This document shows positions 1 through 64,000 of a stretch of DNA of 64,000 bases, piece after piece; the first letter of the stretch is position 1; every line of letters starts with the position of its first letter. The position numbers and the translations under genes were made by a program. The notes under the pieces were generated by a model. It did not search any database. It saw only the letters and a list, made by a program, of their open reading frames with translations, and was not told the DNA's origin. The stretch lies in IMG/VR virus record IMGVR_UViG_3300014910_000001; one strand, 5' to 3'. This DNA comes from an uncultured virus (IMG/VR IMGVR_UViG_3300014910_000001) (Duplodnaviria; Heunggongvirae; Uroviricota; Caudoviricetes).

Positions 1-3000
1 ATTAGCGATCTGGAGTCGCATTTCAACGACTGGCTGCGCACGCATCCGGACGTGGAAACCGTCGTCAGCGACTACAACGATGCGTTCAATGGCTATGTTC
101 CGTTCGAGCATTCTTCTTCCTCGCTGCAACTGCAACAGATCAGCGGAAAGCGTATCCCGCTGAGCTACCAGAATGCCGAAGTCCGGCGCCTGTCAGAAGA
201 TGGGCGCGGCATCATGGGCTTTGGTACGGGGCTGGGTAAAACCACAACGGCGCTGGCACTGGAGGCCTATAACTACGAGGTGGGGCGCAGTAAGCGAACC
301 GTCTACGTCGTGCCGAAAGCCGTCCTCCAGAACTGGTATCACGAAGCACAGGGCTTCTATAGCGCCGAAGCCTTCCAGAACATCCTGTTTGTCGGGCTGG
401 ACGAAGTGCGCGGCGAAGATGGCCAGATCATGCAGGCCCAGGAGCGCGACGAAAACAACGAGCCGAAACTGGACAAAGACGGCCAGCCGGTGATGCGAAA
501 CGTGGTGAAAGAGTCCGCGGCCGCAACCGTGCTTGAGCGCATGAACATGATCCCGGTCTCCAACTACCGCGCCGTGGTTATGACCAAAGAGCAGTTTGGC
601 GATATCCCGATGCGACCGGAGACCATTGAGGAAAACTCAAGCCAGGCGGTCTTTAACCAGATTGAGAATGGCCGCACGGACCTGATGAAGTCCACACACC
701 GCGCCGCCACGTCCCGTAACAAACTCCGCGACAAAGCCGCCGATACCGGCACGAAGAAAAAGAGCCAGATACCGTACTTTGAGGATATGCACTTTGACAG
801 CGTGATCGCAGATGAAGGGCATAACTACCGCAACTCGCACAGCGCCGGACGTGAGGCGGGCCAACTGGCCTACCTGCCTAATCCGTCCGTCTCCAAGATT
901 GCCCGCGATATGGCCGTAAAAAGCCAGTACATGATGAAAAAGTACAACGGCCGCGGCGTCGTTATGCTGACCGCAACGCCGCTGGTTAACTCCCCGATTG
1001 ACGCCTTTAACATGCTGTCACACGTCGTGTCGCTGGATGAATGGAAGGCGATGGGGATCCTGACGCCGGATGACTTTGTGCGGGTATTTGGCGAAACCGA
1101 ATCCGTTACCGTGCAGAAGATTTCCGGCGAACTGGAAGACAAGCAGGGGCTGGTGGGCTTCAAAAACCTGGACGGCCTGCGCGGCATCTTCCATCGCTGG
1201 ACGACGCTCAAATCTGCTGCTGACGTGAAAGACAGCGTGAAGATTCCGGGCCTCGACGAGAAAACCGTGGGCGTGCCGATGACCCGCGATCAGAAGGAGC
1301 TTTATGAAGAGCTGCGCGTGCGCGCCAGCCGTATCGGACAGAAGGAAACCGTCCAGGACAATGGCGACGGCACCATGTCCATCGTGCAGAACGACGAAGA
1401 TTTCATTTTCTCCGTTATCCGCGATATGGATAAGGTGGTTATCGATCCGGACCTGTACCGCTCTGCTATCACGTTCCGCTTCCGTGAAGAGGATCTGGAT
1501 CTGGCGAAACAGGTGGCGCGGGCGCTGCCAGGTGAGGCCGGTGGCCAGCTGCTTGCCGGTGATGAAGAAGAGACAGCTGAGGACGCGGAAACCGGCCTGA
1601 CCGACACACGCACCAGCAAGGTAGTCAAAACCACGCTGAAGAATCGCGGGGGCGTCGTGGAGCTGGTGGTGAGTGACACGCTGGAGCAGCAGGTACTGGC
1701 CGCGATCGCGTCTGCCGGTATCAGCATGGAAAACGTCTCACACCCGGTACCGCCCAAGTATGCCGCGCTGATTGAGAACCTGAAGGCAGGACTGCCGGAT
1801 GGTAAACAGATCATCTTCATGGATGAAAAGTCCCAGCACAATAAGCTGCGCCGCATTATCGCCAGCGCCCTGGGCCTCACGGAGCAGCAGGTAGGCATTA
1901 TCAATGCCACAACAGTCAGCAAAGCCTCTGGCGTGAAGGTGAAGCCCGTTAAGAAGCCGGTGGAGCCGGTGGAAAAAGCAGACGGCAGTTTTAAGGACGG
2001 CTCATGGGATAAGTACTATGAGGAACTGGCGCGCTATGAGGATTATCAGGCCGCACTGAGTGACGCCTCTCTGGCCGGGATGGAAGGCATTGCCGCCGAC
2101 TATAACGAAGGCCGCACGCCGATCATCATCTGCAACAAAAAGGCCGAAGTAGGGATAAACCTGCACAAAGGCACCGCTGATACGCACCATCTGACACTCC
2201 CCTGGACGCCAGCCAGTATCGATCAGCGTAACGGACGCGGCGCCCGCGTGGGCTCCGAGCGCGACACCATGCGCGTGCATTACTATTGTGGCAAAGGATC
2301 ATTTGACGAGTTCCGCCTGGAGACGCTGCAGCGCAAGAAAAACTGGATCAATGACGTTATGAAATCCGACGTGTCCAGTATCAAAAACGGCGATGTGGAG
2401 TCGAAAGAAGAGCAAAGCCTGCTGCTGGCCGCTAACCCGGAAGAGCGTCGCGCCCGCGTGGATGCACAGCTGAAAGCTAAGCGGGAAGCCGACCGCCAGC
2501 AGGCCGAGCGCGAAGCCGCTGCCGCGCTGGATATCTACCTGAAGGCAAGCGTTGCTGCCGCTACGCCAGTTGAAGTGCTGGAAGGCAATATTACCAAGCT
2601 GTCTGCTGCCTTTGATGCGATCAACGGCGAGATTGATGGCCTGCGTGAGGACGTCACCGACGCAGAAGCAGCCTATAACCGTGAGCTTGAAAGAGACGGC
2701 AAGCGGTCAGCTGATGCCTGGCGCGGTCAGGATCGTCGTGTAGCGCGTGCTGCACTGCGTGAAGGTCTGGCGAAGCAGAAAAAGCTGGAGCAGGAGTTGG
2801 GCGGCGCACGTAAGGCGCTGACGCGCTCCAAAAGTGCAGCCAGCACCATTAAGCGCTCCCGCGGTGAAGTGGAACGCGCAATTAAATCCGGCGCGCTGGA
2901 AGTCGATCCGGACGTGCTGCGCGCCCCGGAGCAGTACATGAAACTGCCAGACGGCCAGCTGGTGCGAATTGGCGCGACCTATGAAATCTGGCTAAACGAT

Positions 3001-4545
3001 GACCGTGAAGAAAAGGGCGTATTCCAGATCCGCAAATTCTTCCCGGAGAAAAATACGGTTGAGGTTGAGCTGATCCACAAGCCGCTGCGCTGCTATACCG
3101 GTCCGAATGTCGGTGGCTTTGCTGAAATGCCGTCTACGCTGGTGGGCGACCGCGTGGATATCACCAGTGACCAGGCAAAAGCGCTCCAGACAGCAGCGAA
3201 GGGAATCGAGCCGGTAAACCTGCCGGACACGCTGAGCCGTGCTGACTTCTATGCGGCCATTCACGCGGGCGTCCTGAATGTGAACACGGACGGATGGCTC
3301 TACCGCGACAATGACGGCAGGCTGAAACTGGCTTACTTGAGAGGCACGATCAGCGCCAGCGAAGAGCGACCGGCTGAAACGTGGCTGTACCCGGACCACA
3401 CCGACGAGCAGTTGAAGCGTGAGCTTTATCAGTACAGCGTGGACAACAACATCTACAGCGCCCAGGGCTTCTTTAAGGCAATGTTTGGCCGTAATTACGA
3501 CACGGCATTGCAGGCTTACGGGAAGCAGGCGGGCATGGCGGACGTGGTTAAAGTCTTTAACCGACTGGTGGCCGAGTTCGAAGCGAACGACCCCAAAAAG
3601 CGGTCAGTGACCGGCGCGAATGATGAAGAGGCACATGCCGCCTTCCTGGATTCGGCGCAGGACCGTTACTACTGGAGCAACGTTATCAGCCTTCGTCAGT
3701 TCCGTAACGGCATGGAGGGCTTTTCTAACCGTCATGAGTACGAAGCAATGTTCGAACAACTGCGTAACGAGATGGCCGACGGTAAGGTGCAGGCTGTCAA
3801 ATCACTGACAGAACAATATGCCGCCGCCGCGCTGCAGCAGTTCCGCCAGATGAGCGAGAGTGATAGCCAGGCCGGTATTGCCGTGCTGCTGGTGAAGTCT
3901 AAGTTTGATGCTTACAGTGACATTGACCGGGCAGCAACCGTAACGGAGTCACCGGCTGCAATTTATCTGCGCGCCGGCGTTTCACTGGGTGCGCTCGATG
4001 ACGCCGGAATTACCGTTGAAACATTCGCCTCATCCAACGCTATTAAGCGGCAGCTAACGATGGTTTATCTGTGGCTGGATCGAATGGAAAAAGGCGATTA
4101 CCGCGAGTACGCGACGACGTGGGACGACTATAAAGCGCTGATGATCGGCAAACTGTCGCCTGAAGACGTAAAGGCCCGCCGTGAAGCAGCAAGCCAGCGC
4201 GCTGTGGCTGCAGCAGCGACCGTGCGCACAGTCCAGGTACAGAAGCAGGCTGATGGCTTCCAGGTAATGAAAAATGAGCAGGAGTTGGTGGCCTCGCGTA
4301 AGTGGATGAACCGCACCTTTAAAATCGACTTCCCGGCTGGCGGTGCCTACGTGCTGATGGATACCAGCGACAAGCCGGTACTTAAGCGCAAAGCAGTGCG
4401 TGACCTGATTAAAGAGAAGTACGGCGCGAAATTCTGGAATTTCGAAGAAAACCCGGTAGCCGGAAACGAGTTTACACAAGCCGCCTGGCTTATCCCTTCT
4501 TCCCACGATCTCGATGCGTTACGCAACGACATTGTTAACGCATAA
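1..4545 (+). CDS. darB: DarB-like antirestriction protein, SNF2/SF2 helicase half (5'-truncated by window)
   Basis: Frame open from base 1; Walker A GTGLGKTT, DEGH box, TATP motif III, QRNGRGAR motif VI; followed by ulx/lxc-like genes as in P1. Confidence 0.85.
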   Translation: MSDLESHFNDWLRTHPDVETVVSDYNDAFNGYVPFEHSSSSLQLQQISGKRIPLSYQNAEVRRLSEDGRGIMGFGTGLGKTTTALALEAYNYEVGRSKRTVYVVPKAVLQNWYHEAQGFYSAEAFQNILFVGLDEVRGEDGQIMQAQERDENNEPKLDKDGQPVMRNVVKESAAATVLERMNMIPVSNYRAVVMTKEQFGDIPMRPETIEENSSQAVFNQIENGRTDLMKSTHRAATSRNKLRDKAADTGTKKKSQIPYFEDMHFDSVIADEGHNYRNSHSAGREAGQLAYLPNPSVSKIARDMAVKSQYMMKKYNGRGVVMLTATPLVNSPIDAFNMLSHVVSLDEWKAMGILTPDDFVRVFGETESVTVQKISGELEDKQGLVGFKNLDGLRGIFHRWTTLKSAADVKDSVKIPGLDEKTVGVPMTRDQKELYEELRVRASRIGQKETVQDNGDGTMSIVQNDEDFIFSVIRDMDKVVIDPDLYRSAITFRFREEDLDLAKQVARALPGEAGGQLLAGDEEETAEDAETGLTDTRTSKVVKTTLKNRGGVVELVVSDTLEQQVLAAIASAGISMENVSHPVPPKYAALIENLKAGLPDGKQIIFMDEKSQHNKLRRIIASALGLTEQQVGIINATTVSKASGVKVKPVKKPVEPVEKADGSFKDGSWDKYYEELARYEDYQAALSDASLAGMEGIAADYNEGRTPIIICNKKAEVGINLHKGTADTHHLTLPWTPASIDQRNGRGARVGSERDTMRVHYYCGKGSFDEFRLETLQRKKNWINDVMKSDVSSIKNGDVESKEEQSLLLAANPEERRARVDAQLKAKREADRQQAEREAAAALDIYLKASVAAATPVEVLEGNITKLSAAFDAINGEIDGLREDVTDAEAAYNRELERDGKRSADAWRGQDRRVARAALREGLAKQKKLEQELGGARKALTRSKSAASTIKRSRGEVERAIKSGALEVDPDVLRAPEQYMKLPDGQLVRIGATYEIWLNDDREEKGVFQIRKFFPEKNTVEVELIHKPLRCYTGPNVGGFAEMPSTLVGDRVDITSDQAKALQTAAKGIEPVNLPDTLSRADFYAAIHAGVLNVNTDGWLYRDNDGRLKLAYLRGTISASEERPAETWLYPDHTDEQLKRELYQYSVDNNIYSAQGFFKAMFGRNYDTALQAYGKQAGMADVVKVFNRLVAEFEANDPKKRSVTGANDEEAHAAFLDSAQDRYYWSNVISLRQFRNGMEGFSNRHEYEAMFEQLRNEMADGKVQAVKSLTEQYAAAALQQFRQMSESDSQAGIAVLLVKSKFDAYSDIDRAATVTESPAAIYLRAGVSLGALDDAGITVETFASSNAIKRQLTMVYLWLDRMEKGDYREYATTWDDYKALMIGKLSPEDVKARREAASQRAVAAAATVRTVQVQKQADGFQVMKNEQELVASRKWMNRTFKIDFPAGGAYVLMDTSDKPVLKRKAVRDLIKEKYGAKFWNFEENPVAGNEFTQAAWLIPSSHDLDALRNDIVNA

Positions 4546-4576
4546 TTCAGGAGCGGCCCCGCGAGGGCCGGCTAAC

Positions 4577-5005
4577 ATGACGACACTGATTGATACTATC
4601 AAGCCAACCGAGACTTACATTGAAAGCCTGCTACCACTGGCGCTGGACGGGCGAACCGAAGAAGTATTTTTAGTAAACTATCTGGAAAATTTAGTAAAGC
4701 GCGTCAGCAGTACCAGGTTTGCGTATCGGGCATTTGGCCCGTGGTGGCCTGCAGTCAAAACGTTATTGCTGGAACGTGCTACTACTAAATTTGGGCAGGT
4801 AGTCGAAAGTGATGTAGCTGAAATATACTCGCTTTCACGTCCTGCTCTTACGGTCATAGCTGCGCACCTGTACGCTGACGACCGGACAGAAAATGATGCC
4901 GTATTCAGCGCGGTGCATCTGCTTCCTGTGATGCCGTCAGCGGATGATACTGAACCTTACCTGTACGTCAGCTATGATGAATCCATAGAGAAAAGAAGAT
5001 TTTAG
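4577..5005 (+). CDS. ulx: Ulx-like protein
   Basis: ~142 aa from ATG 4577, directly after darB and before lxc-like gene; call rests mainly on P1 synteny and size. Confidence 0.6.
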   Translation: MTTLIDTIKPTETYIESLLPLALDGRTEEVFLVNYLENLVKRVSSTRFAYRAFGPWWPAVKTLLLERATTKFGQVVESDVAEIYSLSRPALTVIAAHLYADDRTENDAVFSAVHLLPVMPSADDTEPYLYVSYDESIEKRRF

Positions 5006-5013
5006 GAGAGACC

Positions 5014-5298
5014 GTGCCGCGAGAGAATAAACACCTTAAGCTGGAGGAACTGGAAGCCTATGCCTATGTGAATGGCGCTGAGCTGAGTTTTTACCCCCCA
5101 ACTGGGGTATTTACGATGCGAGATCGCCAGGACAGTGAAACATGGGTTTGGGTTATTAATCCTTACACCCAGGAGAGAGTTAAGCGGGTACGGGAGCTGG
5201 ATAAAAGTAGCTGGATTTTCGCACTACAGGACGCATTAGCACGGCTGAAAAATGCCGGAGAAGCCTTGCCACAGACGAAAAGTGACGAAAAGTCGTGA
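5014..5298 (+). CDS. lxc: Lxc-like C1 co-repressor/modulator
   Basis: RBS AGGAG; LEELEAYAYVNGAEL and VRELDKSSWIFAL resemble P1 Lxc as remembered; darB-ulx-lxc synteny. Confidence 0.6.
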   Translation: MPRENKHLKLEELEAYAYVNGAELSFYPPTGVFTMRDRQDSETWVWVINPYTQERVKRVRELDKSSWIFALQDALARLKNAGEALPQTKSDEKS

Positions 5299-5304
5299 TT
5301 TTAA

Positions 5305-5335
5305 TTGACGGTAAATTAGAAAACCCTTAGATTGC
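5305..5335 (+). promoter_or_regulatory. sigma70 promoter overlapped by C1-operator-like site
   Basis: TTGACG-17bp-TAGATT; CCTTAGATTGC motif overlaps the -10. Confidence 0.7.
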
Positions 5336-5450
5336 ATTAAGCGGCTAGGGCCGCAACCAAGAAAAAGCCCGACCATATGGCCGGGCTTTCACTCTTGCAG
5401 GGGTTCAGTTTGGCGACGTACACCCCTGCGCACAACAGAGAGAATATAAC

Positions 5451-5615
5451 ATGAAAAATTTTGCGCAGCGTGATTTTGTTAATGCCACCTCAAACAAGGC
5501 TATTACCGCAAAAGTCACGCCTTTTTCTAATGTGATCGGCAGATTCGTCACACTTTGTCTTAGCACTATCGGTCTTATCTATACCCTGGCGTTCATGTGG
5601 ATGGCTCACCAGTAA
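5451..5615 (+). CDS. 54-aa small protein with C-terminal hydrophobic helix
   Basis: MKNFAQRDFVNATSNKAITAKVTPFSNVIGRFVTLCLSTIGLIYTLAFMWMAHQ; GAGAG upstream; lies downstream of a promoter and a structured leader. Confidence 0.55.
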   Translation: MKNFAQRDFVNATSNKAITAKVTPFSNVIGRFVTLCLSTIGLIYTLAFMWMAHQ

Positions 5616-5737
5616 AAAGGTAACTGCCTGTAATGACTATCTTTCAAAGATGTAGATTACAGGCTTGTTTTTTCCCGTCTCAGCGTTAAAAATACCCCCC
5701 CAACGCAGATCCATCTTTTAGACTAATTAATCATCGG

Positions 5738-6343
5738 TTGGCAAATCCGGATATGCGCTTCAGTGAAGAGTGGTTGCACTCTTATAAAAAAAATCAAAAA
5801 AACCGCACCAGAACAGCAGAAAAATCTGCTGGTGGAGCGTCGGTAAAATCCGGCAAAGCGTCTGCATGGTTGGCGGCAGTTATTGAAATATCGGTTCACG
5901 CAAAAGCGCTGGCCGCTCTCGTCAAAAATCCCGATCTGCGCAAAGGCAGGCAAGAGCATTACGATCAGGTTCGAATCTTTGACCATTTTCACCGTCACAA
6001 CAGGGTTATTTATGACCACCTGTTTGCCGTACCTAACGGAGGATTTCGCTTAAAGGCGACCGCCGCAGCAATTGAGGCTGAAGGCGCAAAGCGGGGCGTT
6101 CCGGATATGTCCCTGGAAATACCGGCAGGCGTCTATCACGGAATGCGTGTAGAGCAGAAACACGGTAAGCGTATGCCTTCAGAGCATCAGGTGACGTGGA
6201 TGCGTCGCCTTAAGGAGCAGGGGTATTACGTTCTTTTATCATTTTCACCTGAAGAAACGATCAGCGTGATGGAACAGTATGCGGTTCTCAAAGCAGGTGA
6301 AGTAATGCCAGCACATGAGAACGACGGATTCTGGAGCGAATAA
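5738..6343 (+). CDS. VRR-NUC family nuclease (likely start ATG 5753)
   Basis: FAVPNGG, EGAKRGVPD, RVEQK, SEHQVTWMRRLKEQGY motifs. Confidence 0.85.
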   Translation: MANPDMRFSEEWLHSYKKNQKNRTRTAEKSAGGASVKSGKASAWLAAVIEISVHAKALAALVKNPDLRKGRQEHYDQVRIFDHFHRHNRVIYDHLFAVPNGGFRLKATAAAIEAEGAKRGVPDMSLEIPAGVYHGMRVEQKHGKRMPSEHQVTWMRRLKEQGYYVLLSFSPEETISVMEQYAVLKAGEVMPAHENDGFWSE

Positions 6344-6862
6344 GTGCTTTTTGATGCGCAATTTTTTACCGGATGCCCCACGTTTGAGCAGTATGCGCGC
6401 CGTAATAAGACGCGAGACAGCTTGGGACGGGGGCTTTCGGTTTTTGCCGACATTGCTATGGACGTCGGCATTTTCAAAGTACCGAAGCAGGAGCTCATGA
6501 CGCGCAGCGGCATGAGCAACCGCCAGCTGAACTATTTCGGCGGCGTGAAGGGGATTAGCTACATCTTGAGAAAATCATTAACAGAAGGACGCGGACGCAT
6601 GACAACGGCACAGATCGAAGGTTTGAGCAAAATTGGAATCGGTGCCATTACGTGCAGCTACGACCAGGCCTTACTGAGAATGAAAGAAGATCCGGAATTG
6701 CTGATGCGTCGGGAAGCGTGGGGGGCGGGTTATTTTGTGTCGCTTGAGCAGGAGCATGAAGGCTGTGACGTGCTGATTCTAACCCGACCGGACGGCGGCG
6801 TGGAAATGCACGACCTGAGCATTAACGATATGCGTGTAACTGACTGGGTGGAAGTCGCCTAA
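6344..6862 (+). CDS. Hypothetical protein with C-terminal DUF2829/Tad2-like domain
   Basis: SYDQALLRMKE..MRREAW...SINDMRVTDW fits the AL..LK.G..R..W...D..A.DW pattern. Confidence 0.5.
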   Translation: MLFDAQFFTGCPTFEQYARRNKTRDSLGRGLSVFADIAMDVGIFKVPKQELMTRSGMSNRQLNYFGGVKGISYILRKSLTEGRGRMTTAQIEGLSKIGIGAITCSYDQALLRMKEDPELLMRREAWGAGYFVSLEQEHEGCDVLILTRPDGGVEMHDLSINDMRVTDWVEVA

Positions 6863-7158
6863 TGGGCCAGAACAAGCCATTTCACTATCATACGGTCTGC
6901 TACATGGGTGACAACGGCAAGATGCGATCCGGAATAGTCCAGCTGGCCACACGTCAGATATCCCGTCAGGCGCTGGAGACAGTTCGGGCTACGCTGAGCT
7001 TTGACGAAAACGCAGTGCTGGTCTCGCATAGCTACCTGGGGCGGATGACGCAGGCAGAGTATGAGTCAGGCGATATCAAAGTACCCTCTGTATTGCTGAA
7101 CGTATTGATGATCGTTACTGCTGCTGCCTTATTCATAACGGCGCTGAAACTGCTGTAA
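6862..7158 (+). CDS. Hypothetical protein with C-terminal TM helix
   Basis: Stop/start overlap with upstream gene; hydrophobic C-terminus. Confidence 0.7.
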   Translation: MGQNKPFHYHTVCYMGDNGKMRSGIVQLATRQISRQALETVRATLSFDENAVLVSHSYLGRMTQAEYESGDIKVPSVLLNVLMIVTAAALFITALKLL

Positions 7159-7300
7159 TCCTCTGCTGGTGGCAGAATCCGGAACAATGCCACCAGCTAT
7201 CCTTCCTGAATCGTTAAACGAAATCTAAGAAAACTCTTAGACAGTGGTCAATTTCGCGTTATCATCCGCCGCAAATAACACGCGGATCTGATAACACATT

Positions 7301-8590
7301 ATGACTACTCTCGCTCCACTCCAGCAGCTGCAAAATCTCCCTGAATGTAACGTTGATGACGATGTTCTTCATCAGGCCTTTGTCACCGCTTACGGCCAGC
7401 TTAATTCCGTCAGAAAACGCCTGACGCTCGATGACCTGGAGCTACGCCTCCTTGATAACTGCACAAACGCACTGGAGCAGATCCAGATCGATATCGGCAT
7501 GCGCCTCAACCATGAAGCTGATACCTATAACCTGCTGTTAGATACGCTTGAGCAGGCGCAGCAGCAGCTGGGCGCACAGTCCGCACTGGTCAACGAAGTA
7601 ACGAAAATCCGTCTCGATGCAGAGAACGCCATTGAAGAGGCCCGCGAGGCGGCTAAGCTGCGTGAACTCGAGGCGGATAGCCGTGTAATCAACGCAGAGA
7701 ATCAGCTTGAGGGTGTCAGGTCAGCCCTAACCACCGCGCAGCTGGCGTTTACCTCTGTATCACAGGAATTTGACCAGTATCGCCGCAAGAATCCTGAGCG
7801 CCTGGCGCGTGACCTCAATGAGCGTGACAAAACCATTTCGCAGCAGCGCGCCGACCGCAAGAAAGACAGCCTTAAGCGGCAGGAGCTGCAGAGCAAACTC
7901 AACATCGCTGATAAGGTTGTTGGAGAAGAGCGCCGCCAGCGCGCCGCGACGGCCAATGACCTGATGAAGACTACCGCTCTCTATAACCACCTGAAGGAGC
8001 GCGTCGATTTCCACGATGGCCGGGAAGATGTGCAGCAGTTTCTGCTTCAGCTGCCGGACGGCTCCGGCGACGTAGGTTGCTACATCTACAACTTCCACTT
8101 TGGTCTGAGCGTCTTCCACGGTATCCGCGACGTCTCCATTGAAACGGCTGATTTCCATTTCCAAATCCGTACCGCAATGATGCTGGCAATGGACGTTGTG
8201 CCAGGAGTATGGGGCAATCCGGTGTTCCGCTTGCTACCGGACCTTGAACCTATGTGGGATACAGCTGTTAACGACGAGCTGCACGCACGTATCATGAAGC
8301 GTATAGAGCTTGATTATCCGCGCCTCCACCAGCGCATTCTGGATGGTAAATCCGCGCCAGTCTCCGAGCTGGCCATACCGACACGCGCCCTTAACGCTCT
8401 CATTAAGGCCGGATATGAGACGGTTGCCGATGCTGGTGGTGAACTGCCTACAGAGCTGGCGAAGGTGAAGGGGCTGAGCGAGGCATCAGTGATGGAGATC
8501 CGCGCTGCCGTGAACAGTTGGTGCATCAAGTGGGCGAAAGTGAATGGCGACATTGAGAACATCAAGAACCAGAAAGTAAAGCGCCGCTAA
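7301..8590 (+). CDS. Coiled-coil protein with C-terminal RNA polymerase alpha-CTD-like (HhH) domain; possibly PmgS-like
   Basis: Long heptad region; C-terminal SELAIPTRALNALIKAGYETVAD...ELAKVKGLSEASVMEI; operator-like site at 7221-7241. Confidence 0.65.
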   Translation: MTTLAPLQQLQNLPECNVDDDVLHQAFVTAYGQLNSVRKRLTLDDLELRLLDNCTNALEQIQIDIGMRLNHEADTYNLLLDTLEQAQQQLGAQSALVNEVTKIRLDAENAIEEAREAAKLRELEADSRVINAENQLEGVRSALTTAQLAFTSVSQEFDQYRRKNPERLARDLNERDKTISQQRADRKKDSLKRQELQSKLNIADKVVGEERRQRAATANDLMKTTALYNHLKERVDFHDGREDVQQFLLQLPDGSGDVGCYIYNFHFGLSVFHGIRDVSIETADFHFQIRTAMMLAMDVVPGVWGNPVFRLLPDLEPMWDTAVNDELHARIMKRIELDYPRLHQRILDGKSAPVSELAIPTRALNALIKAGYETVADAGGELPTELAKVKGLSEASVMEIRAAVNSWCIKWAKVNGDIENIKNQKVKRR

Positions 8591-8619
8591 CCCTCCATCA
8601 TCTCCTTTGGACTGCTTTG

Positions 8620-8645
8620 AAAATCTAAGAGATTTCTTAGATTTT
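8620..8645. promoter_or_regulatory. Palindromic double C1-operator-like site
   Basis: AAAATCTAAGA-GATT-TCTTAGATTTT perfect inverted repeat; same core as other operator-like sites. Confidence 0.65.
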
Positions 8646-8824
8646 CATTGCTTCATAACTCCGCTTTGTGTACATTTCTCCCCGCTGACAAGGGCTTTAC
8701 TGCTCCGTGCAAAATTCATAATAGGCATTTGGCGGATTAATCATAACTTTCTGTTTAGTCCGCTCTTTTTTCACAAATCAAAATCTATTCCAGAGTAGAT
8801 TTTGCTGTGTGTAGTAACTTTCAT

Positions 8825-8849
8825 GCCCGGTAGTTTCCGGGCTTTTTTT
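8825..8849 (+). terminator. Rho-independent terminator
   Basis: GCCCGG-TAGTTT-CCGGGC followed by T7. Confidence 0.8.
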
Positions 8850-9028
8850 CAGGTTCAGCCGTGAGCGCATTAGGGTGTGCTCACGGCTGAAACGGGGGAA
8901 AACGCTTTAGCACGCGAGGCAAACGCACTGCAAATCTGGCGAGGTTTCCTGACCTCATACGTGACGCAAGCGGACAGGTTGACCAGATACTTAAGTGTCC
9001 GCGCCGGGTATGCACCGGCAAATATTCA

Positions 9029-9101
9029 GCATGGGTAGCGAAGAGGCCGAACGCAGAAGTTGTTAAGCCCGCCGCCGGTTCGAATCCGGCCCCATGCACC
9101 A
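9029..9101 (+). tRNA. tRNA-like element, Asn(GTT)-type loop, anticodon stem unpaired (pseudo-tRNA or mimic)
   Basis: Acceptor GCATGGG/CCCATGC plus ACCA; D arm GCG..CGC; T arm GCCGG-TTCGAAT-CCGGC; loop TTGTTAA flanked by non-complementary AGAAG/GCCCG. Confidence 0.7.
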
Positions 9102-9579
9102 GTTCGTAACGGGCCGCCCCCGGTTATTAGCTTTTTCCGGGTGTGTTATGAGTAGGGTGAACGGCAAGTAGCCCCTCCTGTCATGGCAGTGAACGCGGTT
9201 GATGGACTAATCCCGCGCAAAGAATGCCCCATGAGGCTTAAACATGCTCCCGCCTGATCCTCGTAAGGGATCACTATTTGTGAGCGCGCTGCTGCATCTG
9301 GCGTTTTACCTGGCGTTTGGCGAAAGATTACCTCTGTCAGCGCGCTCACAAATGGGGGAATGCGGCTATGCGCACGCGGGACGGAAAAGTTACCTGACGT
9401 TTTGCAAATTCCTTTACATGACCCGTCCGTAGATTCCGTAACGGACAGCTGGTGGCACCAGCCCCCCATGCACTACACGTCAACACCAGGCGATGCCCTG
9501 TTTACTGGCTAATTTGGCTGGTGGCAGAGCAGGTCAGCGGCAGACCTTAACAGTTCGTGACGGCTGGGAAAGACCAGCC

Positions 9580-9818
9580 CATAACGGCGAGGACACTGAA
9601 AGGTGACTTTAATGAACACCTGGTGCGTGGTTGCTCAGTGTTCTCGACCGTTGTGGTGATCGCTTTAACACACCGTAGGAGTTGTGGATCCGGAATCCAC
9701 GGGGCGAAAGCCTTGCCTGTGAATTAACACGGGCGGTCAGCGATGGGCTGCGAAAGCAAAGCGGGTTTAAGTCCCGCCTCATTGAACAATCGCGCTAACG
9801 GAAAACGATCACTACAAC
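9580..9818 (+). ncRNA. RNase III-like stem followed by ~170-nt structured RNA
   Basis: CATAACGGCGAGGACACTGA pairs with TCAGTGTTCTCGACCGTTGTG; closing helix GTTGTGGTGATCG/CGATCACTACAAC; GAAA tetraloop hairpins; T-loop-like GCGGG-TTTAAGT-CCCGC. Confidence 0.55.
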
Positions 9819-9844
9819 CCCATTCCCCCACGGCAGGATGCGAT

Positions 9845-9973
9845 ATGTCGTTATCAGAGTTTGCTGCAGAGCACCCGTTCCTCACCGTGATTTATGCGCT
9901 GGTGGCCATTTATGCCATCGAGACGTTCATTAAGGCAGTAAGAGGCGGCAGGAAGAAGCAGCGCCGCAAATAG
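9845..9973 (+). CDS. 42-aa membrane peptide with basic tail
   Basis: AGGA RBS; MSLSEFAAEHPFLTVIYALVAIYAIETFIKAVRGGRKKQRRK. Confidence 0.55.
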   Translation: MSLSEFAAEHPFLTVIYALVAIYAIETFIKAVRGGRKKQRRK

Positions 9974-9980
9974 AGCACAC

Positions 9981-10190
9981 CAACAGGAAAGAGCATTGAT
10001 GCTTTGCGCAAAGCGCCATTGGACTAGGAATGGTCAGTGCTCTATCCGTTGTGGTGCATTCGCAGTTGCTGCTGCGATCGCAAGACTGGCCCCCGCTTCT
10101 TCAGTCGCGTACACAGGGGTTAAAGCCGCCAGTAACCAGGTTGACCAGTCACTTGAGAGGTTACTTGCCGGGTATGGCACCGGCCACCAC
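9981..10190 (+). ncRNA. RNase III-like stem followed by tRNA-shaped RNA
   Basis: CAACAGGAAAGAGCATTGA pairs with TCAGTGCTCTATCCGTTG; acceptor-like GTGGTG/CACCAC stacked on hairpin GCCGG-GTATGGCA-CCGGC. Confidence 0.55.
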
Positions 10191-10386
10191 TAACGCTTAA
10201 TACGAGAAATCAGGCATCATCAGGGTAAGACAGTCAGCTAATCCGGACGTAATGCGCATGAGTGACAGCACCTACACAAAGACCATCAGAGCTATGCAGT
10301 TTGCCATGTTTCACTGCCTGCTTAATGCCGGACTGTTTGCCGGTCATAAATGGCTTATCGCGCAGCTGATGACAGCCTGAGACAGG

Positions 10387-10523
10387 ACAACAGGTAAGAG
10401 CGCCTGTAACGTGCTTTTATCGTTGTGTTGTCGCTTAACGGAAGCAACCGCCGTTCCATGTAATAGCCGTTAGGCCTGATGGGGACAGACGGACGGTAGC
10501 CGGTTCGAATCCGGGCAGCACAA
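10387..10523 (+). ncRNA. RNase III-like stem followed by tRNA-like RNA with extended anticodon arm
   Basis: Acceptor TGTGTTG/CAGCACA, D arm GCTT-AACGG-AAGC, T arm CCGG-TTCGAAT-CCGG, ~50-nt arm in anticodon position, no CCA. Confidence 0.6.
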
Positions 10524-10668
10524 TGTCATTACAGCCAACTGGCCACGCGCCGGCGCAGGCGCAGGCTTCAAATTATCGCCGTGCGTGTCCCACGCCGGAC
10601 TTAACCAGGTGAACTTTAATCACCGGCACCTGCCGGGGATTCTGCACGCCTGCAGGAAGAGAAAACGC

Positions 10669-10917
10669 ATGAAAAAGATCGCACTGATGGGCGCATTGAT
10701 GGGAAGTCTCAGCTGAGTAGCCCGCCGTCCGCCAACCGTTCCCGTGCCGCAGGTAAGAACATTGCTGGTGGGCGATACCCGGCCACCGGCGCAGGAAGAG
10801 ATCGAACAGGGAATACGTCGTTTGGCCACAAGCATTGCAAAAGCACAGCAGCACTGGGCCGCAGAGAAGAAACGCAGATATACAGCGCAGAAGCGCAAAC
10901 AGAAACGAGGCTACTGA
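10669..10917 (+). pseudogene. Small basic protein gene with in-frame TGA at 10714-10716
   Basis: RBS AGGAAGAG, MKKIALMGALMGSLS*VARRPP...AQKRKQKRGY; frame continues to abut the next gene. Confidence 0.5.
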
Positions 10918-10919
10918 TA

Positions 10920-11504
10920 ATGATGACCGCTCAACAATTAAATGCCACGATCGCTATGTTCGCAGACGCCGAAGCTGACTACGCAGGCGACTATATGGCA
11001 CTTCTGGCGGTTATTGCACGTCTTGGATACACCATTACAGAGACGTCCGAGACCAAAAACACCGGATATGCCGCCGTTATCAGTAAAAGCGGCCTGACAA
11101 TGACCGGTTATGGCGAAACCCTGAACCACGCCGCCTGTGTCGCGCTGATTAAGTTGAACGGTCTGATCCTGCAAAATGAAGCGATGATTGAGAAGGGCGA
11201 ACTGAATTTCAGGCAGGAGCATGCACCGCTGGCCGTGGCACAACTATGGCTATCTGAAGGCTGTAAGGTGGCACGGGAAACATGGGGGAAGGGAGTTTAT
11301 CTCCGACTCAACAGAGGCATGATGCGCGCCGCGCTGATGGGAACAGACATGTACGGCGTACCGGCACGTTACTTTGACTGCAATCCGGAGGCTACTGTCA
11401 CGCAGATGCCTCAGCTTCTGCTCGTTGACGCAGAACAGCTGACTGTCTCTGACTGGGCGCCTGCTTCTACCGATATTCTCGCAAGCGACTGGAAGTTGGT
11501 GTAA
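10920..11504 (+). CDS. Phage ABA-sandwich-like domain fused to DUF2829/Tad2-like domain
   Basis: N-term DYAGDYMALLAVIARLG...GETLNHAACVALI; C-term EGCKVARETWGKG...WAPASTDILASDW. Confidence 0.7.
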   Translation: MMTAQQLNATIAMFADAEADYAGDYMALLAVIARLGYTITETSETKNTGYAAVISKSGLTMTGYGETLNHAACVALIKLNGLILQNEAMIEKGELNFRQEHAPLAVAQLWLSEGCKVARETWGKGVYLRLNRGMMRAALMGTDMYGVPARYFDCNPEATVTQMPQLLLVDAEQLTVSDWAPASTDILASDWKLV

Positions 11505-11912
11505 TGAAAATCAGTAGTCTGGACGTGACATAGTAACTTTCTGGTCCAGTAGTAAGCCGCTACCCTGATACACGATCGCCGGATGAATACCCTCGTCCGG
11601 CACCGGCAACACACTGCACATCGTTCAAACTCTAAGTAACATATCCAGTTTACCCGTGATAATACCGCGCATCTCTATAACTTATAGTGGATCTATCAAA
11701 GGCCGGTAAGAGTACTGGAGTACACTGCCAGTACTGCGATCGTCACGTCCGGATAAAGCCCACCAGCCAGTTTAGCCATACGCCTGTCTTAGCCTGAATC
11801 ATCCTGAAAACCCATTCATACCTGCTAATAATGGCGATATTTACATCGTTCGCACTTGCTCGGATTACACAATCCTTAGAATTGCTTGTAGTCAATTCAA
11901 GCGGAGCAGTAC

Positions 11913-12320
11913 ATGGACCAAAAGGTGAGCAGTATAGAGGTAGCCGATCTGTTAATACGCAGACGGGACTACATGACAGTGGCCGAAGTCACTAAGCTGG
12001 TGGAAACTGAATACCCGCACTTAGTGGTGAATACCGGCATTATCTCCAATATCCTGCGCTCCTTTGTTCGTTCGCCGTTCGCACAATGCCGGGTACATCC
12101 CGACGCCTATCCCCGCCAGTATCGGCTGGAGGCCATGAACGGCTATATCTTCAAGGTGCGCGGAAGAAAGGATCTCAATTACGGTTCGCTGTGTGTGGAA
12201 AGCGCCACGAAGCAGGTTCTACAGAAAAAGGAAATGGAGCAAATGTCGGTGTGCGCAATGGCAAGGGAACTGATGGATATGTGCAGAAGGGGGAGAATAG
12301 AGAATGCCCCGCTCATGTGA
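11913..12320 (+). CDS. lpa: Late promoter activator
   Basis: SSIEVADLLIR...EYPHL..PRQYRL..MARELM resembles P1 Lpa; operator-like CCTTAGAATTGC at 11874-11885; near pacA. Confidence 0.8.
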   Translation: MDQKVSSIEVADLLIRRRDYMTVAEVTKLVETEYPHLVVNTGIISNILRSFVRSPFAQCRVHPDAYPRQYRLEAMNGYIFKVRGRKDLNYGSLCVESATKQVLQKKEMEQMSVCAMARELMDMCRRGRIENAPLM

Positions 12321-12341
12321 ACGGGGCTGGGATAATCATGA

Positions 12342-12881
12342 CTATCCGGCGTTCTTTTTGCTAGCCTGAAGTAGGTTACGTGCTTTACCTGCTTTGGCCA
12401 TTGACGGACCGCCCCATGCCTGTGGCTTATCATCTTCGTCCGAAGACTCCGATGAACTCCGGGCAGGAGCCGCGACAGGCTGCTCAGGCTCACTGGCAGT
12501 AGCTACCGGCTCAGCAGGCAGGGCTTCTGCTGCTGGTGGCACTACTGACTCTGGCATAGCCTGTTCCGCCGCTGGTGGCGCTGACGGAGCAGCAGCAACG
12601 GGCACGCCAGCACTTTCACCTAACAGGGCGCTAATCATGGTAAGCAGACGCTGCAGGCGCTCACGCTCGGACATTTTCAGGAACTTCTTGCCGTCCGTTG
12701 TCTGCAACAGCTCGATGACGGGACTTAAGCCCATTTCATCCAGCGCGTAGCCACTGCGTACCAGACGCACCAGGTAGCTGCGCTTGGCTGCATTGGTCTG
12801 CAACCGGTTATATTCATTTAGAGCAGCGCCGGTCAGTAGCCCGTCGTCCTCCAGCCCGCTTAATCTTAATACCTGACTCAT
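12342..12881 (-). CDS. ParR/StbB-like centromere-binding adaptor
   Basis: Directly downstream of parM; folded N-terminus plus A/P-rich disordered tail. Confidence 0.6.
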   Translation of the reverse strand: MSQVLRLSGLEDDGLLTGAALNEYNRLQTNAAKRSYLVRLVRSGYALDEMGLSPVIELLQTTDGKKFLKMSERERLQRLLTMISALLGESAGVPVAAAPSAPPAAEQAMPESVVPPAAEALPAEPVATASEPEQPVAAPARSSSESSDEDDKPQAWGGPSMAKAGKARNLLQASKKNAG

Positions 12882-12883
12882 AG

Positions 12884-14008
12884 TTAACCTTTATCGCTGG
12901 CGCGGCTTTTAATGTCGCTTACGGTCGCCGTTTCTTTGATCGTGTCACGTAGCTCTTCTTCTGATGACATAAGCGCCATGAATACGCCACGCGCAATGGA
13001 AAGCTCTGGCTGTGCCGGGATGATGACCATATCGTGCCAGTCAGCTGTATGGTCACTCAGGCCTGCCTGACGGCCTGCCAGATAGTTAGCACCGCCACCC
13101 ACAACCAGAACAGCGTCAAGGGCGATTACGTTGCGCAGCAGAGAGCGTACGTCACGCCAGATTTCAGACGCCAGTTCACCTGCTGCCTGATCGATAACGC
13201 TGGTTACGTCGATACGCTTGTCTTTGGCTGCTTCCATACGGGAGCCGATGTAACCCTGACGGATTATGTCGTCCACGATACCAACCGGGATTTCTTCTGC
13301 GTTGAATGAGCGGCCAGAACTCTTTTCAAACTCCTGCAGCAGCACCAGAACACGGTTAATCATCTTCTGAATGCCATGCTCAAAGCTGGCCTTTTTAATT
13401 GGCACCAGCTCTTCATCCACGATAGCGATATCACAGGTGAATCTGCCGATATCAATCACCAGAATGGTCTGTGCCTGCTCCAGGTCAGGAAATTCGGACT
13501 GCGCGGCCAGAATCGCCGGTACAGCTTCCGGGAAGACCTCAACGTGTTTGATGCGCACCGGAGCAACGTCGCCGCTGTAGTTGCGCACAGGCTTTTTTAG
13601 GCTTTCAACTTTGCGGTTGATGCGGTCCTGATTGATAACGCCGGTGCCGCTGTAGAACTGTCCGATTGGTAGGGTTTCACCCAGGATGACGTCGCAATCC
13701 ACGATGCCAGCACGTTTCAGGCATTCATGAACCAGCACGCGGTGTGGAGCGGAAATCTGGTAGTCCGGGTCGCAGGTGTCGTACAGGTCAGTAAAGCCCT
13801 TTTTCACGACGGTATAGGCTGCTTCATTCCCGTTGCCGTTTTCGGTAAACCAGGTAGATGACGCATTGTTTGAATAGGACTGCTGGTGGCCTTCATGAAC
13901 CAGCGACGGGGTGATAAGGGAAAGCCATTGGCCTTTTTCCTCATAGGCAATCGTTACATTGCCTGAACCCGCATCTACAGCTACTAAAACAGCTTTCTTA
14001 TTAGTCAT
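12884..14008 (-). CDS. parM: ParM/StbA actin-like partition ATPase
   Basis: VDAGSGNV, FPEAVPA, IDIGRFTCD, VGGGA actin-fold motifs. Confidence 0.9.
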   Translation of the reverse strand: MTNKKAVLVAVDAGSGNVTIAYEEKGQWLSLITPSLVHEGHQQSYSNNASSTWFTENGNGNEAAYTVVKKGFTDLYDTCDPDYQISAPHRVLVHECLKRAGIVDCDVILGETLPIGQFYSGTGVINQDRINRKVESLKKPVRNYSGDVAPVRIKHVEVFPEAVPAILAAQSEFPDLEQAQTILVIDIGRFTCDIAIVDEELVPIKKASFEHGIQKMINRVLVLLQEFEKSSGRSFNAEEIPVGIVDDIIRQGYIGSRMEAAKDKRIDVTSVIDQAAGELASEIWRDVRSLLRNVIALDAVLVVGGGANYLAGRQAGLSDHTADWHDMVIIPAQPELSIARGVFMALMSSEEELRDTIKETATVSDIKSRASDKG

Positions 14009-14138
14009 TTAAATTATCCAGTGGTTTATTTCGTACTTTGATTGAGATTCAAAAGTACCACTAATTTTAAAAAAATGACACTTAAACGGTAACTTTCCAG
14101 CTCGTTTGTGTAGTCCCTGATCATTATTGTGATCACTG

Positions 14139-14160
14139 CAAATTACAGACTCCATACCAT
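14139..14160 (+). promoter_or_regulatory. Late (Lpa-type) promoter of pac operon
   Basis: CAAATTACAGAC..TACCAT; same layout as 40211, 51908, 55125. Confidence 0.55.
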
Positions 14161-14193
14161 CCCGGTTTATTGGCCTTTTTTGAACGATAAACC

Positions 14194-15468
14194 ATGTCCA
14201 AAGTTAACTGGGATGACCACAGAAAAGCCTTCATCGAGCAGAAGGCGCAGAGCGGGATAACCGTCAAAGAGTACTGTGAGCACTACGGTCTGCCGTTTAA
14301 CACCGCACGCCGGGAGCTGAACGGCAAGGCGCTGGCCGCAATGAGTGATCAGGCTGGTGATCACAATCATGATCATTCGAGTGATCACGCTTCTGATCAT
14401 CAAAATGATCACACCAGAAAAGAAGACCTGATCATCCGCCGAAAAGGGCGAAAAGTCAGGCACAGCGAGGCTTTAGAGGGTGTGCTGGAACCACGCGCTG
14501 ACACAGCAGCGCAGCCTGGCGCGAAGAAAAAGCCCAATGCTTCACATGCCAAAAAGATCATAAATGCCGGTGATCAGGATTCCGGGCGCCCGAAGCACAT
14601 CCCTAAGCCCCGTGGGGAAGGTAAACCCTTTGAGGATGGGCATGAAACTAAGCTGGTGGCCAACCGGCGCGGCTACCCGCGGCCGGAAGATTATGAAGCG
14701 GCTTTAGAGGTGCTGGGCGAGGGCGTGGAGGCCAGCGCCATGACGGTGCTGTTTGACTCGCTGGCCCACATGGACCTGCTGAAGCGCACCACGGCGCGGG
14801 CGGTAGAGCTGTTTGAGCTCGAAGCCGACAACCTGGAGAACGGTGGCAAAAAGGGTGATGACGAGGGCGGCGGCGGGCCTCACCCTATCCTGAAAATGAC
14901 CAAGCTGATGATTGAAGTCGGCTATCTGGTTAATGACCACGCTACGCGGGTGGCGGCGATCGCCAGCGGTACTGATAAGAACAGGCGCGACAATGAGAAG
15001 CACGCATTGACGCATAACGCCGGTGAGGTGATCAGCCGTGCCTACCAGCTGCGCGAAGAAAAGGACTGGGACTTACTGCAGACGGCAGAGTACATCGAGC
15101 GGCACGGTATCAAGCTGCCGGAGTCGCTGTCCAGACGCCTTGAGAACGAGCTCAAGAACGCCGAGCCGCCAGTTGATGAAACCGGGGCGGTTACTGAAGA
15201 CCAGCTGGACCGGGATGCGAGGAAGTTCCGCGAGCAGCAGGCCACCAGCGCAGCCTTTGTAGAGGAACGTCGTGCAGCAGTCGCGGCGCTGGTGGATGGC
15301 GGTGGATTCGGTGACGTTCAGGCAGACGGAGAGAACCGCGCCGGCGAAACAGCGGGCGAGGGTAATCTCAATGGCAACTTTGACTACATGGCCACGGCGG
15401 AGCTGTACGGAGACGATGACGATATCCCGCCTGATATAGACGTCATACAAGGCGAGGATGAAGCCTGA
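14194..15468 (+). CDS. pacA: Terminase small subunit
   Basis: N-terminal HTH (ITVKEYCEHYGLPFNTARREL), internal pac repeats, precedes pacB. Confidence 0.9.
   Translation: MSKVNWDDHRKAFIEQKAQSGITVKEYCEHYGLPFNTARRELNGKALAAMSDQAGDHNHDHSSDHASDHQNDHTRKEDLIIRRKGRKVRHSEALEGVLEPRADTAAQPGAKKKPNASHAKKIINAGDQDSGRPKHIPKPRGEGKPFEDGHETKLVANRRGYPRPEDYEAALEVLGEGVEASAMTVLFDSLAHMDLLKRTTARAVELFELEADNLENGGKKGDDEGGGGPHPILKMTKLMIEVGYLVNDHATRVAAIASGTDKNRRDNEKHALTHNAGEVISRAYQLREEKDWDLLQTAEYIERHGIKLPESLSRRLENELKNAEPPVDETGAVTEDQLDRDARKFREQQATSAAFVEERRAAVAALVDGGGFGDVQADGENRAGETAGEGNLNGNFDYMATAELYGDDDDIPPDIDVIQGEDEA
14345..14580. repeat. pac site: clustered TGATCA hexamers inside pacA
   Basis: Six TGATCA in 14345-14412, another near 14429 and a second GATCA group at 14555-14577, as in the Dam-dependent P1 pac site. 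Confidence 0.85.
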
Positions 15469-16979
15469 TGGGTGGCCAGAAGCGAATTAAGAGCGTCACC
15501 ACGGACCCGCGCTGGCGCGATATGGTTATCCGGTACCGCTATAACTGGGCGCTGGCCGTCGTTGAGCTGTTTGGCATGATCCCCACCTGGCAACAGGAAG
15601 AGATCATGAACTCCGTACAGGAGACCGGTAGCCAGACTACCGTAACGTCCGGACACGGTACCGGTAAATCATCCCTGACGGCCATGATGCTGCTTATCTA
15701 CATGATCATGTATCCGGATGCCCGCGTAATCATCGTGGCCAACAAAATCGGGCAGGTTAAGACCGGCGTATTCAAGTATGTGAAAACCTACTGGGCGAAC
15801 GCCGCCAGACGTCACCCGTGGCTTCAGAACTACTTCACCCTGACCGATACCATGTTTTATGAGAAGTCGCGTAAGGGCATCTGGGAGGTGCTCTGTAAGG
15901 GCTATCGTCTGGGTAATGAGGAAGCGCTGGCCGGTGAGCACGCCGCGCACATCCTGCTCATCCTGGATGAAGCATCGGGTATCTCTGATAAAGCTATCGC
16001 CATCATGCGTGGTGCGCTGACAGAAGACGATAACCGCATGCTGATGATGTCGCAGCCTACTCGCCCCAGTGGTTACTTCTATGACTCGCACCATTCTTTA
16101 GCCAGACACCCGGATAACCCTAACGGCTTCTGGAATGCCATTGTGCTCAACTCCGAAGAAGCGCCGCACGTAACCCTGAAGTTCATCCGGGAGAAGCTGG
16201 TGGAGTACGGCGGGCGTGATTCACTGGAATACATGGTGAAGGTGCTGGGCCGCTTCCCGCGTAACGTCAGCGGCTATCTGCTGGGACGTGACGAGTGCGA
16301 TCGCGCAGCGCGCCGGAAAGTGTATCTGGAGAAGGGCTGGGGATGGGTGGCCACCGCCGACGTCGGTAACGGGCGCGATAAGTCGATACTCAATATCTGT
16401 AAGGTATCTGGCTACGGTGATGCCCGCCGTGTCGTGTCGTTTAAGCTGGTGGAAATGCCAGGCACAATGGATCCGATCTCGTTCGGTGACTATATAGCCA
16501 ACGAATGCACGCAGGAGCGCTATCCGGGCATTACGATTGCCGTGGACGGAGACGGCGTGGGATCGGGTACGCTTAAGCAGCTGGAGCGCCGGGGCGTTAA
16601 CGCAGTCAGTATTCGCTGGGGCCAGCCGCCATTCAGTAAGAAGGTGAGGGAGCGCTTTAAGAACCAGCGCGCCTGGTCGAACATCATGGCTGCTGACGCG
16701 ATCCGGTCGGGCCGTATGCGCATTGATATCTCGCAGCACACGGCAGAGCAGGCTTCAAAAATTCCGTACTTTATGGATGAAATGGGGCGGATTATGATGG
16801 TGCCTAAGCCGCAGATGCGCCAGAAACTTAACATCAAGTCGCCTGACCGCTGGGATACCTACTGCTTCATCTTCCTGATTGGCTACCGTCCGGCAGAGGC
16901 CGAACTGAGCGAAGATATGGCTGACTTCACACAGAGCAAGCTGGATGAGCTGTCAGAGCTGGATGCGTTGCTGACCTGA
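15468..16979 (+). CDS. pacB: Terminase large subunit
   Basis: SGHGTGKS Walker A, ILDEA Walker B, SPDRWD nuclease motif. Confidence 0.95.
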   Translation: MGGQKRIKSVTTDPRWRDMVIRYRYNWALAVVELFGMIPTWQQEEIMNSVQETGSQTTVTSGHGTGKSSLTAMMLLIYMIMYPDARVIIVANKIGQVKTGVFKYVKTYWANAARRHPWLQNYFTLTDTMFYEKSRKGIWEVLCKGYRLGNEEALAGEHAAHILLILDEASGISDKAIAIMRGALTEDDNRMLMMSQPTRPSGYFYDSHHSLARHPDNPNGFWNAIVLNSEEAPHVTLKFIREKLVEYGGRDSLEYMVKVLGRFPRNVSGYLLGRDECDRAARRKVYLEKGWGWVATADVGNGRDKSILNICKVSGYGDARRVVSFKLVEMPGTMDPISFGDYIANECTQERYPGITIAVDGDGVGSGTLKQLERRGVNAVSIRWGQPPFSKKVRERFKNQRAWSNIMAADAIRSGRMRIDISQHTAEQASKIPYFMDEMGRIMMVPKPQMRQKLNIKSPDRWDTYCFIFLIGYRPAEAELSEDMADFTQSKLDELSELDALLT

Positions 16980-17047
16980 CCACCAGCGGGCAACCACTAT
17001 AGTCAGTAGCTGCTTAACAACCAGGCGAAACGGCAGATTAACGGCAA

Positions 17048-17075
17048 TAAAAAAGGGCGCTTATGCGCCCTTCTG
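17048..17075. terminator. Terminator between convergent pacB and c1
   Basis: A-run AAGGGCGC-TTAT-GCGCCCTT. Confidence 0.75.
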
Positions 17076-17102
17076 TTCTCACTGCTGGTGGCAGGATACT
17101 GA

Positions 17103-18185
17103 TTATTCTTGGTCCTGCTTTTTCTGATTGCTTTCTAACTCACGCAGCAGAGTGTACATATTGCGCATGTTTTTACCGGCGCGAGGCTCTTCACCGCCGT
17201 AACGCTTACGGATTTCCGGCATAGTCAGCTGCTCTGTATCACCAGCTGCTACCTTCTTATCCAGTAGCGCCCAGTCATAGGCCTCCAGCTTCTCCAGCAG
17301 GTCACGGTTTTCGTCGATTTCAGCCTTAAACAGACGCGCTTCCTGTGCGTCTTTTGCCTTCGCAATCTTGGCCTTTGCCCGGTTTTCAAACTGAGCACGG
17401 CGTGTGTTTACCGTGTATGCAACCGAAGACCGCTGCGCAGCCAGAGTTTTGCTGTATTCCACGTCTTCCATCGTGTACAGCTTGGCATTCGGCAGTACTG
17501 AGCATGTTATAGGAGAGATCGCATCATAAGAGGACGTGTAACCGCCGTTGCTGTTAACGTTCAGCTTAATGTCGCGCTCTTTATTCAGGTTGTCGCCGTA
17601 GATAAGCATGCCGTGCGCGCCATACCGGAACGATTCACCTTCGTCTTTCTTGTCGTCGGTGTAACGCGCCGTTACCTGAATGTCAGAGTAGTTGCTGGTG
17701 CGTGCGCGGTACATTGCGCCAGGCGCGGCCTCTTCAAATACCTTTTTCTCATCTTCCAGCGACATTATGGCACCAGCAGCAAACGGAACCTTGCGCAACT
17801 TGCCGATCTGCTTCTCATAACGTCTGAGAATATCTTCGCGTGTGTGGTTCGCTGTCGCAGTGGCGCGGAAGCGGTTAATGGTGACGTGCTTAGGATTAAC
17901 TATCAGGGTCGGAACTGGAAGATAGAGGTTCGTGGTGATAGCGATTGAACGCGCTTTACGTTTCTCTTCTGCCAGGTCAGCAAAACTCTGCCAATCGGCC
18001 AGCAGGTGCTCGGCGCGCTGGAAGGCTTTCTTGTCAGTGATAAACCCGATTGGACGGCATTCTTCACCCAAGGCGTTTTTATCAATGAAAATCTGGTGGT
18101 CCGTAATGAGAGTTAGCCACTCGGATTGTACCTGTAGAAAATGTTTATAACGTTTCTCAAATTCTACATCGCTGAAGTTAGGCAT
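17103..18185 (-). CDS. c1: C1 primary repressor
   Basis: LYLPVPTL and SYDAISPITCSVLPNAKLY resemble P1 C1; convergent with pacB and divergent from cre; operator-like site 18281-18292. Confidence 0.85.
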   Translation of the reverse strand: MPNFSDVEFEKRYKHFLQVQSEWLTLITDHQIFIDKNALGEECRPIGFITDKKAFQRAEHLLADWQSFADLAEEKRKARSIAITTNLYLPVPTLIVNPKHVTINRFRATATANHTREDILRRYEKQIGKLRKVPFAAGAIMSLEDEKKVFEEAAPGAMYRARTSNYSDIQVTARYTDDKKDEGESFRYGAHGMLIYGDNLNKERDIKLNVNSNGGYTSSYDAISPITCSVLPNAKLYTMEDVEYSKTLAAQRSSVAYTVNTRRAQFENRAKAKIAKAKDAQEARLFKAEIDENRDLLEKLEAYDWALLDKKVAAGDTEQLTMPEIRKRYGGEEPRAGKNMRNMYTLLRELESNQKKQDQE

Positions 18186-18571
18186 AATGTATTCCAAAAA
18201 TATTAATGAGCGGTACAAGCCTCTCTGGACTTAATGCAGGCGAATATAGACAGAATCAGTAGCCATGTAAAATTAACTCTCCTTAGAATTGCAATAATAA
18301 GAATAGTCTGCATTGTGCATCTGTCAGATATTTCCGCTGTACACGCTTATCAATGAAACTGTGTGTTCAGGGTTGTGTAACTATTACCAGGCGCAACGCG
18401 CTCAGGGCAATAGCCTCAACTGATAATAGTAACTGTTTGCAATCAAATTGAATGCCAAATGATCATATATGAAGGCATGCTTGCGATCACGAACAATAGC
18501 GTAACGAATTTGCAAATTTTTCGATTTAGCTACTCTCTAGGCCAGCATCCACCCGATAAGTTCCAAAAAAT

Positions 18572-18605
18572 GAAACTTTAAATAATAAGCCTTATATAAA
18601 GTTTC
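18572..18605. other. lox-type recombination site (pox-like)
   Basis: GAAACTTTAAATA-ATAAGCCT-TATATAAAGTTTC, 13-8-13 layout with one arm mismatch, ~190 bp upstream of cre. Confidence 0.9.
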
Positions 18606-18795
18606 CCCTGTTTCATGTATGCTTGATCAGTGGTTGATGATCAAATGATCAGATTAGCGAGGCCGCAGGCAAACTGTGTACTTTGTGAGCGGTTTTGCAT
18701 CAGGCGTCGCTACGTGAAATCTGACGTATCATACCCCTGCTGTTTTCGTAGATTTCGCGTAGCGTTGTCTCTGTGATTTGGGATGAAATATATAA

Positions 18796-19827
18796 ATGAA
18801 ACATCTGGCTCAAATAAAGACCGGCGCACTCCCGGCAGAATTAACGCAATTAACGCCGGAAGATATTGCTAATAACCTGCGGAGATTCATCGCAGATAAG
18901 GCCGCTTATTCCGAGAATACTTTCCGCGACCTTTTATCTGTCATCCGTCGCTGGGCCTTCTGGTGTAACGAGCGTGACGTTGGCTATCTGCCGATCGACC
19001 CTGAGCTGGCGCGGGAATACTTTCTGGATATGGCAGAAAGCGGCCTGGCATCGAGCACGATCGACAAGCACTATGCCATGATGAACATGTTATGCCGGGA
19101 AAGCGGCCTGCCAGATCTCCGGGGAAGCGTGGACCTGAAACGCTCAATGAAACGCATCCGCCGCGAGGCCGTTTTGCAGGGTGAGCGCACCGGCCAGGCT
19201 GTGCCATTTCGCCTTCCTGACCTGCAGCTGCTGTCGCACCTCATGGGCCGCTCCGAACGGCTGACCGATCAGCGCAACCTGGCATTCCTGTTTGTCGCCT
19301 ATAACACCCTCTGCCGAATGTCCGAGCTCAGCCGCATCCGGGTGCGTGATCTTGATATCAGCGACAGTGGCCATGTGGTGATTAACCTGTCACACACTAA
19401 AACGATGGTGACGGCCGCGGGCGTGATAAAGCACCTCAGCCGTGCCGCTGCCGGTCATCTGCTCCACTGGCTGGACCTTTCCGGGCTGATCCATCATCCG
19501 GATGCGATGGTTTTCGGGCCTGTCCGCCATAACAATACGGCTGGCGTATCTGAAAAGCCTATGTCGGCACCGGCGACCGAGAAGATTTTCAAAGACGCAT
19601 GGGATCTGCTGGGGAAAGACCCGGTACAGGATAACAAAGGCCGTTATACGAAATGGTCCGGTCACAGCGCCCGTGTTGGTGCAGCGATGGACATGGCCGA
19701 ACGCGACGCAACGATTACCCAAATCATGCAGGAAGGCACCTGGCAGGATCCGAAAACGGTCATGCGCTATCTGCGCCGCTCTGAAAGTCAGAAAGGCAAA
19801 ATGTCGGGGATACTGGACGGGGAATAG
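18796..19827 (+). CDS. cre: Cre-family tyrosine recombinase (Panto-like)
   Basis: 343 aa; AYNTLCRMSE, TKT, WSGHSARVGAA, W..PKTVMRY. Confidence 0.95.
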   Translation: MKHLAQIKTGALPAELTQLTPEDIANNLRRFIADKAAYSENTFRDLLSVIRRWAFWCNERDVGYLPIDPELAREYFLDMAESGLASSTIDKHYAMMNMLCRESGLPDLRGSVDLKRSMKRIRREAVLQGERTGQAVPFRLPDLQLLSHLMGRSERLTDQRNLAFLFVAYNTLCRMSELSRIRVRDLDISDSGHVVINLSHTKTMVTAAGVIKHLSRAAAGHLLHWLDLSGLIHHPDAMVFGPVRHNNTAGVSEKPMSAPATEKIFKDAWDLLGKDPVQDNKGRYTKWSGHSARVGAAMDMAERDATITQIMQEGTWQDPKTVMRYLRRSESQKGKMSGILDGE

Positions 19828-19920
19828 AGAATTAAGTTTATCGAAATCTAAGGAAATAATAATTGTAACGGTAAGGTTTATCCCCCACAATTCAGGCCGT
19901 CCCGCACCCTGCGATTACCG

Positions 19921-20253
19921 ATGGCCAGAGAAAAAATCTTACTGACACGAACGTTTACCGTTGAGGCCCACCAGCTGAACTTCACCGCCATCGAGCGCGG
20001 CGGAGTTGTGCTGGTGGAGTTCAGCGTTAATACCCTCTCTGAAGCCGTTCCGCTGCTGACCCTCGATAAACCCTGGCGCGACCGACACAGCGCCTGCTAT
20101 TACGTGGAAAACATCACCGACCGCGCCGCAAATAAACTACTGGAGTATTACAGAAGTGAATTTGCCGCGTTTGTTGGGCTGGTGGACGATGCTTTCACCC
20201 GGCAGGAAACCAACACCTTAAGCAGCCGGGAACGGCTCTTTGCGGGGAAATAA
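19921..20253 (+). CDS. Hypothetical protein
   Basis: ORF downstream of operator-like site 19844-19853. Confidence 0.6.
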   Translation: MAREKILLTRTFTVEAHQLNFTAIERGGVVLVEFSVNTLSEAVPLLTLDKPWRDRHSACYYVENITDRAANKLLEYYRSEFAAFVGLVDDAFTRQETNTLSSRERLFAGK

Positions 20254-20711
20254 TGTCTGTTACCGGCAACGTCGTTAACTTCTTCGTGGCAGTGGCTATG
20301 GCTCACGACGTCTCTAACCCTATCGGCACTTATTCCAACGGCTCCTACGTCGATTCCTGCACCGGCCAGTACTGGGGCGAGGAAATATTCCGGCATCCCA
20401 AAACCGTCGCATCCCTCGTTAAATACGGCGCAATCGAGTACGCACGCGATCCGGATCAGGGCGAAATCATTCGCTTTGAAGACCGGCGTGAAGTGCTCAG
20501 CGAGTTTGCGCGTGGCTATGCCGATGCAGAAGACGGTCAGTGTACGGAGGAAGGGGCGATTGATTCAGGCGTGCCGCATGCCTACCTGTCAGGCGCGCAA
20601 TTCTATCGCAAGCGCAACCGGCTGGGCGGCATGGCTTTCAGGCTCGATCAAGGGCGTGTGTGTCACGGCGTGGTGTGCGTGGATACGGGCGAGAAATGGA
20701 CTCAGGACTAA
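20253..20711 (+). CDS. Hypothetical protein
   Basis: TAATG coupling to upstream ORF. Confidence 0.65.
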   Translation: MSVTGNVVNFFVAVAMAHDVSNPIGTYSNGSYVDSCTGQYWGEEIFRHPKTVASLVKYGAIEYARDPDQGEIIRFEDRREVLSEFARGYADAEDGQCTEEGAIDSGVPHAYLSGAQFYRKRNRLGGMAFRLDQGRVCHGVVCVDTGEKWTQD

Positions 20712-20822
20712 AGAAAAAGGGAACCATCACTGGCTCCCTTATTCCGTTCAATCAATCAGGTTCAAACGTTAACCACTGGATGTAGGTATCCGAAATAAAC
20801 CATTGGCAAGGATAACAGAACT

Positions 20823-21314
20823 TTGAAGCGCCTTTTACCAAAACTTAAAATTTTTCGCGCCCGCTATCCGGAGACGGCCTCAGCTGTGCTGTTGCTGCTG
20901 AAAGATGAGCGTATCGCCACGCGCCGCCGCTTTACACGCGCCCTGCCTGACACGTCTACGCACGTCATCCGGGGAACGCTGCTGGACCTGCAGAAGAATG
21001 GGCTAATCACGCGGTCTATTGACAACGAGTACACGCTGGCAGTGTCTGCCGCGTATGCCACCAGCCTGATGCCCCTGAAGATGGGGAAGATTGAAGAATA
21101 CATTCTGATGCTGCTCAACCAGCACCGTTACATCACCGCCAGAAACGTGCGTCAGGAATTTGATGTAAGCCACTCTCTCTTCCTGCAGTCAGTTAAGAAA
21201 CTCATTGCCCGCGGGCTGGTGGAATACACAGACGTTCCTCTTTATGAAAACTCTGTCCGCAAGCGCCGCCATTACACCTTTAAATCACCGGAGAAAAGCC
21301 ATGCCACAAGTTAA
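20823..21314 (+). CDS. Tandem winged-helix DNA-binding protein (putative)
   Basis: Two wHTH-like repeats: LLDLQKNGLIT and VKKLIARGLVE. Confidence 0.55.
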   Translation: MKRLLPKLKIFRARYPETASAVLLLLKDERIATRRRFTRALPDTSTHVIRGTLLDLQKNGLITRSIDNEYTLAVSAAYATSLMPLKMGKIEEYILMLLNQHRYITARNVRQEFDVSHSLFLQSVKKLIARGLVEYTDVPLYENSVRKRRHYTFKSPEKSHATS

Positions 21315-21897
21315 GATCAAACGCCTAACCCCTGATGCAGTACTGCCGTTCCGTGGTTCAGACGGCGCTGCTGCGTGGGATATCACCGCGCTGGACGTGA
21401 AACTCAACGTTGTACAGACGCCAGGTGCGGCCCGCCAGCCGCGTGCATGGTGGATCACAACCGGGCTGGCCGTGGAGATCCCGGCAGGCTACTGCATGAA
21501 GATTTATCCCCGTTCCGGACTGGCGGCGAATAACTTCCTGCGCCTGGCAAACAACGTGGCCATCATCGACAGCGATTACCGTGGCGAGATCAAACTGCGC
21601 ATGATTGCCGATGAAGGTGGCGAGTTCATTGAGCCAAAAGCCGGAATGGTAATTGCGCAGGCAATGATCGAGAAAGTCGAGCCTGTCACCTGGAAAGAAG
21701 TCGATGAGCTGTCAGAAACCGTCCGGGGCGATAACGGCTTTGGCTCCTCTACATCGGTTCAGGCCGATCCGACGCCGACAGAGGACCATACGGCCACTAC
21801 CTCGGCAGAGTTGCAGGAGACAGCAGAAACTGAAGAGACAGCAGCGACCGATACCACCAGCAGCACCTCCACCAGCAAAAAGACCTCAACCAAATAA
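21301..21897 (+). CDS. dut: Trimeric dUTPase with T/S/E-rich tail
   Basis: AAAWDI, PRSGLA, IDSDYRGEI, IAQ, RGDNGFGSS; RBS GGAG before ATG 21301. Confidence 0.9.
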   Translation: MPQVKIKRLTPDAVLPFRGSDGAAAWDITALDVKLNVVQTPGAARQPRAWWITTGLAVEIPAGYCMKIYPRSGLAANNFLRLANNVAIIDSDYRGEIKLRMIADEGGEFIEPKAGMVIAQAMIEKVEPVTWKEVDELSETVRGDNGFGSSTSVQADPTPTEDHTATTSAELQETAETEETAATDTTSSTSTSKKTSTK

Positions 21898-21906
21898 GGC
21901 CCGATC

Positions 21907-22701
21907 ATGACCAGATACATTATCAATAAAGAAACCGCGATTGAGCTGAACGATAAGGGCGAGATCCTTCCGCAAGATGTGGAGATTGCGCTGTTGGGCG
22001 CGCTGGGTTTTGAGCTGCAGAACGTTGAAGGCGTGACAGTGTGGGTTAACAAAAACGATCGCTTCTGGCTGTTACACCAGCAAGAACTGCCGGAAGATGC
22101 CGTCAGCCGCCAGGATGCTGTGAACTCTATCAACGAGAAAACCGGCGCATTGCCCCTCGCGCCGACGCTTGATAACAGCTTTGCGCAACTACTCATGCGT
22201 CAGATCGCCATGAATGCGACTGGCGAGGCGTTTGTGGACGGTTCGCTGGCGGGCTCATGGCGCGTGGAGACAATCAGCCGCTTCAGGCCATATGACGTGA
22301 AACTACACGGCTTGCTGGCCGGTAAGTTACAGCCAATGAGCGTGTCACACCCCTCACTGCCACTGGCAGTTTGCCTCCTGTTTCTTCAGGCAATCGGTGT
22401 TGGCCAGCGTGCTTATGTGTACATCCCGGACGGCGCAGAAGCAGAGCCGCAACTGCTCTACATTACCCCGGAGAATGAAATTGGCCTGAAGCAGCTGGTG
22501 CCGGAAACGAACCTGTTCCGTGTTGAAGGCCTCGATAAATACGCGGTTGTTGGGCTGGATGAAGACATGGTGAAAGAGGCTACCGAAAAGGCGCAACTAC
22601 AGCGCACTATCCTGCTGGCAAAGATGAAAGCCGACGTCCCACAGCCTGAGCCGGAGCTGGTGGCCACAGCGGCAACGGCAGAACCGCAGAAAGCGGAATA
22701 A
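21907..22701 (+). CDS. Hypothetical protein
   Basis: 264-aa ORF in operon, phage-like codon use. Confidence 0.7.
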   Translation: MTRYIINKETAIELNDKGEILPQDVEIALLGALGFELQNVEGVTVWVNKNDRFWLLHQQELPEDAVSRQDAVNSINEKTGALPLAPTLDNSFAQLLMRQIAMNATGEAFVDGSLAGSWRVETISRFRPYDVKLHGLLAGKLQPMSVSHPSLPLAVCLLFLQAIGVGQRAYVYIPDGAEAEPQLLYITPENEIGLKQLVPETNLFRVEGLDKYAVVGLDEDMVKEATEKAQLQRTILLAKMKADVPQPEPELVATAATAEPQKAE

Positions 22702-22791
22702 AAGGCGTTAATACCTGCCAGAATTAGCAGGTTAAAGTGTTTCAGGCTGGCGCTGAAATAGCTTGTATAAATCTAAGGGTTTGGTAATTTA

Positions 22792-22864
22792 CATAGCGAA
22801 TTTTTCTTGCTTGATGTTGCCATTAGTCTTTGCTCTCCAAAGCCCCTTAACCGGGGCTTTTTTT
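22792..22864 (+). ncRNA. Putative ~70-nt sRNA under operator-controlled promoter
   Basis: TTGTAT..TAATTT promoter containing AAATCTAAGG; no ORF; ends in AAAGCCCC-TTAACC-GGGGCTTTTTTT. Confidence 0.5.
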
Positions 22865-23092
22865 ATGCCTGCTAATGACACTGAGCCAATCTGAGTTGCG
22901 CACCCAAGAAATACTAAGGTAAATGGATAGTACTGATTCTTTTATAACTATTTCGTAGTATTCTCTAGCCTTGTTTAATGCTCATAGCTATAGGTTCGAT
23001 ACGTTAATCTACGGAAGGCTATGCATTTCCTGGCTGAAGATAATCAATAAGCTATAAATCTTCTTGAAGTAGCTGGGATAATTTTATTTTAA

Positions 23093-23764
23093 ATGGCTTT
23101 AATAGCGCAAAGGCGGGGTGTCAACATGCAACAGTATCTAAGTCTTATTTTTTCATCAATGCCCATAAACGCATTGGTTGTATTGCCGGTTCTTTTCTTA
23201 AAGATTGATAAACGTGAAAAAATAGGACTTGCCATTCGTTTGTATATTCTTTCTATTTTTTTAATTGCTTCATTGGTTACAATAGCAAGTAATTGCGACA
23301 GCCATTTCCCGTCACTTCCAGTATGGGCGATGTTATTATCTGTTATTCTGTTTGGGATTGCGCTGGTTAACTATGTTAAATACTCTCGTAACTTATTGAA
23401 TAAATGGAAAAGACGGGCCTTAGTCTTAGCTTCCTTTTTAATTTTATTCGCTACAAGGGCAAGTGTTTCCGATTTTAGTTATGGAATGAGCACCTTTACT
23501 ATGGTGTGGTACGGTACTTTTATTTTTGCTTTTCTCCTTGCCTACATAGGAACCTCTGATGTGGATAAATTGGATTCATTATCCGCTGGCTTAACGAGCG
23601 CAACTTCACAAGGTAGAGTAGATAAAAGCTATGCCCCACAACATGAGATAGATCACGACGTAAATATCAAAGGTAAGGATGTACTGAACGATCCAAGTGC
23701 CAGCCTTATTGAGCGGCAGCGGTATAGCGATGCAATAAAGAAAAAAGAGAATCAAGAAGACTAA
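23093..23764 (+). CDS. AT-rich multi-pass membrane protein
   Basis: About five hydrophobic segments, soluble C-tail, low GC. Confidence 0.7.
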   Translation: MALIAQRRGVNMQQYLSLIFSSMPINALVVLPVLFLKIDKREKIGLAIRLYILSIFLIASLVTIASNCDSHFPSLPVWAMLLSVILFGIALVNYVKYSRNLLNKWKRRALVLASFLILFATRASVSDFSYGMSTFTMVWYGTFIFAFLLAYIGTSDVDKLDSLSAGLTSATSQGRVDKSYAPQHEIDHDVNIKGKDVLNDPSASLIERQRYSDAIKKKENQED

Positions 23765-23948
23765 ACGTCAACGGTTTTGATAGCTGTGAAAAAGATAAAT
23801 GCATTTTGCATTTATCTTTTCTACTTCGATTTTACATACTGCTTTTCACTCATAGCGGACATTGGCTTGTACATCTGAGCATTTCCACCTGCTGCGTCAT
23901 ATACTCATTTCAGGAGCTGTATAACGTTGATCAGAATGGAGCATTGCA

Positions 23949-24326
23949 ATGGCCTTTCAGAGCCCCGCCCAAAATTACACTGAAACGCGCCTGAGCCTGG
24001 GCGATCTGGTTTATCTTTCCCCTTACTCAACCTATCTGATGCGCAGCGAGTCCGACTGCCCTAGCGCCGGGATCGTCAAAGGGTCCGTGCTGGCCATCGA
24101 TCGCGCCCTGACGCCGGCGCACGGCCAGCTTATCGTGGCGGAGTTTGACGGCGAGCTGACGCTAAGGCGGTTACTGCTCAATCCGGTTCCCGCTCTACAA
24201 GCGCTGGATGCGGACGAGACTGTAACGCTGCTCGATGTGAGCCAGGTGCTTCCTGTGTGGGGTGTAGTGGCTTATGCCTTAACGGATGTGGCCGGGATCG
24301 GCTTTAACGGACCCGCTGGAGAGTAA
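23949..24326 (+). CDS. humD: HumD-like pre-cleaved UmuD' analogue
   Basis: Starts MAFQSPA (at the UmuD cleavage site); GDSM serine motif replaced by ESDC, catalytic Lys by Arg (ELTLRRL). Confidence 0.75.
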   Translation: MAFQSPAQNYTETRLSLGDLVYLSPYSTYLMRSESDCPSAGIVKGSVLAIDRALTPAHGQLIVAEFDGELTLRRLLLNPVPALQALDADETVTLLDVSQVLPVWGVVAYALTDVAGIGFNGPAGE

Positions 24327-24328
24327 GC

Positions 24329-25591
24329 ATGTTCGCGCTGGCCGATGCCAATAACTTTTATGCCTCCTGTGAAACCGTGTTCAGGCCCGATCTGCGCGGT
24401 AAGCCCATTGTCGTCGTTTCGAACAATGACGGCTGTGTGATCGCACGTTCGGCGGAGGCAAAGCGCCTGGGGATCAAGATGGCGGCGCCGCTGTTTCTGA
24501 ATGAGCATTTTTTCAGACAGAATGGCGTGCATGTGTTCAGTTCCAATTACGAGCTGTACGGCGATCTATCTGCACGCATGATGGCCATCCTGGGAGAGAT
24601 GGCGGCTGGACAGGAGGTTTACTCCATAGATGAGTCATTTCTGGACGTCACCGGCATTAGCAATGTGATCCCCCTTGAGACGTTCGGACAACAGATGCGT
24701 GAGCGCGTCCGGCGTGAAACCGGGCTGATTATCGGCGTAGGATTTGGCCCAACGAAGACGCTGGCCAAATTAGCTAACAATGCTGCGAAGAAATGGACGC
24801 AAACAAAAGGCGTGGTTGATCTGTCGAGCCGAACCCGGCAGCGAAAACTACTGCACCTGACCGACGTCAGCGATATATGGGGTATCGGCCCGCGCATTAC
24901 CAAGCACATGTATCAGCTGGGTATCAATACGGCTTTACAGCTTGCTGACAGCAACATCAGCATGATCCGGAAAAACTTTGACGTCATCGTTGAGCGCACT
25001 ACCCGCGAGCTCAATGGTGAATCCTGCATAGCACTTGAAGATGCCCCGCCGCCAAAGCAGAACATTTTAAACTCGCGGTCATTTGGGGAGAGGATCACAG
25101 AGCTGGAGGACATGAAGCAGGCCATAGTGCTGTATGCCACCCGTGCAGCAGAAAAGCTAAGAGAGCAGCACTCGTGTTGCCGTCATATTGGCGTGTCGAT
25201 CGCCACCGCCAGGCACTCGGATGATCCGCAGTATTCGAATACTGCGTCATGTGTCTGCGACTATCCCACCAGCGACACGCGGGACATTATCGAATCTGCC
25301 CTGCGCGGTCTTAACACCATCTGGCGGGACGGTTATCGGTATGCCAAAGCAGGCGTCATGCTGGGGGATTTTTACCAGTCAGGCGTGGCGCAATTTGACA
25401 TGTTCAGTGAGCAGCAGCCGCGTGCAAATGCTGACGCATTAATGGCAGCGCTGGACGGTATCAATCGCTCAGGAAGAGGTAAGGTATTTTTTGCAGGACA
25501 GGGAGAGCGCGACAGTCCGTGGCAGATGAAAAGGGAAATGCTGTCGCCGCGCTACACCACGAGATTAAAAGATATTCCAAGAATCAAGTGA
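24329..25591 (+). CDS. umuC: Y-family DNA polymerase V catalytic subunit
   Basis: DANNFYASCE, SNNDGC, YSIDESF, MKREMLSPRYTT. Confidence 0.95.
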   Translation: MFALADANNFYASCETVFRPDLRGKPIVVVSNNDGCVIARSAEAKRLGIKMAAPLFLNEHFFRQNGVHVFSSNYELYGDLSARMMAILGEMAAGQEVYSIDESFLDVTGISNVIPLETFGQQMRERVRRETGLIIGVGFGPTKTLAKLANNAAKKWTQTKGVVDLSSRTRQRKLLHLTDVSDIWGIGPRITKHMYQLGINTALQLADSNISMIRKNFDVIVERTTRELNGESCIALEDAPPPKQNILNSRSFGERITELEDMKQAIVLYATRAAEKLREQHSCCRHIGVSIATARHSDDPQYSNTASCVCDYPTSDTRDIIESALRGLNTIWRDGYRYAKAGVMLGDFYQSGVAQFDMFSEQQPRANADALMAALDGINRSGRGKVFFAGQGERDSPWQMKREMLSPRYTTRLKDIPRIK

Positions 25592-25688
25592 GTCGTTTAT
25601 GACCAATCCCTGTCAATTATCTTTAAAGTCAGGTTGGCTTACTCGCGTAAAGTAATTATATTAGAGAGGCTTATGGATAAACTTTCTT

Positions 25689-25853
25689 TCAGTGTACATA
25701 AAAGGGATTGACGCCACCATAATTAAATCCAGGCATAATGCTCTCCTTCTCATTCGTTAATGATTCGACCGCTTTTTACTCAACAACCATACCGGCTGTG
25801 CATACTGAAAAAGCAATATAACTGTATGAATAAACATTTGTTTATATACAGTA
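25689..25853 (-). pseudogene. Remnant of colicin A-type bacteriocin gene with tandem LexA boxes
   Basis: Minus strand TACTGTATATAAACAAATGTTTATTCATACAGTT, RBS AAGGAGAG, ORF MPGFNYGGVNPFYVH* (25736-25689). Confidence 0.7.
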
Positions 25854-25964
25854 ATTCGATCTTATTCCTTGAAGTGGAAGACGTCAACCCTGCGTGATAA
25901 AAAAGTTATGCTTATGTTAATCACTTTGGTGCATGGCAACTTTTTGCTAATCAGGCACCGTGCC

Positions 25965-26306
25965 TTACTGATTACAGTGAACGTTATATGCTTCTGGCAA
26001 CCCAGTTAACTTCCGTCCGACTCGGTTAATTAATCCTCGGAGTTGGTTAACTTCTTCGCGTAGTGCATCGCGCTCCTTCTCTGCATCCACCAGCCGCTGT
26101 GAGAGCATCATCAGGCCGTTATGGTGTGAGTATGCCGCCAGCTGGGCTTCTGCTTCATTCAGCTGCGCCTGCTGTACGCTCCTCTGCTGCACATGCGTTT
26201 CGATAAACATATCCGCAGCAGCATCCGGATCGCCTTTAAACGTCACCCTGCCCTTATTCACTGTAAGCTGCGCCCGCGTGCCGTCCGAGCCGCAGGACAA
26301 CACCAT
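25965..26306 (-). CDS. Hypothetical phage coiled-coil protein, probably 5'-truncated
   Basis: LSQRLVDAEKERDALREEVNQL coiled coil; no clear RBS. Confidence 0.4.
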   Translation of the reverse strand: MVLSCGSDGTRAQLTVNKGRVTFKGDPDAAADMFIETHVQQRSVQQAQLNEAEAQLAAYSHHNGLMMLSQRLVDAEKERDALREEVNQLRGLINRVGRKLTGLPEAYNVHCNQ

Positions 26307-26319
26307 CAGCGGCGCCGGT

Positions 26320-26601
26320 ATAATCGGCAAAGAAAATGCTACGCCGGCGTTCAGGGTCAATGCGCCGGCGATCGCTGTTTCTGGCAATGCAGAAGTAGAC
26401 GGCGAAATGCGCCAACGTATGCTGGCCGTGCTGGAGCTGGAGCGTGTCACACGGATCAATACAGTGCTGCGTGTGCAGTCGTTCGGGGTCGCCCCGGATT
26501 GAGTGCAGTCAGGTGCTGGCTCTGTTAAACCGGAAAGCCTGGCAACCGCGCTATATGAGGCACTGGCGACAAAGAAACGCCTTACGCTGGTGGGTGTATA
26601 G
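26320..26601 (+). pseudogene. Decayed paralogue of the adjacent GNAT-like gene
   Basis: VDGEMRQRMLAVLELER...*...LATALYEALATKKRLTL aligns with VNGELRHMSVAMLELAR...LATRLYETLVVKKNLTL; TGA at 26500. Confidence 0.65.
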
Positions 26602-26808
26602 TTTGGATTGCACTTGTAATGCGTATGCAAAGACAAAAAGGAAACATAAAAAAACGCATTAATGTACGCAAAAAAGTGAACATAAAACATGACATTAAGT
26701 TACGCAAAAAGTTATGCAAAAGCACTTTATGCAGTACAAATCGGCTGTCGGTTTGCTATTGTCAATTTCAATAGGATACTCCTAAACAAAATTCAGGATT
26801 GAATTGAA

Positions 26809-27450
26809 ATGCCAGTACTCAACATGGGGGACTCTAATATGTCCGTAATGCCTTTGGCATACAGCCCGAGCACAATTCAGCGTCGTTTTGAAATCTTAGA
26901 TGAGCTTGCCATTGGTGGCGAGACTTATTGGATTGCTTTCGACAGCAAAACGCCTTTTGCCGCAGTCATTAATGCCAGCCCGTCTGATGTTAATGGTGAG
27001 CTGCGTCACATGTCTGTTGCTATGCTTGAACTGGCACGCCCTGCGAGTTTTGATGGTGTTTTGAGCGTTAAAAATTTCTGGGCCGATACTGATGCTATCC
27101 AGGTTGAGGGTGTTGTGGTAGATGGAGCTGTGCAGGACGTTGGTTTAGCAACTCGTCTCTATGAGACGCTCGTTGTGAAAAAGAACCTCACACTCATGAG
27201 TGATAACAACCACTATGCGGGTGGCAAGGCTTTGTGGAAACGTATTGCTGCCAAATCAAAAGAGCTTATCGTTTTCGTATTTGATACCGATGAAGGTAAG
27301 TTTTACCCCTACGATGGTGAGCGTGTTCAGTATGATGGTGTTGTCATTCCTGACGATAAAATCTGGAGTGTTCATCCTGATACAAGCCGCTACGGTGTAA
27401 TTCTGGTAGCTGAAGATGCGCAGCGCTATCCTCAAATGGTAGCTGCATAA
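26809..27450 (+). CDS. GNAT-like acetyltransferase (putative)
   Basis: QDVGLATRLY (motif A-like) and SDNNHYAGGKALWKR; terminator hairpin 27451-27479. Confidence 0.6.
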   Translation: MPVLNMGDSNMSVMPLAYSPSTIQRRFEILDELAIGGETYWIAFDSKTPFAAVINASPSDVNGELRHMSVAMLELARPASFDGVLSVKNFWADTDAIQVEGVVVDGAVQDVGLATRLYETLVVKKNLTLMSDNNHYAGGKALWKRIAAKSKELIVFVFDTDEGKFYPYDGERVQYDGVVIPDDKIWSVHPDTSRYGVILVAEDAQRYPQMVAA

Positions 27451-27794
27451 AAGGGGGCCGCGAAATGCGGCCCTTTTTGTATCTTAATCAGCACTACTCT
27501 CCCGCAAAACGTATCACCGCATTTGCTGCAATACTACCGCGTGTCGTAGTTCTCCCGCGCCCTGTGCCGCTTATGTCGATTGAGGTGTGCCGCCCGAGCC
27601 GCTATTCGATATCCACACTGTGTGGCTTACGCTGCGCGTGTTTGAGGTTCCCTGCTCATAGACAGCCCTGTTGCTCTTGACGCTTACTTCTGAGCCGTAG
27701 TGCGGACATTGAATCCTGATTTCCATTTTCAGCCGTTGTGATTTGCCTAAATTGATAACCGGCCACCAGCAAGATAGCTGGTGGCTATTAAACA

Positions 27795-28772
27795 TCAGGA
27801 CGATGTACCAGTACGTTTTTCTTCATCCGTCAGATAGCGCACCTTCCTTGTGTAATCCTGACCGCGAAACAGTAGCGGCTGATCGGGATTATCCAGATAT
27901 TTCTGCCATTCGCTTAACGGGAAGCCACCGTGAGCGCCTATCACTTCTTTTGGGATAACAGACGGCGTGCCACCAATCTTTTTGGATACCGGCCAGTTAG
28001 TCCAGTCACCCAGGTTCACCGTCTGATAGTCCAGGGTGTCCAGTGCGGCTGACAGCGGCGGCTGATCCGTAGGTGGCTGATCATCCGGTAGCGTCGTCCA
28101 GGTGTCATTAAACAGGTCAACCCACAACGGGCAAAGTCTCTGCCATGTGAAGTAGGTAGCCGCCAGGAACGCGCTGTTAACGTGCTCCTCCAGACCAGGG
28201 CGCACGCTGTTTGCGTAGTACGCTGGTACATCCTGATAACCGCGTTTCTCAAACTTCGCGCCCATACGTCCGTTACGGAAGCATGAGTACAGGCTGAATT
28301 TCTCCAGCTGGTAGTTCGGCATTTTCAGAAGGTTTAAATCAGAGTCGATCATCAGTACGCCGGTCGAGTCCGGGCTGGCTGACAATGGAGCCTGCATTTT
28401 CAAAAGACGGCTTTTGTAGATCTGCGCATAGCGGTGTTCAGGGTTCGGGATCTGAATATCCAGGGTCACTACCCTCGCCTTTTCCGGCAGATCAGTGAAT
28501 GCGGTCGCAGGCTGATCGGTCACGATAACAATTTCGCGCAACTCTGGCGCATAACGTGCTGCGAACGTGGCGCTAAGAATGGCCTCTTCAATAAAGTCAG
28601 CGCCTACAGTTGGAATAACAACGCTGGATATATCATTGCGGCTATTGCTGCCCGCAACCTGCGCGTAAGGGATATTGTGCCGAGAGGTAATACGGCGATA
28701 GTCCTTTGAGAACCGTTTTAAAAAATTCATTACAAGTCCGTTGTCATAGCGAAATGCCAGTGTTAAGACCAT
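27795..28772 (-). CDS. GT-A fold glycosyltransferase (GT8-like)
   Basis: SRLLK, MIDSDL (DxD), VNSAFL, TDQPPL motifs. Confidence 0.75.
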   Translation of the reverse strand: MVLTLAFRYDNGLVMNFLKRFSKDYRRITSRHNIPYAQVAGSNSRNDISSVVIPTVGADFIEEAILSATFAARYAPELREIVIVTDQPATAFTDLPEKARVVTLDIQIPNPEHRYAQIYKSRLLKMQAPLSASPDSTGVLMIDSDLNLLKMPNYQLEKFSLYSCFRNGRMGAKFEKRGYQDVPAYYANSVRPGLEEHVNSAFLAATYFTWQRLCPLWVDLFNDTWTTLPDDQPPTDQPPLSAALDTLDYQTVNLGDWTNWPVSKKIGGTPSVIPKEVIGAHGGFPLSEWQKYLDNPDQPLLFRGQDYTRKVRYLTDEEKRTGTSS

Positions 28773-28852
28773 TTAACTTAATGGCTCGTTAACTCTCAAG
28801 TTTTGGCTGGTCGTTTGTTTATTGTTTAACCGATATATGATTCAGCTGGCTC

Positions 28853-29215
28853 TTATCGCCATTTAGGCAGGCCCAGTTGATCAAACTCAACATAAAGCGG
28901 TATGCGGGTTGTGTGCCGGTGGCCCACCAGCGACTCACGCTGCTCCGGTATCTCGTCAACTTCCACCGCCGTTTTATAGAGGTGAACGGCCTCTTTCGGA
29001 TCTTCAAAGCACCAGCGATATTGATACACGTCCGTTGGCGTGATCCCCATACAGACGCTGAGCGTGTACAGGAGACGCTGAAGGCCAGTCCAGCTACCAT
29101 CTGGCAACTTGCGGGCGTGGATGATGCCGCATTTCGTTGTGAGGTAGTCGTGTACTTCACTATCCGGCCAGCCCTCAAACGAAAGCCAGCCGTACTGACT
29201 TAACCTGTCGTCCAT
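28853..29215 (-). CDS. Hypothetical protein
   Basis: Coupled to upstream ORF. Confidence 0.65.
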   Translation of the reverse strand: MDDRLSQYGWLSFEGWPDSEVHDYLTTKCGIIHARKLPDGSWTGLQRLLYTLSVCMGITPTDVYQYRWCFEDPKEAVHLYKTAVEVDEIPEQRESLVGHRHTTRIPLYVEFDQLGLPKWR

Positions 29216-29574
29216 CAGCGCCCGGATACCGGATTTTTGCTGGTGGCCAGCGCGGTAGTTTTCGACGGCTGGCGGATGATATAGGTCGGAAACTCAATGC
29301 TTGCCGCCTTATCGTGAAACAGCACCATTGTGCGGGCCTCTGCGCCACCACCAGCGGCGATCTCAACATTTCCTGCCGGTTGCCCGTAAATATCGCTGAA
29401 CTGCTCTGCAAGCGCCTGAGCGACGCTGTAGCAGGCGGGATTTAAATCTGTACTCCCATCAGGCTGTTGCTCCATTTTGAAGCCGTGCGCCAGAAACAGC
29501 GCCCTGATTTCCTGTTTAATCACTGGTGTTCTTATCCTGTAGTTTTGCGTCATCTGCCGACTGGCAAACATCAT
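29215..29574 (-). CDS. Hypothetical phage protein
   Basis: IRALFLAHGFKMEQQPDGSTDLNP motif typical of phage ORFs. Confidence 0.6.
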   Translation of the reverse strand: MMFASRQMTQNYRIRTPVIKQEIRALFLAHGFKMEQQPDGSTDLNPACYSVAQALAEQFSDIYGQPAGNVEIAAGGGAEARTMVLFHDKAASIEFPTYIIRQPSKTTALATSKNPVSGR

Positions 29575-29740
29575 TGAGGTGATGTTGAATCCATTCCGAC
29601 AGCTTCATTCCTTCCCGTTGTGCCTGAACGACATAGCGCTTCTTAATGTCAGGCGGAATGCGCATCTGAATCTGAGCCGTCGCTGGGACGGCTCCTTTAA
29701 GTGCATTTAAAGCCCGTGGGTTACGTGCTTTATCGGTCAT
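29516..29740 (-). CDS. Ribbon-helix-helix-like regulator
   Basis: QIQMRIPPDIKKRYVVQAQREGMKLSEWI. Confidence 0.7.
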   Translation of the reverse strand: MTDKARNPRALNALKGAVPATAQIQMRIPPDIKKRYVVQAQREGMKLSEWIQHHLNDVCQSADDAKLQDKNTSD

Positions 29741-29742
29741 GA

Positions 29743-30423
29743 TTAGCCTCGATTAATTACCCCTTCTGTCGGGGCATATTGTTTGTAAATATCAGGGAAA
29801 TACTCAACACAAAACCCCAGGCCGCAATCCATTTCCTGTAGAGCCGTCAGCGCATCAAGCGGGCGTCCGTCATCTTCAAACAGTGCAAATTCATACGGCA
29901 GAGTAAACTGTGCTGCCGTGATATTTACCATGAACGGCACATCGTATTGCTCGGCCTCTTCGCCCATGATCATTGTCCACTCAAACGCGAACTGATATTC
30001 ACCTTCTGTATCTGTCATGGTGGCTGTGCCGGTAACGGTATCAGCAGTATGCGCTGTCACCACGATCTGTTGAGGTTCCCACCAGTCCAGCTCAAACATG
30101 TTACTGAGCGTCATTCTGTGCGCCGGTGCAGTACCAGGACGCCAGCCTGACTTAAGGATGTAGTCGATGTGATCGCGATAACGCAGGTTGATCTCTTCAA
30201 AAGTCCATTCATCGCCAATGTAGCCAAAGCAAAGGTGATTACGCAGCCAGACAACGGTCGCCAGGTCGGTGCAGCTGGTGGCCACCAGCTCATAATTGGT
30301 TTTGAGATCAGCGTAGGCTTCAGCCGCGATAAAGCCAGGCTGCTGACTCTGCTTAATTACGCCGGTGAGCGTGTAGGACATATGTTGAAGCGCAGCGGTG
30401 GCGGTCATTGAAGAGATGATCAT
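29743..30423 (-). CDS. Hypothetical protein
   Basis: RBS AAGGA, first gene of leftward operon. Confidence 0.7.
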   Translation of the reverse strand: MIISSMTATAALQHMSYTLTGVIKQSQQPGFIAAEAYADLKTNYELVATSCTDLATVVWLRNHLCFGYIGDEWTFEEINLRYRDHIDYILKSGWRPGTAPAHRMTLSNMFELDWWEPQQIVVTAHTADTVTGTATMTDTEGEYQFAFEWTMIMGEEAEQYDVPFMVNITAAQFTLPYEFALFEDDGRPLDALTALQEMDCGLGFCVEYFPDIYKQYAPTEGVINRG

Positions 30424-30594
30424 GATGTTGTTCCTTTAGTGCCTGGTTGCCGCCAGGGCGGATGTGCTGATACAGCGCCATGAGGTGCAATGTATAGAGC
30501 TCAATTTTGATTGTCAATACAAACAAAATGCCTTATTATGACTTTCGTTGACGAGCGTCAACACTGGTATTATGATTGAAGTCGTCGGAGGCGA

Positions 30595-30819
30595 ATGAAG
30601 AAACACCCGAACAAGCATATCCAAGCGGCCATTGCATATGCGTTAGAAAATGGCTGGGTATGGGTTCCACCAGGCGATTCAGCTCACTGCTTTTGTAAGT
30701 TGCGCTGTGGGAATCCAGAAGATGAGCACCGAGATCATCAAATGAGTGTGTGGTCTACTCCGAAAAGCCCGGAGAACCACGCCAAGCAAATTAAGCGGAA
30801 GGTAGGTCACTGCCCTTGA
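30595..30819 (+). CDS. HicA-like toxin (putative)
   Basis: ALENGW...SAH...SVWSTP pattern; promoter TTGACG-17-TATTAT upstream. Confidence 0.6.
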   Translation: MKKHPNKHIQAAIAYALENGWVWVPPGDSAHCFCKLRCGNPEDEHRDHQMSVWSTPKSPENHAKQIKRKVGHCP

Positions 30820-30888
30820 TTTTGCCCGGTAAGGAGTGGTTGACGCCACTCTTTACCGAGTCACACACCAACGAAAAGAAGAGGTACT

Positions 30889-31446
30889 ATGGCGCTTTAT
30901 AACTTCACTCTGACACTCTCAGGCATAACATATGAGACCGAAGGACTGGAAGATGCGCTGTTTGAAAGCGGCTGTGGCGATGCGCTGATTTGCGCATATG
31001 GCCGTTCTGTTTATCTGGAGTTTGATCGTGAAGCCGACTCCCTGGATGATGCGATTGCGTCAGCAATTGAAAACGTAGAGTCTGCCGGTATTGGCGCTAC
31101 AGTAACGTCTGTGGATTCTGCACTGGTCGGCTTAAGTGACATTGCAGATCTCTCTGAAATGTCCCGCCAGGCTATCGCTATGCTGAAAGACGGTACACGC
31201 GGCAACGGTGATTTCCCCTGCCCTATTCAGCGCATTAAAGGCCAGTCACCGCTTTGGGATTGGGCTGACGTTGCACAATGGCTGGCAGAGAACGGGCGAC
31301 TTAAGGCAGGCAGTGAACTGGCCGCTAACGCCCGCACACTCAGTAAATGGAATCTGGCGCTAAGAGCCAGCGCCTCAAAAGACTTTGCAGAAGTGGAGTC
31401 TATCGCCACCAGACTGATCGAACGTCGCCGCGCTGCCAACGCCTGA
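30889..31446 (+). CDS. HicB-like/HTH antitoxin (putative)
   Basis: READSLDDAIASAIENV N-domain plus HTH GLSDIADLSEMSRQAI..FPCP..PLW. Confidence 0.6.
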   Translation: MALYNFTLTLSGITYETEGLEDALFESGCGDALICAYGRSVYLEFDREADSLDDAIASAIENVESAGIGATVTSVDSALVGLSDIADLSEMSRQAIAMLKDGTRGNGDFPCPIQRIKGQSPLWDWADVAQWLAENGRLKAGSELAANARTLSKWNLALRASASKDFAEVESIATRLIERRRAANA

Positions 31447-31706
31447 AATTACTCTCCTGTAGCTGGTGGCGTATCAGGTGTATGCACTTCATAAGTGATA
31501 CTGTACGCCATGCCCATTACCAGCTGATACGCTTCGCATAAGGCCTCATATGCCTAATTATGATCGTAGCTTGGCATAGTGTTCAATGCGTAAGCTACGT
31601 CTGTATTAGTTCAAAGAGTGCAAGCGTCGAGAAATGAATCACGAAAGATATCAATGACAACATGAAAACCCAATGTATAATTGCAAAAAAATATAAGGGG
31701 TAAGTT

Positions 31707-32468
31707 ATGAACAAAAATCTATTACAACTTTGCTATGAGGGTGAGTGCGGCGAAAGTTACATTCGAAGCATGAACGCTCAAGAAGGACTTTTAGTTTCTT
31801 TATCTGATGTACTTAGAACTCTTGCTGCTGAAAACAGAAAAATAGAGGGGAAAAGTACAGCCAACATGGCTACAGTACTTCAAGCTGTGATTAAAACATT
31901 AGATCTTGATGAGCTTAAAAATATTCCTTTAGTTATTGATGGAAATAAAACTTCAGAAGTTTTCCTCACAGAACCCGGCCTTTATCGTGTCCTTGCACAA
32001 GATACGACACCTGCTGGTAAAAAATTTCAACGTTGGCTTTTCCATAGCGTTTTACCAGCAATCCGTGAGTTTGGTATTTACCCACCACCTATTCGAAAAG
32101 AACGATCAGAACTAAGTGCCTTCGCAAATTCTCTACAACAAACGGTTCAAGCTTTAGTTATGGAAATTGAAAAGCGAGAAGCACTAGAAAGTAGAGTTAA
32201 TGAAGTTGAAGTAAAGGTTAATTCTTTATCAAGCCTACGCGATTTATCCAATTTTCGTAATGTGACTGATCGACTGGATGAACTAAACCTTCAACACCTT
32301 TCAGAATATGAAATCTGGTTATGGTGTGAAAAATTACGTAGTGAACATGGTTCAGAAAAAGTGGCGTGTCCATCAGGTAATTCTATTAAAAGCCTATACC
32401 CTTTAGTTATTATAGATGAAGCAATATCTTCTTATCAAAAAGTTGTTTCAGCCAGGCAAAGAAGCTAA
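31707..32468 (+). CDS. Bro-N domain protein
   Basis: FLTEPGLYRVL...KKFQRWLFHSVLPAIREFGIY; AT-rich. Confidence 0.8.
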   Translation: MNKNLLQLCYEGECGESYIRSMNAQEGLLVSLSDVLRTLAAENRKIEGKSTANMATVLQAVIKTLDLDELKNIPLVIDGNKTSEVFLTEPGLYRVLAQDTTPAGKKFQRWLFHSVLPAIREFGIYPPPIRKERSELSAFANSLQQTVQALVMEIEKREALESRVNEVEVKVNSLSSLRDLSNFRNVTDRLDELNLQHLSEYEIWLWCEKLRSEHGSEKVACPSGNSIKSLYPLVIIDEAISSYQKVVSARQRS

Positions 32469-32532
32469 AGAACAGAAAGAAATTTTTTTTGAGCGTGCGC
32501 ATTGTTATTGATAAAATCTTAATAGGAGTACC

Positions 32533-33253
32533 AATGGGGGTTTTAGTGAGTGAATGGTCACCAAATCTAATCGTTGAACTTGTGAAAAGTGTTGCTTGGC
32601 CCGTAGTTGCTCTTCTCATTGGACTCAGCTTTCGAATTAAAATCTTTGATGTTATTCGCTCTTTTTTTACAAAGAATACAGTTTCAGAGATATCGGCTAC
32701 GATAACTGGCTTGTCGGCAAAATTTAAAGTGGCACAACAGTCGGCAGAAGCATTAGAGATGTCTAACGTCAACTCACCGGACTTATCGAAAAATTTAAGC
32801 GCTGAAGCCATAAAAGAAAGACATGACAACTTTAAAACTGAATATAGCGAGGAGTTATATCAATCTACATTAAAGCATGCACTTTCATTAAATATTGACA
32901 ATAAAGAAAAAATTGAGCTTTTATCACGAGAAGTATCACTATATCAAAGTGCCATAAAATACATTGAAATAAACAAAGTTTTATTCCGCTCACAATATGA
33001 ATTGTTTTTCAAAATAACAATTGCTGGTGGTTACATTAGCAAAGAAGATATAATTTCTCATTTTGATAAAATTAAAAAAGAAAATGCTGAAGCTTTTGCT
33101 GGCTGGGATTGGATAACATATATTGCATATCCAGTCAGTATTGGAATTATTCATGAAAAAGATAATTTTTTCGAACTCACTCTAATGGGAAGATCATACA
33201 TGACATTCATGTCAAAAAATACACAATTTATTGAAGAGATCTCTAAGCTTTAA
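32533..33253 (+). CDS. AT-rich hypothetical protein with N-terminal TM helix
   Basis: RBS AGGAG before ATG 32533; VAWPVVALLIGLSF; wHTH-like end ELTLMGRSYM. Confidence 0.7.
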
Positions 33254-33314
33254 TTTTAGACAAATTACTCTTTTCTTTCATTGTGGATGCTTATCATTTA
33301 CCACTAACATTCAT

Positions 33315-34580
33315 TCATTTCATTTTTACAACGGGTAGCTCTTCCCAGCGAGTGAGATAGCGCGGAGATAACATTTCTCGCTTCATCTGGTAAGCCGGAT
33401 TAACGCCCTGACCGGCAATAAACAGCGTGCCGCGCTGGTAACTGTTCAGCTTATCCATCACGGCCATCAACTTATCGCTGCCAGGGCGCGGCGGTGACTC
33501 ATCAAACAGGTTCAGCTGCTGCTCTGAGCCGCAAAACTCCCCCAGCATCACCCCGGCCTTCGCATATTCATAACCGTCACGCCAGATAGCTCTGAGGCCG
33601 CGCACGGCGGCATCAATCAGATCGCGTGAGTCCTGCGTGGCCGTCGTAAACGAATGGCTGGCACCGCGTGAGTAATACGGGCGGCGCGGATCGTGTTTGC
33701 TGGTCTGAATGAATACGGTGATATTCCGGCAGTACTGCTTTTCACGCCGCAGCTTTTCACCGGCGCTGGTGGCAAAGAAGCAGACCGCGTTACTCACCTC
33801 ATCCAGGCTGGTGAGGCGTTTGCCGAACGAACGGCTTACTACGATCTGCTGTTTAGTCGGCGGATTCTCTTCGAGCTCGAAACAGCGTTCGCCGCGCAGC
33901 TCCCGGACGGTGCGCTCCAGCATCACGTTGAAGTTTTTGCGGATCATGGTTGTGTCAGCACGGGCAAGGTCGAGCATGGTTTTAATGTTCATCAGCTGCA
34001 GCCTGGCACCAATCTTTCTGCCAACACCCCACGTCTCAGAGACGTCGAGCAGCGATAGCAGCTTGTCGCGCCGTTTCGGGTCGGTCAGCACCACTACGCC
34101 GCCTGTTTTAGGCCAGGTCTTTGCTGCGTGCGTGGCAACCTTACAGAGCGTCTTTGTCTCCGCTATCCCTATGCCGCACTTCATCGTGGTATGCTGGATA
34201 ACGGTACGCCTGATCTCTTCCCCGAATGTCTGGAAGTCCACCAGCTTCTCCATACCGTCCAGTGAGCCAAACACCTCGTCGATCGAGTACGCTTCCAGGT
34301 TCGGCACATACTCGCCCACTATCGTATGGAAGCGCTTACTGAATGCGTCGTACAGTGTGTAGTTGCTGCTGAACACCACTACGCCGTAGCGGCGGATGGT
34401 ATCGCGTATTTTAAACAGCGGATCGCCTCGCTTCAGGCCCACGTTCTTCGCCTCGCGGTTCAATGCCGCAATACAGCCATCATTGTTCGTCGCCACCACG
34501 ACAGGACGCCCGTACAGGTCCGGCCTGAATGCCAGCTCCGCCGAAACGTAGAAGGCGTTAACGTCACTGTGCAGGAACAT
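33315..34580 (-). CDS. umuC: Second DNA polymerase V catalytic subunit
   Basis: DVNAFYVSAE, NNDGC, YSIDE, MKREMLSPRY. Confidence 0.95.
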   Translation of the reverse strand: MFLHSDVNAFYVSAELAFRPDLYGRPVVVATNNDGCIAALNREAKNVGLKRGDPLFKIRDTIRRYGVVVFSSNYTLYDAFSKRFHTIVGEYVPNLEAYSIDEVFGSLDGMEKLVDFQTFGEEIRRTVIQHTTMKCGIGIAETKTLCKVATHAAKTWPKTGGVVVLTDPKRRDKLLSLLDVSETWGVGRKIGARLQLMNIKTMLDLARADTTMIRKNFNVMLERTVRELRGERCFELEENPPTKQQIVVSRSFGKRLTSLDEVSNAVCFFATSAGEKLRREKQYCRNITVFIQTSKHDPRRPYYSRGASHSFTTATQDSRDLIDAAVRGLRAIWRDGYEYAKAGVMLGEFCGSEQQLNLFDESPPRPGSDKLMAVMDKLNSYQRGTLFIAGQGVNPAYQMKREMLSPRYLTRWEELPVVKMK

Positions 34581-35004
34581 TGTCAGTACGGTGGATCACA
34601 TAAGTAACCACCCCCCATATTTCCAGTGCATCAGGTTCTATCGGGATCGGCTTATAGCGCGGATTCATGGCCAGCAGCATCGGCACCGGCCTCAGTTGCA
34701 GCTTTTTTACCGTAAACTCCCCGTCTACTGAGGCAATCACGATCTGCCCGTCTGCCGCCGCCTTCGATTTATCCACCACCAGCAGATCGCCGTCAAAAAT
34801 ACCGGCCCCAATCATCGACTCACCCTCACAGCGGACGAAATAAGTCGCTGTTTTTGCCCTCACGCAATACTCGTTCAGGTCCAGTGGTGTGTCTTCATAT
34901 CCTATTGCTGGCGACGGAAAACCCGCGGCCACTGTCTCAAGAAATTGTCTGAAAGCCTGTCGTGGCGCGGCTTCATCCGGTATTGCAATTATTTCTAAGC
35001 GCAT
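34564..35004 (-). CDS. umuD: Canonical autocleaving UmuD
   Basis: AG|FPSPA site, GESM serine, FTVKKL lysine. Confidence 0.95.
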   Translation of the reverse strand: MRLEIIAIPDEAAPRQAFRQFLETVAAGFPSPAIGYEDTPLDLNEYCVRAKTATYFVRCEGESMIGAGIFDGDLLVVDKSKAAADGQIVIASVDGEFTVKKLQLRPVPMLLAMNPRYKPIPIEPDALEIWGVVTYVIHRTDNVPAQ

Positions 35005-35020
35005 AATAGCCCCTCCTTTT

Positions 35021-35040
35021 AACTGTATAAAAATACAGTA
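35021..35040. promoter_or_regulatory. LexA (SOS) box
   Basis: AACTGTATAAAAATACAGTA = CTG-N10-CAG upstream of umuD. Confidence 0.9.
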
Positions 35041-35107
35041 TAAGATTAGGAGTATGGAATTGACCAGTGGGCGATTTCATATGAGAATATGTACATTCTA
35101 AAATTTT

Positions 35108-35338
35108 ATGAATTTTCACAATATGAATTTAGGTTTAAAGCAGATCGAATTGGATAAAATGCGCGGAATTTGGAAGGCAAAAGGCTTTGTGGAAGCTGGT
35201 CGAGCTGAGCCGTTACGGATTAATCGCACTGACTGCTATATCACGTTCCTAAAAAAGAATTGGGTATGTAAAGACCTGAAGGGAAACACCATTGATAGCA
35301 GACCAATGCTCTTCGCTCTGCTCAAGCGCAATATCTAA
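35108..35338 (+). CDS. Small hypothetical protein
   Basis: Short ORF; start uncertain (35159 possible). Confidence 0.4.
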   Translation: MNFHNMNLGLKQIELDKMRGIWKAKGFVEAGRAEPLRINRTDCYITFLKKNWVCKDLKGNTIDSRPMLFALLKRNI

Positions 35339-35687
35339 GAATCCGCCAAACTCCCGCGTTTAATATCTGCCTGCGCAAGTCACGCTGTCATAGCTTGCGC
35401 TACCTTCCTTAAGACTAATCATTAGGGGGCATTTTTTGCCCTTTATCTGTACTGCGACATTTACAAAAGAATTTTTCCCGCCGCAGACCGTAGCGTCGCT
35501 GGCTTGGACCTATCTACCTATGTGCATTTTGCAAAACCCTATATCTGGTGGGATTGCACAAGGTGAATCACTGCATTTATGATTCTATTTAAGAGAGGGA
35601 TGGACAGTGGTGTGCTGGAACACGGACTCCCTGAAAAGCAGGGTAAGATGATTACACAAGCCGTGAAAAGAGCCTTATTTTAGGCAC

Positions 35688-35799
35688 AAAAAAACCGCCA
35701 AAAGGCGGCTTTCTTGAAAGTGATGCAGCTAGAAGGCTCCACCCTTCTTTCTGCTCACCGGCGAAATTTTTTCTATCCCGCAGGCGATTACTTTGCTCA
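35688..35799 (-). ncRNA. Putative antitoxin sRNA (~112 nt)
   Basis: TTGTTA-16-TATACT promoter, terminator GCCGCC-TTTT-GGCGGT-T-run; 5' end complementary to 36139-36161. Confidence 0.7.
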
Positions 35800-36237
35800 G
35801 GCTCAGTATACGCATAGGGGTTACGATAACAAGGTCCGCAACAAAATAAGATACACGTCACGTGTGTCAGATGTGGTAAGGCATTGTAGCCGCGCTCATT
35901 GTGAATAGTATGTGGATAAACACTATATCTTGGGGGTTAAGGGGCATTACACCAACAATATACAGGCCTGAACTAGATGATTTATTGATATGCAGCAAGC
36001 GATATTTATACCTAAATCGCAAATATACAGTTAGGTAACATTGCATTTGTAGGTAATCATATATCTTGTTCCACGTCACCAGGCACTCCAATCCTGGCAC
36101 CGGTGAACGCATGGCGTGGCCACTAAAATTCCGTAAAGCTCGTAGGCGATTACTTTGCTCAAAGTTTCTCTGCGGGTCTGATGTAAGAACGTCGCCGGTG
36201 GCGCGATTCATCAGCGGAACGACAGAGGAAAGGCCTA

Positions 36238-36375
36238 ATGAGTCGATTAAAAATCGTCTCCCTGTCTGTGTCAGTACTTTTGACACTTGCAGGAGTGGTT
36301 GCAGCTTCTGGTAGTGCTGGCTGGTCTGTAACGACCAACATCATTACCCAAATCACCGTTAACCACGGCAAATAA
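36238..36375 (+). CDS. Putative type I toxin, 45-aa hydrophobic peptide
   Basis: RBS GAGGAAAGG; MSRLKIVSLSVSVLLTLAGVVAASGSAGWSVTTNIITQITVNHGK; long structured leader; terminator 36378-36402. Confidence 0.65.
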   Translation: MSRLKIVSLSVSVLLTLAGVVAASGSAGWSVTTNIITQITVNHGK

Positions 36376-36478
36376 ATCAAGCCGCCTTCGGGCGGCTTTT
36401 TTTATGCTGGTGGTCCAGATCACAGTGTGCGGCAAACGCTGGCCGGTTCATGGCAGGACCATACCCCGTTCAACAGGT

Positions 36479-36702
36479 ATTAGTCTGTTCATGGTAAGCG
36501 TTAGTCTATTCATGGTGTTCATTGCCCTAAAGCGTTAAACGTTAGTCTATTCATGGTGCGCTGAGCATTTCGCCCGCATGACGCCTAAAAATGCAGCTAT
36601 TTTCTAACATTTGCCATGAATAGACTAATGCCGTCCATGAATCACCTAACGTTATGCGTGCGTTACCGGTTTTCACCTAACGTTCACCATGAATCACCTA
36701 AC
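36479..36702. repeat. incA-like copy-control iterons
   Basis: About six CCATGAA(T/C)(AGA/CAC)CTAA copies in both orientations downstream of repA. Confidence 0.85.
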
Positions 36703-36703
36703 G

Positions 36704-37588
36704 TTATTCGGCTGGTAACAGCTCCGGGCGGCGCGAATGGATCTGAAAGTACACCACCCCATCTTTCTTCACTTCTGTGTAGGTCAGATAGCCTATCTTC
36801 TGTAGCTCCTTCAGAGCATTTCTTACCGCCAAATTTTGCGCACTAATGCTAGATGTCAGATTAAGCCGCTCACGCAAACGCTCCAGTGATATCTGTATGA
36901 ATCCATTTGGCATACTTTCGATGTATACATAGAGAGCTTGAGCTGATTCCTTGCGTGGTAATGCCTGTATGGCCTTAAGCTGCAACAAGACTTTATGATC
37001 AAACGCATATAGCTCCCATAGCCTGGAGTCGCCCTCCAGCGAGATAACGTCTCTCTCAATGTCGAACGTCGCGCTTTGCAGTAAGTGGGTGATAGTGCCT
37101 TTGCTACCGTCTTTGTTTTTGAATGAAACCACAATGGATGCAATGCGGCTAAGTGACGCAAAAAAACGATCACGCGCACGCTGGTTGATATCATCAACAG
37201 CGATGCCCGTCAGTTTGGCAAATTCAGTGAAAGGCAACTCTATACGATTGGAGTGGTCGCCATATTTAGAGAACGCCCGTATAGCACCTATCCACGTCTT
37301 AAAGTCTGTACTCATATCAAGGCGACTGCCGCGAATGTTGATGTTGGTGTAGCCCTCTGCCTTAGCTATTTCGAGCTCGCGCAGGTCTTCCGAAGCGTCA
37401 ATATTGGAGTTTCCGCGTCCGGCTACGGGCTTATTTTTGGCCGATGGGACAAAGACTCCCAAGCGCATCAATGCTATTGGCTGGACGGTTCTGTTAGCCG
37501 TTGGTGTCAGTGTATAAGTCTTCCCTTCTTCGCCACCAACAAATGACAAGGCATCGTTTATTGTCTTGATTTGATTACCATTTTCCAT
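36704..37588 (-). CDS. repA: Plasmid replication initiator, P1 RepA/RepFIB family
   Basis: TVQPIALMRLGVFVP, GSRLDMSTDFKTWIG, RKESAQALY. Confidence 0.95.
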   Translation of the reverse strand: MENGNQIKTINDALSFVGGEEGKTYTLTPTANRTVQPIALMRLGVFVPSAKNKPVAGRGNSNIDASEDLRELEIAKAEGYTNINIRGSRLDMSTDFKTWIGAIRAFSKYGDHSNRIELPFTEFAKLTGIAVDDINQRARDRFFASLSRIASIVVSFKNKDGSKGTITHLLQSATFDIERDVISLEGDSRLWELYAFDHKVLLQLKAIQALPRKESAQALYVYIESMPNGFIQISLERLRERLNLTSSISAQNLAVRNALKELQKIGYLTYTEVKKDGVVYFQIHSRRPELLPAE

Positions 37589-37630
37589 TGATATCGCCTG
37601 ATCGTAGTAATGTGAATATTTATGACCGCC

Positions 37631-37850
37631 ACCATGAATAGACTAACACCCTACCATGAATAAACTAACAATTACCATGAACAGACTAACATTCAACATG
37701 AATAGACTAACTCCCACCATGAATAGACTAATGTAAAATCCACTTTTTCCTTTTTAATTCATCAAGTTGAAAGCAAGGTGATCTCTTAGGATCTATTTAT
37801 GATCTCTATATGATCGATTTATATGATCTATCCAGTGGATAAGTGGATAA
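37631..37850. other. oriR-like plasmid origin
   Basis: Five ACCATGAATAGACTAAC-type iterons at ~21-22 bp spacing, five GATC repeats 37780-37829, tandem GTGGATAA DnaA-like boxes 37835-37850. Confidence 0.9.
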
Positions 37851-37960
37851 CCCGCTGTGCCGATTAACTAAAAGCCATAACCAGTGGACAATTTCATATC
37901 GCTTTACAGATTCTACGAGGTGATCAACAATCTAAAAAATAATTTAGATTTGGTTAAATC

Positions 37961-38629
37961 ATGGAAAGCGCAGATTTTCAGGCCGCACGGGAAAAGCAGG
38001 CAAAAGCACAGCAACGCCAACGCGAAAGACACGCAGCAAAACTGGCAGACCCGGAGTTTCGCCAGCAGCAGTACGCCAAGCAGAAAGCCAGCAGTAGCAG
38101 GATGCTTGCCAGGCAGATTGAAAAGCGTAATTCCCCGGAGTGGATTGCAGAGCAAAAAGCTAAAGCAGTAAAACGCGCTGTAAGCGCATCTGAGCGTCTG
38201 AAAGAGAAAAAGCCAGCATCGGTAGCAGCGAAGCGGCAAACACGCGCCAGCGCGTCAGGCAGAGGCCTTAAAGGGCGCGCACCGACCGCAGCCGAGCGCG
38301 TTGTTATGGATGCACTGGGTAAACTACCCTGCATTGCCTGTCTACAACATGGGAAAGAATCGTTGCTAATCAGCCTGCATCACATTGAGGGCCGGACTAA
38401 ACCCGGCGCACATCTGCTACAGCTCCCCCTTTGCGATCCGCACCACCAGCACGCTGCACCGGCAGCAATCCGGGCTGAGTTCAACTGGCTGGTGCCGGTA
38501 CACGCAGACGGCATTACAGGCGGTAAAGCAGAATTCTCCCGGCATAACGGCACGGAAAAAGAATTGATGATCAAGGCTTACACTATGGCAAGCATCGAAC
38601 ACTTACTGGCGGATACTGAGTGTGTTTGA
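37961..38629 (+). CDS. ref: RecA-dependent HNH nuclease Ref
   Basis: Basic N-tail; LPCIAC, SLHHIEGRTKPGAH, LPLCDPHHQH; operator-like site 37929-37950. Confidence 0.9.
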   Translation: MESADFQAAREKQAKAQQRQRERHAAKLADPEFRQQQYAKQKASSSRMLARQIEKRNSPEWIAEQKAKAVKRAVSASERLKEKKPASVAAKRQTRASASGRGLKGRAPTAAERVVMDALGKLPCIACLQHGKESLLISLHHIEGRTKPGAHLLQLPLCDPHHQHAAPAAIRAEFNWLVPVHADGITGGKAEFSRHNGTEKELMIKAYTMASIEHLLADTECV

Positions 38630-38749
38630 ATAATAATTGATATGGTTAGCAGCAATATTAATCACCAGCTTTGGGTTGGTTGCCACATCAAATACATGTA
38701 AGATTATCATTAAACGATTATCATTCTCACATCTGAGTGAATAGGATAT

Positions 38750-39100
38750 TTGATGAATAAGGTTAGCAAAGTTGCCATTGGAGTTTTTGCTATAGGGGTG
38801 ATCGGATACTTTTCACTTCAGCAACACATGAAAAATGAGATCGCGGCGGACACTGAAGCGTGCAAAACACTTCAGCCGGCAATAGCAGCTGATGCTGTAA
38901 TAGCGGATGTATTGCGTCCTGATAACAGTATTTTCGGGAAGTATCATCTAGCTAGAAAGGATGTGAGTGTGGATATGAGCGGTGTTCAGATAGGACCTAC
39001 TATCGCAATGATACCGTTTACTGTTAGCGCAGTGCCTGGCGTCCCCTACTCCGGCATGCCCCGATGTTCTGACCTAACCGATATTGAGTACGGTAATTAA
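38750..39100 (+). CDS. cmi: Colicin M immunity (Cmi/YebF family) protein
   Basis: N-terminal anchor, two Cys, IPFTVS..Y.GMPRC....IEY; convergent with the bacteriocin gene. Confidence 0.8.
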   Translation: MMNKVSKVAIGVFAIGVIGYFSLQQHMKNEIAADTEACKTLQPAIAADAVIADVLRPDNSIFGKYHLARKDVSVDMSGVQIGPTIAMIPFTVSAVPGVPYSGMPRCSDLTDIEYGN

Positions 39101-39130
39101 TAAAGGGGGCAAACGCCCCCTTTAGATATT

Positions 39131-39913
39131 TTACCGGGTACCGCTAATTTGAATTCGATGCTCACCCTGCATAAAAATTTCATATTCAGTGTGATTTGGA
39201 ATTCGCGCCAAAATTTGTGTCAGTAACTCGCCAATTTGTCCTCGTTTCGCATCTGGGTTTGCATCATAACGATCTGACACACCATTAACGCGACCGTCAA
39301 AGTTCCAATTACCAGCTGGATCAACTTTAAGTGTTCCAGACAAAGTCAAACTTACCCGACCCAAATAAGACCACGCCCAGCGATCGCTATTGGCAAAGTC
39401 ATAACCGATGCTTTGATTAATATTAAATTCGCCAGTGTGAACGCCGCTCAAAATATTATTTATTGGAGGTAAATTATTACGATCAAAGTTAAAACTCAAC
39501 TGACCGAGATCGACAGCCATAGCTGAGCCGTCTCCAAAAGCATAGTGATAAAGCGCGGCTAGCGGCGCAAAAGCTTTGTCTGTCAACATGTTTTGGCTAG
39601 ATGGTGGCCAGTCAGCAGGCGCATTTTTGATTGAGCCATAGTAGCCAACACCTCCATGGGCTTCCTGATAGTCGGCGTAAGCAGCGCGGCATAGTAAAGC
39701 CTTAACTACGTTCATATCTTTATCGAGATAGTTCAGGCAGTCTTGCAGCCATTTAGCCGTAGCTGTACCGTCATAATATGCACGAATTAAATCAGTACGC
39801 GCTTTTGGATCTCCAGCAGGTAATGAATTAGGATCTTGCACAGCATTAAAGTTATACGATGGACCCCAGTTCGGAGCGGAAGCAGTAACATCCAATTGCG
39901 GTTGTTCAGCCAT
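39131..39913 (-). CDS. cma: Colicin M-like lipid II-degrading bacteriocin
   Basis: TonB-box-like LDVTA; YLGRVSLTLSGTL..W.F.G.V...DRYDANP..RG.IGE.LT catalytic motif. Confidence 0.9.
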   Translation of the reverse strand: MAEQPQLDVTASAPNWGPSYNFNAVQDPNSLPAGDPKARTDLIRAYYDGTATAKWLQDCLNYLDKDMNVVKALLCRAAYADYQEAHGGVGYYGSIKNAPADWPPSSQNMLTDKAFAPLAALYHYAFGDGSAMAVDLGQLSFNFDRNNLPPINNILSGVHTGEFNINQSIGYDFANSDRWAWSYLGRVSLTLSGTLKVDPAGNWNFDGRVNGVSDRYDANPDAKRGQIGELLTQILARIPNHTEYEIFMQGEHRIQISGTR

Positions 39914-40210
39914 TTTAAAACCTCGTAGAGTTAAGTTTAAAAGCTATATCTTCTGACCCTTTTTATATTCAACGTTTAATAATCTTTAATCAACCACTTG
40001 AAAGCTGTGTGTTTCTTAATATTTAGGATAGTTTGCTAAAAAAATAGTTAATTTTTAATAAAAAAATAACTATGTAAAAGCCCTTCAATTCAAGGCTGAT
40101 GCGAGTTTGTCTTTTTTGGAACCTTTAATTAAAAGGTGCTTAAAAAAACTGAAAATTTTTTTCAGGTGGATAAATGTTAGCCAGCAAAAAAATTCGTTGA
40201 CACTACTTTG

Positions 40211-40232
40211 CAAAGTACAAACCGCTTACAGT
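40211..40232 (+). promoter_or_regulatory. Late promoter
   Basis: CAAAGTACAAACCGC-TTACAGT; first 15 bp identical to 55125. Confidence 0.7.
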
Positions 40233-40361
40233 CACCCTAAGCTGTTAGCGGTTCCCTGATGGAATTTTTGACAACTTACCTAATCTGCAACGCGCGGTTG
40301 GGAACGTTAAAAGCCAGAGAGGCCGCTATATGCGGCCTTTCGCCATTTCAGGGATACAGAT

Positions 40362-41015
40362 GTGAAACAGAAAATCGCAGTAATCAGTCTTTCCACTAAT
40401 CAGCCGATGGCGATCACCGCCATTTACGAAGAGCACACGCTCGTTATGTCAAAGCCGCAGACGCTGCCAAAGGGCATGCGAAAGCAGCTGGCCAAACTCG
40501 CCCCCTTCGTTGAGGCACTGCGTAAACAGGGCTTCAAGGTGCTGGTGGATGAAGCAACCGGCAAAGTGGCCAACGAAGTAGGCGGCAACCATATCTCACT
40601 AAAAACGCGGGGAAGCGACGGGCGTGCAGCGGTACTCATTGGCATCGAGCGTTACAACGAGCTCCTGCTGCAGGACAACATTGCGCTGCCAGCAGAGAAC
40701 AAGGGCGCATTTGAGATTCCAGACTCCATCGTTGAGGTGGAATACAACGCCAGCGGTGAAGAGGTCTATCGGATCAACTGGCGCGAGATACGCCCGGAGC
40801 AGGTACTAACCATTCTGTGCTGCTTCGCTGTGGGCTACAACAACGTGGCATCAGCGGACTACATCAATGCCATGACCGCCGCGACCGCAGAGCAGGAGCC
40901 GACCCTTATGGACACGCTTAAACGCATCATCGGCTATGAAAAAATCAAAGCCGCTGAAGCCGTGCCGGAGTCGCTGACCGGCAAGCGAATCAGTGACGAG
41001 GAACGTATCCTGTGA
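40362..41015 (+). CDS. mat: Maturation control protein
   Basis: INW.EI..E.VLT.LCCFA..YNNVASADYI resembles P1 Mat; follows ref as in P1. Confidence 0.75.
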   Translation: MKQKIAVISLSTNQPMAITAIYEEHTLVMSKPQTLPKGMRKQLAKLAPFVEALRKQGFKVLVDEATGKVANEVGGNHISLKTRGSDGRAAVLIGIERYNELLLQDNIALPAENKGAFEIPDSIVEVEYNASGEEVYRINWREIRPEQVLTILCCFAVGYNNVASADYINAMTAATAEQEPTLMDTLKRIIGYEKIKAAEAVPESLTGKRISDEERIL

Positions 41016-41344
41016 GTTATAACCGCCTTGACGATCGCTCAATTAGTGACGTGGTGGTACGCAGCCTCTTCCATCAGGAAGTGATCAAGCGATCCGCCTC
41101 ATTCCACGAAGACAACCGCGACTACACCATCCGTCTTGACGAGATATTCCGCGCTGACCTGGCGGCATACCGCGCCTATGAAGGTAATGACGATCTGCGC
41201 TGGGTATTCCGTCTGTTATGCGGAATAGAGTCAGAAATGGAGCCGCTGCCAGCAGGCCAGACGCTTTCTCTGCCCGATATGGCGTGGCTGCGCGGGCGCA
41301 TACGCGACTTTGCTGGTGGCAAGCCGGAGCTAATCAGTGGCTGA
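41012..41344 (+). CDS. Baseplate protein gp26-like
   Basis: FRADLAAYRAY..LRWV..GQTLSLP; synteny 26-25-7-24-6-5. Confidence 0.75.
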   Translation: MSYNRLDDRSISDVVVRSLFHQEVIKRSASFHEDNRDYTIRLDEIFRADLAAYRAYEGNDDLRWVFRLLCGIESEMEPLPAGQTLSLPDMAWLRGRIRDFAGGKPELISG

Positions 41345-42554
41345 TACTCCGTTTGCCCGCACACGGTCCGGGCGCTACGACACGGCAGGGCTTTCCTCCA
41401 AAGAGTTCTCCCGCGTCTTTGACCAGATTGATAAAGACCGCCGTAAATCCCGGCGCATAGCGCGGCGCACGCTCAACCCGCTGACCCTGAAGAACAAGGC
41501 GCTGGACGACATTATCGCCCTGGGCAAAAAGAAGTCCGGCACGTTCTTCACGAAAGAGGATCTGAAAGGGTTCGAAGCAAATCGCGCCGGCGCCCGCCAG
41601 CAGTTCAATTCTTCACAGGCAGGTATCACGTATGCGCAGCTGGTGGCCGGTAGTCAGCAGATCGACATTAAGCGCGCCAACAACCGGGTAGATGACGGAA
41701 GTGGCATTAAGCGCGCCACGCCCACGACGCTTAAACATAACGTCCTGACCGTTAGTGTGGAGGCGTCCGCCGCCTCGCTCGATAAGCATCACCGCGTGAA
41801 ATTCCGCTTTGAAGAGTGGGATCAGCTGATAGAGGAAATCACCGATGCCAAAGACAGCGCAGCCAAAATTGCCAAGCGACTCTGCGCTGGCCGCGTCTCT
41901 TTTGATTGCGATTGTGGCCGTCACCAGTACTGGTATCGCTACATCGCCACAGCAGGCAATTTCGCGCTTGCCCCGCCAAAAGAGTACGCCTACCCCAAAG
42001 AGAAAAACCCGAATCTGAAAGGCGTCGCCTGTAAGCACGTCATTCACGCCTTCACCCGTCTGCAATCCGCCTCATGGCAGGTGCGCATCGGCCAGGCATT
42101 GCATAAAAGCGCCAGTAACAACGCCTATGGCGATGACCCGCGCAAAACCACTGAGCACTTCACTGACGCCGACAAAGCGAAGTTCAACCGCAACCGTAGT
42201 TCGCACACGAACGTCGCCGCTGTTAAGCGTGAGCATGAGAAGTATCAGAAGCGCATGGGCGCGCTTGCGAAGCGCCTGGACAACGACGACGGGCGGATCG
42301 ACAAACTGCGCGGCCAGCTGACCCGTGCCAAGAAGCTGACCGCAGCGCAGCGCACCCGCGCCGCGAAGAAGCAGGCGGAACTGGCGGACGAAAAGGCCAA
42401 AAACGCCCTTCTGCGTCAGCAGCTGGCAGACCAGGCGAAGATCCAGCGCCAGACGTTCATTGACGCCCTGGTGCTGAGCGGCACGCCCCGCGCCCAAGCC
42501 GAGAAGATGTTTATTGAATACGCAAAAAACCAGACAAAAGCAGGTAATCAGTAA
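41337..42554 (+). CDS. gp25-like tail protein with SWIM-type zinc finger
   Basis: FDCDCGRHQYW...GVACKHV; synteny. Confidence 0.75.
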   Translation: MADTPFARTRSGRYDTAGLSSKEFSRVFDQIDKDRRKSRRIARRTLNPLTLKNKALDDIIALGKKKSGTFFTKEDLKGFEANRAGARQQFNSSQAGITYAQLVAGSQQIDIKRANNRVDDGSGIKRATPTTLKHNVLTVSVEASAASLDKHHRVKFRFEEWDQLIEEITDAKDSAAKIAKRLCAGRVSFDCDCGRHQYWYRYIATAGNFALAPPKEYAYPKEKNPNLKGVACKHVIHAFTRLQSASWQVRIGQALHKSASNNAYGDDPRKTTEHFTDADKAKFNRNRSSHTNVAAVKREHEKYQKRMGALAKRLDNDDGRIDKLRGQLTRAKKLTAAQRTRAAKKQAELADEKAKNALLRQQLADQAKIQRQTFIDALVLSGTPRAQAEKMFIEYAKNQTKAGNQ

Positions 42555-43339
42555 TGGGACGGTACGACGAATTTTTGGCCGACAATCCACCGACGATCAA
42601 CGAGGCCACCAGCAGTGAAACAGAGCAACCCTCTTCCGCCGTCGATACGCCGGATAGCAGCAGCGCTGTTATCGATCTGGACGCCGCCGCGCCGACCGCC
42701 GCCTCATCACCCGATGGCGATACCGCTGGCGGTCCTGATGACGCTAACAGCAATAGCAGTGAGGATCATGACCCGCTGAGCGCCCCGCTCCCGGACACGC
42801 TCGCGGCACGCGAACAGAGCACGGCGCTAAAGCCGCGCTACAAAGGCCACGCCTCGTTTAACAACATGGTCCGCCGCGACTGGATTAAAGCGATTGAGAG
42901 CGATTACAGCGCGTTTCAGGCGCTGCTATACCTGCCGGACATGCGCGACGTTGGCGAGGTGGACGATGAAACGGGCTTTGAACAGCCGTCGTTTACCGAG
43001 CTCAACAATAACCAGCGTCACCTGAGCTATGAGGATGCTGATCCGGTCATTGTCACGGTGCTGGATTGTCCGGGCGAGCGCGAAAGTTTCCAGGTGCTCG
43101 ATGCCGATGGCGAACAGGATGGATTTACTGACGACGTACTGATCCTGCGCATCGCCGCTGAAGGTGTGCCGGTTGGCTCAATCCTTGAGTGGAACGAAGA
43201 GATGGCCAGCGGCAACCTGGTACGCCGCTGGTGGTACGTTCACCGCATTTACGGCTTCGGTACGCAGAATGTCGGATCGCTTTACTACTGCATTCCTGCC
43301 CGCAATTTTGACACCACCAGCAACGGACGGATCGAATGA
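42554..43339 (+). CDS. gp7-like neck/tail protein
   Basis: Synteny; disordered N-terminus. Confidence 0.7.
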   Translation: MGRYDEFLADNPPTINEATSSETEQPSSAVDTPDSSSAVIDLDAAAPTAASSPDGDTAGGPDDANSNSSEDHDPLSAPLPDTLAAREQSTALKPRYKGHASFNNMVRRDWIKAIESDYSAFQALLYLPDMRDVGEVDDETGFEQPSFTELNNNQRHLSYEDADPVIVTVLDCPGERESFQVLDADGEQDGFTDDVLILRIAAEGVPVGSILEWNEEMASGNLVRRWWYVHRIYGFGTQNVGSLYYCIPARNFDTTSNGRIE

Positions 43340-44106
43340 ATCAGCTGCTTTCCCGCACCCGTGAATGGGTGACTACACGCACTGGAAAAGTGGAGAGTAC
43401 CGGTTTTACTGCCGCCGACGCCGCCGTAGCGAAGGCGCTGAATGACGTATTCAGCAGCGCCGTCATAACCAAGCCGCGGGAGCATGAGCAGCGCTATAGC
43501 TCATTTCTGGCGCGAAAGCCGGAAGATCGTGTATTCGTCGGCAAGTTTGATGACGTCATGGATTTTCTGCGCGCCGTGCGCCAGGCAGGCGCCGGACGCC
43601 GCAGCGTGAAGGCGTCGGACATGCCAGACCTGAACCGTGACGCCCTGCCGCTGATCAACCTGTCTCGCGGGTTTGATATCACCTATGACAACAACGACCA
43701 GGAGATAGACCGCAACCTGGGCCAGTTTACCGACCCGTCACAAGGCGATATGCCGCTGGCCCAGATTGAGGCTACACAGGCCTCGCTCAATTACTCCATC
43801 ACGCTGATTGCCAGTGACAAAGATACGCTGTCACTGATGTGCAACACGCTGGCCGCTAACTTCCGCTCCCGGCTCACCACTAACTTCACGGCGCAGGAAA
43901 AGCTGGTCCACTGGCCCGTTGAGATCAACTGCAGCATTCAGGACGCCAAAACCATCATGTTCAGCGATATGTCGCCGCCGTTCACCCAGGATCGGATTTA
44001 CGCCTGCCAGGCGTCGCTGATTGTCATGGTGGATGTGCTGACCGCGCATGAAGTTGATGCCCGGAGCGTCCGCTATGACACCCAGCTGGCACCGGGAGGC
44101 AACTGA
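43336..44106 (+). CDS. gp24-like tail terminator
   Basis: LPLINLSR motif typical of tail terminators; synteny. Confidence 0.7.
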   Translation: MNQLLSRTREWVTTRTGKVESTGFTAADAAVAKALNDVFSSAVITKPREHEQRYSSFLARKPEDRVFVGKFDDVMDFLRAVRQAGAGRRSVKASDMPDLNRDALPLINLSRGFDITYDNNDQEIDRNLGQFTDPSQGDMPLAQIEATQASLNYSITLIASDKDTLSLMCNTLAANFRSRLTTNFTAQEKLVHWPVEINCSIQDAKTIMFSDMSPPFTQDRIYACQASLIVMVDVLTAHEVDARSVRYDTQLAPGGN

Positions 44107-45095
44107 TGGCTGATCAGCAAAACAAGCCTATGCAGTACTTCCTGCAGTCGGTCCTGCTTAATGGAGCGGAAATGCCGCGCAGCTGGATAACGTCCGTGAT
44201 TTACATCGAGAAGACGTCGCTGACTGCGCCGCTGCTGGTACTGGAGACGCACGATCCAGCCGGAAAGCTGGTGGACGAAATGGGCGCCCGGTATGGCGCT
44301 GAGCTGGTGGCAGAATTGGGCGACCCGACCGGGCAGCGCGGCGCGTACACAGAGACGTTTTTCGTAACGTCCGCGCCCGCCAGCGGTGACGTGGTGCGGA
44401 TTATCGCCGTGTCAGCGGATCTGAAGCGTCTCAAAACCCCGTCTGCTCGCGTGCGGCTGTATGCCGACCGCCAGCCGGCTGACGTCATGGCAGAGTTCGC
44501 TGGCAAAATGACGATTGAGGCTGATGCCTTCCGCAAAGCGATGACCTATCACCTGAATATGGGTGAGAAACCGTCCAGCGTGCTGCGCCAGATAGCTGAC
44601 GATCATGGCGCGCTGGTGTGGTGCGCCCGCGGTAAGTTCTGCATGAAGGACATGGCAAAGCTAATAGGCACAAAGGCAGCATTTGTCTATGAGGCTAACA
44701 ACCCCCAGGCGGCTTACACGATCAGCAAGCTGAGCAACATCAATCAGGATGCCGCCGCCACCAGCAGCCGGGACTATCAGTATGTAGGCTATTCCATGAC
44801 AGAGGGCTACGTAGCCGTGGGCGATAAGACGAAGCCGGTCAAATACATTTCTGACGCCGACGTGGCAACGCTGACAAACATGGCGCGGGTGATCGTTCCC
44901 AAACTGGATATTGAGGTCAGCGGCAACGCGGACGTCACCGCAGGCATGGTTATTGGCGTGCAGATCCACCGCTATGACGCGGAAAACCAGGTAGACGAAA
45001 CGTTACCCAAAAACTTTATCGCCATTGCGGTCATTCACCATGAGGATCGGATTGGCTACACCACGCGCATGATTTTAGGAGTACCCAATCAGTGA
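44106..45095 (+). CDS. gp6-like baseplate hub
   Basis: Size and synteny. Confidence 0.7.
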   Translation: MADQQNKPMQYFLQSVLLNGAEMPRSWITSVIYIEKTSLTAPLLVLETHDPAGKLVDEMGARYGAELVAELGDPTGQRGAYTETFFVTSAPASGDVVRIIAVSADLKRLKTPSARVRLYADRQPADVMAEFAGKMTIEADAFRKAMTYHLNMGEKPSSVLRQIADDHGALVWCARGKFCMKDMAKLIGTKAAFVYEANNPQAAYTISKLSNINQDAAATSSRDYQYVGYSMTEGYVAVGDKTKPVKYISDADVATLTNMARVIVPKLDIEVSGNADVTAGMVIGVQIHRYDAENQVDETLPKNFIAIAVIHHEDRIGYTTRMILGVPNQ

Positions 45096-45700
45096 GTAAG
45101 CAGCGTGCCATTATCACGGCGACTAAAGACCCGTTGGGCCATATGCGGGCGCAGATCCGCCTTACTCCGCAGTGGGCTGATGTGGACGCGGATACCCTGC
45201 CCTGGGCTGAATATCAGCTTCCGATCGGCAACACGTTTGTACCCTGTATCGTTGGCGATCAGGTATGGGTGGAGTTCCCTTACAAAGACGGCCGCGGCAA
45301 TCCGGATACCCGGCGCCCGCTAATCACCGGCGCGGCGCAGTCTGCACCGGGCGGCGTGCCAAGCGTCGCGCCTGAAGCCTCCGGACAGGGTGGCGGGTAT
45401 GAGCCGCCAGCTGTGGACGGTGCGCCAGCGCGTCCTTCCCTGAATCCGACTACGGATTTTGTGTCGCACCGCAATAACCTATTGGAGATCCGGTCTGCTG
45501 GTGGCGGGTATGAGATTGCCAATACGGCCAGCGGTTCGCGGATCGGGATGAATGAGGGCGGGGATATTTACCTGCTGGGACCGGGCAATCTGGTAATCGA
45601 CGTCGGCGGCAATCTGACTATTAAGATAGGCGGGAAAATCGTGTTCCAGTCTGGCGGAGCGTTCAGCGCAACCGCGCCGCAATTTGAGTTCAGTCAGTAA
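45092..45700 (+). CDS. gp5-like baseplate spike (OB fold)
   Basis: DPLG..R.QI, PWAE, P..GDQVWVEF...P.I.G. Confidence 0.85.
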   Translation: MSKQRAIITATKDPLGHMRAQIRLTPQWADVDADTLPWAEYQLPIGNTFVPCIVGDQVWVEFPYKDGRGNPDTRRPLITGAAQSAPGGVPSVAPEASGQGGGYEPPAVDGAPARPSLNPTTDFVSHRNNLLEIRSAGGGYEIANTASGSRIGMNEGGDIYLLGPGNLVIDVGGNLTIKIGGKIVFQSGGAFSATAPQFEFSQ

Positions 45701-45764
45701 GGGTTATATTAAATCTAAAAATTTATTTAGAATGTATTAACTCTTTTAGTTGAGACATTTCTGA

Positions 45765-46673
45765 ATGAAATCCCCCTTCTTTAAAAACGTCATGGTCTAC
45801 AGCCTGAACCGGGACATTCCGCTCGATGTGGAGGAACTGGAGCAGCAGCTGCAGACAATGGCGTTTTCTCCCTGTGCTGCGCAAGACATGGCTAAATCAG
45901 GCTGGATCAATGTGACGTCTGACAGCATGTTACTGGCTGAGAACGGTCAGTACCTGCTGTGCTGTCAGCATGAAACCAAAATCATGCCAGTCGCAACGCT
46001 CAATGATTACGTTGCCGAGAAAGTGGAGAAAATTGAGCGTGAGCAGGCGCGCAAGGTGCGCCGCAGTGAAAGGGTAAGTCTGAGAGACGAGGCGCTGTGT
46101 GTGCTTCTGCCGCGTGCTTTTTCACGGCGCTCTGAGTCGTACATCTGGATCGACAGCGTTAACAGCCGCATCTACGTTGACGCGGCCAGCGCTAAATCTG
46201 CTGAAGACATGCTGGCGCTACTGCGCAAAACCATCGGCTCACTGCCGGTTATTCCGATGATGGCCGCTGATCCAATTGAGCTGACGCTGACTGAATGGCT
46301 GCGCGCCGCAGAACTGCCTGCCGGTTTTGCGCTGGGCGACGAGGCTGAGCTGGCGGCAATACTGGAAGATGGCGGCAAAATCCGCTGCAAAAAACAGGAT
46401 TTGCTGAGCGACGAAGTGCGTACACACATTGAGGCCGGAAAGCTGGTCACGCAGCTTAGCCTGGACTGGCAGGAGCGCATTTTCTGCCGCGTATCCGATG
46501 ACCTGAGCATTAAGGGCATTAAGTACGCTGACATGCTCACCCAGCAGAATGATGATATCGACCGCGAGGATCAGCGCGCACGCATGCTGGCTGATTTTCT
46601 GCTCTTTACGTCTGAGTTTTCCAGCTTCTTCTCCGGGCTGGTGGAAGCACTGGGCGGCGAGGCGCAGCGATGA
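45765..46673 (+). CDS. rdgC: RdgC homologue (P1 HrdC)
   Basis: FFKNVMVY, LLPRAF, LLRKTIGSLPV, ALGGE; operator-like site 45711-45733. Confidence 0.95.
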   Translation: MKSPFFKNVMVYSLNRDIPLDVEELEQQLQTMAFSPCAAQDMAKSGWINVTSDSMLLAENGQYLLCCQHETKIMPVATLNDYVAEKVEKIEREQARKVRRSERVSLRDEALCVLLPRAFSRRSESYIWIDSVNSRIYVDAASAKSAEDMLALLRKTIGSLPVIPMMAADPIELTLTEWLRAAELPAGFALGDEAELAAILEDGGKIRCKKQDLLSDEVRTHIEAGKLVTQLSLDWQERIFCRVSDDLSIKGIKYADMLTQQNDDIDREDQRARMLADFLLFTSEFSSFFSGLVEALGGEAQR

Positions 46674-47497
46674 CGTCAGACGCTGTAACCCATTACCACG
46701 GTACGCCAGTATGGGGCTGTGCTGGTGAGATCCACCAGCTGGCTGTGGCGGGCGCTGGAGCATTTGTTTCATTCGCACGGATGGACCAGCTGAAAGCCAG
46801 CTTTGAGCATGCAGATTCAATCGGCTTCGATAACGGCGCATTTTCTGCCTGGAAAAGTGGTCTGCACATCGACTGGAATACTTTTTATCGCCGTGTGGAG
46901 ACGTTTTACACCAATCCTAAGCTGAAGTTTTTCGTCATACCTGACGTGATTGAAGGCGGAGAGGCTGACAACGACCGGCTGATTGCTGAAATGCCGCAAC
47001 ATCTGCGCGATAAAGCGGTTCCAGTGTGGCACCTTCATGAAAGCATAGAGCGGCTGGTGGAGCTCTGTAACGAGTGGCCTCGTGTTTGTTTCGGTTCGTC
47101 TGGCCAGTATGCAGTGATCCGCACAAAGCATTGGCATGCCCGGATGAAAGAGGCGTTTGAGGCAATCTACGTTACGCGCCAGTTTTCGACCAAGATCCAC
47201 GGTCTGCGTATGCTGGACGGACGTGTACTGGGTAACTATCCGCTCCATACAGCGGACAGCACTAATCTGGCCTGCAACATTCCCAAAACGCGTGAAAAAT
47301 ACCCCGATATCACTACTTCCATCGAGACAGCTGACTACTGCCGTGGCCTGTCTGAGCAAGATACCAAACGCCTGGTACTCAGAGGGCGTTGCTCCATTCT
47401 CAAAGCAGCAATCGAAAAGGTCACTCCGCCGTCAATCGACGCGTGGATCAACACCAATTTTTCCAGCGAATACGCAGAAGCCGAGGCATTTGTATGA
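46670..47497 (+). CDS. TGT/DpdA-like TIM-barrel protein (putative)
   Basis: DNGAFS, IPDVI, PVWH, KIHGL, ADST motif order. Confidence 0.55.
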   Translation: MTSDAVTHYHGTPVWGCAGEIHQLAVAGAGAFVSFARMDQLKASFEHADSIGFDNGAFSAWKSGLHIDWNTFYRRVETFYTNPKLKFFVIPDVIEGGEADNDRLIAEMPQHLRDKAVPVWHLHESIERLVELCNEWPRVCFGSSGQYAVIRTKHWHARMKEAFEAIYVTRQFSTKIHGLRMLDGRVLGNYPLHTADSTNLACNIPKTREKYPDITTSIETADYCRGLSEQDTKRLVLRGRCSILKAAIEKVTPPSIDAWINTNFSSEYAEAEAFV

Positions 47498-49920
47498 TTA
47501 CTTACGGCTCTGTTTGTTCGGGCATTGAAGCAGCCAGCGTGGCGTGGGACGGGCTGGCATGGAAATCAGCATGGTTCGCGGAGATTGAAAAGTTCCCCGC
47601 GGCCGTGCTGGCACACCACTATCCCGAAGTCCCTAACTTGGGCGACATGACTAAAATTGCCGCTGGCGTTCGCGCTGGCTCTATCCCTGCCCCCGCTGTG
47701 ATGGTTGGCGGCACCCCATGCCAGGCGTTCTCTATCGCCGGACTCCGTAAAAGCCTTGACGACCCTCGCGGTCAACTCACCCTTGCCTATGTAGATTTAG
47801 CGAATGCCATTGACGAAAAAAGAGCTTCAAACGGCGAACCACCAGCCGTCCACCTGTGGGAAAACGTGCCGGGAAGCCTCAGCACCGACGACAACGCCTT
47901 TGGATACTTCCTTGCCGGAATGGCTGGAGAAGATGAAGCGTTTGAACCAGGCCCACGACCTGAGCAAGGGAAAAACGGCCTTGGCTGGCGATGGAAAAAA
48001 AGCGACGGCAAGCATGTGGCGAAGTGGCCAAAGTCTGGTTGTGTTATTGGACGACAGCGCAAACTCGCCTGGCGACTGCTCGATGCCCAATACTTCGGAG
48101 TGGCCCAACGCCGCCGCCGTGTGTTCGTTGTCTCAAGTGCTCGAAACGACGTTGATCCCGCAGAAGTACTTCTTGAGTTCGACGGCGTGCGCCGGGATTC
48201 TCCGCCGCGCAGAGAAACGGGGCAGGCAGTTGCCCCCCTTACTGCTAACGGCTCTGGAGTCGGTGGCCCTGACTTCTCCCACGCCGCAGCCGGTCACTTA
48301 ATCTCTGCGTTTGGCGGCGGCAACTGTTCTGGAGCGCTCAACGTGGCCGCGTGCCTGACGGCTAAAGGCCAGCGCAATGATTTTGACGTTGAGACATTTG
48401 CTGTACAGAGCGCCACGGGCGAGGTTAGCCACACATTGACCGCTGAAGGTCACGACGCTTCAGAGGATGGCACCGGGCGCGGCACGCCGACCGTTGCTTA
48501 TGGTTTCCAGACACGCATAGCGCGTAACGGCCGCGGCAACATGGCTGATGTTTGCCATGCGCTTAGCGCTGAATCCGGGGAAACGGGCAAAGGTGACGCA
48601 GCTCCCTGCGTGGCCCGCTGCGTAGAGCATGCTGCGTTTGCTGAAAACACCCGTGGCGAGCTCCGGTTATTCAATGGTGATGGCCAGATCACCGGCGCAC
48701 TGTCAGCTGGTGGAGGTAAACCCGGCCAGGGCTTCCCGTCTGTAGTCAGTCACTGCGAAGTTCGCCGTCTTACTCCAAAGGAGTGTGAGCGTCTGCAGGG
48801 CTTCCCGGATGGCTGGACCCTGATCCCGGAAAAGAAGCGCAATATACTTGCCGCTGATGAACTGGCATACCTCCGCCTGATGCACCCTGATATGCCGGAA
48901 GAAGAGGCGCACCGGCTGGCGGCTGATGGTCCGCGCTATAAAGCGATCGGTAACTCTATGCCCGTGCCGGTCATGCGCTGGATTGGAAATCGCATTGCTA
49001 ATCAAATCATGTTGGTGACTGGCGAAATTGAGACTCAGCCAGCTGCCCTCCCCGCTCCGCCTGCCGCAAAGAAAAAGCGTGCGCCGGCGCGCAAGATTGC
49101 AGACGACAAATACCCCCGTTCATTCCTGAAATGGGCGGGCGGTAAATACTCTGTACTGGATGAAGTGCTGGCAATGCTTCCTGCTGGCGACCGTCTCATT
49201 GAGCCCTTCGTCGGCAGCGGTACGGTCTTTATCAACGCAGGCTTTAAGCGCAACCTGTTGGGTGATGTTAACCCGGACCTGATTAACCTGTTCAATCAGT
49301 TGCAGGGCAATCCTGATGCCGTAATTAAGACGGCCTACCAGCTGGAGCGAGGCTGCATATCCGGTAAGGCACATGATGCAATCCGGACCGAGTTTAACGT
49401 GCGCGAGGCACACGCTGTACGCCACGCAGCGCTTTTCCTCGCGCTAATGCGCACCAGCTACAACGGTTTGTGCCGGTACAATCAAAAAGGCCTGTTTAAC
49501 GTGGGCTGGAATAAAAAGGGTGAAGCGAACTACTTCCCGATGGATGAACTGGCGCACTTCACCGGCATGCAGAAAGAAATGACGTTCATGTGTGCCGGAT
49601 TTGAGGATGTGATCGCGCAGGCGGGTGAAGGTGACGTAGTGTTTTGTGACCCGCCGTATGAGCCTCTGCCGGACGAAGCCGGGTTTACGGCCTACAGCGG
49701 CACCTCTTTCACGTTCGCGGATCAGGTGCGGCTGGTGGAGTGTCTGGTTGCAGCGCGGGACCGTGGGGCGAAGGTGGTAATCACAAACAGCAGCGCGCCT
49801 GCCATTCTGTACCTGTATATCAGCAATGGTTTCAGGATCACCCCATTGGCCACACGCCGATCTGTATCCTGCAAAAGTGAGACGCGCAAAACGGTCAACG
49901 ACATAATTGCCGCTCTCTAA
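47494..49920 (+). CDS. dmt: Bifunctional C5-cytosine plus Dam-type adenine methyltransferase
   Basis: CSGIEA, GTPCQ, ENV, QRRRRVF, ERLQGFP, IGNS; then LKWAGGK, EPFVGSG, DPPY. Confidence 0.92.
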   Translation: MITYGSVCSGIEAASVAWDGLAWKSAWFAEIEKFPAAVLAHHYPEVPNLGDMTKIAAGVRAGSIPAPAVMVGGTPCQAFSIAGLRKSLDDPRGQLTLAYVDLANAIDEKRASNGEPPAVHLWENVPGSLSTDDNAFGYFLAGMAGEDEAFEPGPRPEQGKNGLGWRWKKSDGKHVAKWPKSGCVIGRQRKLAWRLLDAQYFGVAQRRRRVFVVSSARNDVDPAEVLLEFDGVRRDSPPRRETGQAVAPLTANGSGVGGPDFSHAAAGHLISAFGGGNCSGALNVAACLTAKGQRNDFDVETFAVQSATGEVSHTLTAEGHDASEDGTGRGTPTVAYGFQTRIARNGRGNMADVCHALSAESGETGKGDAAPCVARCVEHAAFAENTRGELRLFNGDGQITGALSAGGGKPGQGFPSVVSHCEVRRLTPKECERLQGFPDGWTLIPEKKRNILAADELAYLRLMHPDMPEEEAHRLAADGPRYKAIGNSMPVPVMRWIGNRIANQIMLVTGEIETQPAALPAPPAAKKKRAPARKIADDKYPRSFLKWAGGKYSVLDEVLAMLPAGDRLIEPFVGSGTVFINAGFKRNLLGDVNPDLINLFNQLQGNPDAVIKTAYQLERGCISGKAHDAIRTEFNVREAHAVRHAALFLALMRTSYNGLCRYNQKGLFNVGWNKKGEANYFPMDELAHFTGMQKEMTFMCAGFEDVIAQAGEGDVVFCDPPYEPLPDEAGFTAYSGTSFTFADQVRLVECLVAARDRGAKVVITNSSAPAILYLYISNGFRITPLATRRSVSCKSETRKTVNDIIAAL

Positions 49921-50097
49921 AACGAACGAAACCCGCTTTATGCGGGTTTTTTGTCTTTGCTGGACTATCAGCAGAGCACGTATTTTTGATGCCAATTTTT
50001 ATTGGAGTGTCATTGATGATCAATGGAACGGTCTGACACTGTTTACAGCCAGTAATCAGCGAGTATTATTGATGATGTAATGTACAGGGAGATAAAA

Positions 50098-50910
50098 ATG
50101 GACGCAGCCTTGCTTGAAATGATGCGCTCAGGTGGAAGGAATAAAGCCTGGGCTGAAACAATGGTCAACCTTGAAGCCAGAAAGCTGATCAATACAGCTA
50201 ACAGGCTGTCAGCCTTACATCTTAACGATGGGCTTACCCGGATGCAGTTTGTCCAGGAAATAAAATCGGTTGTTGATAAGCAGTTTGCCGCCGCCCGACA
50301 AGCAAAATCTGATGAAGAATGTCTGGAGTGCGTTAAACAGCTTAGATCTGAAACAGAAAACCTTGAAGAGCAAGGAAGATTACTGCTCACAAAGGCAGCA
50401 CAACTCTATGCCAAAGTGGAGTTTGTTCGCGAAAACAACAAAATTGTGGGTTACATGATTTCCGCTGTTCATGTCGCGCTTTCAAGTTTTTCTGTTGTCG
50501 GCGGTGCTTTGATGATCGCGACAATGACACCTGTTGGCATACTGGCTGGTGCCGTTCTCGTTGTTGACGGGGCTAATGGCGTGACCAAAGAATTTATTAC
50601 CAACCTGTCTGACGTACAAACAGAAGGAATTATTGCCGATGGTGCAATGCAGGCTGCAAAATTCATGGGATTTAAACCAGAGTCAGGACTGGCTTTCTAC
50701 AATACGCTAACACTCTCAGCCAGTGTTTACAGCGTTTGGGGGCTGGCGAGAAAGCCTGCCGCATGGCGGCTTTTCAAATGGATGCCCCGCGATTACTTCC
50801 GTAAGATTGACACCATGAGCCGTCCAAAGCTGACCATGAAAATAATCGGATGGGGTGTAACGGCTAAGGTGACATTCGATTTACTCAGCGTAAGTGATCA
50901 ATCACGCTAA
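50098..50910 (+). CDS. DUF4225-like membrane-associated protein
   Basis: Helical N-domain, Gly-rich hydrophobic hairpin, AAKFMGF...WRLFKW...Y.R. Confidence 0.65.
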   Translation: MDAALLEMMRSGGRNKAWAETMVNLEARKLINTANRLSALHLNDGLTRMQFVQEIKSVVDKQFAAARQAKSDEECLECVKQLRSETENLEEQGRLLLTKAAQLYAKVEFVRENNKIVGYMISAVHVALSSFSVVGGALMIATMTPVGILAGAVLVVDGANGVTKEFITNLSDVQTEGIIADGAMQAAKFMGFKPESGLAFYNTLTLSASVYSVWGLARKPAAWRLFKWMPRDYFRKIDTMSRPKLTMKIIGWGVTAKVTFDLLSVSDQSR

Positions 50911-51222
50911 GCCTTTTTTCGACCGCCAGTAGCGCCATGATTTCCAGGCCAGAACTGGCGGTTGAATAAACGTCACAATGACTGCACAGAACAGCAGAGA
51001 TAAGCCTCCCCCTAAAATGTATGGTTTAGTCGAGAAACAAAGAAGAAATACAAATACTAGCGTGAAGGCTGAAACGATCCATAACAGGACTCTAAATCTG
51101 TTGCTTAACTCCACTACTGCTTCGTCCAGCGTTCCACCATAGCTTTCAATATTATTTTTGATTATTTTCAAATCAGCATCAGTAAAACCGGACTTCAATA
51201 ACTCTGATTCATTAACTGTCAT
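50902..51222 (-). CDS. Small two-TM protein (candidate immunity)
   Basis: Two hydrophobic helices; overlaps the 3' end of the DUF4225-like gene convergently. Confidence 0.65.
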   Translation of the reverse strand: MTVNESELLKSGFTDADLKIIKNNIESYGGTLDEAVVELSNRFRVLLWIVSAFTLVFVFLLCFSTKPYILGGGLSLLFCAVIVTFIQPPVLAWKSWRYWRSKKGLA

Positions 51223-51359
51223 GGTGCTTTACCTTTCATCCTTAAAACGTTAAGTCATTCTAACGCAATTATATACGTGCATGACTCTCATACATCAACT
51301 TCCTTTGGCACTATAAAGGACTTCTGGACCATGTAAATGAGTCAAGAAACCGCCAAATC

Positions 51360-51767
51360 TTAGGTTAGCTTCATCCCGGTATCCCAGAAGGCTGGTAGTG
51401 ATTCTGCCGGAATGCCTCGCGGTGTTTTTAGCAACTGCAGCGCCTGATCCATCGTGATGTGCTCACAGGCATACTCACGGAAAAGATAGCCAATAAGCCC
51501 TGCCGCCTTTGCTTCTCTGGCTCTTACGTTGTAAGCAGTCTGACATTCAGCACTCACACGGCTGGTTTCTTTGAAATAGTAGTCTCTCGCTCTCGCGTAA
51601 TCATCTGTGCAGGCCACCAGCACATTTCCTGCGATCACTTCATAGCGCCCCTGGCAGTCTTCTCCGCAGTCCAGTAGCTGCACGCCCGTTCTTTCAGAAG
51701 ATGCCAGTACGGTTTCCTGAACAGGCAAATTAGCATCGGTGATCATTCGTCCGTAAACATCATTCAT
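51360..51767 (-). CDS. Hypothetical protein
   Basis: RBS AAGGA. Confidence 0.65.
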   Translation of the reverse strand: MNDVYGRMITDANLPVQETVLASSERTGVQLLDCGEDCQGRYEVIAGNVLVACTDDYARARDYYFKETSRVSAECQTAYNVRAREAKAAGLIGYLFREYACEHITMDQALQLLKTPRGIPAESLPAFWDTGMKLT

Positions 51768-51959
51768 TTCGCATTCCTTTTCTTCAGTAAGTGATGGCGC
51801 AACCTGCCGTGAAGCCAGACTATACGGGAAAAGTGGCTAAAACTTAAAGTTTTTTTATGAAAATTTTATACTTTAAAATCTAATGCAAATGCTGCAGCTC
51901 ACCCTTCTAAATTACAAACCCTCTATTCTCCTCGCTCGTTTAACCAGATCGGATGGATT

Positions 51960-52538
51960 ATGAGCAACCGTAAGCCCACGCATTTTGAACTATTCCACAA
52001 CCTGAACATGGCGTTGCGCGAAGATCCGCAGTTTCAGTATGAGTACAACTACTCGCGTGAAACGCGGACGCTGATTGAAACGCCATACTGGCGTCTCACC
52101 CCCTCACAGCGCACCACTCGTAACTCAATGATTGAGCAGACGATGGCGAACGCCACGGCGGAGGATACCCGAGTGCGCATGATGGCCATGCGTCCGGAAC
52201 ATCGCTACATGCTGATCCCTGCCTACATCTGCCAGGCAGCGACTGAGTTCTATATGGACATGAAAGATTCACTGTCCGACGAGCCAGCAACCATCGAGCT
52301 TATGCCGGTAATGTGGTCTGCGATCTACGCGCTTAATTTGGGACGCGATATGTCTACTGACGCCTGGAGCGAAATGTCTCCGGCAGATCAGCAGACGCAG
52401 GCCAAGTGGGTTGAAAAGGTACTGAGTACCGTCAAGCTGTCGCGCTATATCACTGATGCAAGCCGCGCCGTCTGGCTTGCCTTGTTCGTGACATTCAGTG
52501 ATATCCCTGATGACTTCTATGAACTGATGGAGTCGTGA
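51960..52538 (+). CDS. Hypothetical late protein
   Basis: Downstream of late-promoter-like motif 51908-51929. Confidence 0.65.
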   Translation: MSNRKPTHFELFHNLNMALREDPQFQYEYNYSRETRTLIETPYWRLTPSQRTTRNSMIEQTMANATAEDTRVRMMAMRPEHRYMLIPAYICQAATEFYMDMKDSLSDEPATIELMPVMWSAIYALNLGRDMSTDAWSEMSPADQQTQAKWVEKVLSTVKLSRYITDASRAVWLALFVTFSDIPDDFYELMES

Positions 52539-52575
52539 TGACCAGTAAGGCGCGCTCCGGCGCCGGGGTGGCCTG

Positions 52576-52860
52576 ATGCCTGCTGCCGGTACGCTGGATT
52601 CCGTTTGCTCCGGACACGGTGCCTTCCCTCCGCGACAGACTGCAGAGGCTGACGCGGGGCTGACCATCAACGGTAAGGCCGTGCTGGTGGACGGTAAGCT
52701 GTTTAAGGACCACACAGACGGTAAAAGCACCCATAACGGCAAGGCGACCTCTGGCCGTCCGTGGTTCACCATCAATGGCAAAGGCATTGTGTGCGTTGAC
52801 GATCAGGTTTCATGCGGATCAACAGTCGCAACAGGCGATGCCGGATTCCAGGTGAATTGA
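52576..52860 (+). CDS. PAAR spike-tip protein (UpfC-like)
   Basis: CSGHGAFPP, INGKAVL, H, INGK..CVDD..SCGS. Confidence 0.9.
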   Translation: MPAAGTLDSVCSGHGAFPPRQTAEADAGLTINGKAVLVDGKLFKDHTDGKSTHNGKATSGRPWFTINGKGIVCVDDQVSCGSTVATGDAGFQVN

Positions 52861-52915
52861 TTGCCCTCACTCTCATGCACGCAGCCGTCATGGCTGCGCT
52901 TACACAGGAATAATC

Positions 52916-53440
52916 ATGTTCAGTGAAATCACCATCACCGGCTGGCTGAAACGTGCTGCCGCGGTAGCGCTCTGCGCGGCTCTGCTGATGCTGGGCCATA
53001 AAGGGTACGTGACCGTTACGGATCACTTTGCGCACGTCGCGGAGCTGGAATCAGCCAACACCACGCTAATCACCAATAACAAAACGCTAACCGGCAATAA
53101 CAGCACGCTGAAAACCGCGCTTTCCGATCAGCAGGCGCAGCTGGCCACGCTGCAGCAGACACTGGCTAAGCGGGAAAAGGACCGCCAGGAATACGTGCAG
53201 AAGCAGGCCGAACTGGAGCAGGAATTAGAGAAACTTAAAGAGGATAGTCAGAATGAAATTGATGAGATCAACCGTGCGATACTGCTTGCCGGTGTTAATC
53301 ATACTGCTTTGCCTGCCAGCGTTATTCGCATGCTCCGGGACAAAGCCCGTGCCGTTAACACCCGAAGTCGTGACGGTCACAAAACTGGTGGAAGTGCCGC
53401 CTCAAAAAGGGCAGGCCTACCAGCCGTGCCAGGTGGATGA
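52916..53440 (+). CDS. Inner-membrane spanin (Rz-like)
   Basis: N-terminal TM plus long coiled coil; overlapped by a lipoprotein gene. Confidence 0.75.
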   Translation: MFSEITITGWLKRAAAVALCAALLMLGHKGYVTVTDHFAHVAELESANTTLITNNKTLTGNNSTLKTALSDQQAQLATLQQTLAKREKDRQEYVQKQAELEQELEKLKEDSQNEIDEINRAILLAGVNHTALPASVIRMLRDKARAVNTRSRDGHKTGGSAASKRAGLPAVPGG

Positions 53441-53555
53441 AAACATACCCGGATTCACTGACCAGTTACCCGCTTATGTGGCGGGTATCCTGACAATAGT
53501 CGATGAATGCAACCGCCGTAACGGCCTAATTTCAGATCATAATCAGAAGCTATAA
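53253..53555 (+). CDS. Outer-membrane spanin lipoprotein (Rz1-like)
   Basis: Lipobox LFAC, Pro-rich, ECN motif. Confidence 0.75.
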   Translation: MKLMRSTVRYCLPVLIILLCLPALFACSGTKPVPLTPEVVTVTKLVEVPPQKGQAYQPCQVDENIPGFTDQLPAYVAGILTIVDECNRRNGLISDHNQKL

Positions 53556-53694
53556 AAAGATGTAAGCGTTACATGCAGTATTTTGTAACGCTTACTCAAC
53601 ATCAATATTCAAATTTTAAGAAAGTCAAAAGAAGAGAGCTTTCCATTTTGACTTTGAAAAAGGATTAATTTGATTGCTTCAGTTGATGATTATG

Positions 53695-54420
53695 TTAATA
53701 CATGAATTCCAAATCTTTAGGGGCGTCATATAGAGTCGATTTTGTGATTGTTGCCTTATAGTCTTTTTCTCGAATTACAAGTTCAAATGCTCTCATCAAG
53801 TTCTTGTCCATCCTTGGGTCAAATAATAAATCGTCTATTAATGTATTTGGGTCAATGCTAAATTTGAAAATATCACTGTCGCACTTGCCATCTTCCCCTG
53901 AATAAATTAATCGAACTTCATTTTCGTGTTCAAACTCGGTTCTTTTATATAGTAATGATTCGGCAATGCCTGAGCCATCAGTATTAAATAAATGGATTTG
54001 TTCAAATATTTCATATAGTTGTTGGGTTGTTAGATAACAAACCTTTCCGATAAAACATGTCGTTTCAGGGTTGCCGACATTTTGCTGAAGTGCATTAAGT
54101 AGTTTTCTAGGCGTGGTAGTAACTCTTACGCCATCTTTATCATGTGAATAAATTCTCCACATTGCGTCAGTTTCACTATGGAATGTCCAGCACTGACCAT
54201 AGACAGAATCTTTCGCCGAAATGGTGGCTTTAGTGCCATCGGGAAAAACAACATTACAATTTAGCAATGCGTTTTCGAAAGGGTCGTCCCATTTTTTTGG
54301 CTTTACTAACGTTATATTTTTTTCATCAAGAATTTGAAATAAACGATGAATAGACATTATTCTATAAATAGGTTTATCTAACAAATCATCTGTCAGGTTT
54401 ATGAAATTTCTGTAGGCCAT
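53695..54420 (-). CDS. DUF2971-like protein (AT-rich moron)
   Basis: IYR, WDDPFE, CW...ETDAMWRIYS...GV, KR.EFEHENEVR. Confidence 0.8.
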   Translation of the reverse strand: MAYRNFINLTDDLLDKPIYRIMSIHRLFQILDEKNITLVKPKKWDDPFENALLNCNVVFPDGTKATISAKDSVYGQCWTFHSETDAMWRIYSHDKDGVRVTTTPRKLLNALQQNVGNPETTCFIGKVCYLTTQQLYEIFEQIHLFNTDGSGIAESLLYKRTEFEHENEVRLIYSGEDGKCDSDIFKFSIDPNTLIDDLLFDPRMDKNLMRAFELVIREKDYKATITKSTLYDAPKDLEFMY

Positions 54421-54605
54421 TACTTTCACCCTTTTCATTAAAATTACAATGCATTTGAAATATAATTAATGATATTTATTTAATGCATGAGAGAGTTTTT
54501 TGTTCAATTTTATGCACTATTCCTTTGCGTAGTAATAGTACCAATTGAAATGTTGAAAAGGTAGAGTTATGAATTTGAAAAGCCGCCCATTTGGGCGGTT
54601 TTACT

Positions 54606-55028
54606 TTATGCCTCTGCGACTTCTCCGGCCTGATTTTCTATCATGTAGCCCGCCGCCACTTCCGGCCCGCCTATCTCCAGCATAATTTTACGCATGCCCG
54701 CAGCCAGGGAACCGTCACCCTGATTAACCAGAAATTCACGCGCCGCTAATGGCATGTAAATGGACGCCGTTACCGGGTTGTGCATCTGCTGCGTATTGCC
54801 TGCCCTGCGCCAGCGTGCCATACCGCGAATAGCGTCGTCCTCTAACGTGGGGCATGCTTCCATGATGATTTCAGCGCCGTACATGATGACGATCTGATTA
54901 GCCAGCGAACGTGGCTCTTTCTCGCTGAGCAGATAGTCCAGATGGAGACGGGCGTCGCGCTGGCTTCCGGTCGATAAGGTGTGCGATTTGGTGCCGTTGG
55001 CGTACTGAAAATAGAGCTTATAAGACAT
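54606..55028 (-). CDS. Hypothetical protein with RHH-like C-terminus
   Basis: ASIYMP....FLV.QGDGSLAAGMR; operator-like site 55086-55095. Confidence 0.6.
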   Translation of the reverse strand: MSYKLYFQYANGTKSHTLSTGSQRDARLHLDYLLSEKEPRSLANQIVIMYGAEIIMEACPTLEDDAIRGMARWRRAGNTQQMHNPVTASIYMPLAAREFLVNQGDGSLAAGMRKIMLEIGGPEVAAGYMIENQAGEVAEA

Positions 55029-55124
55029 GAGGTTTACCAGTGGTCAATTACATGCCGGAAAGGTACATCAAAAAATAAAAATTATCCTTAGATTTTAAAA
55101 TCTTTTCTTGCCTCTCTCACACCG

Positions 55125-55146
55125 CAAAGTACAAACCGCATAAATT
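55125..55146 (+). promoter_or_regulatory. Late promoter of capsid operon
   Basis: CAAAGTACAAACCGC-ATAAATT. Confidence 0.7.
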
Positions 55147-55197
55147 TGCCTCGTCAAAGATTCCCTCGCAGCCGCGCCCTGAAAAAAGGGCTGAATT

Positions 55198-56943
55198 GTG
55201 AGCAAAGATATTACCCCTGCACGTATGCGTGAGCAGGACATCATGACCCGCGCCTCGCGTGTCATGGCTTTTACCGTTGATGCACAGCGCAATGCTTCTG
55301 GCGCAATGATTTCTGACCGTGGCGAAATGTCTGTAAACATTGGCGCAGCAGCAGGCCGTGACCCGATGTTTGAAGGCGTTAACCCTGAGTTCTGCCGTAT
55401 TGTTGGCACCGCCTGGGCATCGAGCATGATCGAGTACAAAGAGCGTCATGGTCATTACCCACCAGCTGACCAGCTGGCGAACGCCAGCCGTGCGCTGGAA
55501 AACCTGATGATCGAATCAGCCCTTGAAAAGCATGAAGGCAACGGCAAGGCGATGTTTGAGTCTGTCGCAGCTGACATGCGTACTTCTGATGGCGTGATGC
55601 GTCAGGCGCAGTTTGCCGCGCTGATCCTGCCTGCGGTGCTGGGCGCTGCCACCAGTGACGCGTGTACCTTTGTTCCGTGTGAGCGTGACGACGCAAAGAT
55701 TTACGAGCTCCTGAACGTCGCCGGTACTAAGTTCGGCTCTTTTGAGCAGGGCGACGAAATGCACATGCAGTCTGCAGCTGTGTACTCACAGATGAAGCGC
55801 CTGTATCCGTTCCCTGCCGCAATGCAGCCGGATGGCACCAAGAAAACCTTCACTTTCTCAATTAAAGCCGTTGAAGGCGCTGATATGCCGATCCGTGCTG
55901 GCCGCGCCAAACTGCTGATCAACCGTCGTCCGGGCAAAGTTGATGACGGCGACGGCAACCTGTATTTCTCCGATAAAGACGTTAAAGGCAACGCGTTTGC
56001 GGCTACCTGTAAGGTTGATTACGAGAAAGGCACCATCGCTGTCACCTTCACAGATGCACCGGCTAAAGGTACTGAGCTGGCGGCACAGGTTGAGATCAAC
56101 GTTGAGAAATCACCAAGCCTGATCCCGGTTATTAACCAGTCCATGCGTGAGTTCACCGTTAAGCCGTCACAGTTTGTGATCGCATCTGAGCACACTGTTA
56201 TGGCCGCGTCCGATCTGAGCCGTGAGTTTGGTATCAACCTGTCCTCTACCCAGTTCACTGCTATGCGTAACTGGCTGAGTCATGAGCAGGACATGATGCG
56301 TCTGCGCACGATGGCATTCCATGCTGTCTATGGCCGTGAGTTCGACGTGGCACTGCCGGAAGGCCAGACCTACGAATCGTGGGTAGGACTGATGAAACAT
56401 GCTGTCACCCAGCTGAGCACCGACATGGTGAACCGTACCCGTAAAGCCGGTATCCGTGGCGGTTTTGCTGGTGGTGAGGCGGCAAACTTCCTGAAGAGCC
56501 TGCCTGCTAACGTATTCCAGGCTGACCCTAACTTTGTGCAGTCACCGTACATCCAGCGTATCGGTACCCTGTTCGGTATCTACCAGATCTTCGAAGTCCC
56601 TACTGCTATCTGCGATCAGTTCGTGTTAGACGGCGTGGCGCTGGGTAAAGAAGACATTCTTTTCTACGGCCGCGGTGATTCCATCGGTGACGCAGGTCTG
56701 ATCGCTGGTGACGCTGTTCCGGCCATTCCGTATGTCCACGAAACCAACCCGTCGCTGGTCAACCGCACCACGCTTTGGGGTTCTTCCCTGAACGAGCTGC
56801 ACCCGCGCAATGGTGAAAACTACTTCGCCAAGCTGACCCTGACCAATACCAAAGTCGGCGCTTACAGCATGCTGACTGGTAAGAAGATCGAAGGCGAAAC
56901 CGCACCTGAAGCAGCGGCAACCGGCACCGGTACCGGCAGCTAA
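55198..56943 (+). CDS. Major capsid protein gp23-like
   Basis: 581 aa, highly expressed codon bias, MFES processing-like motifs, 23-22-21 synteny. Confidence 0.85.
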   Translation: MSKDITPARMREQDIMTRASRVMAFTVDAQRNASGAMISDRGEMSVNIGAAAGRDPMFEGVNPEFCRIVGTAWASSMIEYKERHGHYPPADQLANASRALENLMIESALEKHEGNGKAMFESVAADMRTSDGVMRQAQFAALILPAVLGAATSDACTFVPCERDDAKIYELLNVAGTKFGSFEQGDEMHMQSAAVYSQMKRLYPFPAAMQPDGTKKTFTFSIKAVEGADMPIRAGRAKLLINRRPGKVDDGDGNLYFSDKDVKGNAFAATCKVDYEKGTIAVTFTDAPAKGTELAAQVEINVEKSPSLIPVINQSMREFTVKPSQFVIASEHTVMAASDLSREFGINLSSTQFTAMRNWLSHEQDMMRLRTMAFHAVYGREFDVALPEGQTYESWVGLMKHAVTQLSTDMVNRTRKAGIRGGFAGGEAANFLKSLPANVFQADPNFVQSPYIQRIGTLFGIYQIFEVPTAICDQFVLDGVALGKEDILFYGRGDSIGDAGLIAGDAVPAIPYVHETNPSLVNRTTLWGSSLNELHPRNGENYFAKLTLTNTKVGAYSMLTGKKIEGETAPEAAATGTGTGS

Positions 56944-56989
56944 TCCCCCTTAACGCCCCCGTTAAGGGGGCATTTCATGGACATTTCAC

Positions 56990-58567
56990 ATGAATAAGAT
57001 TCGTTTTTCTGTGGGCCAGGCGTCCGGCATTGCGGTGCAGGAAGTCAACGCTGATGCGACGACTTCCGTTGCATCTGGCGGCGCGTCCGTCTTTGCCGGT
57101 CTGGTCATTGCCCGCCGCGGCAAAATCGGCGCTGTCCTGCGCGTAACCGCTGATAACTATGAGTCAGTGCTGGGTGCAGCAATTCACCCGCGCAGCGGCG
57201 CTGCATTTGAACCACTGCGCCATGTAGCGACTGCCGTTAACGGCGGTGATGGCTATGTGGTTCGCGTGGCTGCACCGGGGATGAAGATCCCTGCCCTGTC
57301 TCTGATGGCTGACAAAACCATGCAGCAGCTGAGCGTCGTGGCCAGCAACTTTGCTCCGTCAGCCGATCCGGCTCTGGCGGCAGGCGCTGCGGCGATGATT
57401 TACATCGAGGATGGCGACGCTTCAGCTAATCGCACCCTGAGCATGGAAGCAGACACAACAGCACCGGGCTTCTACATCCTGACGCTGAAAGAAATTGACG
57501 CAGCTGGTGGTGAGTCAGTGCTGGAATCTCACCAGATTTCATTCAATACCAACGCCACCAGCGACATGGGATCGCCTGCCTTCCTGCCAACCGCACTGGA
57601 AAATGGCTCGACTCGTCTGCGCGCTCTTGTAGCGGATGACGTTGAAACCCAGATGCAGCAGATCACCGAAGGCTTCGAAGATATGCAGTTTAGCGGCGGC
57701 ACTGATGGCGACCTGTCAGCTATTGCCACGGCGGACTACACCAAAGCCCTGACCGTTCTGCGTAAATCCATGTTCACCTGGACGGCGGTACTGTCGCTGG
57801 GCTGCTATGACCCGACCGTGATCGCGGCGCTGGTCAAGCTGGCTGAAGACACCCGTACCGACATGTTTTATGACGTGCATGGCGCGCAGTTGTCGGCAGC
57901 AGCAATGGCCGAAGCGCTGAGCCACGGTCTCGGCGGTTCCCACCAGCCAGCACGCTACTACTGGCCGTATACCGCCCGCGACGCATTCACCGGCACCAAC
58001 GTTAACTGGGGTATCTCCTGTGATGCGTTTGTGGCGAAGGCGAAAGGTGTGGCGTTGGTCTCCGACGTCGGCGGCTGGCATTACTCACCGGCTGGCGTGT
58101 CACGCGCAATCATCAACCGTCAGAACATCAAGCCTATCCCGAACCTGGATGAGATCGACCGCGAAGCATTTGTCACTGCGCGCATCAACCCGGTCAGCCT
58201 CGACAAAGCCGGGAACATGTATATCGACGACTCCCTGACCACGTTCGCCAAAAACAACTACCTGCGCCTGCAGCACATCAGTTCGCTGATGAACGCGATC
58301 GCACGCGGTTTTTATGACGTGGCAGAAGCGCTGAAGCATGAACCGGACGGTATTACCTTCAAAGGCCTGACTGACGGCTTAACCGACCTGCTGGAGCGCT
58401 TTGTTGCCGCTGAAGCACTGGTTAAGCCGCGTGACGTCACGCAAGGCACCCAGCCATTCGTTGTCTCCGTCGTGCAGAAAGATATCGACCTGTGGGAAGC
58501 ATCCTGGTCTGTCTGCCCTACCGGCTCTTCCCGCCGCATCGTCGGCAAGCCAACGCTGTTCCGTTAA
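56990..58567 (+). CDS. Tail sheath gp22-like
   Basis: FSGGTDG, WHYSPAG..R, RINPV, EPD sheath motifs. Confidence 0.9.
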   Translation: MNKIRFSVGQASGIAVQEVNADATTSVASGGASVFAGLVIARRGKIGAVLRVTADNYESVLGAAIHPRSGAAFEPLRHVATAVNGGDGYVVRVAAPGMKIPALSLMADKTMQQLSVVASNFAPSADPALAAGAAAMIYIEDGDASANRTLSMEADTTAPGFYILTLKEIDAAGGESVLESHQISFNTNATSDMGSPAFLPTALENGSTRLRALVADDVETQMQQITEGFEDMQFSGGTDGDLSAIATADYTKALTVLRKSMFTWTAVLSLGCYDPTVIAALVKLAEDTRTDMFYDVHGAQLSAAAMAEALSHGLGGSHQPARYYWPYTARDAFTGTNVNWGISCDAFVAKAKGVALVSDVGGWHYSPAGVSRAIINRQNIKPIPNLDEIDREAFVTARINPVSLDKAGNMYIDDSLTTFAKNNYLRLQHISSLMNAIARGFYDVAEALKHEPDGITFKGLTDGLTDLLERFVAAEALVKPRDVTQGTQPFVVSVVQKDIDLWEASWSVCPTGSSRRIVGKPTLFR

Positions 58568-58578
58568 TAGAGGAAATT

Positions 58579-59289
58579 ATGAACAACATTTTTAATCACA
58601 ACGCGCATGGTCTGCTGGGTGCGGCATTCGAAGCACCAGCTCCGGCTGGAGAGCCAGCCGTAAAAGATTCCATGCTGGAAAGCGCGGGTTTAGGCAACGC
58701 AGCATCGGCGCGCATTGTGGCGATGTTTGAGGCGGTAGAACGTCGCGCTGGCGAAGATACCCGCTCTGTAGCCGCTTCCCTGCTTGCGGGCTGGGTGGCC
58801 GATGGCGAAGCAGATTCTGACAGCTTTGAAGCGCTGGCGCTGGTGCTGGCCGGTCTGGATTCACTGTCTGACGACGACGATCTGGATGATGAGCAGGTAG
58901 ACGCATTCAACGACGCGCTGGGCCAGCTGGCGAATGCTGCCGTTGCCCTGGGTGCGGATCAGGATGACGTCACCAGCATGATCGACGACGACGACGATAG
59001 CGCGGCTGAAAGCGTTTTCGAGGCGCTTTCCGGCCTGGCTGACGACGACGAAGCGATCGCAGATTACACCGTGGCTGGTGGTGAAGGCGGTGAAGCGATG
59101 CTGGAATCGGCCACCTTCAAAGCCGTGCGTGACGGTCAGGTAACGCTGATCCGCAAGCGTCCGAAGAAGCGCCGCATGACGTCGCTCCAGAAGCAGGCGC
59201 TGAAAAAGGCCCGCACGAAGGCGCACAGCTCAATGGCAAATGCGCACCGTAAAAAGTCGATGAAACTGCGTAAGAAGCGCGGCCTGTAA
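58579..59289 (+). CDS. gp21-like protein
   Basis: RBS GAGG; acidic body, MLES motifs, very basic C-tail. Confidence 0.75.
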   Translation: MNNIFNHNAHGLLGAAFEAPAPAGEPAVKDSMLESAGLGNAASARIVAMFEAVERRAGEDTRSVAASLLAGWVADGEADSDSFEALALVLAGLDSLSDDDDLDDEQVDAFNDALGQLANAAVALGADQDDVTSMIDDDDDSAAESVFEALSGLADDDEAIADYTVAGGEGGEAMLESATFKAVRDGQVTLIRKRPKKRRMTSLQKQALKKARTKAHSSMANAHRKKSMKLRKKRGL

Positions 59290-59332
59290 GGGATAGCAGC
59301 CGGGTATTCCCGGCTGCAATGAGGATAGCGCG

Positions 59333-59923
59333 ATGATCTGCGGTGCAATCATGCCGGATGGAGTCAGCCCCTTCCTGAAAGTCTATATCACGTCAGAAAC
59401 GTCGATGGTTGTGGGCTACATCGGGGAAGGCTCTACAGCCAGCATTGAATCCATGTGGGAATCCCCGTTTGCCAACGACTCACTGGGCGGCGTCGCCGGT
59501 GCAGTGAGTGCTGCTGGCGGCAAGCTGGCGGGCGGCGTACAGGCGGTGAGCGGCAGTACATCAAAGTCGGACTTCAACTCCCTGCTTATCTGGGAGGGAC
59601 AGCAGCCGCCTGAGTTCAGCATCGTTGTAGACCTGATGGCCACGATGAACGCAAAGGTGGAAGTGATGGACGCGATCATGACGCTGCAGCAGATGGCCTC
59701 ACCTGAACTGAACGCCGCGCTGCCGGGTGGCCGCCGTCCTCTCCCCGTGATTATGGACGTTGGCCGTCGCCTGAAGCTGATGGACGTGGTGATCCGAAGC
59801 GTCGGCTACCAGCTGGACGCACCACGCACTGCGGACGGGCATTACACACACAACACCGTCACGCTTCAGTGCTCCGGCCTGAGCGTCCAGAACCAGTCTG
59901 ATATTCCATATATGTTTATCTGA
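59333..59923 (+). CDS. pmgG: PmgG-like tube initiator
   Basis: Synteny, tube-like fold pattern. Confidence 0.65.
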   Translation: MICGAIMPDGVSPFLKVYITSETSMVVGYIGEGSTASIESMWESPFANDSLGGVAGAVSAAGGKLAGGVQAVSGSTSKSDFNSLLIWEGQQPPEFSIVVDLMATMNAKVEVMDAIMTLQQMASPELNAALPGGRRPLPVIMDVGRRLKLMDVVIRSVGYQLDAPRTADGHYTHNTVTLQCSGLSVQNQSDIPYMFI

Positions 59924-59933
59924 GGAACAAATA

Positions 59934-60425
59934 ATGTCCGGATTTTCCAACACGAAAGCCGACACGGCTTTTCTGAAAAAGCGCTTTAACCAGAACCTTG
60001 CCGCGGGTGAAAAACTTATCGGCTCTGAATACTGGATGACCGTTAAAGGCTACCCAAACCTCTCTATTCTGATCCGTACCACGCAGCTGCCGGAAATGGC
60101 CCGTGAGGACGTTGAAGACGTGGCACCAGGTGGCATGAAGTTTAATCAGCATGGTTCTATTAAGAACTCTGGCGAGTTCCAGATGACCTGTGTTGAAACC
60201 ATCAAAGGCGACGTGTTTGCAGCGGTCCGCAAGATGGTGCTTAACAAGGAATATGTGGATCTCACGTTTGCTGCAGCAGCAGAGTCTAACGGCGGTGACA
60301 GCGCTGGCCTGACCCGTAGTTACCTGCATTGTAAGGTGTATTCAGATGCCGTGGATTTTGGCTCTGAAGACACTACTGCAGCTGTGAAGATGCCGCTGCG
60401 CGTTGTTTACAACTGGGCTGAATAA
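59934..60425 (+). CDS. bplB: BplB-like tail tube protein
   Basis: Synteny, strong RBS, size. Confidence 0.7.
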   Translation: MSGFSNTKADTAFLKKRFNQNLAAGEKLIGSEYWMTVKGYPNLSILIRTTQLPEMAREDVEDVAPGGMKFNQHGSIKNSGEFQMTCVETIKGDVFAAVRKMVLNKEYVDLTFAAAAESNGGDSAGLTRSYLHCKVYSDAVDFGSEDTTAAVKMPLRVVYNWAE

Positions 60426-60427
60426 TC

Positions 60428-60979
60428 ATGACGCCGGTCGAACTGCTTGAGGCCGTGAAAGCGCGCTTCACGACGCTGCTGGTGGATGAAGAAGCGCTGT
60501 TAACCAGCCTTCTCCGCCAGGCTCTCGGCGTTTATCAGGATCGGGCCGGTGTACCAGGCCGTAAACGCATTGAGAAAACGGGGGGCGCAAGCCTCCCTTT
60601 TCCGTCTGATTACCTGTCTCTGGTAAACGTGAACGACTTCAATGGCGCGCTGGTGTATGCCGATCCCTACGATTCAACCATTGAGCTAGAGCTGACTGGC
60701 CGCGAGAAATGGCCGTTTACCCTGCTCTACTTTCGCAATATCCGCGACTGCGATTACGAAGAAACGCAGTTACCTGCAGACATTACCGGGCTGCTTGAAG
60801 ATTACCTGGAAGTGCTGATTGCTATCCCGAACGTAGAGCGCCTGCGCCGTTTGCACATCGCCGGGAAGTTTGACGCATCCTTTCTGCCGGACGAGGCCAC
60901 GCTCCACCAGCGTAAAACCGATCTGGAAATGCAGATCTCCGCAAGCCGGGCAATCATTCCCGCAATGAGCACCTGGTAA
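60428..60979 (+). CDS. pmgC: PmgC-like head-tail adaptor
   Basis: MTP..LLE.VK.RFT...YQDRAG...DYLEVLIAIPN resembles P1 PmgC as remembered. Confidence 0.65.
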   Translation: MTPVELLEAVKARFTTLLVDEEALLTSLLRQALGVYQDRAGVPGRKRIEKTGGASLPFPSDYLSLVNVNDFNGALVYADPYDSTIELELTGREKWPFTLLYFRNIRDCDYEETQLPADITGLLEDYLEVLIAIPNVERLRRLHIAGKFDASFLPDEATLHQRKTDLEMQISASRAIIPAMSTW

Positions 60980-60988
60980 GGGGGCGCT

Positions 60989-61711
60989 ATGAGCTTTTTT
61001 AACGGTCTGGCTGGCAACATCAAAGGCTTTGCCACCAGCACGGCCAAACAGGCCGGAAGCAATCTGATCTCCAACATCCTATCCCGCGCCTCCGCCAGCA
61101 TGAGCGGCGGCGCCGGCGCATCGTATGCCGGTCTGCCGCCTGAGCTGGCCAACGCAAAAACGATACTGGAAATGGCTATGCGCATCCGTTACGCGCAGGG
61201 CTGGCAGTGGAACATTGAGATAGATGGCTTCTCCCGCGTGGACATGTACGTGAAAGATATCACCTACAGCACGGGCAATGTTGAGACTGAAAGCAAGCTG
61301 ATTGGCGGTAACGAGTTTGTGAAGCCCACTCACGTTACAGCGGGCTCTGTCTCGATGACCGTTCGTGATAACGAGGATGGCGAACTTCTCCAGAAGTTTA
61401 AGGAGCGCCGTGCGCGGATCCATAACGGAGACGGCACCTTTAATCTGCCGCCAGCCTACCTCCTTAACATCCGGATCTACCGCGTCTCACAGGACGGACG
61501 CGCCACGCTGGAAGAGGAAATGAAAGGCTTTATCACCACTATCGGTGAGATCTCCCGCGCCCGTGATGCCGTAGGCGAGTTTGCCACCATTCCGGTGACG
61601 TTTGTGAAGTACACCAGCGCGGGAAGTCTCGCAAACGGATTGCTGAAAGGAGTAACCGGGGGAATTACAAACCAGGTTCAATCATCCGCATCAAACCTCA
61701 TTAAATTCTGA
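60989..61711 (+). CDS. tub: Tub-like tail tube/baseplate protein
   Basis: Synteny pmgC-tub-pmgB-sit. Confidence 0.65.
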   Translation: MSFFNGLAGNIKGFATSTAKQAGSNLISNILSRASASMSGGAGASYAGLPPELANAKTILEMAMRIRYAQGWQWNIEIDGFSRVDMYVKDITYSTGNVETESKLIGGNEFVKPTHVTAGSVSMTVRDNEDGELLQKFKERRARIHNGDGTFNLPPAYLLNIRIYRVSQDGRATLEEEMKGFITTIGEISRARDAVGEFATIPVTFVKYTSAGSLANGLLKGVTGGITNQVQSSASNLIKF

Positions 61712-61722
61712 AGGACAAAACA

Positions 61723-62541
61723 GTGATCATTCCTCCACTGCCGCTGGCGTCGCGCCCTGCTACTGAAATCATCTTCCGTCAGCCTGTGATCAAAGACGCC
61801 CTAAAGTACTGCTCTCCCGACATGCTCGGCGACGAGCGGCGCGTTACGGAATACCTGAATGCGCTGCAGGAAGGCCCGATTGATGATAGCCGCGACTGGA
61901 CCGCACAGGAACGACGTACAGCGCTGTGGTGGATCATGATTAACAGCCGCGCTGATAACCTGGAAGCGTTTCACTACAGCTGTGAGCACTGCCAGGAGCT
62001 TCACACCTATGACTTTGATCTGAGCGAGTTGGCTGAGACCGTTGAGCTGCTGACCATTGCGCCCTATGAGCGTGTGAACGTCCCGGTCAATGGCGTGCCG
62101 ACTGAGTGGACGCTCAAGCCACTGACCGGTCGCGGGCAGGAAATGCTGGAGCGTATGCGCGCCGGTCTGCCGGATGCCGACGCGCCGGATTATGAAGCCG
62201 CCATAATGCGCATGCGCATCGCGGAGTTCGCGCTTTGTACGTCATTAGATGACGATCCGGAAGACTATGAAGAGGCCGCAAATCGCCGCTTCGACATACT
62301 GGAAAGCATGATTCCCGATCTCGAGTTCGCTCCGCTGGTGGCTCACATTCAACTGATGCAGCGCAACCTCCGGCACGGCCTGCTGATGCAAATCACACAG
62401 GGTGAAGTTCGTCTCTTGCTCCCGCCATGCGCCTGCGAAAAGGAGGGCATGCAGATGAACACGACTCAACTGTTTATCCCATTTCGCTCTGGATTTTTTG
62501 TTCCACGATTTTCCCCTCAGTGGATGGCTAACCATCATTGA
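61723..62541 (+). CDS. pmgB: PmgB-like protein (T4 gp26/gp51-like chaperone position)
   Basis: CxxC, WTLKPLTG; directly before the tape measure gene. Confidence 0.6.
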   Translation: MIIPPLPLASRPATEIIFRQPVIKDALKYCSPDMLGDERRVTEYLNALQEGPIDDSRDWTAQERRTALWWIMINSRADNLEAFHYSCEHCQELHTYDFDLSELAETVELLTIAPYERVNVPVNGVPTEWTLKPLTGRGQEMLERMRAGLPDADAPDYEAAIMRMRIAEFALCTSLDDDPEDYEEAANRRFDILESMIPDLEFAPLVAHIQLMQRNLRHGLLMQITQGEVRLLLPPCACEKEGMQMNTTQLFIPFRSGFFVPRFSPQWMANHH

Positions 62542-62661
62542 TAACCTGACGCTGACAGCCCGCCAACCCGTAGGTGACGTTGACGCACTACCTTTATGGC
62601 GCGCTATTCAGATGAACAACACGCTCACAGAACAGTTGAGAAGAAGCAGAAGCGGATCTGA

Positions 62662-64000
62662 ATGAAGAATTTCCAGGAATTAAACCAGATTATTGACGCA
62701 ATTGAGCATGCCAGCCGTGAACAACTAAAGGAAATTGCTCTTATTCGTCAGGGAATTTCAAAACTACACCCTTCTCAACCTTTGAATAACCGCCAAGATA
62801 CTACAGGGATGCGTGTTACAAGATCCCTTTATAGGAGCGGATACGAAGGAAGAAAAGAACAAAACAATCATAAAATTGACGTTTCAAAAGACAAAAATAA
62901 AACAGAAAATGAAATAATTTCACCTACACAAAATAAAGTCCCTTCAAGAGTTAAAAAAACACGCGTAAAAGATGGAAAATCACCTTTAGAAGGTAATAAA
63001 AATAAAGATTCTGTATCTTTAGATGACTGGAGGCAGTCTAAAGGCATATTAAATGAAGAAAAATTACCTTTTAAAGGTAATAAAAAGGTTAAATTGAGTG
63101 TTTTCGGTGGCGTTTCAAGCGTCAGAAATGTACGTTCTGTTCGTCAGTCGAAAGCTGATACAGAAGTGGACTCTGATAGCCCAACGGCAGAGGGAAAAAC
63201 ACCTGGTCGTGATGCTGGAGGCCGCTTTAAAGCACGTACAGATTCTGCCGCTGCGTCAGCTGCAACTCAGGAAAAAAATGCGCGTCGCGCTGAGCAAAAA
63301 CAGCAGCAGGGATTTTTCCGATCACTGGGGAGCATGCTGGAATCTGCCACTGAAACGAACAGCGATAGTATGTCTTCAGGCGCAGACATTGCTGGCACGG
63401 CTGCTGGTGGTCCACTCTGGATGATGGGTAAAGGCATGTATGACATTTCTGCCGAAGTCGGTAAGAACGTCGTTACGCTAAAAAACTTCATGCAGGGTAA
63501 AACGGAAGGCAACGCTGCGGTGAAAATGGAGCCTCCATTAATTCATCCACCTGTAACTACCGAAGCCAGAACGCCACCAGCAATCGGTAAGACAAAATCC
63601 GCAGACGGTTTTAAGAACGCTCAACAGGCTAAGGCTATCCAGGTCACGCAGGAACAAACCAAAGTTATCGCCGCCAATGACGATCGCATTGTGGATGCCT
63701 TGGACGACGTGCGCGAGGAAGTTAAAAAGCTGTCTCACACGTCCAGCAAAGGCGCTGGCGGGCTGATGGACTCGCTGATTCCGGGTAAGCGTAAACGCCG
63801 CGGCCGTAAACGCGGACCTCTGTCAGCTGCTGCTGATGTGGCTGATATAGCCGGAGATCTGCTGCCGAACGGTAAAGGCAAGCCGGATGCCTCTAACCCC
63901 AAGCCAAAACCGAAAAAGAAAGGCCTATTGGCAAAGGCAATGGAAGTGCTGAAAGGCGGCAAAAAGGCGGCAACGGTCGCCGGTGCAGCGGCCACAACTG
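62662..64000 (+). CDS. sit: Tape measure protein Sit, N-terminal part (runs off window)
   Basis: ATG 62662 MKNFQELNQIIDAIEHAS; frame checked at several points, RDAGGRF motif; no stop reported. Confidence 0.8.
   Translation, partial: MKNFQELNQIIDAIEHASREQLKEIALIRQGISKLHPSQPLNNRQDTTGMRVTRSLYRSGYEGRKEQNNHKIDVSKDKNKTENEIISPTQNKVPSRVKKTRVKDGKSPLEGNKNKDSVSLDDWRQSKGILNEEKLPFKGNKKVKLSVFGGVSSVRNVRSVRQSKADTEVDSDSPTAEGKTPGRDAGGRFKARTDSAAASAATQEKNARRAEQKQQQGFFRSLGSMLESATETNSDSMSSGADIAGTAAGGPLWMMGKGMYDISAEVGKNVVTLKNFMQGKTEGNAAVKMEPPLIHPPVTTEARTPPAIGKTKSADGFKNAQQAKAIQVTQEQTKVIAANDDRIVDALDDVREEVKKLSHTSSKGAGGLMDSLIPGKRKRRGRKRGPLSAAADVADIAGDLLPNGKGKPDASNPKPKPKKKGLLAKAMEVLKGGKKAATVAGAAATT

Follow-up and report, generated by a model that had tools for sequence, protein, structure and literature searches.

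Is an array of tRNA-shaped RNAs in a phage-plasmid a set of tRNA decoys, as the initial annotation of this locus suggested, or do its units have another role? The locus is a 1.9-kb RNA island on the + strand of a Pantoea P1/D6-type phage-plasmid. It strings together long hairpins, former tRNAs that lack a decoding arm and other conserved folded RNAs, and it lies in a window of 64,000 nucleotides (the whole stretch of DNA that was analysed). Its units comprise two tRNA-shaped RNAs, an STnc100-like sRNA, a 169-nt RNA, a 140-nt RNA and an RNA of ~130 nt. With a probability of about 0.6, we favour the reading that this is a repressor-controlled RNA operon processed to stable small RNAs, in which the tRNA-shaped units would serve as processing and stability modules. 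On sequence grounds, the island corresponds in Pantoea to the RNA leader and tRNA region of phage P1, which have received little study, and a tRNA-decoy role for it is not proven. The features are listed below with their positions in the window; z is the thermodynamic z-score, and for the stems each folding energy was compared with 200 shuffles.

8618..8647, no strand assigned: operator-like palindrome with a CTAAG-N6-CTTAG core at the head of the island, a putative operator
8772..8850, + strand: first sRNA-like module, a hairpin, an RprA-like single-stranded stretch and an intrinsic terminator, recognized from its inverted repeat and terminator
8853..8893, + strand: first stem, 16 predicted pairs (8851-8895 folded, -31.3 kcal/mol, z -7.58)
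8901..9028, + strand: pre1, a hairpin with a conserved loop (8970-9002) followed by a second hairpin (9003-9019) (z -1.23)
9029..9101, + strand: tl1, tRNA-shaped, with acceptor, D and T arms and an encoded ACCA end (ARAGORN, Rfam tRNA)
9105..9275, + strand: cons130, core at 9140-9275, ending in a GUAA-loop hairpin (recognized by conservation; z -0.92)
9276..9353, + strand: stem0 (I9), a perfect 16-bp stem with a variable interior (9274-9355 folded, z -5.16)
9349..9475, + strand: rna0, an STnc100-like scaffold with a 7-bp closing helix on a 5-bp 3' hairpin and a variable middle (z -1.80)
9562..9579, + strand: small hairpin with a purine-rich loop and a GGGAAAGACC core, read from the sequence
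9580..9657, + strand: stem1 (9579-9658 folded, -39.7 kcal/mol, z -6.75)
9650..9818, + strand: rnaA, 169 nt, closed by a 13-bp helix and containing two GAAA tetraloops and a T-loop-like hairpin (-67 kcal/mol, z -4.64)
9845..9973, + strand: orf1, a small hydrophobic protein of 42 aa
9975..10057, + strand: stem2, a conserved basal stem with an exchangeable interior (9975-10058 folded, -36.9 kcal/mol, z -4.63)
10051..10190, + strand: rnaB, 140 nt, with a GUGGUG/CACCAC closing helix beside a 5-bp hairpin (z -1.06)
10258..10380, + strand: orf2, 40 aa
10387..10427, + strand: stem3, the short stem form (10385-10429 folded, -18.2 kcal/mol, z -3.39)
10424..10523, + strand: tl3, tRNA-shaped, with a 7-bp acceptor stem, D and T arms and no CCA (alignment A1)

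Position of the island and its counterparts in P1 and D6

The island is located between a pmgS-like gene and lpa, which is where phage D6 has its tRNA region. The 429-aa ORF has its match in the pmgS-like gene of D6, Lpa was recognized by Pfam at 11913-12317, and the synteny with D6 comprises the pmgS-like gene, the RNA region, lpa and pacA. Two proteins with a Tad2-like anti-defence domain flank the island (the downstream one accompanied by lpa, as in D6) and a DarB-like SNF2 protein is encoded nearby, which places the island in an accessory, counter-defence neighbourhood. Between pmgS and lpa, D6 carries tRNA-Asn, Thr, Ser and Met and tciA/tciB, interleaved with the same stem-plus-unit modules, and the close relatives L001 and L004 have tciA/tciB cassettes at the same place. 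Cassettes sit directly after the 3' ends of units and differ among relatives at module borders. In L034, whose pmgS-like protein is 72% identical, the DNA of rnaB and cons130 is still 92% identical. The region had been described as almost free of ORFs, which does not hold, given that both orf1 and orf2 are annotated in relatives as hypothetical proteins; homologues of orf1 can be read by eye in Enterobacter and Leclercia (L008, L009), and neither ORF has a Pfam match.

The leader of the P1 ban operon (NC_005856, ~68.65-71.3 kb) has in common with the island an operator-like palindrome at its head, the dicF-like loop hairpin, the stem-plus-closing-helix modules, with the same stems, and an STnc100-like unit detected by our model R1. 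Features named in the P1 record are Obanab, P1ban/P2ban, a dicF-like region, trnA, trnT, tciABC, trnI and ban, but over the RNA modules themselves the record lists only the 'dicF-like region' and two opposite-strand ORFs, and these modules appear to be uncharacterised. P1 is a textbook phage, yet we know of no function for the RNA modules that precede its tRNAs and ban. The two loci also differ: in P1 the ban helicase gene lies downstream in a C1-controlled operon, whereas no ban (DnaB-like helicase) was found downstream of the island, and cons130 is present in the window and gave zero matches to P1 in the phage DNA collection. A DNA search of the phage collection with the island returned zero matches, and the result of a D6-region query was dominated by tRNA matches.

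The initial annotation placed a palindromic operator at 8853-8893. Because this inverted repeat has a G.U position inside, an RNA hairpin is a likelier identity for it than an operator in DNA, and the operator-like palindrome is instead the one at 8618-8647. In form and position the latter resembles the divalent C1 operator Obanab of P1, although its half-site sequence differs. The gapped palindrome pattern has two exact matches in the 64 kb (7225-7240 and 8625-8640) against 0.22 expected, a count of two being reached by 2 of 100 shuffles; the 16-nt half-site occurs only at 8620-8645, and under a looser pattern the count is 10 where 3.65 would be expected, mostly single, weak sites. From the resemblance to Obanab and the two palindrome copies, 8618-8647 may be an operator. 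With the palindrome relocated, the earlier description of an array of structured RNAs behind a palindromic element agrees with our results; the RNAs are conserved and lie on one strand. No sigma-70 promoter passed the scan in 8400-11000.

The first sRNA-like module is made up of inverted repeat I10 (8772-8811) and a terminator at 8825-8842 followed by a T run. Since this strong terminator (8825-8850) stands between the palindrome and most of the array, read-through must be assumed. RprA (Rfam RF00034, gathering score 70 bits) did not match the window copy, and the RprA-related modules of other genomes all remained below the gathering score (63.4 bits in L008/L010 and 48.3 in L036).

Long hairpins and the RNA units that follow them

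The island contains five long hairpins, with z from -3.4 to -7.6, and each shares sequence with the helix that closes the RNA unit after it. The three stems reported initially are real (z -6.75, -4.63 and -3.39), but two more, at 8851-8895 and 9274-9355, had been missed. It had also been proposed that the 3' end of a stem begins the helix of the following RNA, and the folds bear this out: the 3' GTTGTG(G) of a stem doubles as the 5' strand of the closing helix in 9650-9818, 10051-10190 and 10424-10523.

That the stems behave as RNA is supported. In alignment A5 the 25 pairs of stem1 are 99.2% paired, with many G.U/A-U/G-C switches and three pairs changed on both sides, and its covariation score was reached by none of 500 shuffles and its pair count by 25 of the 500. 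Stem0 is 99.4% paired in alignment A6, with only one compensatory pair (equalled by 184/500 shuffles), and stem2 occurs among relatives as one base with four different interiors. Stem3 is kept in 11 of 12 distinct upstream flanks; in the twelfth, L018, stem1 is joined directly to tl3 at the shared CCGTTGTG, a joint explained by short homology. The stems of at least ~20 bp and the 12-pair stack of rna0 (closing helix 7, 3' hairpin 5) have a geometry that would suit substrates of RNase III/RNase P.

For the non-stem units tl3, rna0, rnaB, cons130 and pre1 the thermodynamic z is weak, and their support is therefore conservation and covariation. Among the 39 loci gathered, compensatory pairs occur in stem1, rna0, the tl3 arm, the tl1 T stem and cons130, with uneven statistical support. 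Rfam in gathering mode gave 0 matches over the window, and in E-value mode over 8000-11500 only the tRNA match of tl1 and chance-level matches; in neither search were C4, DicF, RprA, STnc100, Y RNA, GOLLD or ROOL found.

STnc100 and PasD are prophage sRNAs of common origin with different seeds, according to a preprint (bioRxiv 10.64898/2026.05.13.724894). As seen in the Rfam alignment of the L009 copy and in alignment A4, rna0 is built like STnc100/PasD (RF02076): inside the closing helix, a 5' hairpin is followed by a variable middle, and a 3' hairpin with an AGGCA loop adjoins the closing helix. The difference is that the window rna0 does not match RF02076 at E<=10 and that no copy reaches the gathering score of 47, those of relatives scoring 36.4, 38.7 and 39.6 bits. 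A search for STnc100 in the nearest genomes, G001 and G002, found nothing and likewise did not return the control loci. In alignment A4, 11 of the 22 predicted pairs of rna0 show compensatory changes. Model R1 scores 119.9 bits on the window rna0, which is a training row, and 91.5, 64.5 and 74.3 bits on the untrained copies of P1, D6 and L030, the P1 match lying directly before tciA.

The most widely conserved structured RNA of the island is cons130. Its copies in plasmids of Leclercia, Enterobacter and E. coli, in the viral contig L030 and in a lambdoid prophage of E. coli show 77-85% identity. Five of its 28 predicted pairs show compensatory changes, and it has no Rfam match. Its place in a prophage PL-type leader led us to consider that it might be a put-like antitermination RNA; no put feature is listed in the stretch of the HK022 record examined. 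The rnaA unit also lacks an Rfam match and is 85-99% conserved in 14 distinct copies, with two compensatory pairs in one helix (RNAalifold). In 11 distinct copies rnaB is 92-100% conserved, with zero compensatory pairs, and its D6 homologue is readable at ~7588-7730 of L038. The loop and covarying stems of pre1 recur, by eye, in rnaB (the dicF-like-region hairpin at 10132-10164), in L002, in L008 and in the P1 'dicF-like region'. The possibility that all units form one family was dropped, since R1 did not unite rnaB or pre1 with rna0; rnaA and cons130 were not detected by the model either. Several of the units are no tRNA mimics, one being a relative of the STnc100/PasD-type prophage sRNAs and the others having no Rfam family.

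RNA-seq assemblies contributed little: in X5 and X8 alike, a related plasmid was recovered as a single 98-kb contig of even coverage, which carries no transcription signal, X1 gave four low-depth contigs, one of them of 173 nt over 9634-9806, too weak to count, and X21 gave zero reads.

tRNA-shaped units and their ancestry

Two tRNA-like regions of the initial annotation were recovered. ARAGORN called tl1 as 'Phe gaa at position 28', and Rfam tRNA (RF00005) matched it with 40.3 bits in E-value mode over 8000-11500, the match being missed in gathering mode (gathering score 29). For 10424-10523, an acceptor stem and a T arm were found; the window tl3 gave zero matches to Rfam tRNA at E<=10, and its L002 homologue, in which 35 nt are inserted into the anticodon arm, scores 45.9 bits. 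The absence of a working anticodon arm was equally correct, given that a 5-bp anticodon stem with a 7-nt anticodon loop is absent from tl1, tl1-B and tl3. In tl1 a 19-nt unstructured linker takes the place of the anticodon and variable regions, and the Rfam alignment has 12 nt and no anticodon stem where the model has its 17-nt anticodon arm. In tl3 the anticodon arm is replaced by a three-helix arm of ~45 nt.

The remaining arms of both units pair well. In the window tl1 all pairs form in the 7-bp acceptor stem and in the 5-bp T stem, which carries a 7-nt loop, and in alignment A2 98.2% of cells are paired, with two T-stem pairs changed on both sides, a measure that 32 of 500 shuffles also reached. 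In tl3 the window forms 7/7 acceptor and 4/5 T-stem pairs (z -1.76), and the 16 distinct copies of alignment A1 are 96.4% paired. For the extended arm the overall value is 98.9% (two helices at 100% and the terminal hairpin at 95.8%), and five of its pairs are changed on both sides; 0/500 shuffles reached its covariation score and 49/500 its pair count. Conservation of tl1 is no higher than that of its flanks. Disruptive mismatches occur in the tl1 copies of L034 (acceptor, D and T stems) and of L015, L022 and L031 (T stem), and in tl3 9 of 16 copies do not form pair 49:65 at the end of the T stem; relaxed constraint would predict both.

Relatives, including P1, D6 and plasmids of E. coli, Leclercia and Enterobacter, have tRNAs in the corresponding region, canonical ones among them, and the tRNA-shaped units are therefore tRNA derivatives. 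P1 and D6 possess canonical tRNA-Asn, Thr and Ile/Met(CAT), and D6 also Ser, whereas the window has only non-decoding derivatives and no canonical tRNA according to ARAGORN; in the 97%-complete 90-kb relative G002 no canonical tRNA-Asn/Thr/Ile(CAT) was found, only a tl1 copy. The best matches of the Pantoea derivatives are Thr, CAT, Asn and an odd 'Arg' gene. The tl1-A allele is identical at 64/73 positions to an 86-nt 'tRNA-Arg' of E. coli plasmid L035, and the unrelated tl1-B allele of L003, at the same site, is identical at 52/64 positions to the trnT of P1/D6, ~4 nt replacing the 17-nt anticodon arm. Both alleles lack the anticodon arm and have an encoded ACCA end, and tl1-B alleles show a compensatory double change at 6:67. 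In L002, an 84-nt unit is 57/76 identical to trnA, and tl3-B, with a 30-nt insert, is 57/71 identical to the tRNA-Met(CAT) of L008. The best matches are ambiguous for the tl1-B of L002 (49/61 Met vs 48/64 Thr), for the window tl3 and for the tl3-B of L034. Throughout the Pantoea derivatives the acceptor and T arms are kept, in part through compensatory changes, and the anticodon arm is deleted or replaced.

Functional readings of the island

From the observed anatomy, homology, conservation and covariation we infer repressor control, processing and every function proposed here. In our preferred reading of a processed RNA operon, the + strand transcript is probably switched off in the lysogen by a C1-type repressor bound at the 8618-8647 palindrome. 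The transcript would consist of exchangeable modules in series, in which a long hairpin precedes a compact RNA that is closed by a helix between its two ends. The hairpin would form first, holding the 5' strand of the next closing helix, until cuts by RNase III, RNase P or RNase E free the units as stable small RNAs. The rna0 unit, the 'dicF-like' loop hairpins and the RprA-like tail may regulate by base pairing, using single-stranded parts that are either conserved or variable. The tRNA-shaped units would come from the tRNA genes of the family, with the upper half (acceptor, T and D arms) kept as a handle for end processing and stability, and in tl3 this half could be a natural tRNA scaffold bearing a new structured arm. 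If the units are processed sRNAs, phage-plasmids would possess a sizeable unexplored layer of host regulation.

The P1 C4 RNA is matured by RNase P, and DicF is released from the dicBF transcript by RNase III/E; T7 has intergenic RNase III hairpins and T4 has stable RNAs in its tRNA cluster. The logic proposed for the island is similar, in that hairpins and tRNA-like folds would mark the places where a long phage transcript is cut into stable small RNAs, although these RNAs have no sequence relation to it and Rfam finds neither C4 nor DicF in the window.

A different view is that the tRNA-shaped units are pseudogenes that have been decaying since the Pantoea lineage ceased to need phage tRNAs, the other modules being functional. 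The canonical tRNAs of relatives point in this direction, as do the mismatched tl1 copies of four relatives, the frequent loss of pair 49:65, the conservation of tl1 at the level of its flanks and the lack of an Rfam tRNA score for the window tl3. Intact tRNAs in relatives had been named from the outset as a sign of simple decay, and they do exist, but decay fits poorly because the remaining arms are kept by compensatory changes (two pairs in the tl1 T stem and 6:67 in tl1-B) and because four lineages kept the upper half, with the loss limited to the anticodon arm in each of them. Moreover, decay does not build a covarying three-helix arm such as that of tl3, nor does it readily account for two unrelated anticodon-less alleles at one site. 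We regard decay as unlikely.

Still less probable, in our judgement, is that the tRNA-shaped units are dedicated mimics, that is, decoys or competitive inhibitors for factors that recognize the acceptor, T or D part, whether defence nucleases that target tRNAs, toxins that modify 3' ends, synthetases or modification enzymes, of the host or of rival phages. The loss of decoding with retention of the upper half in four tRNA lineages, the ACCA end of both tl1 alleles and the Tad2-like and DarB-like neighbours would suit such mimics, which would be a new kind of phage counter-measure. There is also a precedent in decoding phage tRNAs, which counter tRNA-cleaving defences according to three reports (PMC10264068, PMC11464382 and PMC11555353). 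Such tRNAs, among them those of T5 against PARIS and retron effectors and variants in the anticodon loop, resemble the island units in being accessory-region phage tRNA genes with a proposed role in defence conflict, but they decode and replace cleaved host tRNAs, and retain a working anticodon loop, the site of cleavage. The island units have no usable anticodon arm, and tl1, without an anticodon loop, cannot replace a cleaved tRNA. Furthermore, several copies show decay, none of the observations is specific to decoys or yields a partner or target, and our literature search returned nothing specific on tRNA-like RNAs of phages without an anticodon or on decoys of that kind.

Least probable of all is the view that the stems are DNA-level recombination sites (attC-like or other joints) that shuffle cassettes, with incidental RNA folds. 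Cassettes do vary between relatives at module borders, the L018 deletion does join stem1 to tl3, and the stems are imperfect palindromes with AAC...GTT at the base; however, the G.U-mediated and compensatory changes preserve RNA pairing, insertions lie after unit 3' ends and not at the stem base, and the stem ends do not appear to fit the attC core consensus. Pfam was run on 56 of the 80 ORFs; a single one of these belongs to the Phage_integrase family, 8 kb away and beside the pac genes, and no integron integrase adjoining the array was found in that scan. A reading as an integron attC cassette array was rejected.

The P1-type modules are conserved, covarying, exchangeable and common to lambdoid prophages, and one lineage kept tRNA shapes while discarding decoding. 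A bolder extension, to which we give limited credence, is that in the Pantoea/Enterobacter branch of the P1-D6 family selection converted all phage tRNA genes to tRNA-shaped RNAs that do not decode and whose upper half is a functional platform. The products would be the two alternative anticodon-less alleles at one site, one unit with a 17-nt loop and one with a new covarying three-helix arm. Such a platform could work by mimicry, titrating or blocking a tRNA-recognizing host or defence factor, or be a natural 'tRNA scaffold' for a new RNA domain.

A minor observation concerns the small hairpin at 9562-9579, whose GGGAAAGACC-type motif is present in many repeats in the prophage leader L036.

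Genomic setting and control of the island

The array of RNA units is a real, conserved and modular RNA island. With its flanks (8600-10700) it was found by sequence search to be 80-96% identical to six non-mobilizable plasmids of ~87-96 kb, five from Pantoea and one carrying an Acinetobacter label, and a more sensitive search added four Leclercia/Enterobacter plasmids that have only a ~130-nt piece in common with the window. The gene set is that of a P1-type phage-plasmid, with Pfam matches, among the 56 of 80 script-picked ORFs scanned, to Lpa (late promoter activator), ParM, a Cre-like integrase, Ref, a Dmt-like double methylase, UmuDC-like proteins and a Rep3 initiator. Directly 5' of the island lies a pmgS-like ORF of 429 aa (7301-8587) with an RNA-polymerase alpha-CTD-like domain (Pfam), 26.6% identical over 68% of its length to the 'PmgS-like head morphogenesis' gene of phage D6. 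The pmgS-like protein was used as query to collect relatives: 5-kb flanks were taken from the 21 viral and 3 genome contigs retrieved, and with plasmid, E. coli and phage records added the total came to 39 loci.

Features of the island and its 3' side (RNA units on the + strand)
8772-8850: hairpin plus terminator module, opens the array
8901-9028: pre1, RNA unit 5' of tl1
9029-9101: tl1, tRNA-shaped unit
9140-9275 (core): cons130, ~130-nt RNA 3' of tl1
9349-9475: rna0, RNA unit 3' of the long hairpin stem0
9650-9818: rnaA, RNA unit
10051-10190: rnaB, RNA unit
10424-10523: tl3, tRNA-shaped unit
10920-11501: Tad2-like-domain protein, 3' of the island (Pfam E 6.3e-11)
11913-12317: lpa, 3' of the island

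In a BLAST comparison of 17 window pieces with 34 loci, most pieces were 85-100% identical within the Pantoea group, and in an Enterobacter sp. locus (L034) the pmgS-like protein was 72% identical, yet the DNA of rnaB and cons130 was still 92%. The initial annotation had described the region as almost ORF-free, which is not quite the case, since two small ORFs of 42 and 40 aa (orf1 and orf2) are annotated in relatives; homologues of the 42-aa ORF are readable in Enterobacter and Leclercia plasmids. A further small ORF at 10669-10716 ends after 15 codons and is apparently disrupted in the window, its counterpart having 83 aa in relatives (e.g. L002 7105-7356). Tad2-like (Thoeris anti-defence 2) domain proteins are encoded on both sides of the island, the second at 6344-6859 (Pfam E 1.4e-5), and a Colicin M-like C-terminal domain is encoded by a further ORF of the phage-plasmid (39134-39913, - strand, Pfam E 4.3e-25).

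Upstream of the array there is a palindrome (8618-8647, core CTAAG-N6-CTTAG) that recurs exactly only once more in the window, 60 bp 5' of the pmgS-like ORF; two copies compare with 0.22 expected, and a count of two was attained by 2 of 100 shuffles. P1 has a palindrome of like form (CTAAT-N6-ATTAG) in its divalent C1 operator Obanab, which overlaps the promoters of ban at the head of the homologous leader, and from this likeness it is reasonable to suppose that the island would be under control of the plasmid's C1-type repressor. No sigma-70 promoter passed our scan. As in the P1 leader, a strong terminator occurs early in the array (8825-8850), and therefore read-through must be assumed.

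Stems and RNA units

The three long stems noticed initially (stem1, 9580-9657; stem2, 9975-10057; stem3, 10387-10427) do fold, with z scores of -6.75, -4.63 and -3.39 against shuffled sequence, but two more hairpins of the same kind are present, at 8851-8895 (z -7.58) and 9274-9355 (stem0, z -5.16). As had been proposed for the three initial stems, each stem's 3' end (GTTGTG; in stem0, ATGGGGG) doubles in every case as the 5' strand of the next unit's closing helix, and therefore the two pairings compete. Ten distinct copies of stem1 were 99.2% paired; both partners had changed in three pairs, and G.U/A-U/G-C switches were many. Its covariation score was reached by none of 500 shuffles and its compensatory-pair count by 25. 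Stem0 is nearly invariant, and 184 of 500 shuffles do as well, so that it lacks statistical support. The array stems are RNA features, and their interiors are exchangeable, stem2 having one base and four unrelated interiors among relatives. Accessory cassettes are placed directly after unit 3' ends: a TerB/TciA plus DUF3927 protein after rnaA (L001, L004) and a 390-nt ORF after rnaB (L004), besides an SPFH protein cassette (L002, L006). In a natural deletion, L018 7265-7440, stem1 is fused directly to tl3 and rnaA, orf1, stem2, rnaB, orf2 and stem3 are gone; the joint falls within the shared CCGTTGTG, and therefore the repeats also serve as recombination joints.

The most widely conserved piece of the island is cons130, whose copies in plasmids of Leclercia, Enterobacter and E. 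coli, in the viral contig L030 and in an E. coli chromosomal lambdoid prophage (L036) are at 77-85% identity; RNAalifold predicted 28 pairs, five with compensatory changes, and a candidate antitermination role was considered. In the prophage, cons130 lies within a 0.9-kb gap after a cI-like gene; next come a stem belonging to the same family, a GUGGUG...CAC unit and a terminator-bearing RprA-like tail, indicating that such modules circulate between P1-type plasmids and lambdoid prophages. The 169-nt rnaA (z -4.64) is closed by a 13-bp helix and contains two GAAA tetraloops as well as a T-loop-like hairpin, with two compensatory pairs in one helix among 14 distinct copies, while rnaB is almost invariant (11 distinct copies, no compensatory pairs). 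Read by eye, pre1 and rnaB have in common a hairpin whose ~19-nt loop is conserved and whose stems covary, and the same hairpin forms the core of the 'dicF-like region' of the P1 record; Rfam gave no DicF match in the window.

Nine rna0 copies from five lineages (alignment A4) supported a fold in which a closing helix is combined with a 5' hairpin, with a long-range helix that surrounds a hypervariable middle and with a further hairpin, 11 of the 22 predicted pairs showing compensatory changes; the 3' hairpin has an AGGCA loop and abuts the closing helix. The covariance model built from this alignment (R1) recognised copies outside its training set, at 74.3 bits in L030, 64.5 bits in D6 and 91.5 bits in P1, the last at L039 15077-15206, just after upl and just 5' of tciA. 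It did not detect rnaB, pre1 or rnaA, and the units are therefore several families with a shared design. Rfam STnc100 matched the rna0 copies of Leclercia, E. coli and D6 at 36-40 bits (gathering score 47) and gave no match to rna0 of the window. STnc100 and PasD are described as prophage sRNAs that share an origin but differ in their seeds (bioRxiv 10.64898/2026.05.13.724894), in keeping with a variable middle held in a conserved scaffold.

Descent and constraint of the tRNA-shaped units

Judged by sequence resemblance, the tRNA-shaped units are tRNA derivatives. Consistent with the initial reading, tl1 matched Rfam tRNA at 40.3 bits, with 12 nt instead of the 17-nt anticodon arm, and in tl3 the 7-bp acceptor stem is perfect and a T arm is present; ARAGORN called tl1 with an anticodon at an impossible position and found no canonical tRNA in the window. 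In a 97%-complete 90-kb relative the only tRNA-family match was its tl1 copy. In the corresponding interval of D6, ARAGORN calls tRNA-Asn, Thr, Ser(UGA) and Met(CAT), three of which the record's table places on the opposite strand, and the P1 record annotates trnA (Asn), trnT (Thr) and trnI (CAT) there. A canonical CAT tRNA is present in the E. coli, Leclercia and Enterobacter relatives, and those of E. coli and Leclercia carry an odd 86-nt gene, called tRNA-Arg by PGAP (E. coli record) and Val(AAC) by ARAGORN. The D6 tRNA-Ser(UGA) (87 nt, L038 7735-7822) also matched Rfam tRNA-Sec at 43.1 bits (gathering score 47), and this was the match of the clan retained at that site.

Because tRNAs resemble each other, best matches for ancestry are tentative, and for L002 tl1-B, tl3 of the window and L034 tl3-B the top two candidates were within a few matches. 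The window's tl1 is identical to the odd 86-nt gene at 64 of 73 positions. A second allele at this site, tl1-B (61 nt plus CCA; L002, L003 and others), has ~4 nt in place of the 17-nt anticodon arm and in L003 agrees with P1/D6 trnT at 52/64 positions, and tl3-B of L002 agrees with the L008 CAT tRNA at 57/71, with a 30-nt insert. A unit that is 84 nt long in L002 and L027 and 82 nt in L034 agrees with trnA at 57/76 positions, and a covarying 4-bp stem closes its 17-nt loop. This unit (L002 4991-5074, L027 7512-7595, L034 7458-7539) is absent from the window; ARAGORN read it as a suppressor (UUA) in two of the lineages and as Gln (UUG) in the third, the 'anticodon' lying inside the 17-nt loop.

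These shapes could be decaying tRNAs or maintained structures. Maintenance is favored by the replacement arm of tl3, which in 16 distinct copies forms three helices, two 100% paired and the terminal hairpin 95.8%, with five pairs changed on both sides, although this stricter measure was reached by 49 of 500 shuffles for tl3 and 32 of 500 for tl1. In tl1, 98.2% of cells pair, the T stem has two compensatory pairs, a compensatory 6:67 change distinguishes two tl1-B variants, and one site holds two unrelated anticodon-less alleles (tl1-A, that of the window, and tl1-B). On the side of decay, tl1 is mismatched in three stems in L034 and once in the T stem in each of L015 (aligned in A3, outside the counted tl1 alignment A2), L022 and L031, the end pair of the tl3 T stem is open in 9 of 16 copies, and tl1 is no better conserved than its flanks in the BLAST table. 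We read the upper half of the tRNA shape as being under real but uneven constraint.

Relation to known systems

The nearest known systems are the P1 ban-operon leader plus tRNA region and the D6 tRNA region. In the literature consulted, this P1/D6-type region features just as 'the tRNAs region', in which tciA/tciB are morons (PMC6799933), and our literature search found no report of anticodon-less phage tRNA-like RNAs. The island is a version of a known but uncharacterised layout, distinguished by the conversion of all tRNAs of the family into non-decoding tRNA shapes. The mechanism is most likely a processing of the transcript into small RNAs; a putative decoy role is less probable.

RprA-like tails (a conserved UGCUGUGUGUAGU stretch plus terminator) occur on phage RNA modules at 8795-8850 of the window, L008 4394-4496 and L036 4218-4318, and may be phage mimics of the host rpoS-activating sRNA; on the Rfam RprA model (gathering score 70) the tails of L008/L010 reached 63.4 bits and that of L036 48.3 bits, the tail of the window giving no match. 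In L036 (3700-4640) the RprA-like terminator is followed by a series of small hairpins built on a GGAAAGACC core, a layout reminiscent of nut/put-type leaders; a hairpin of this kind also occurs at 9562-9579 of the window. In P1, the predicted genes plp and upl (L039 14473-15042) are annotated antisense to a run of stem-plus-unit RNA modules, and these ORF calls may deserve a second look.
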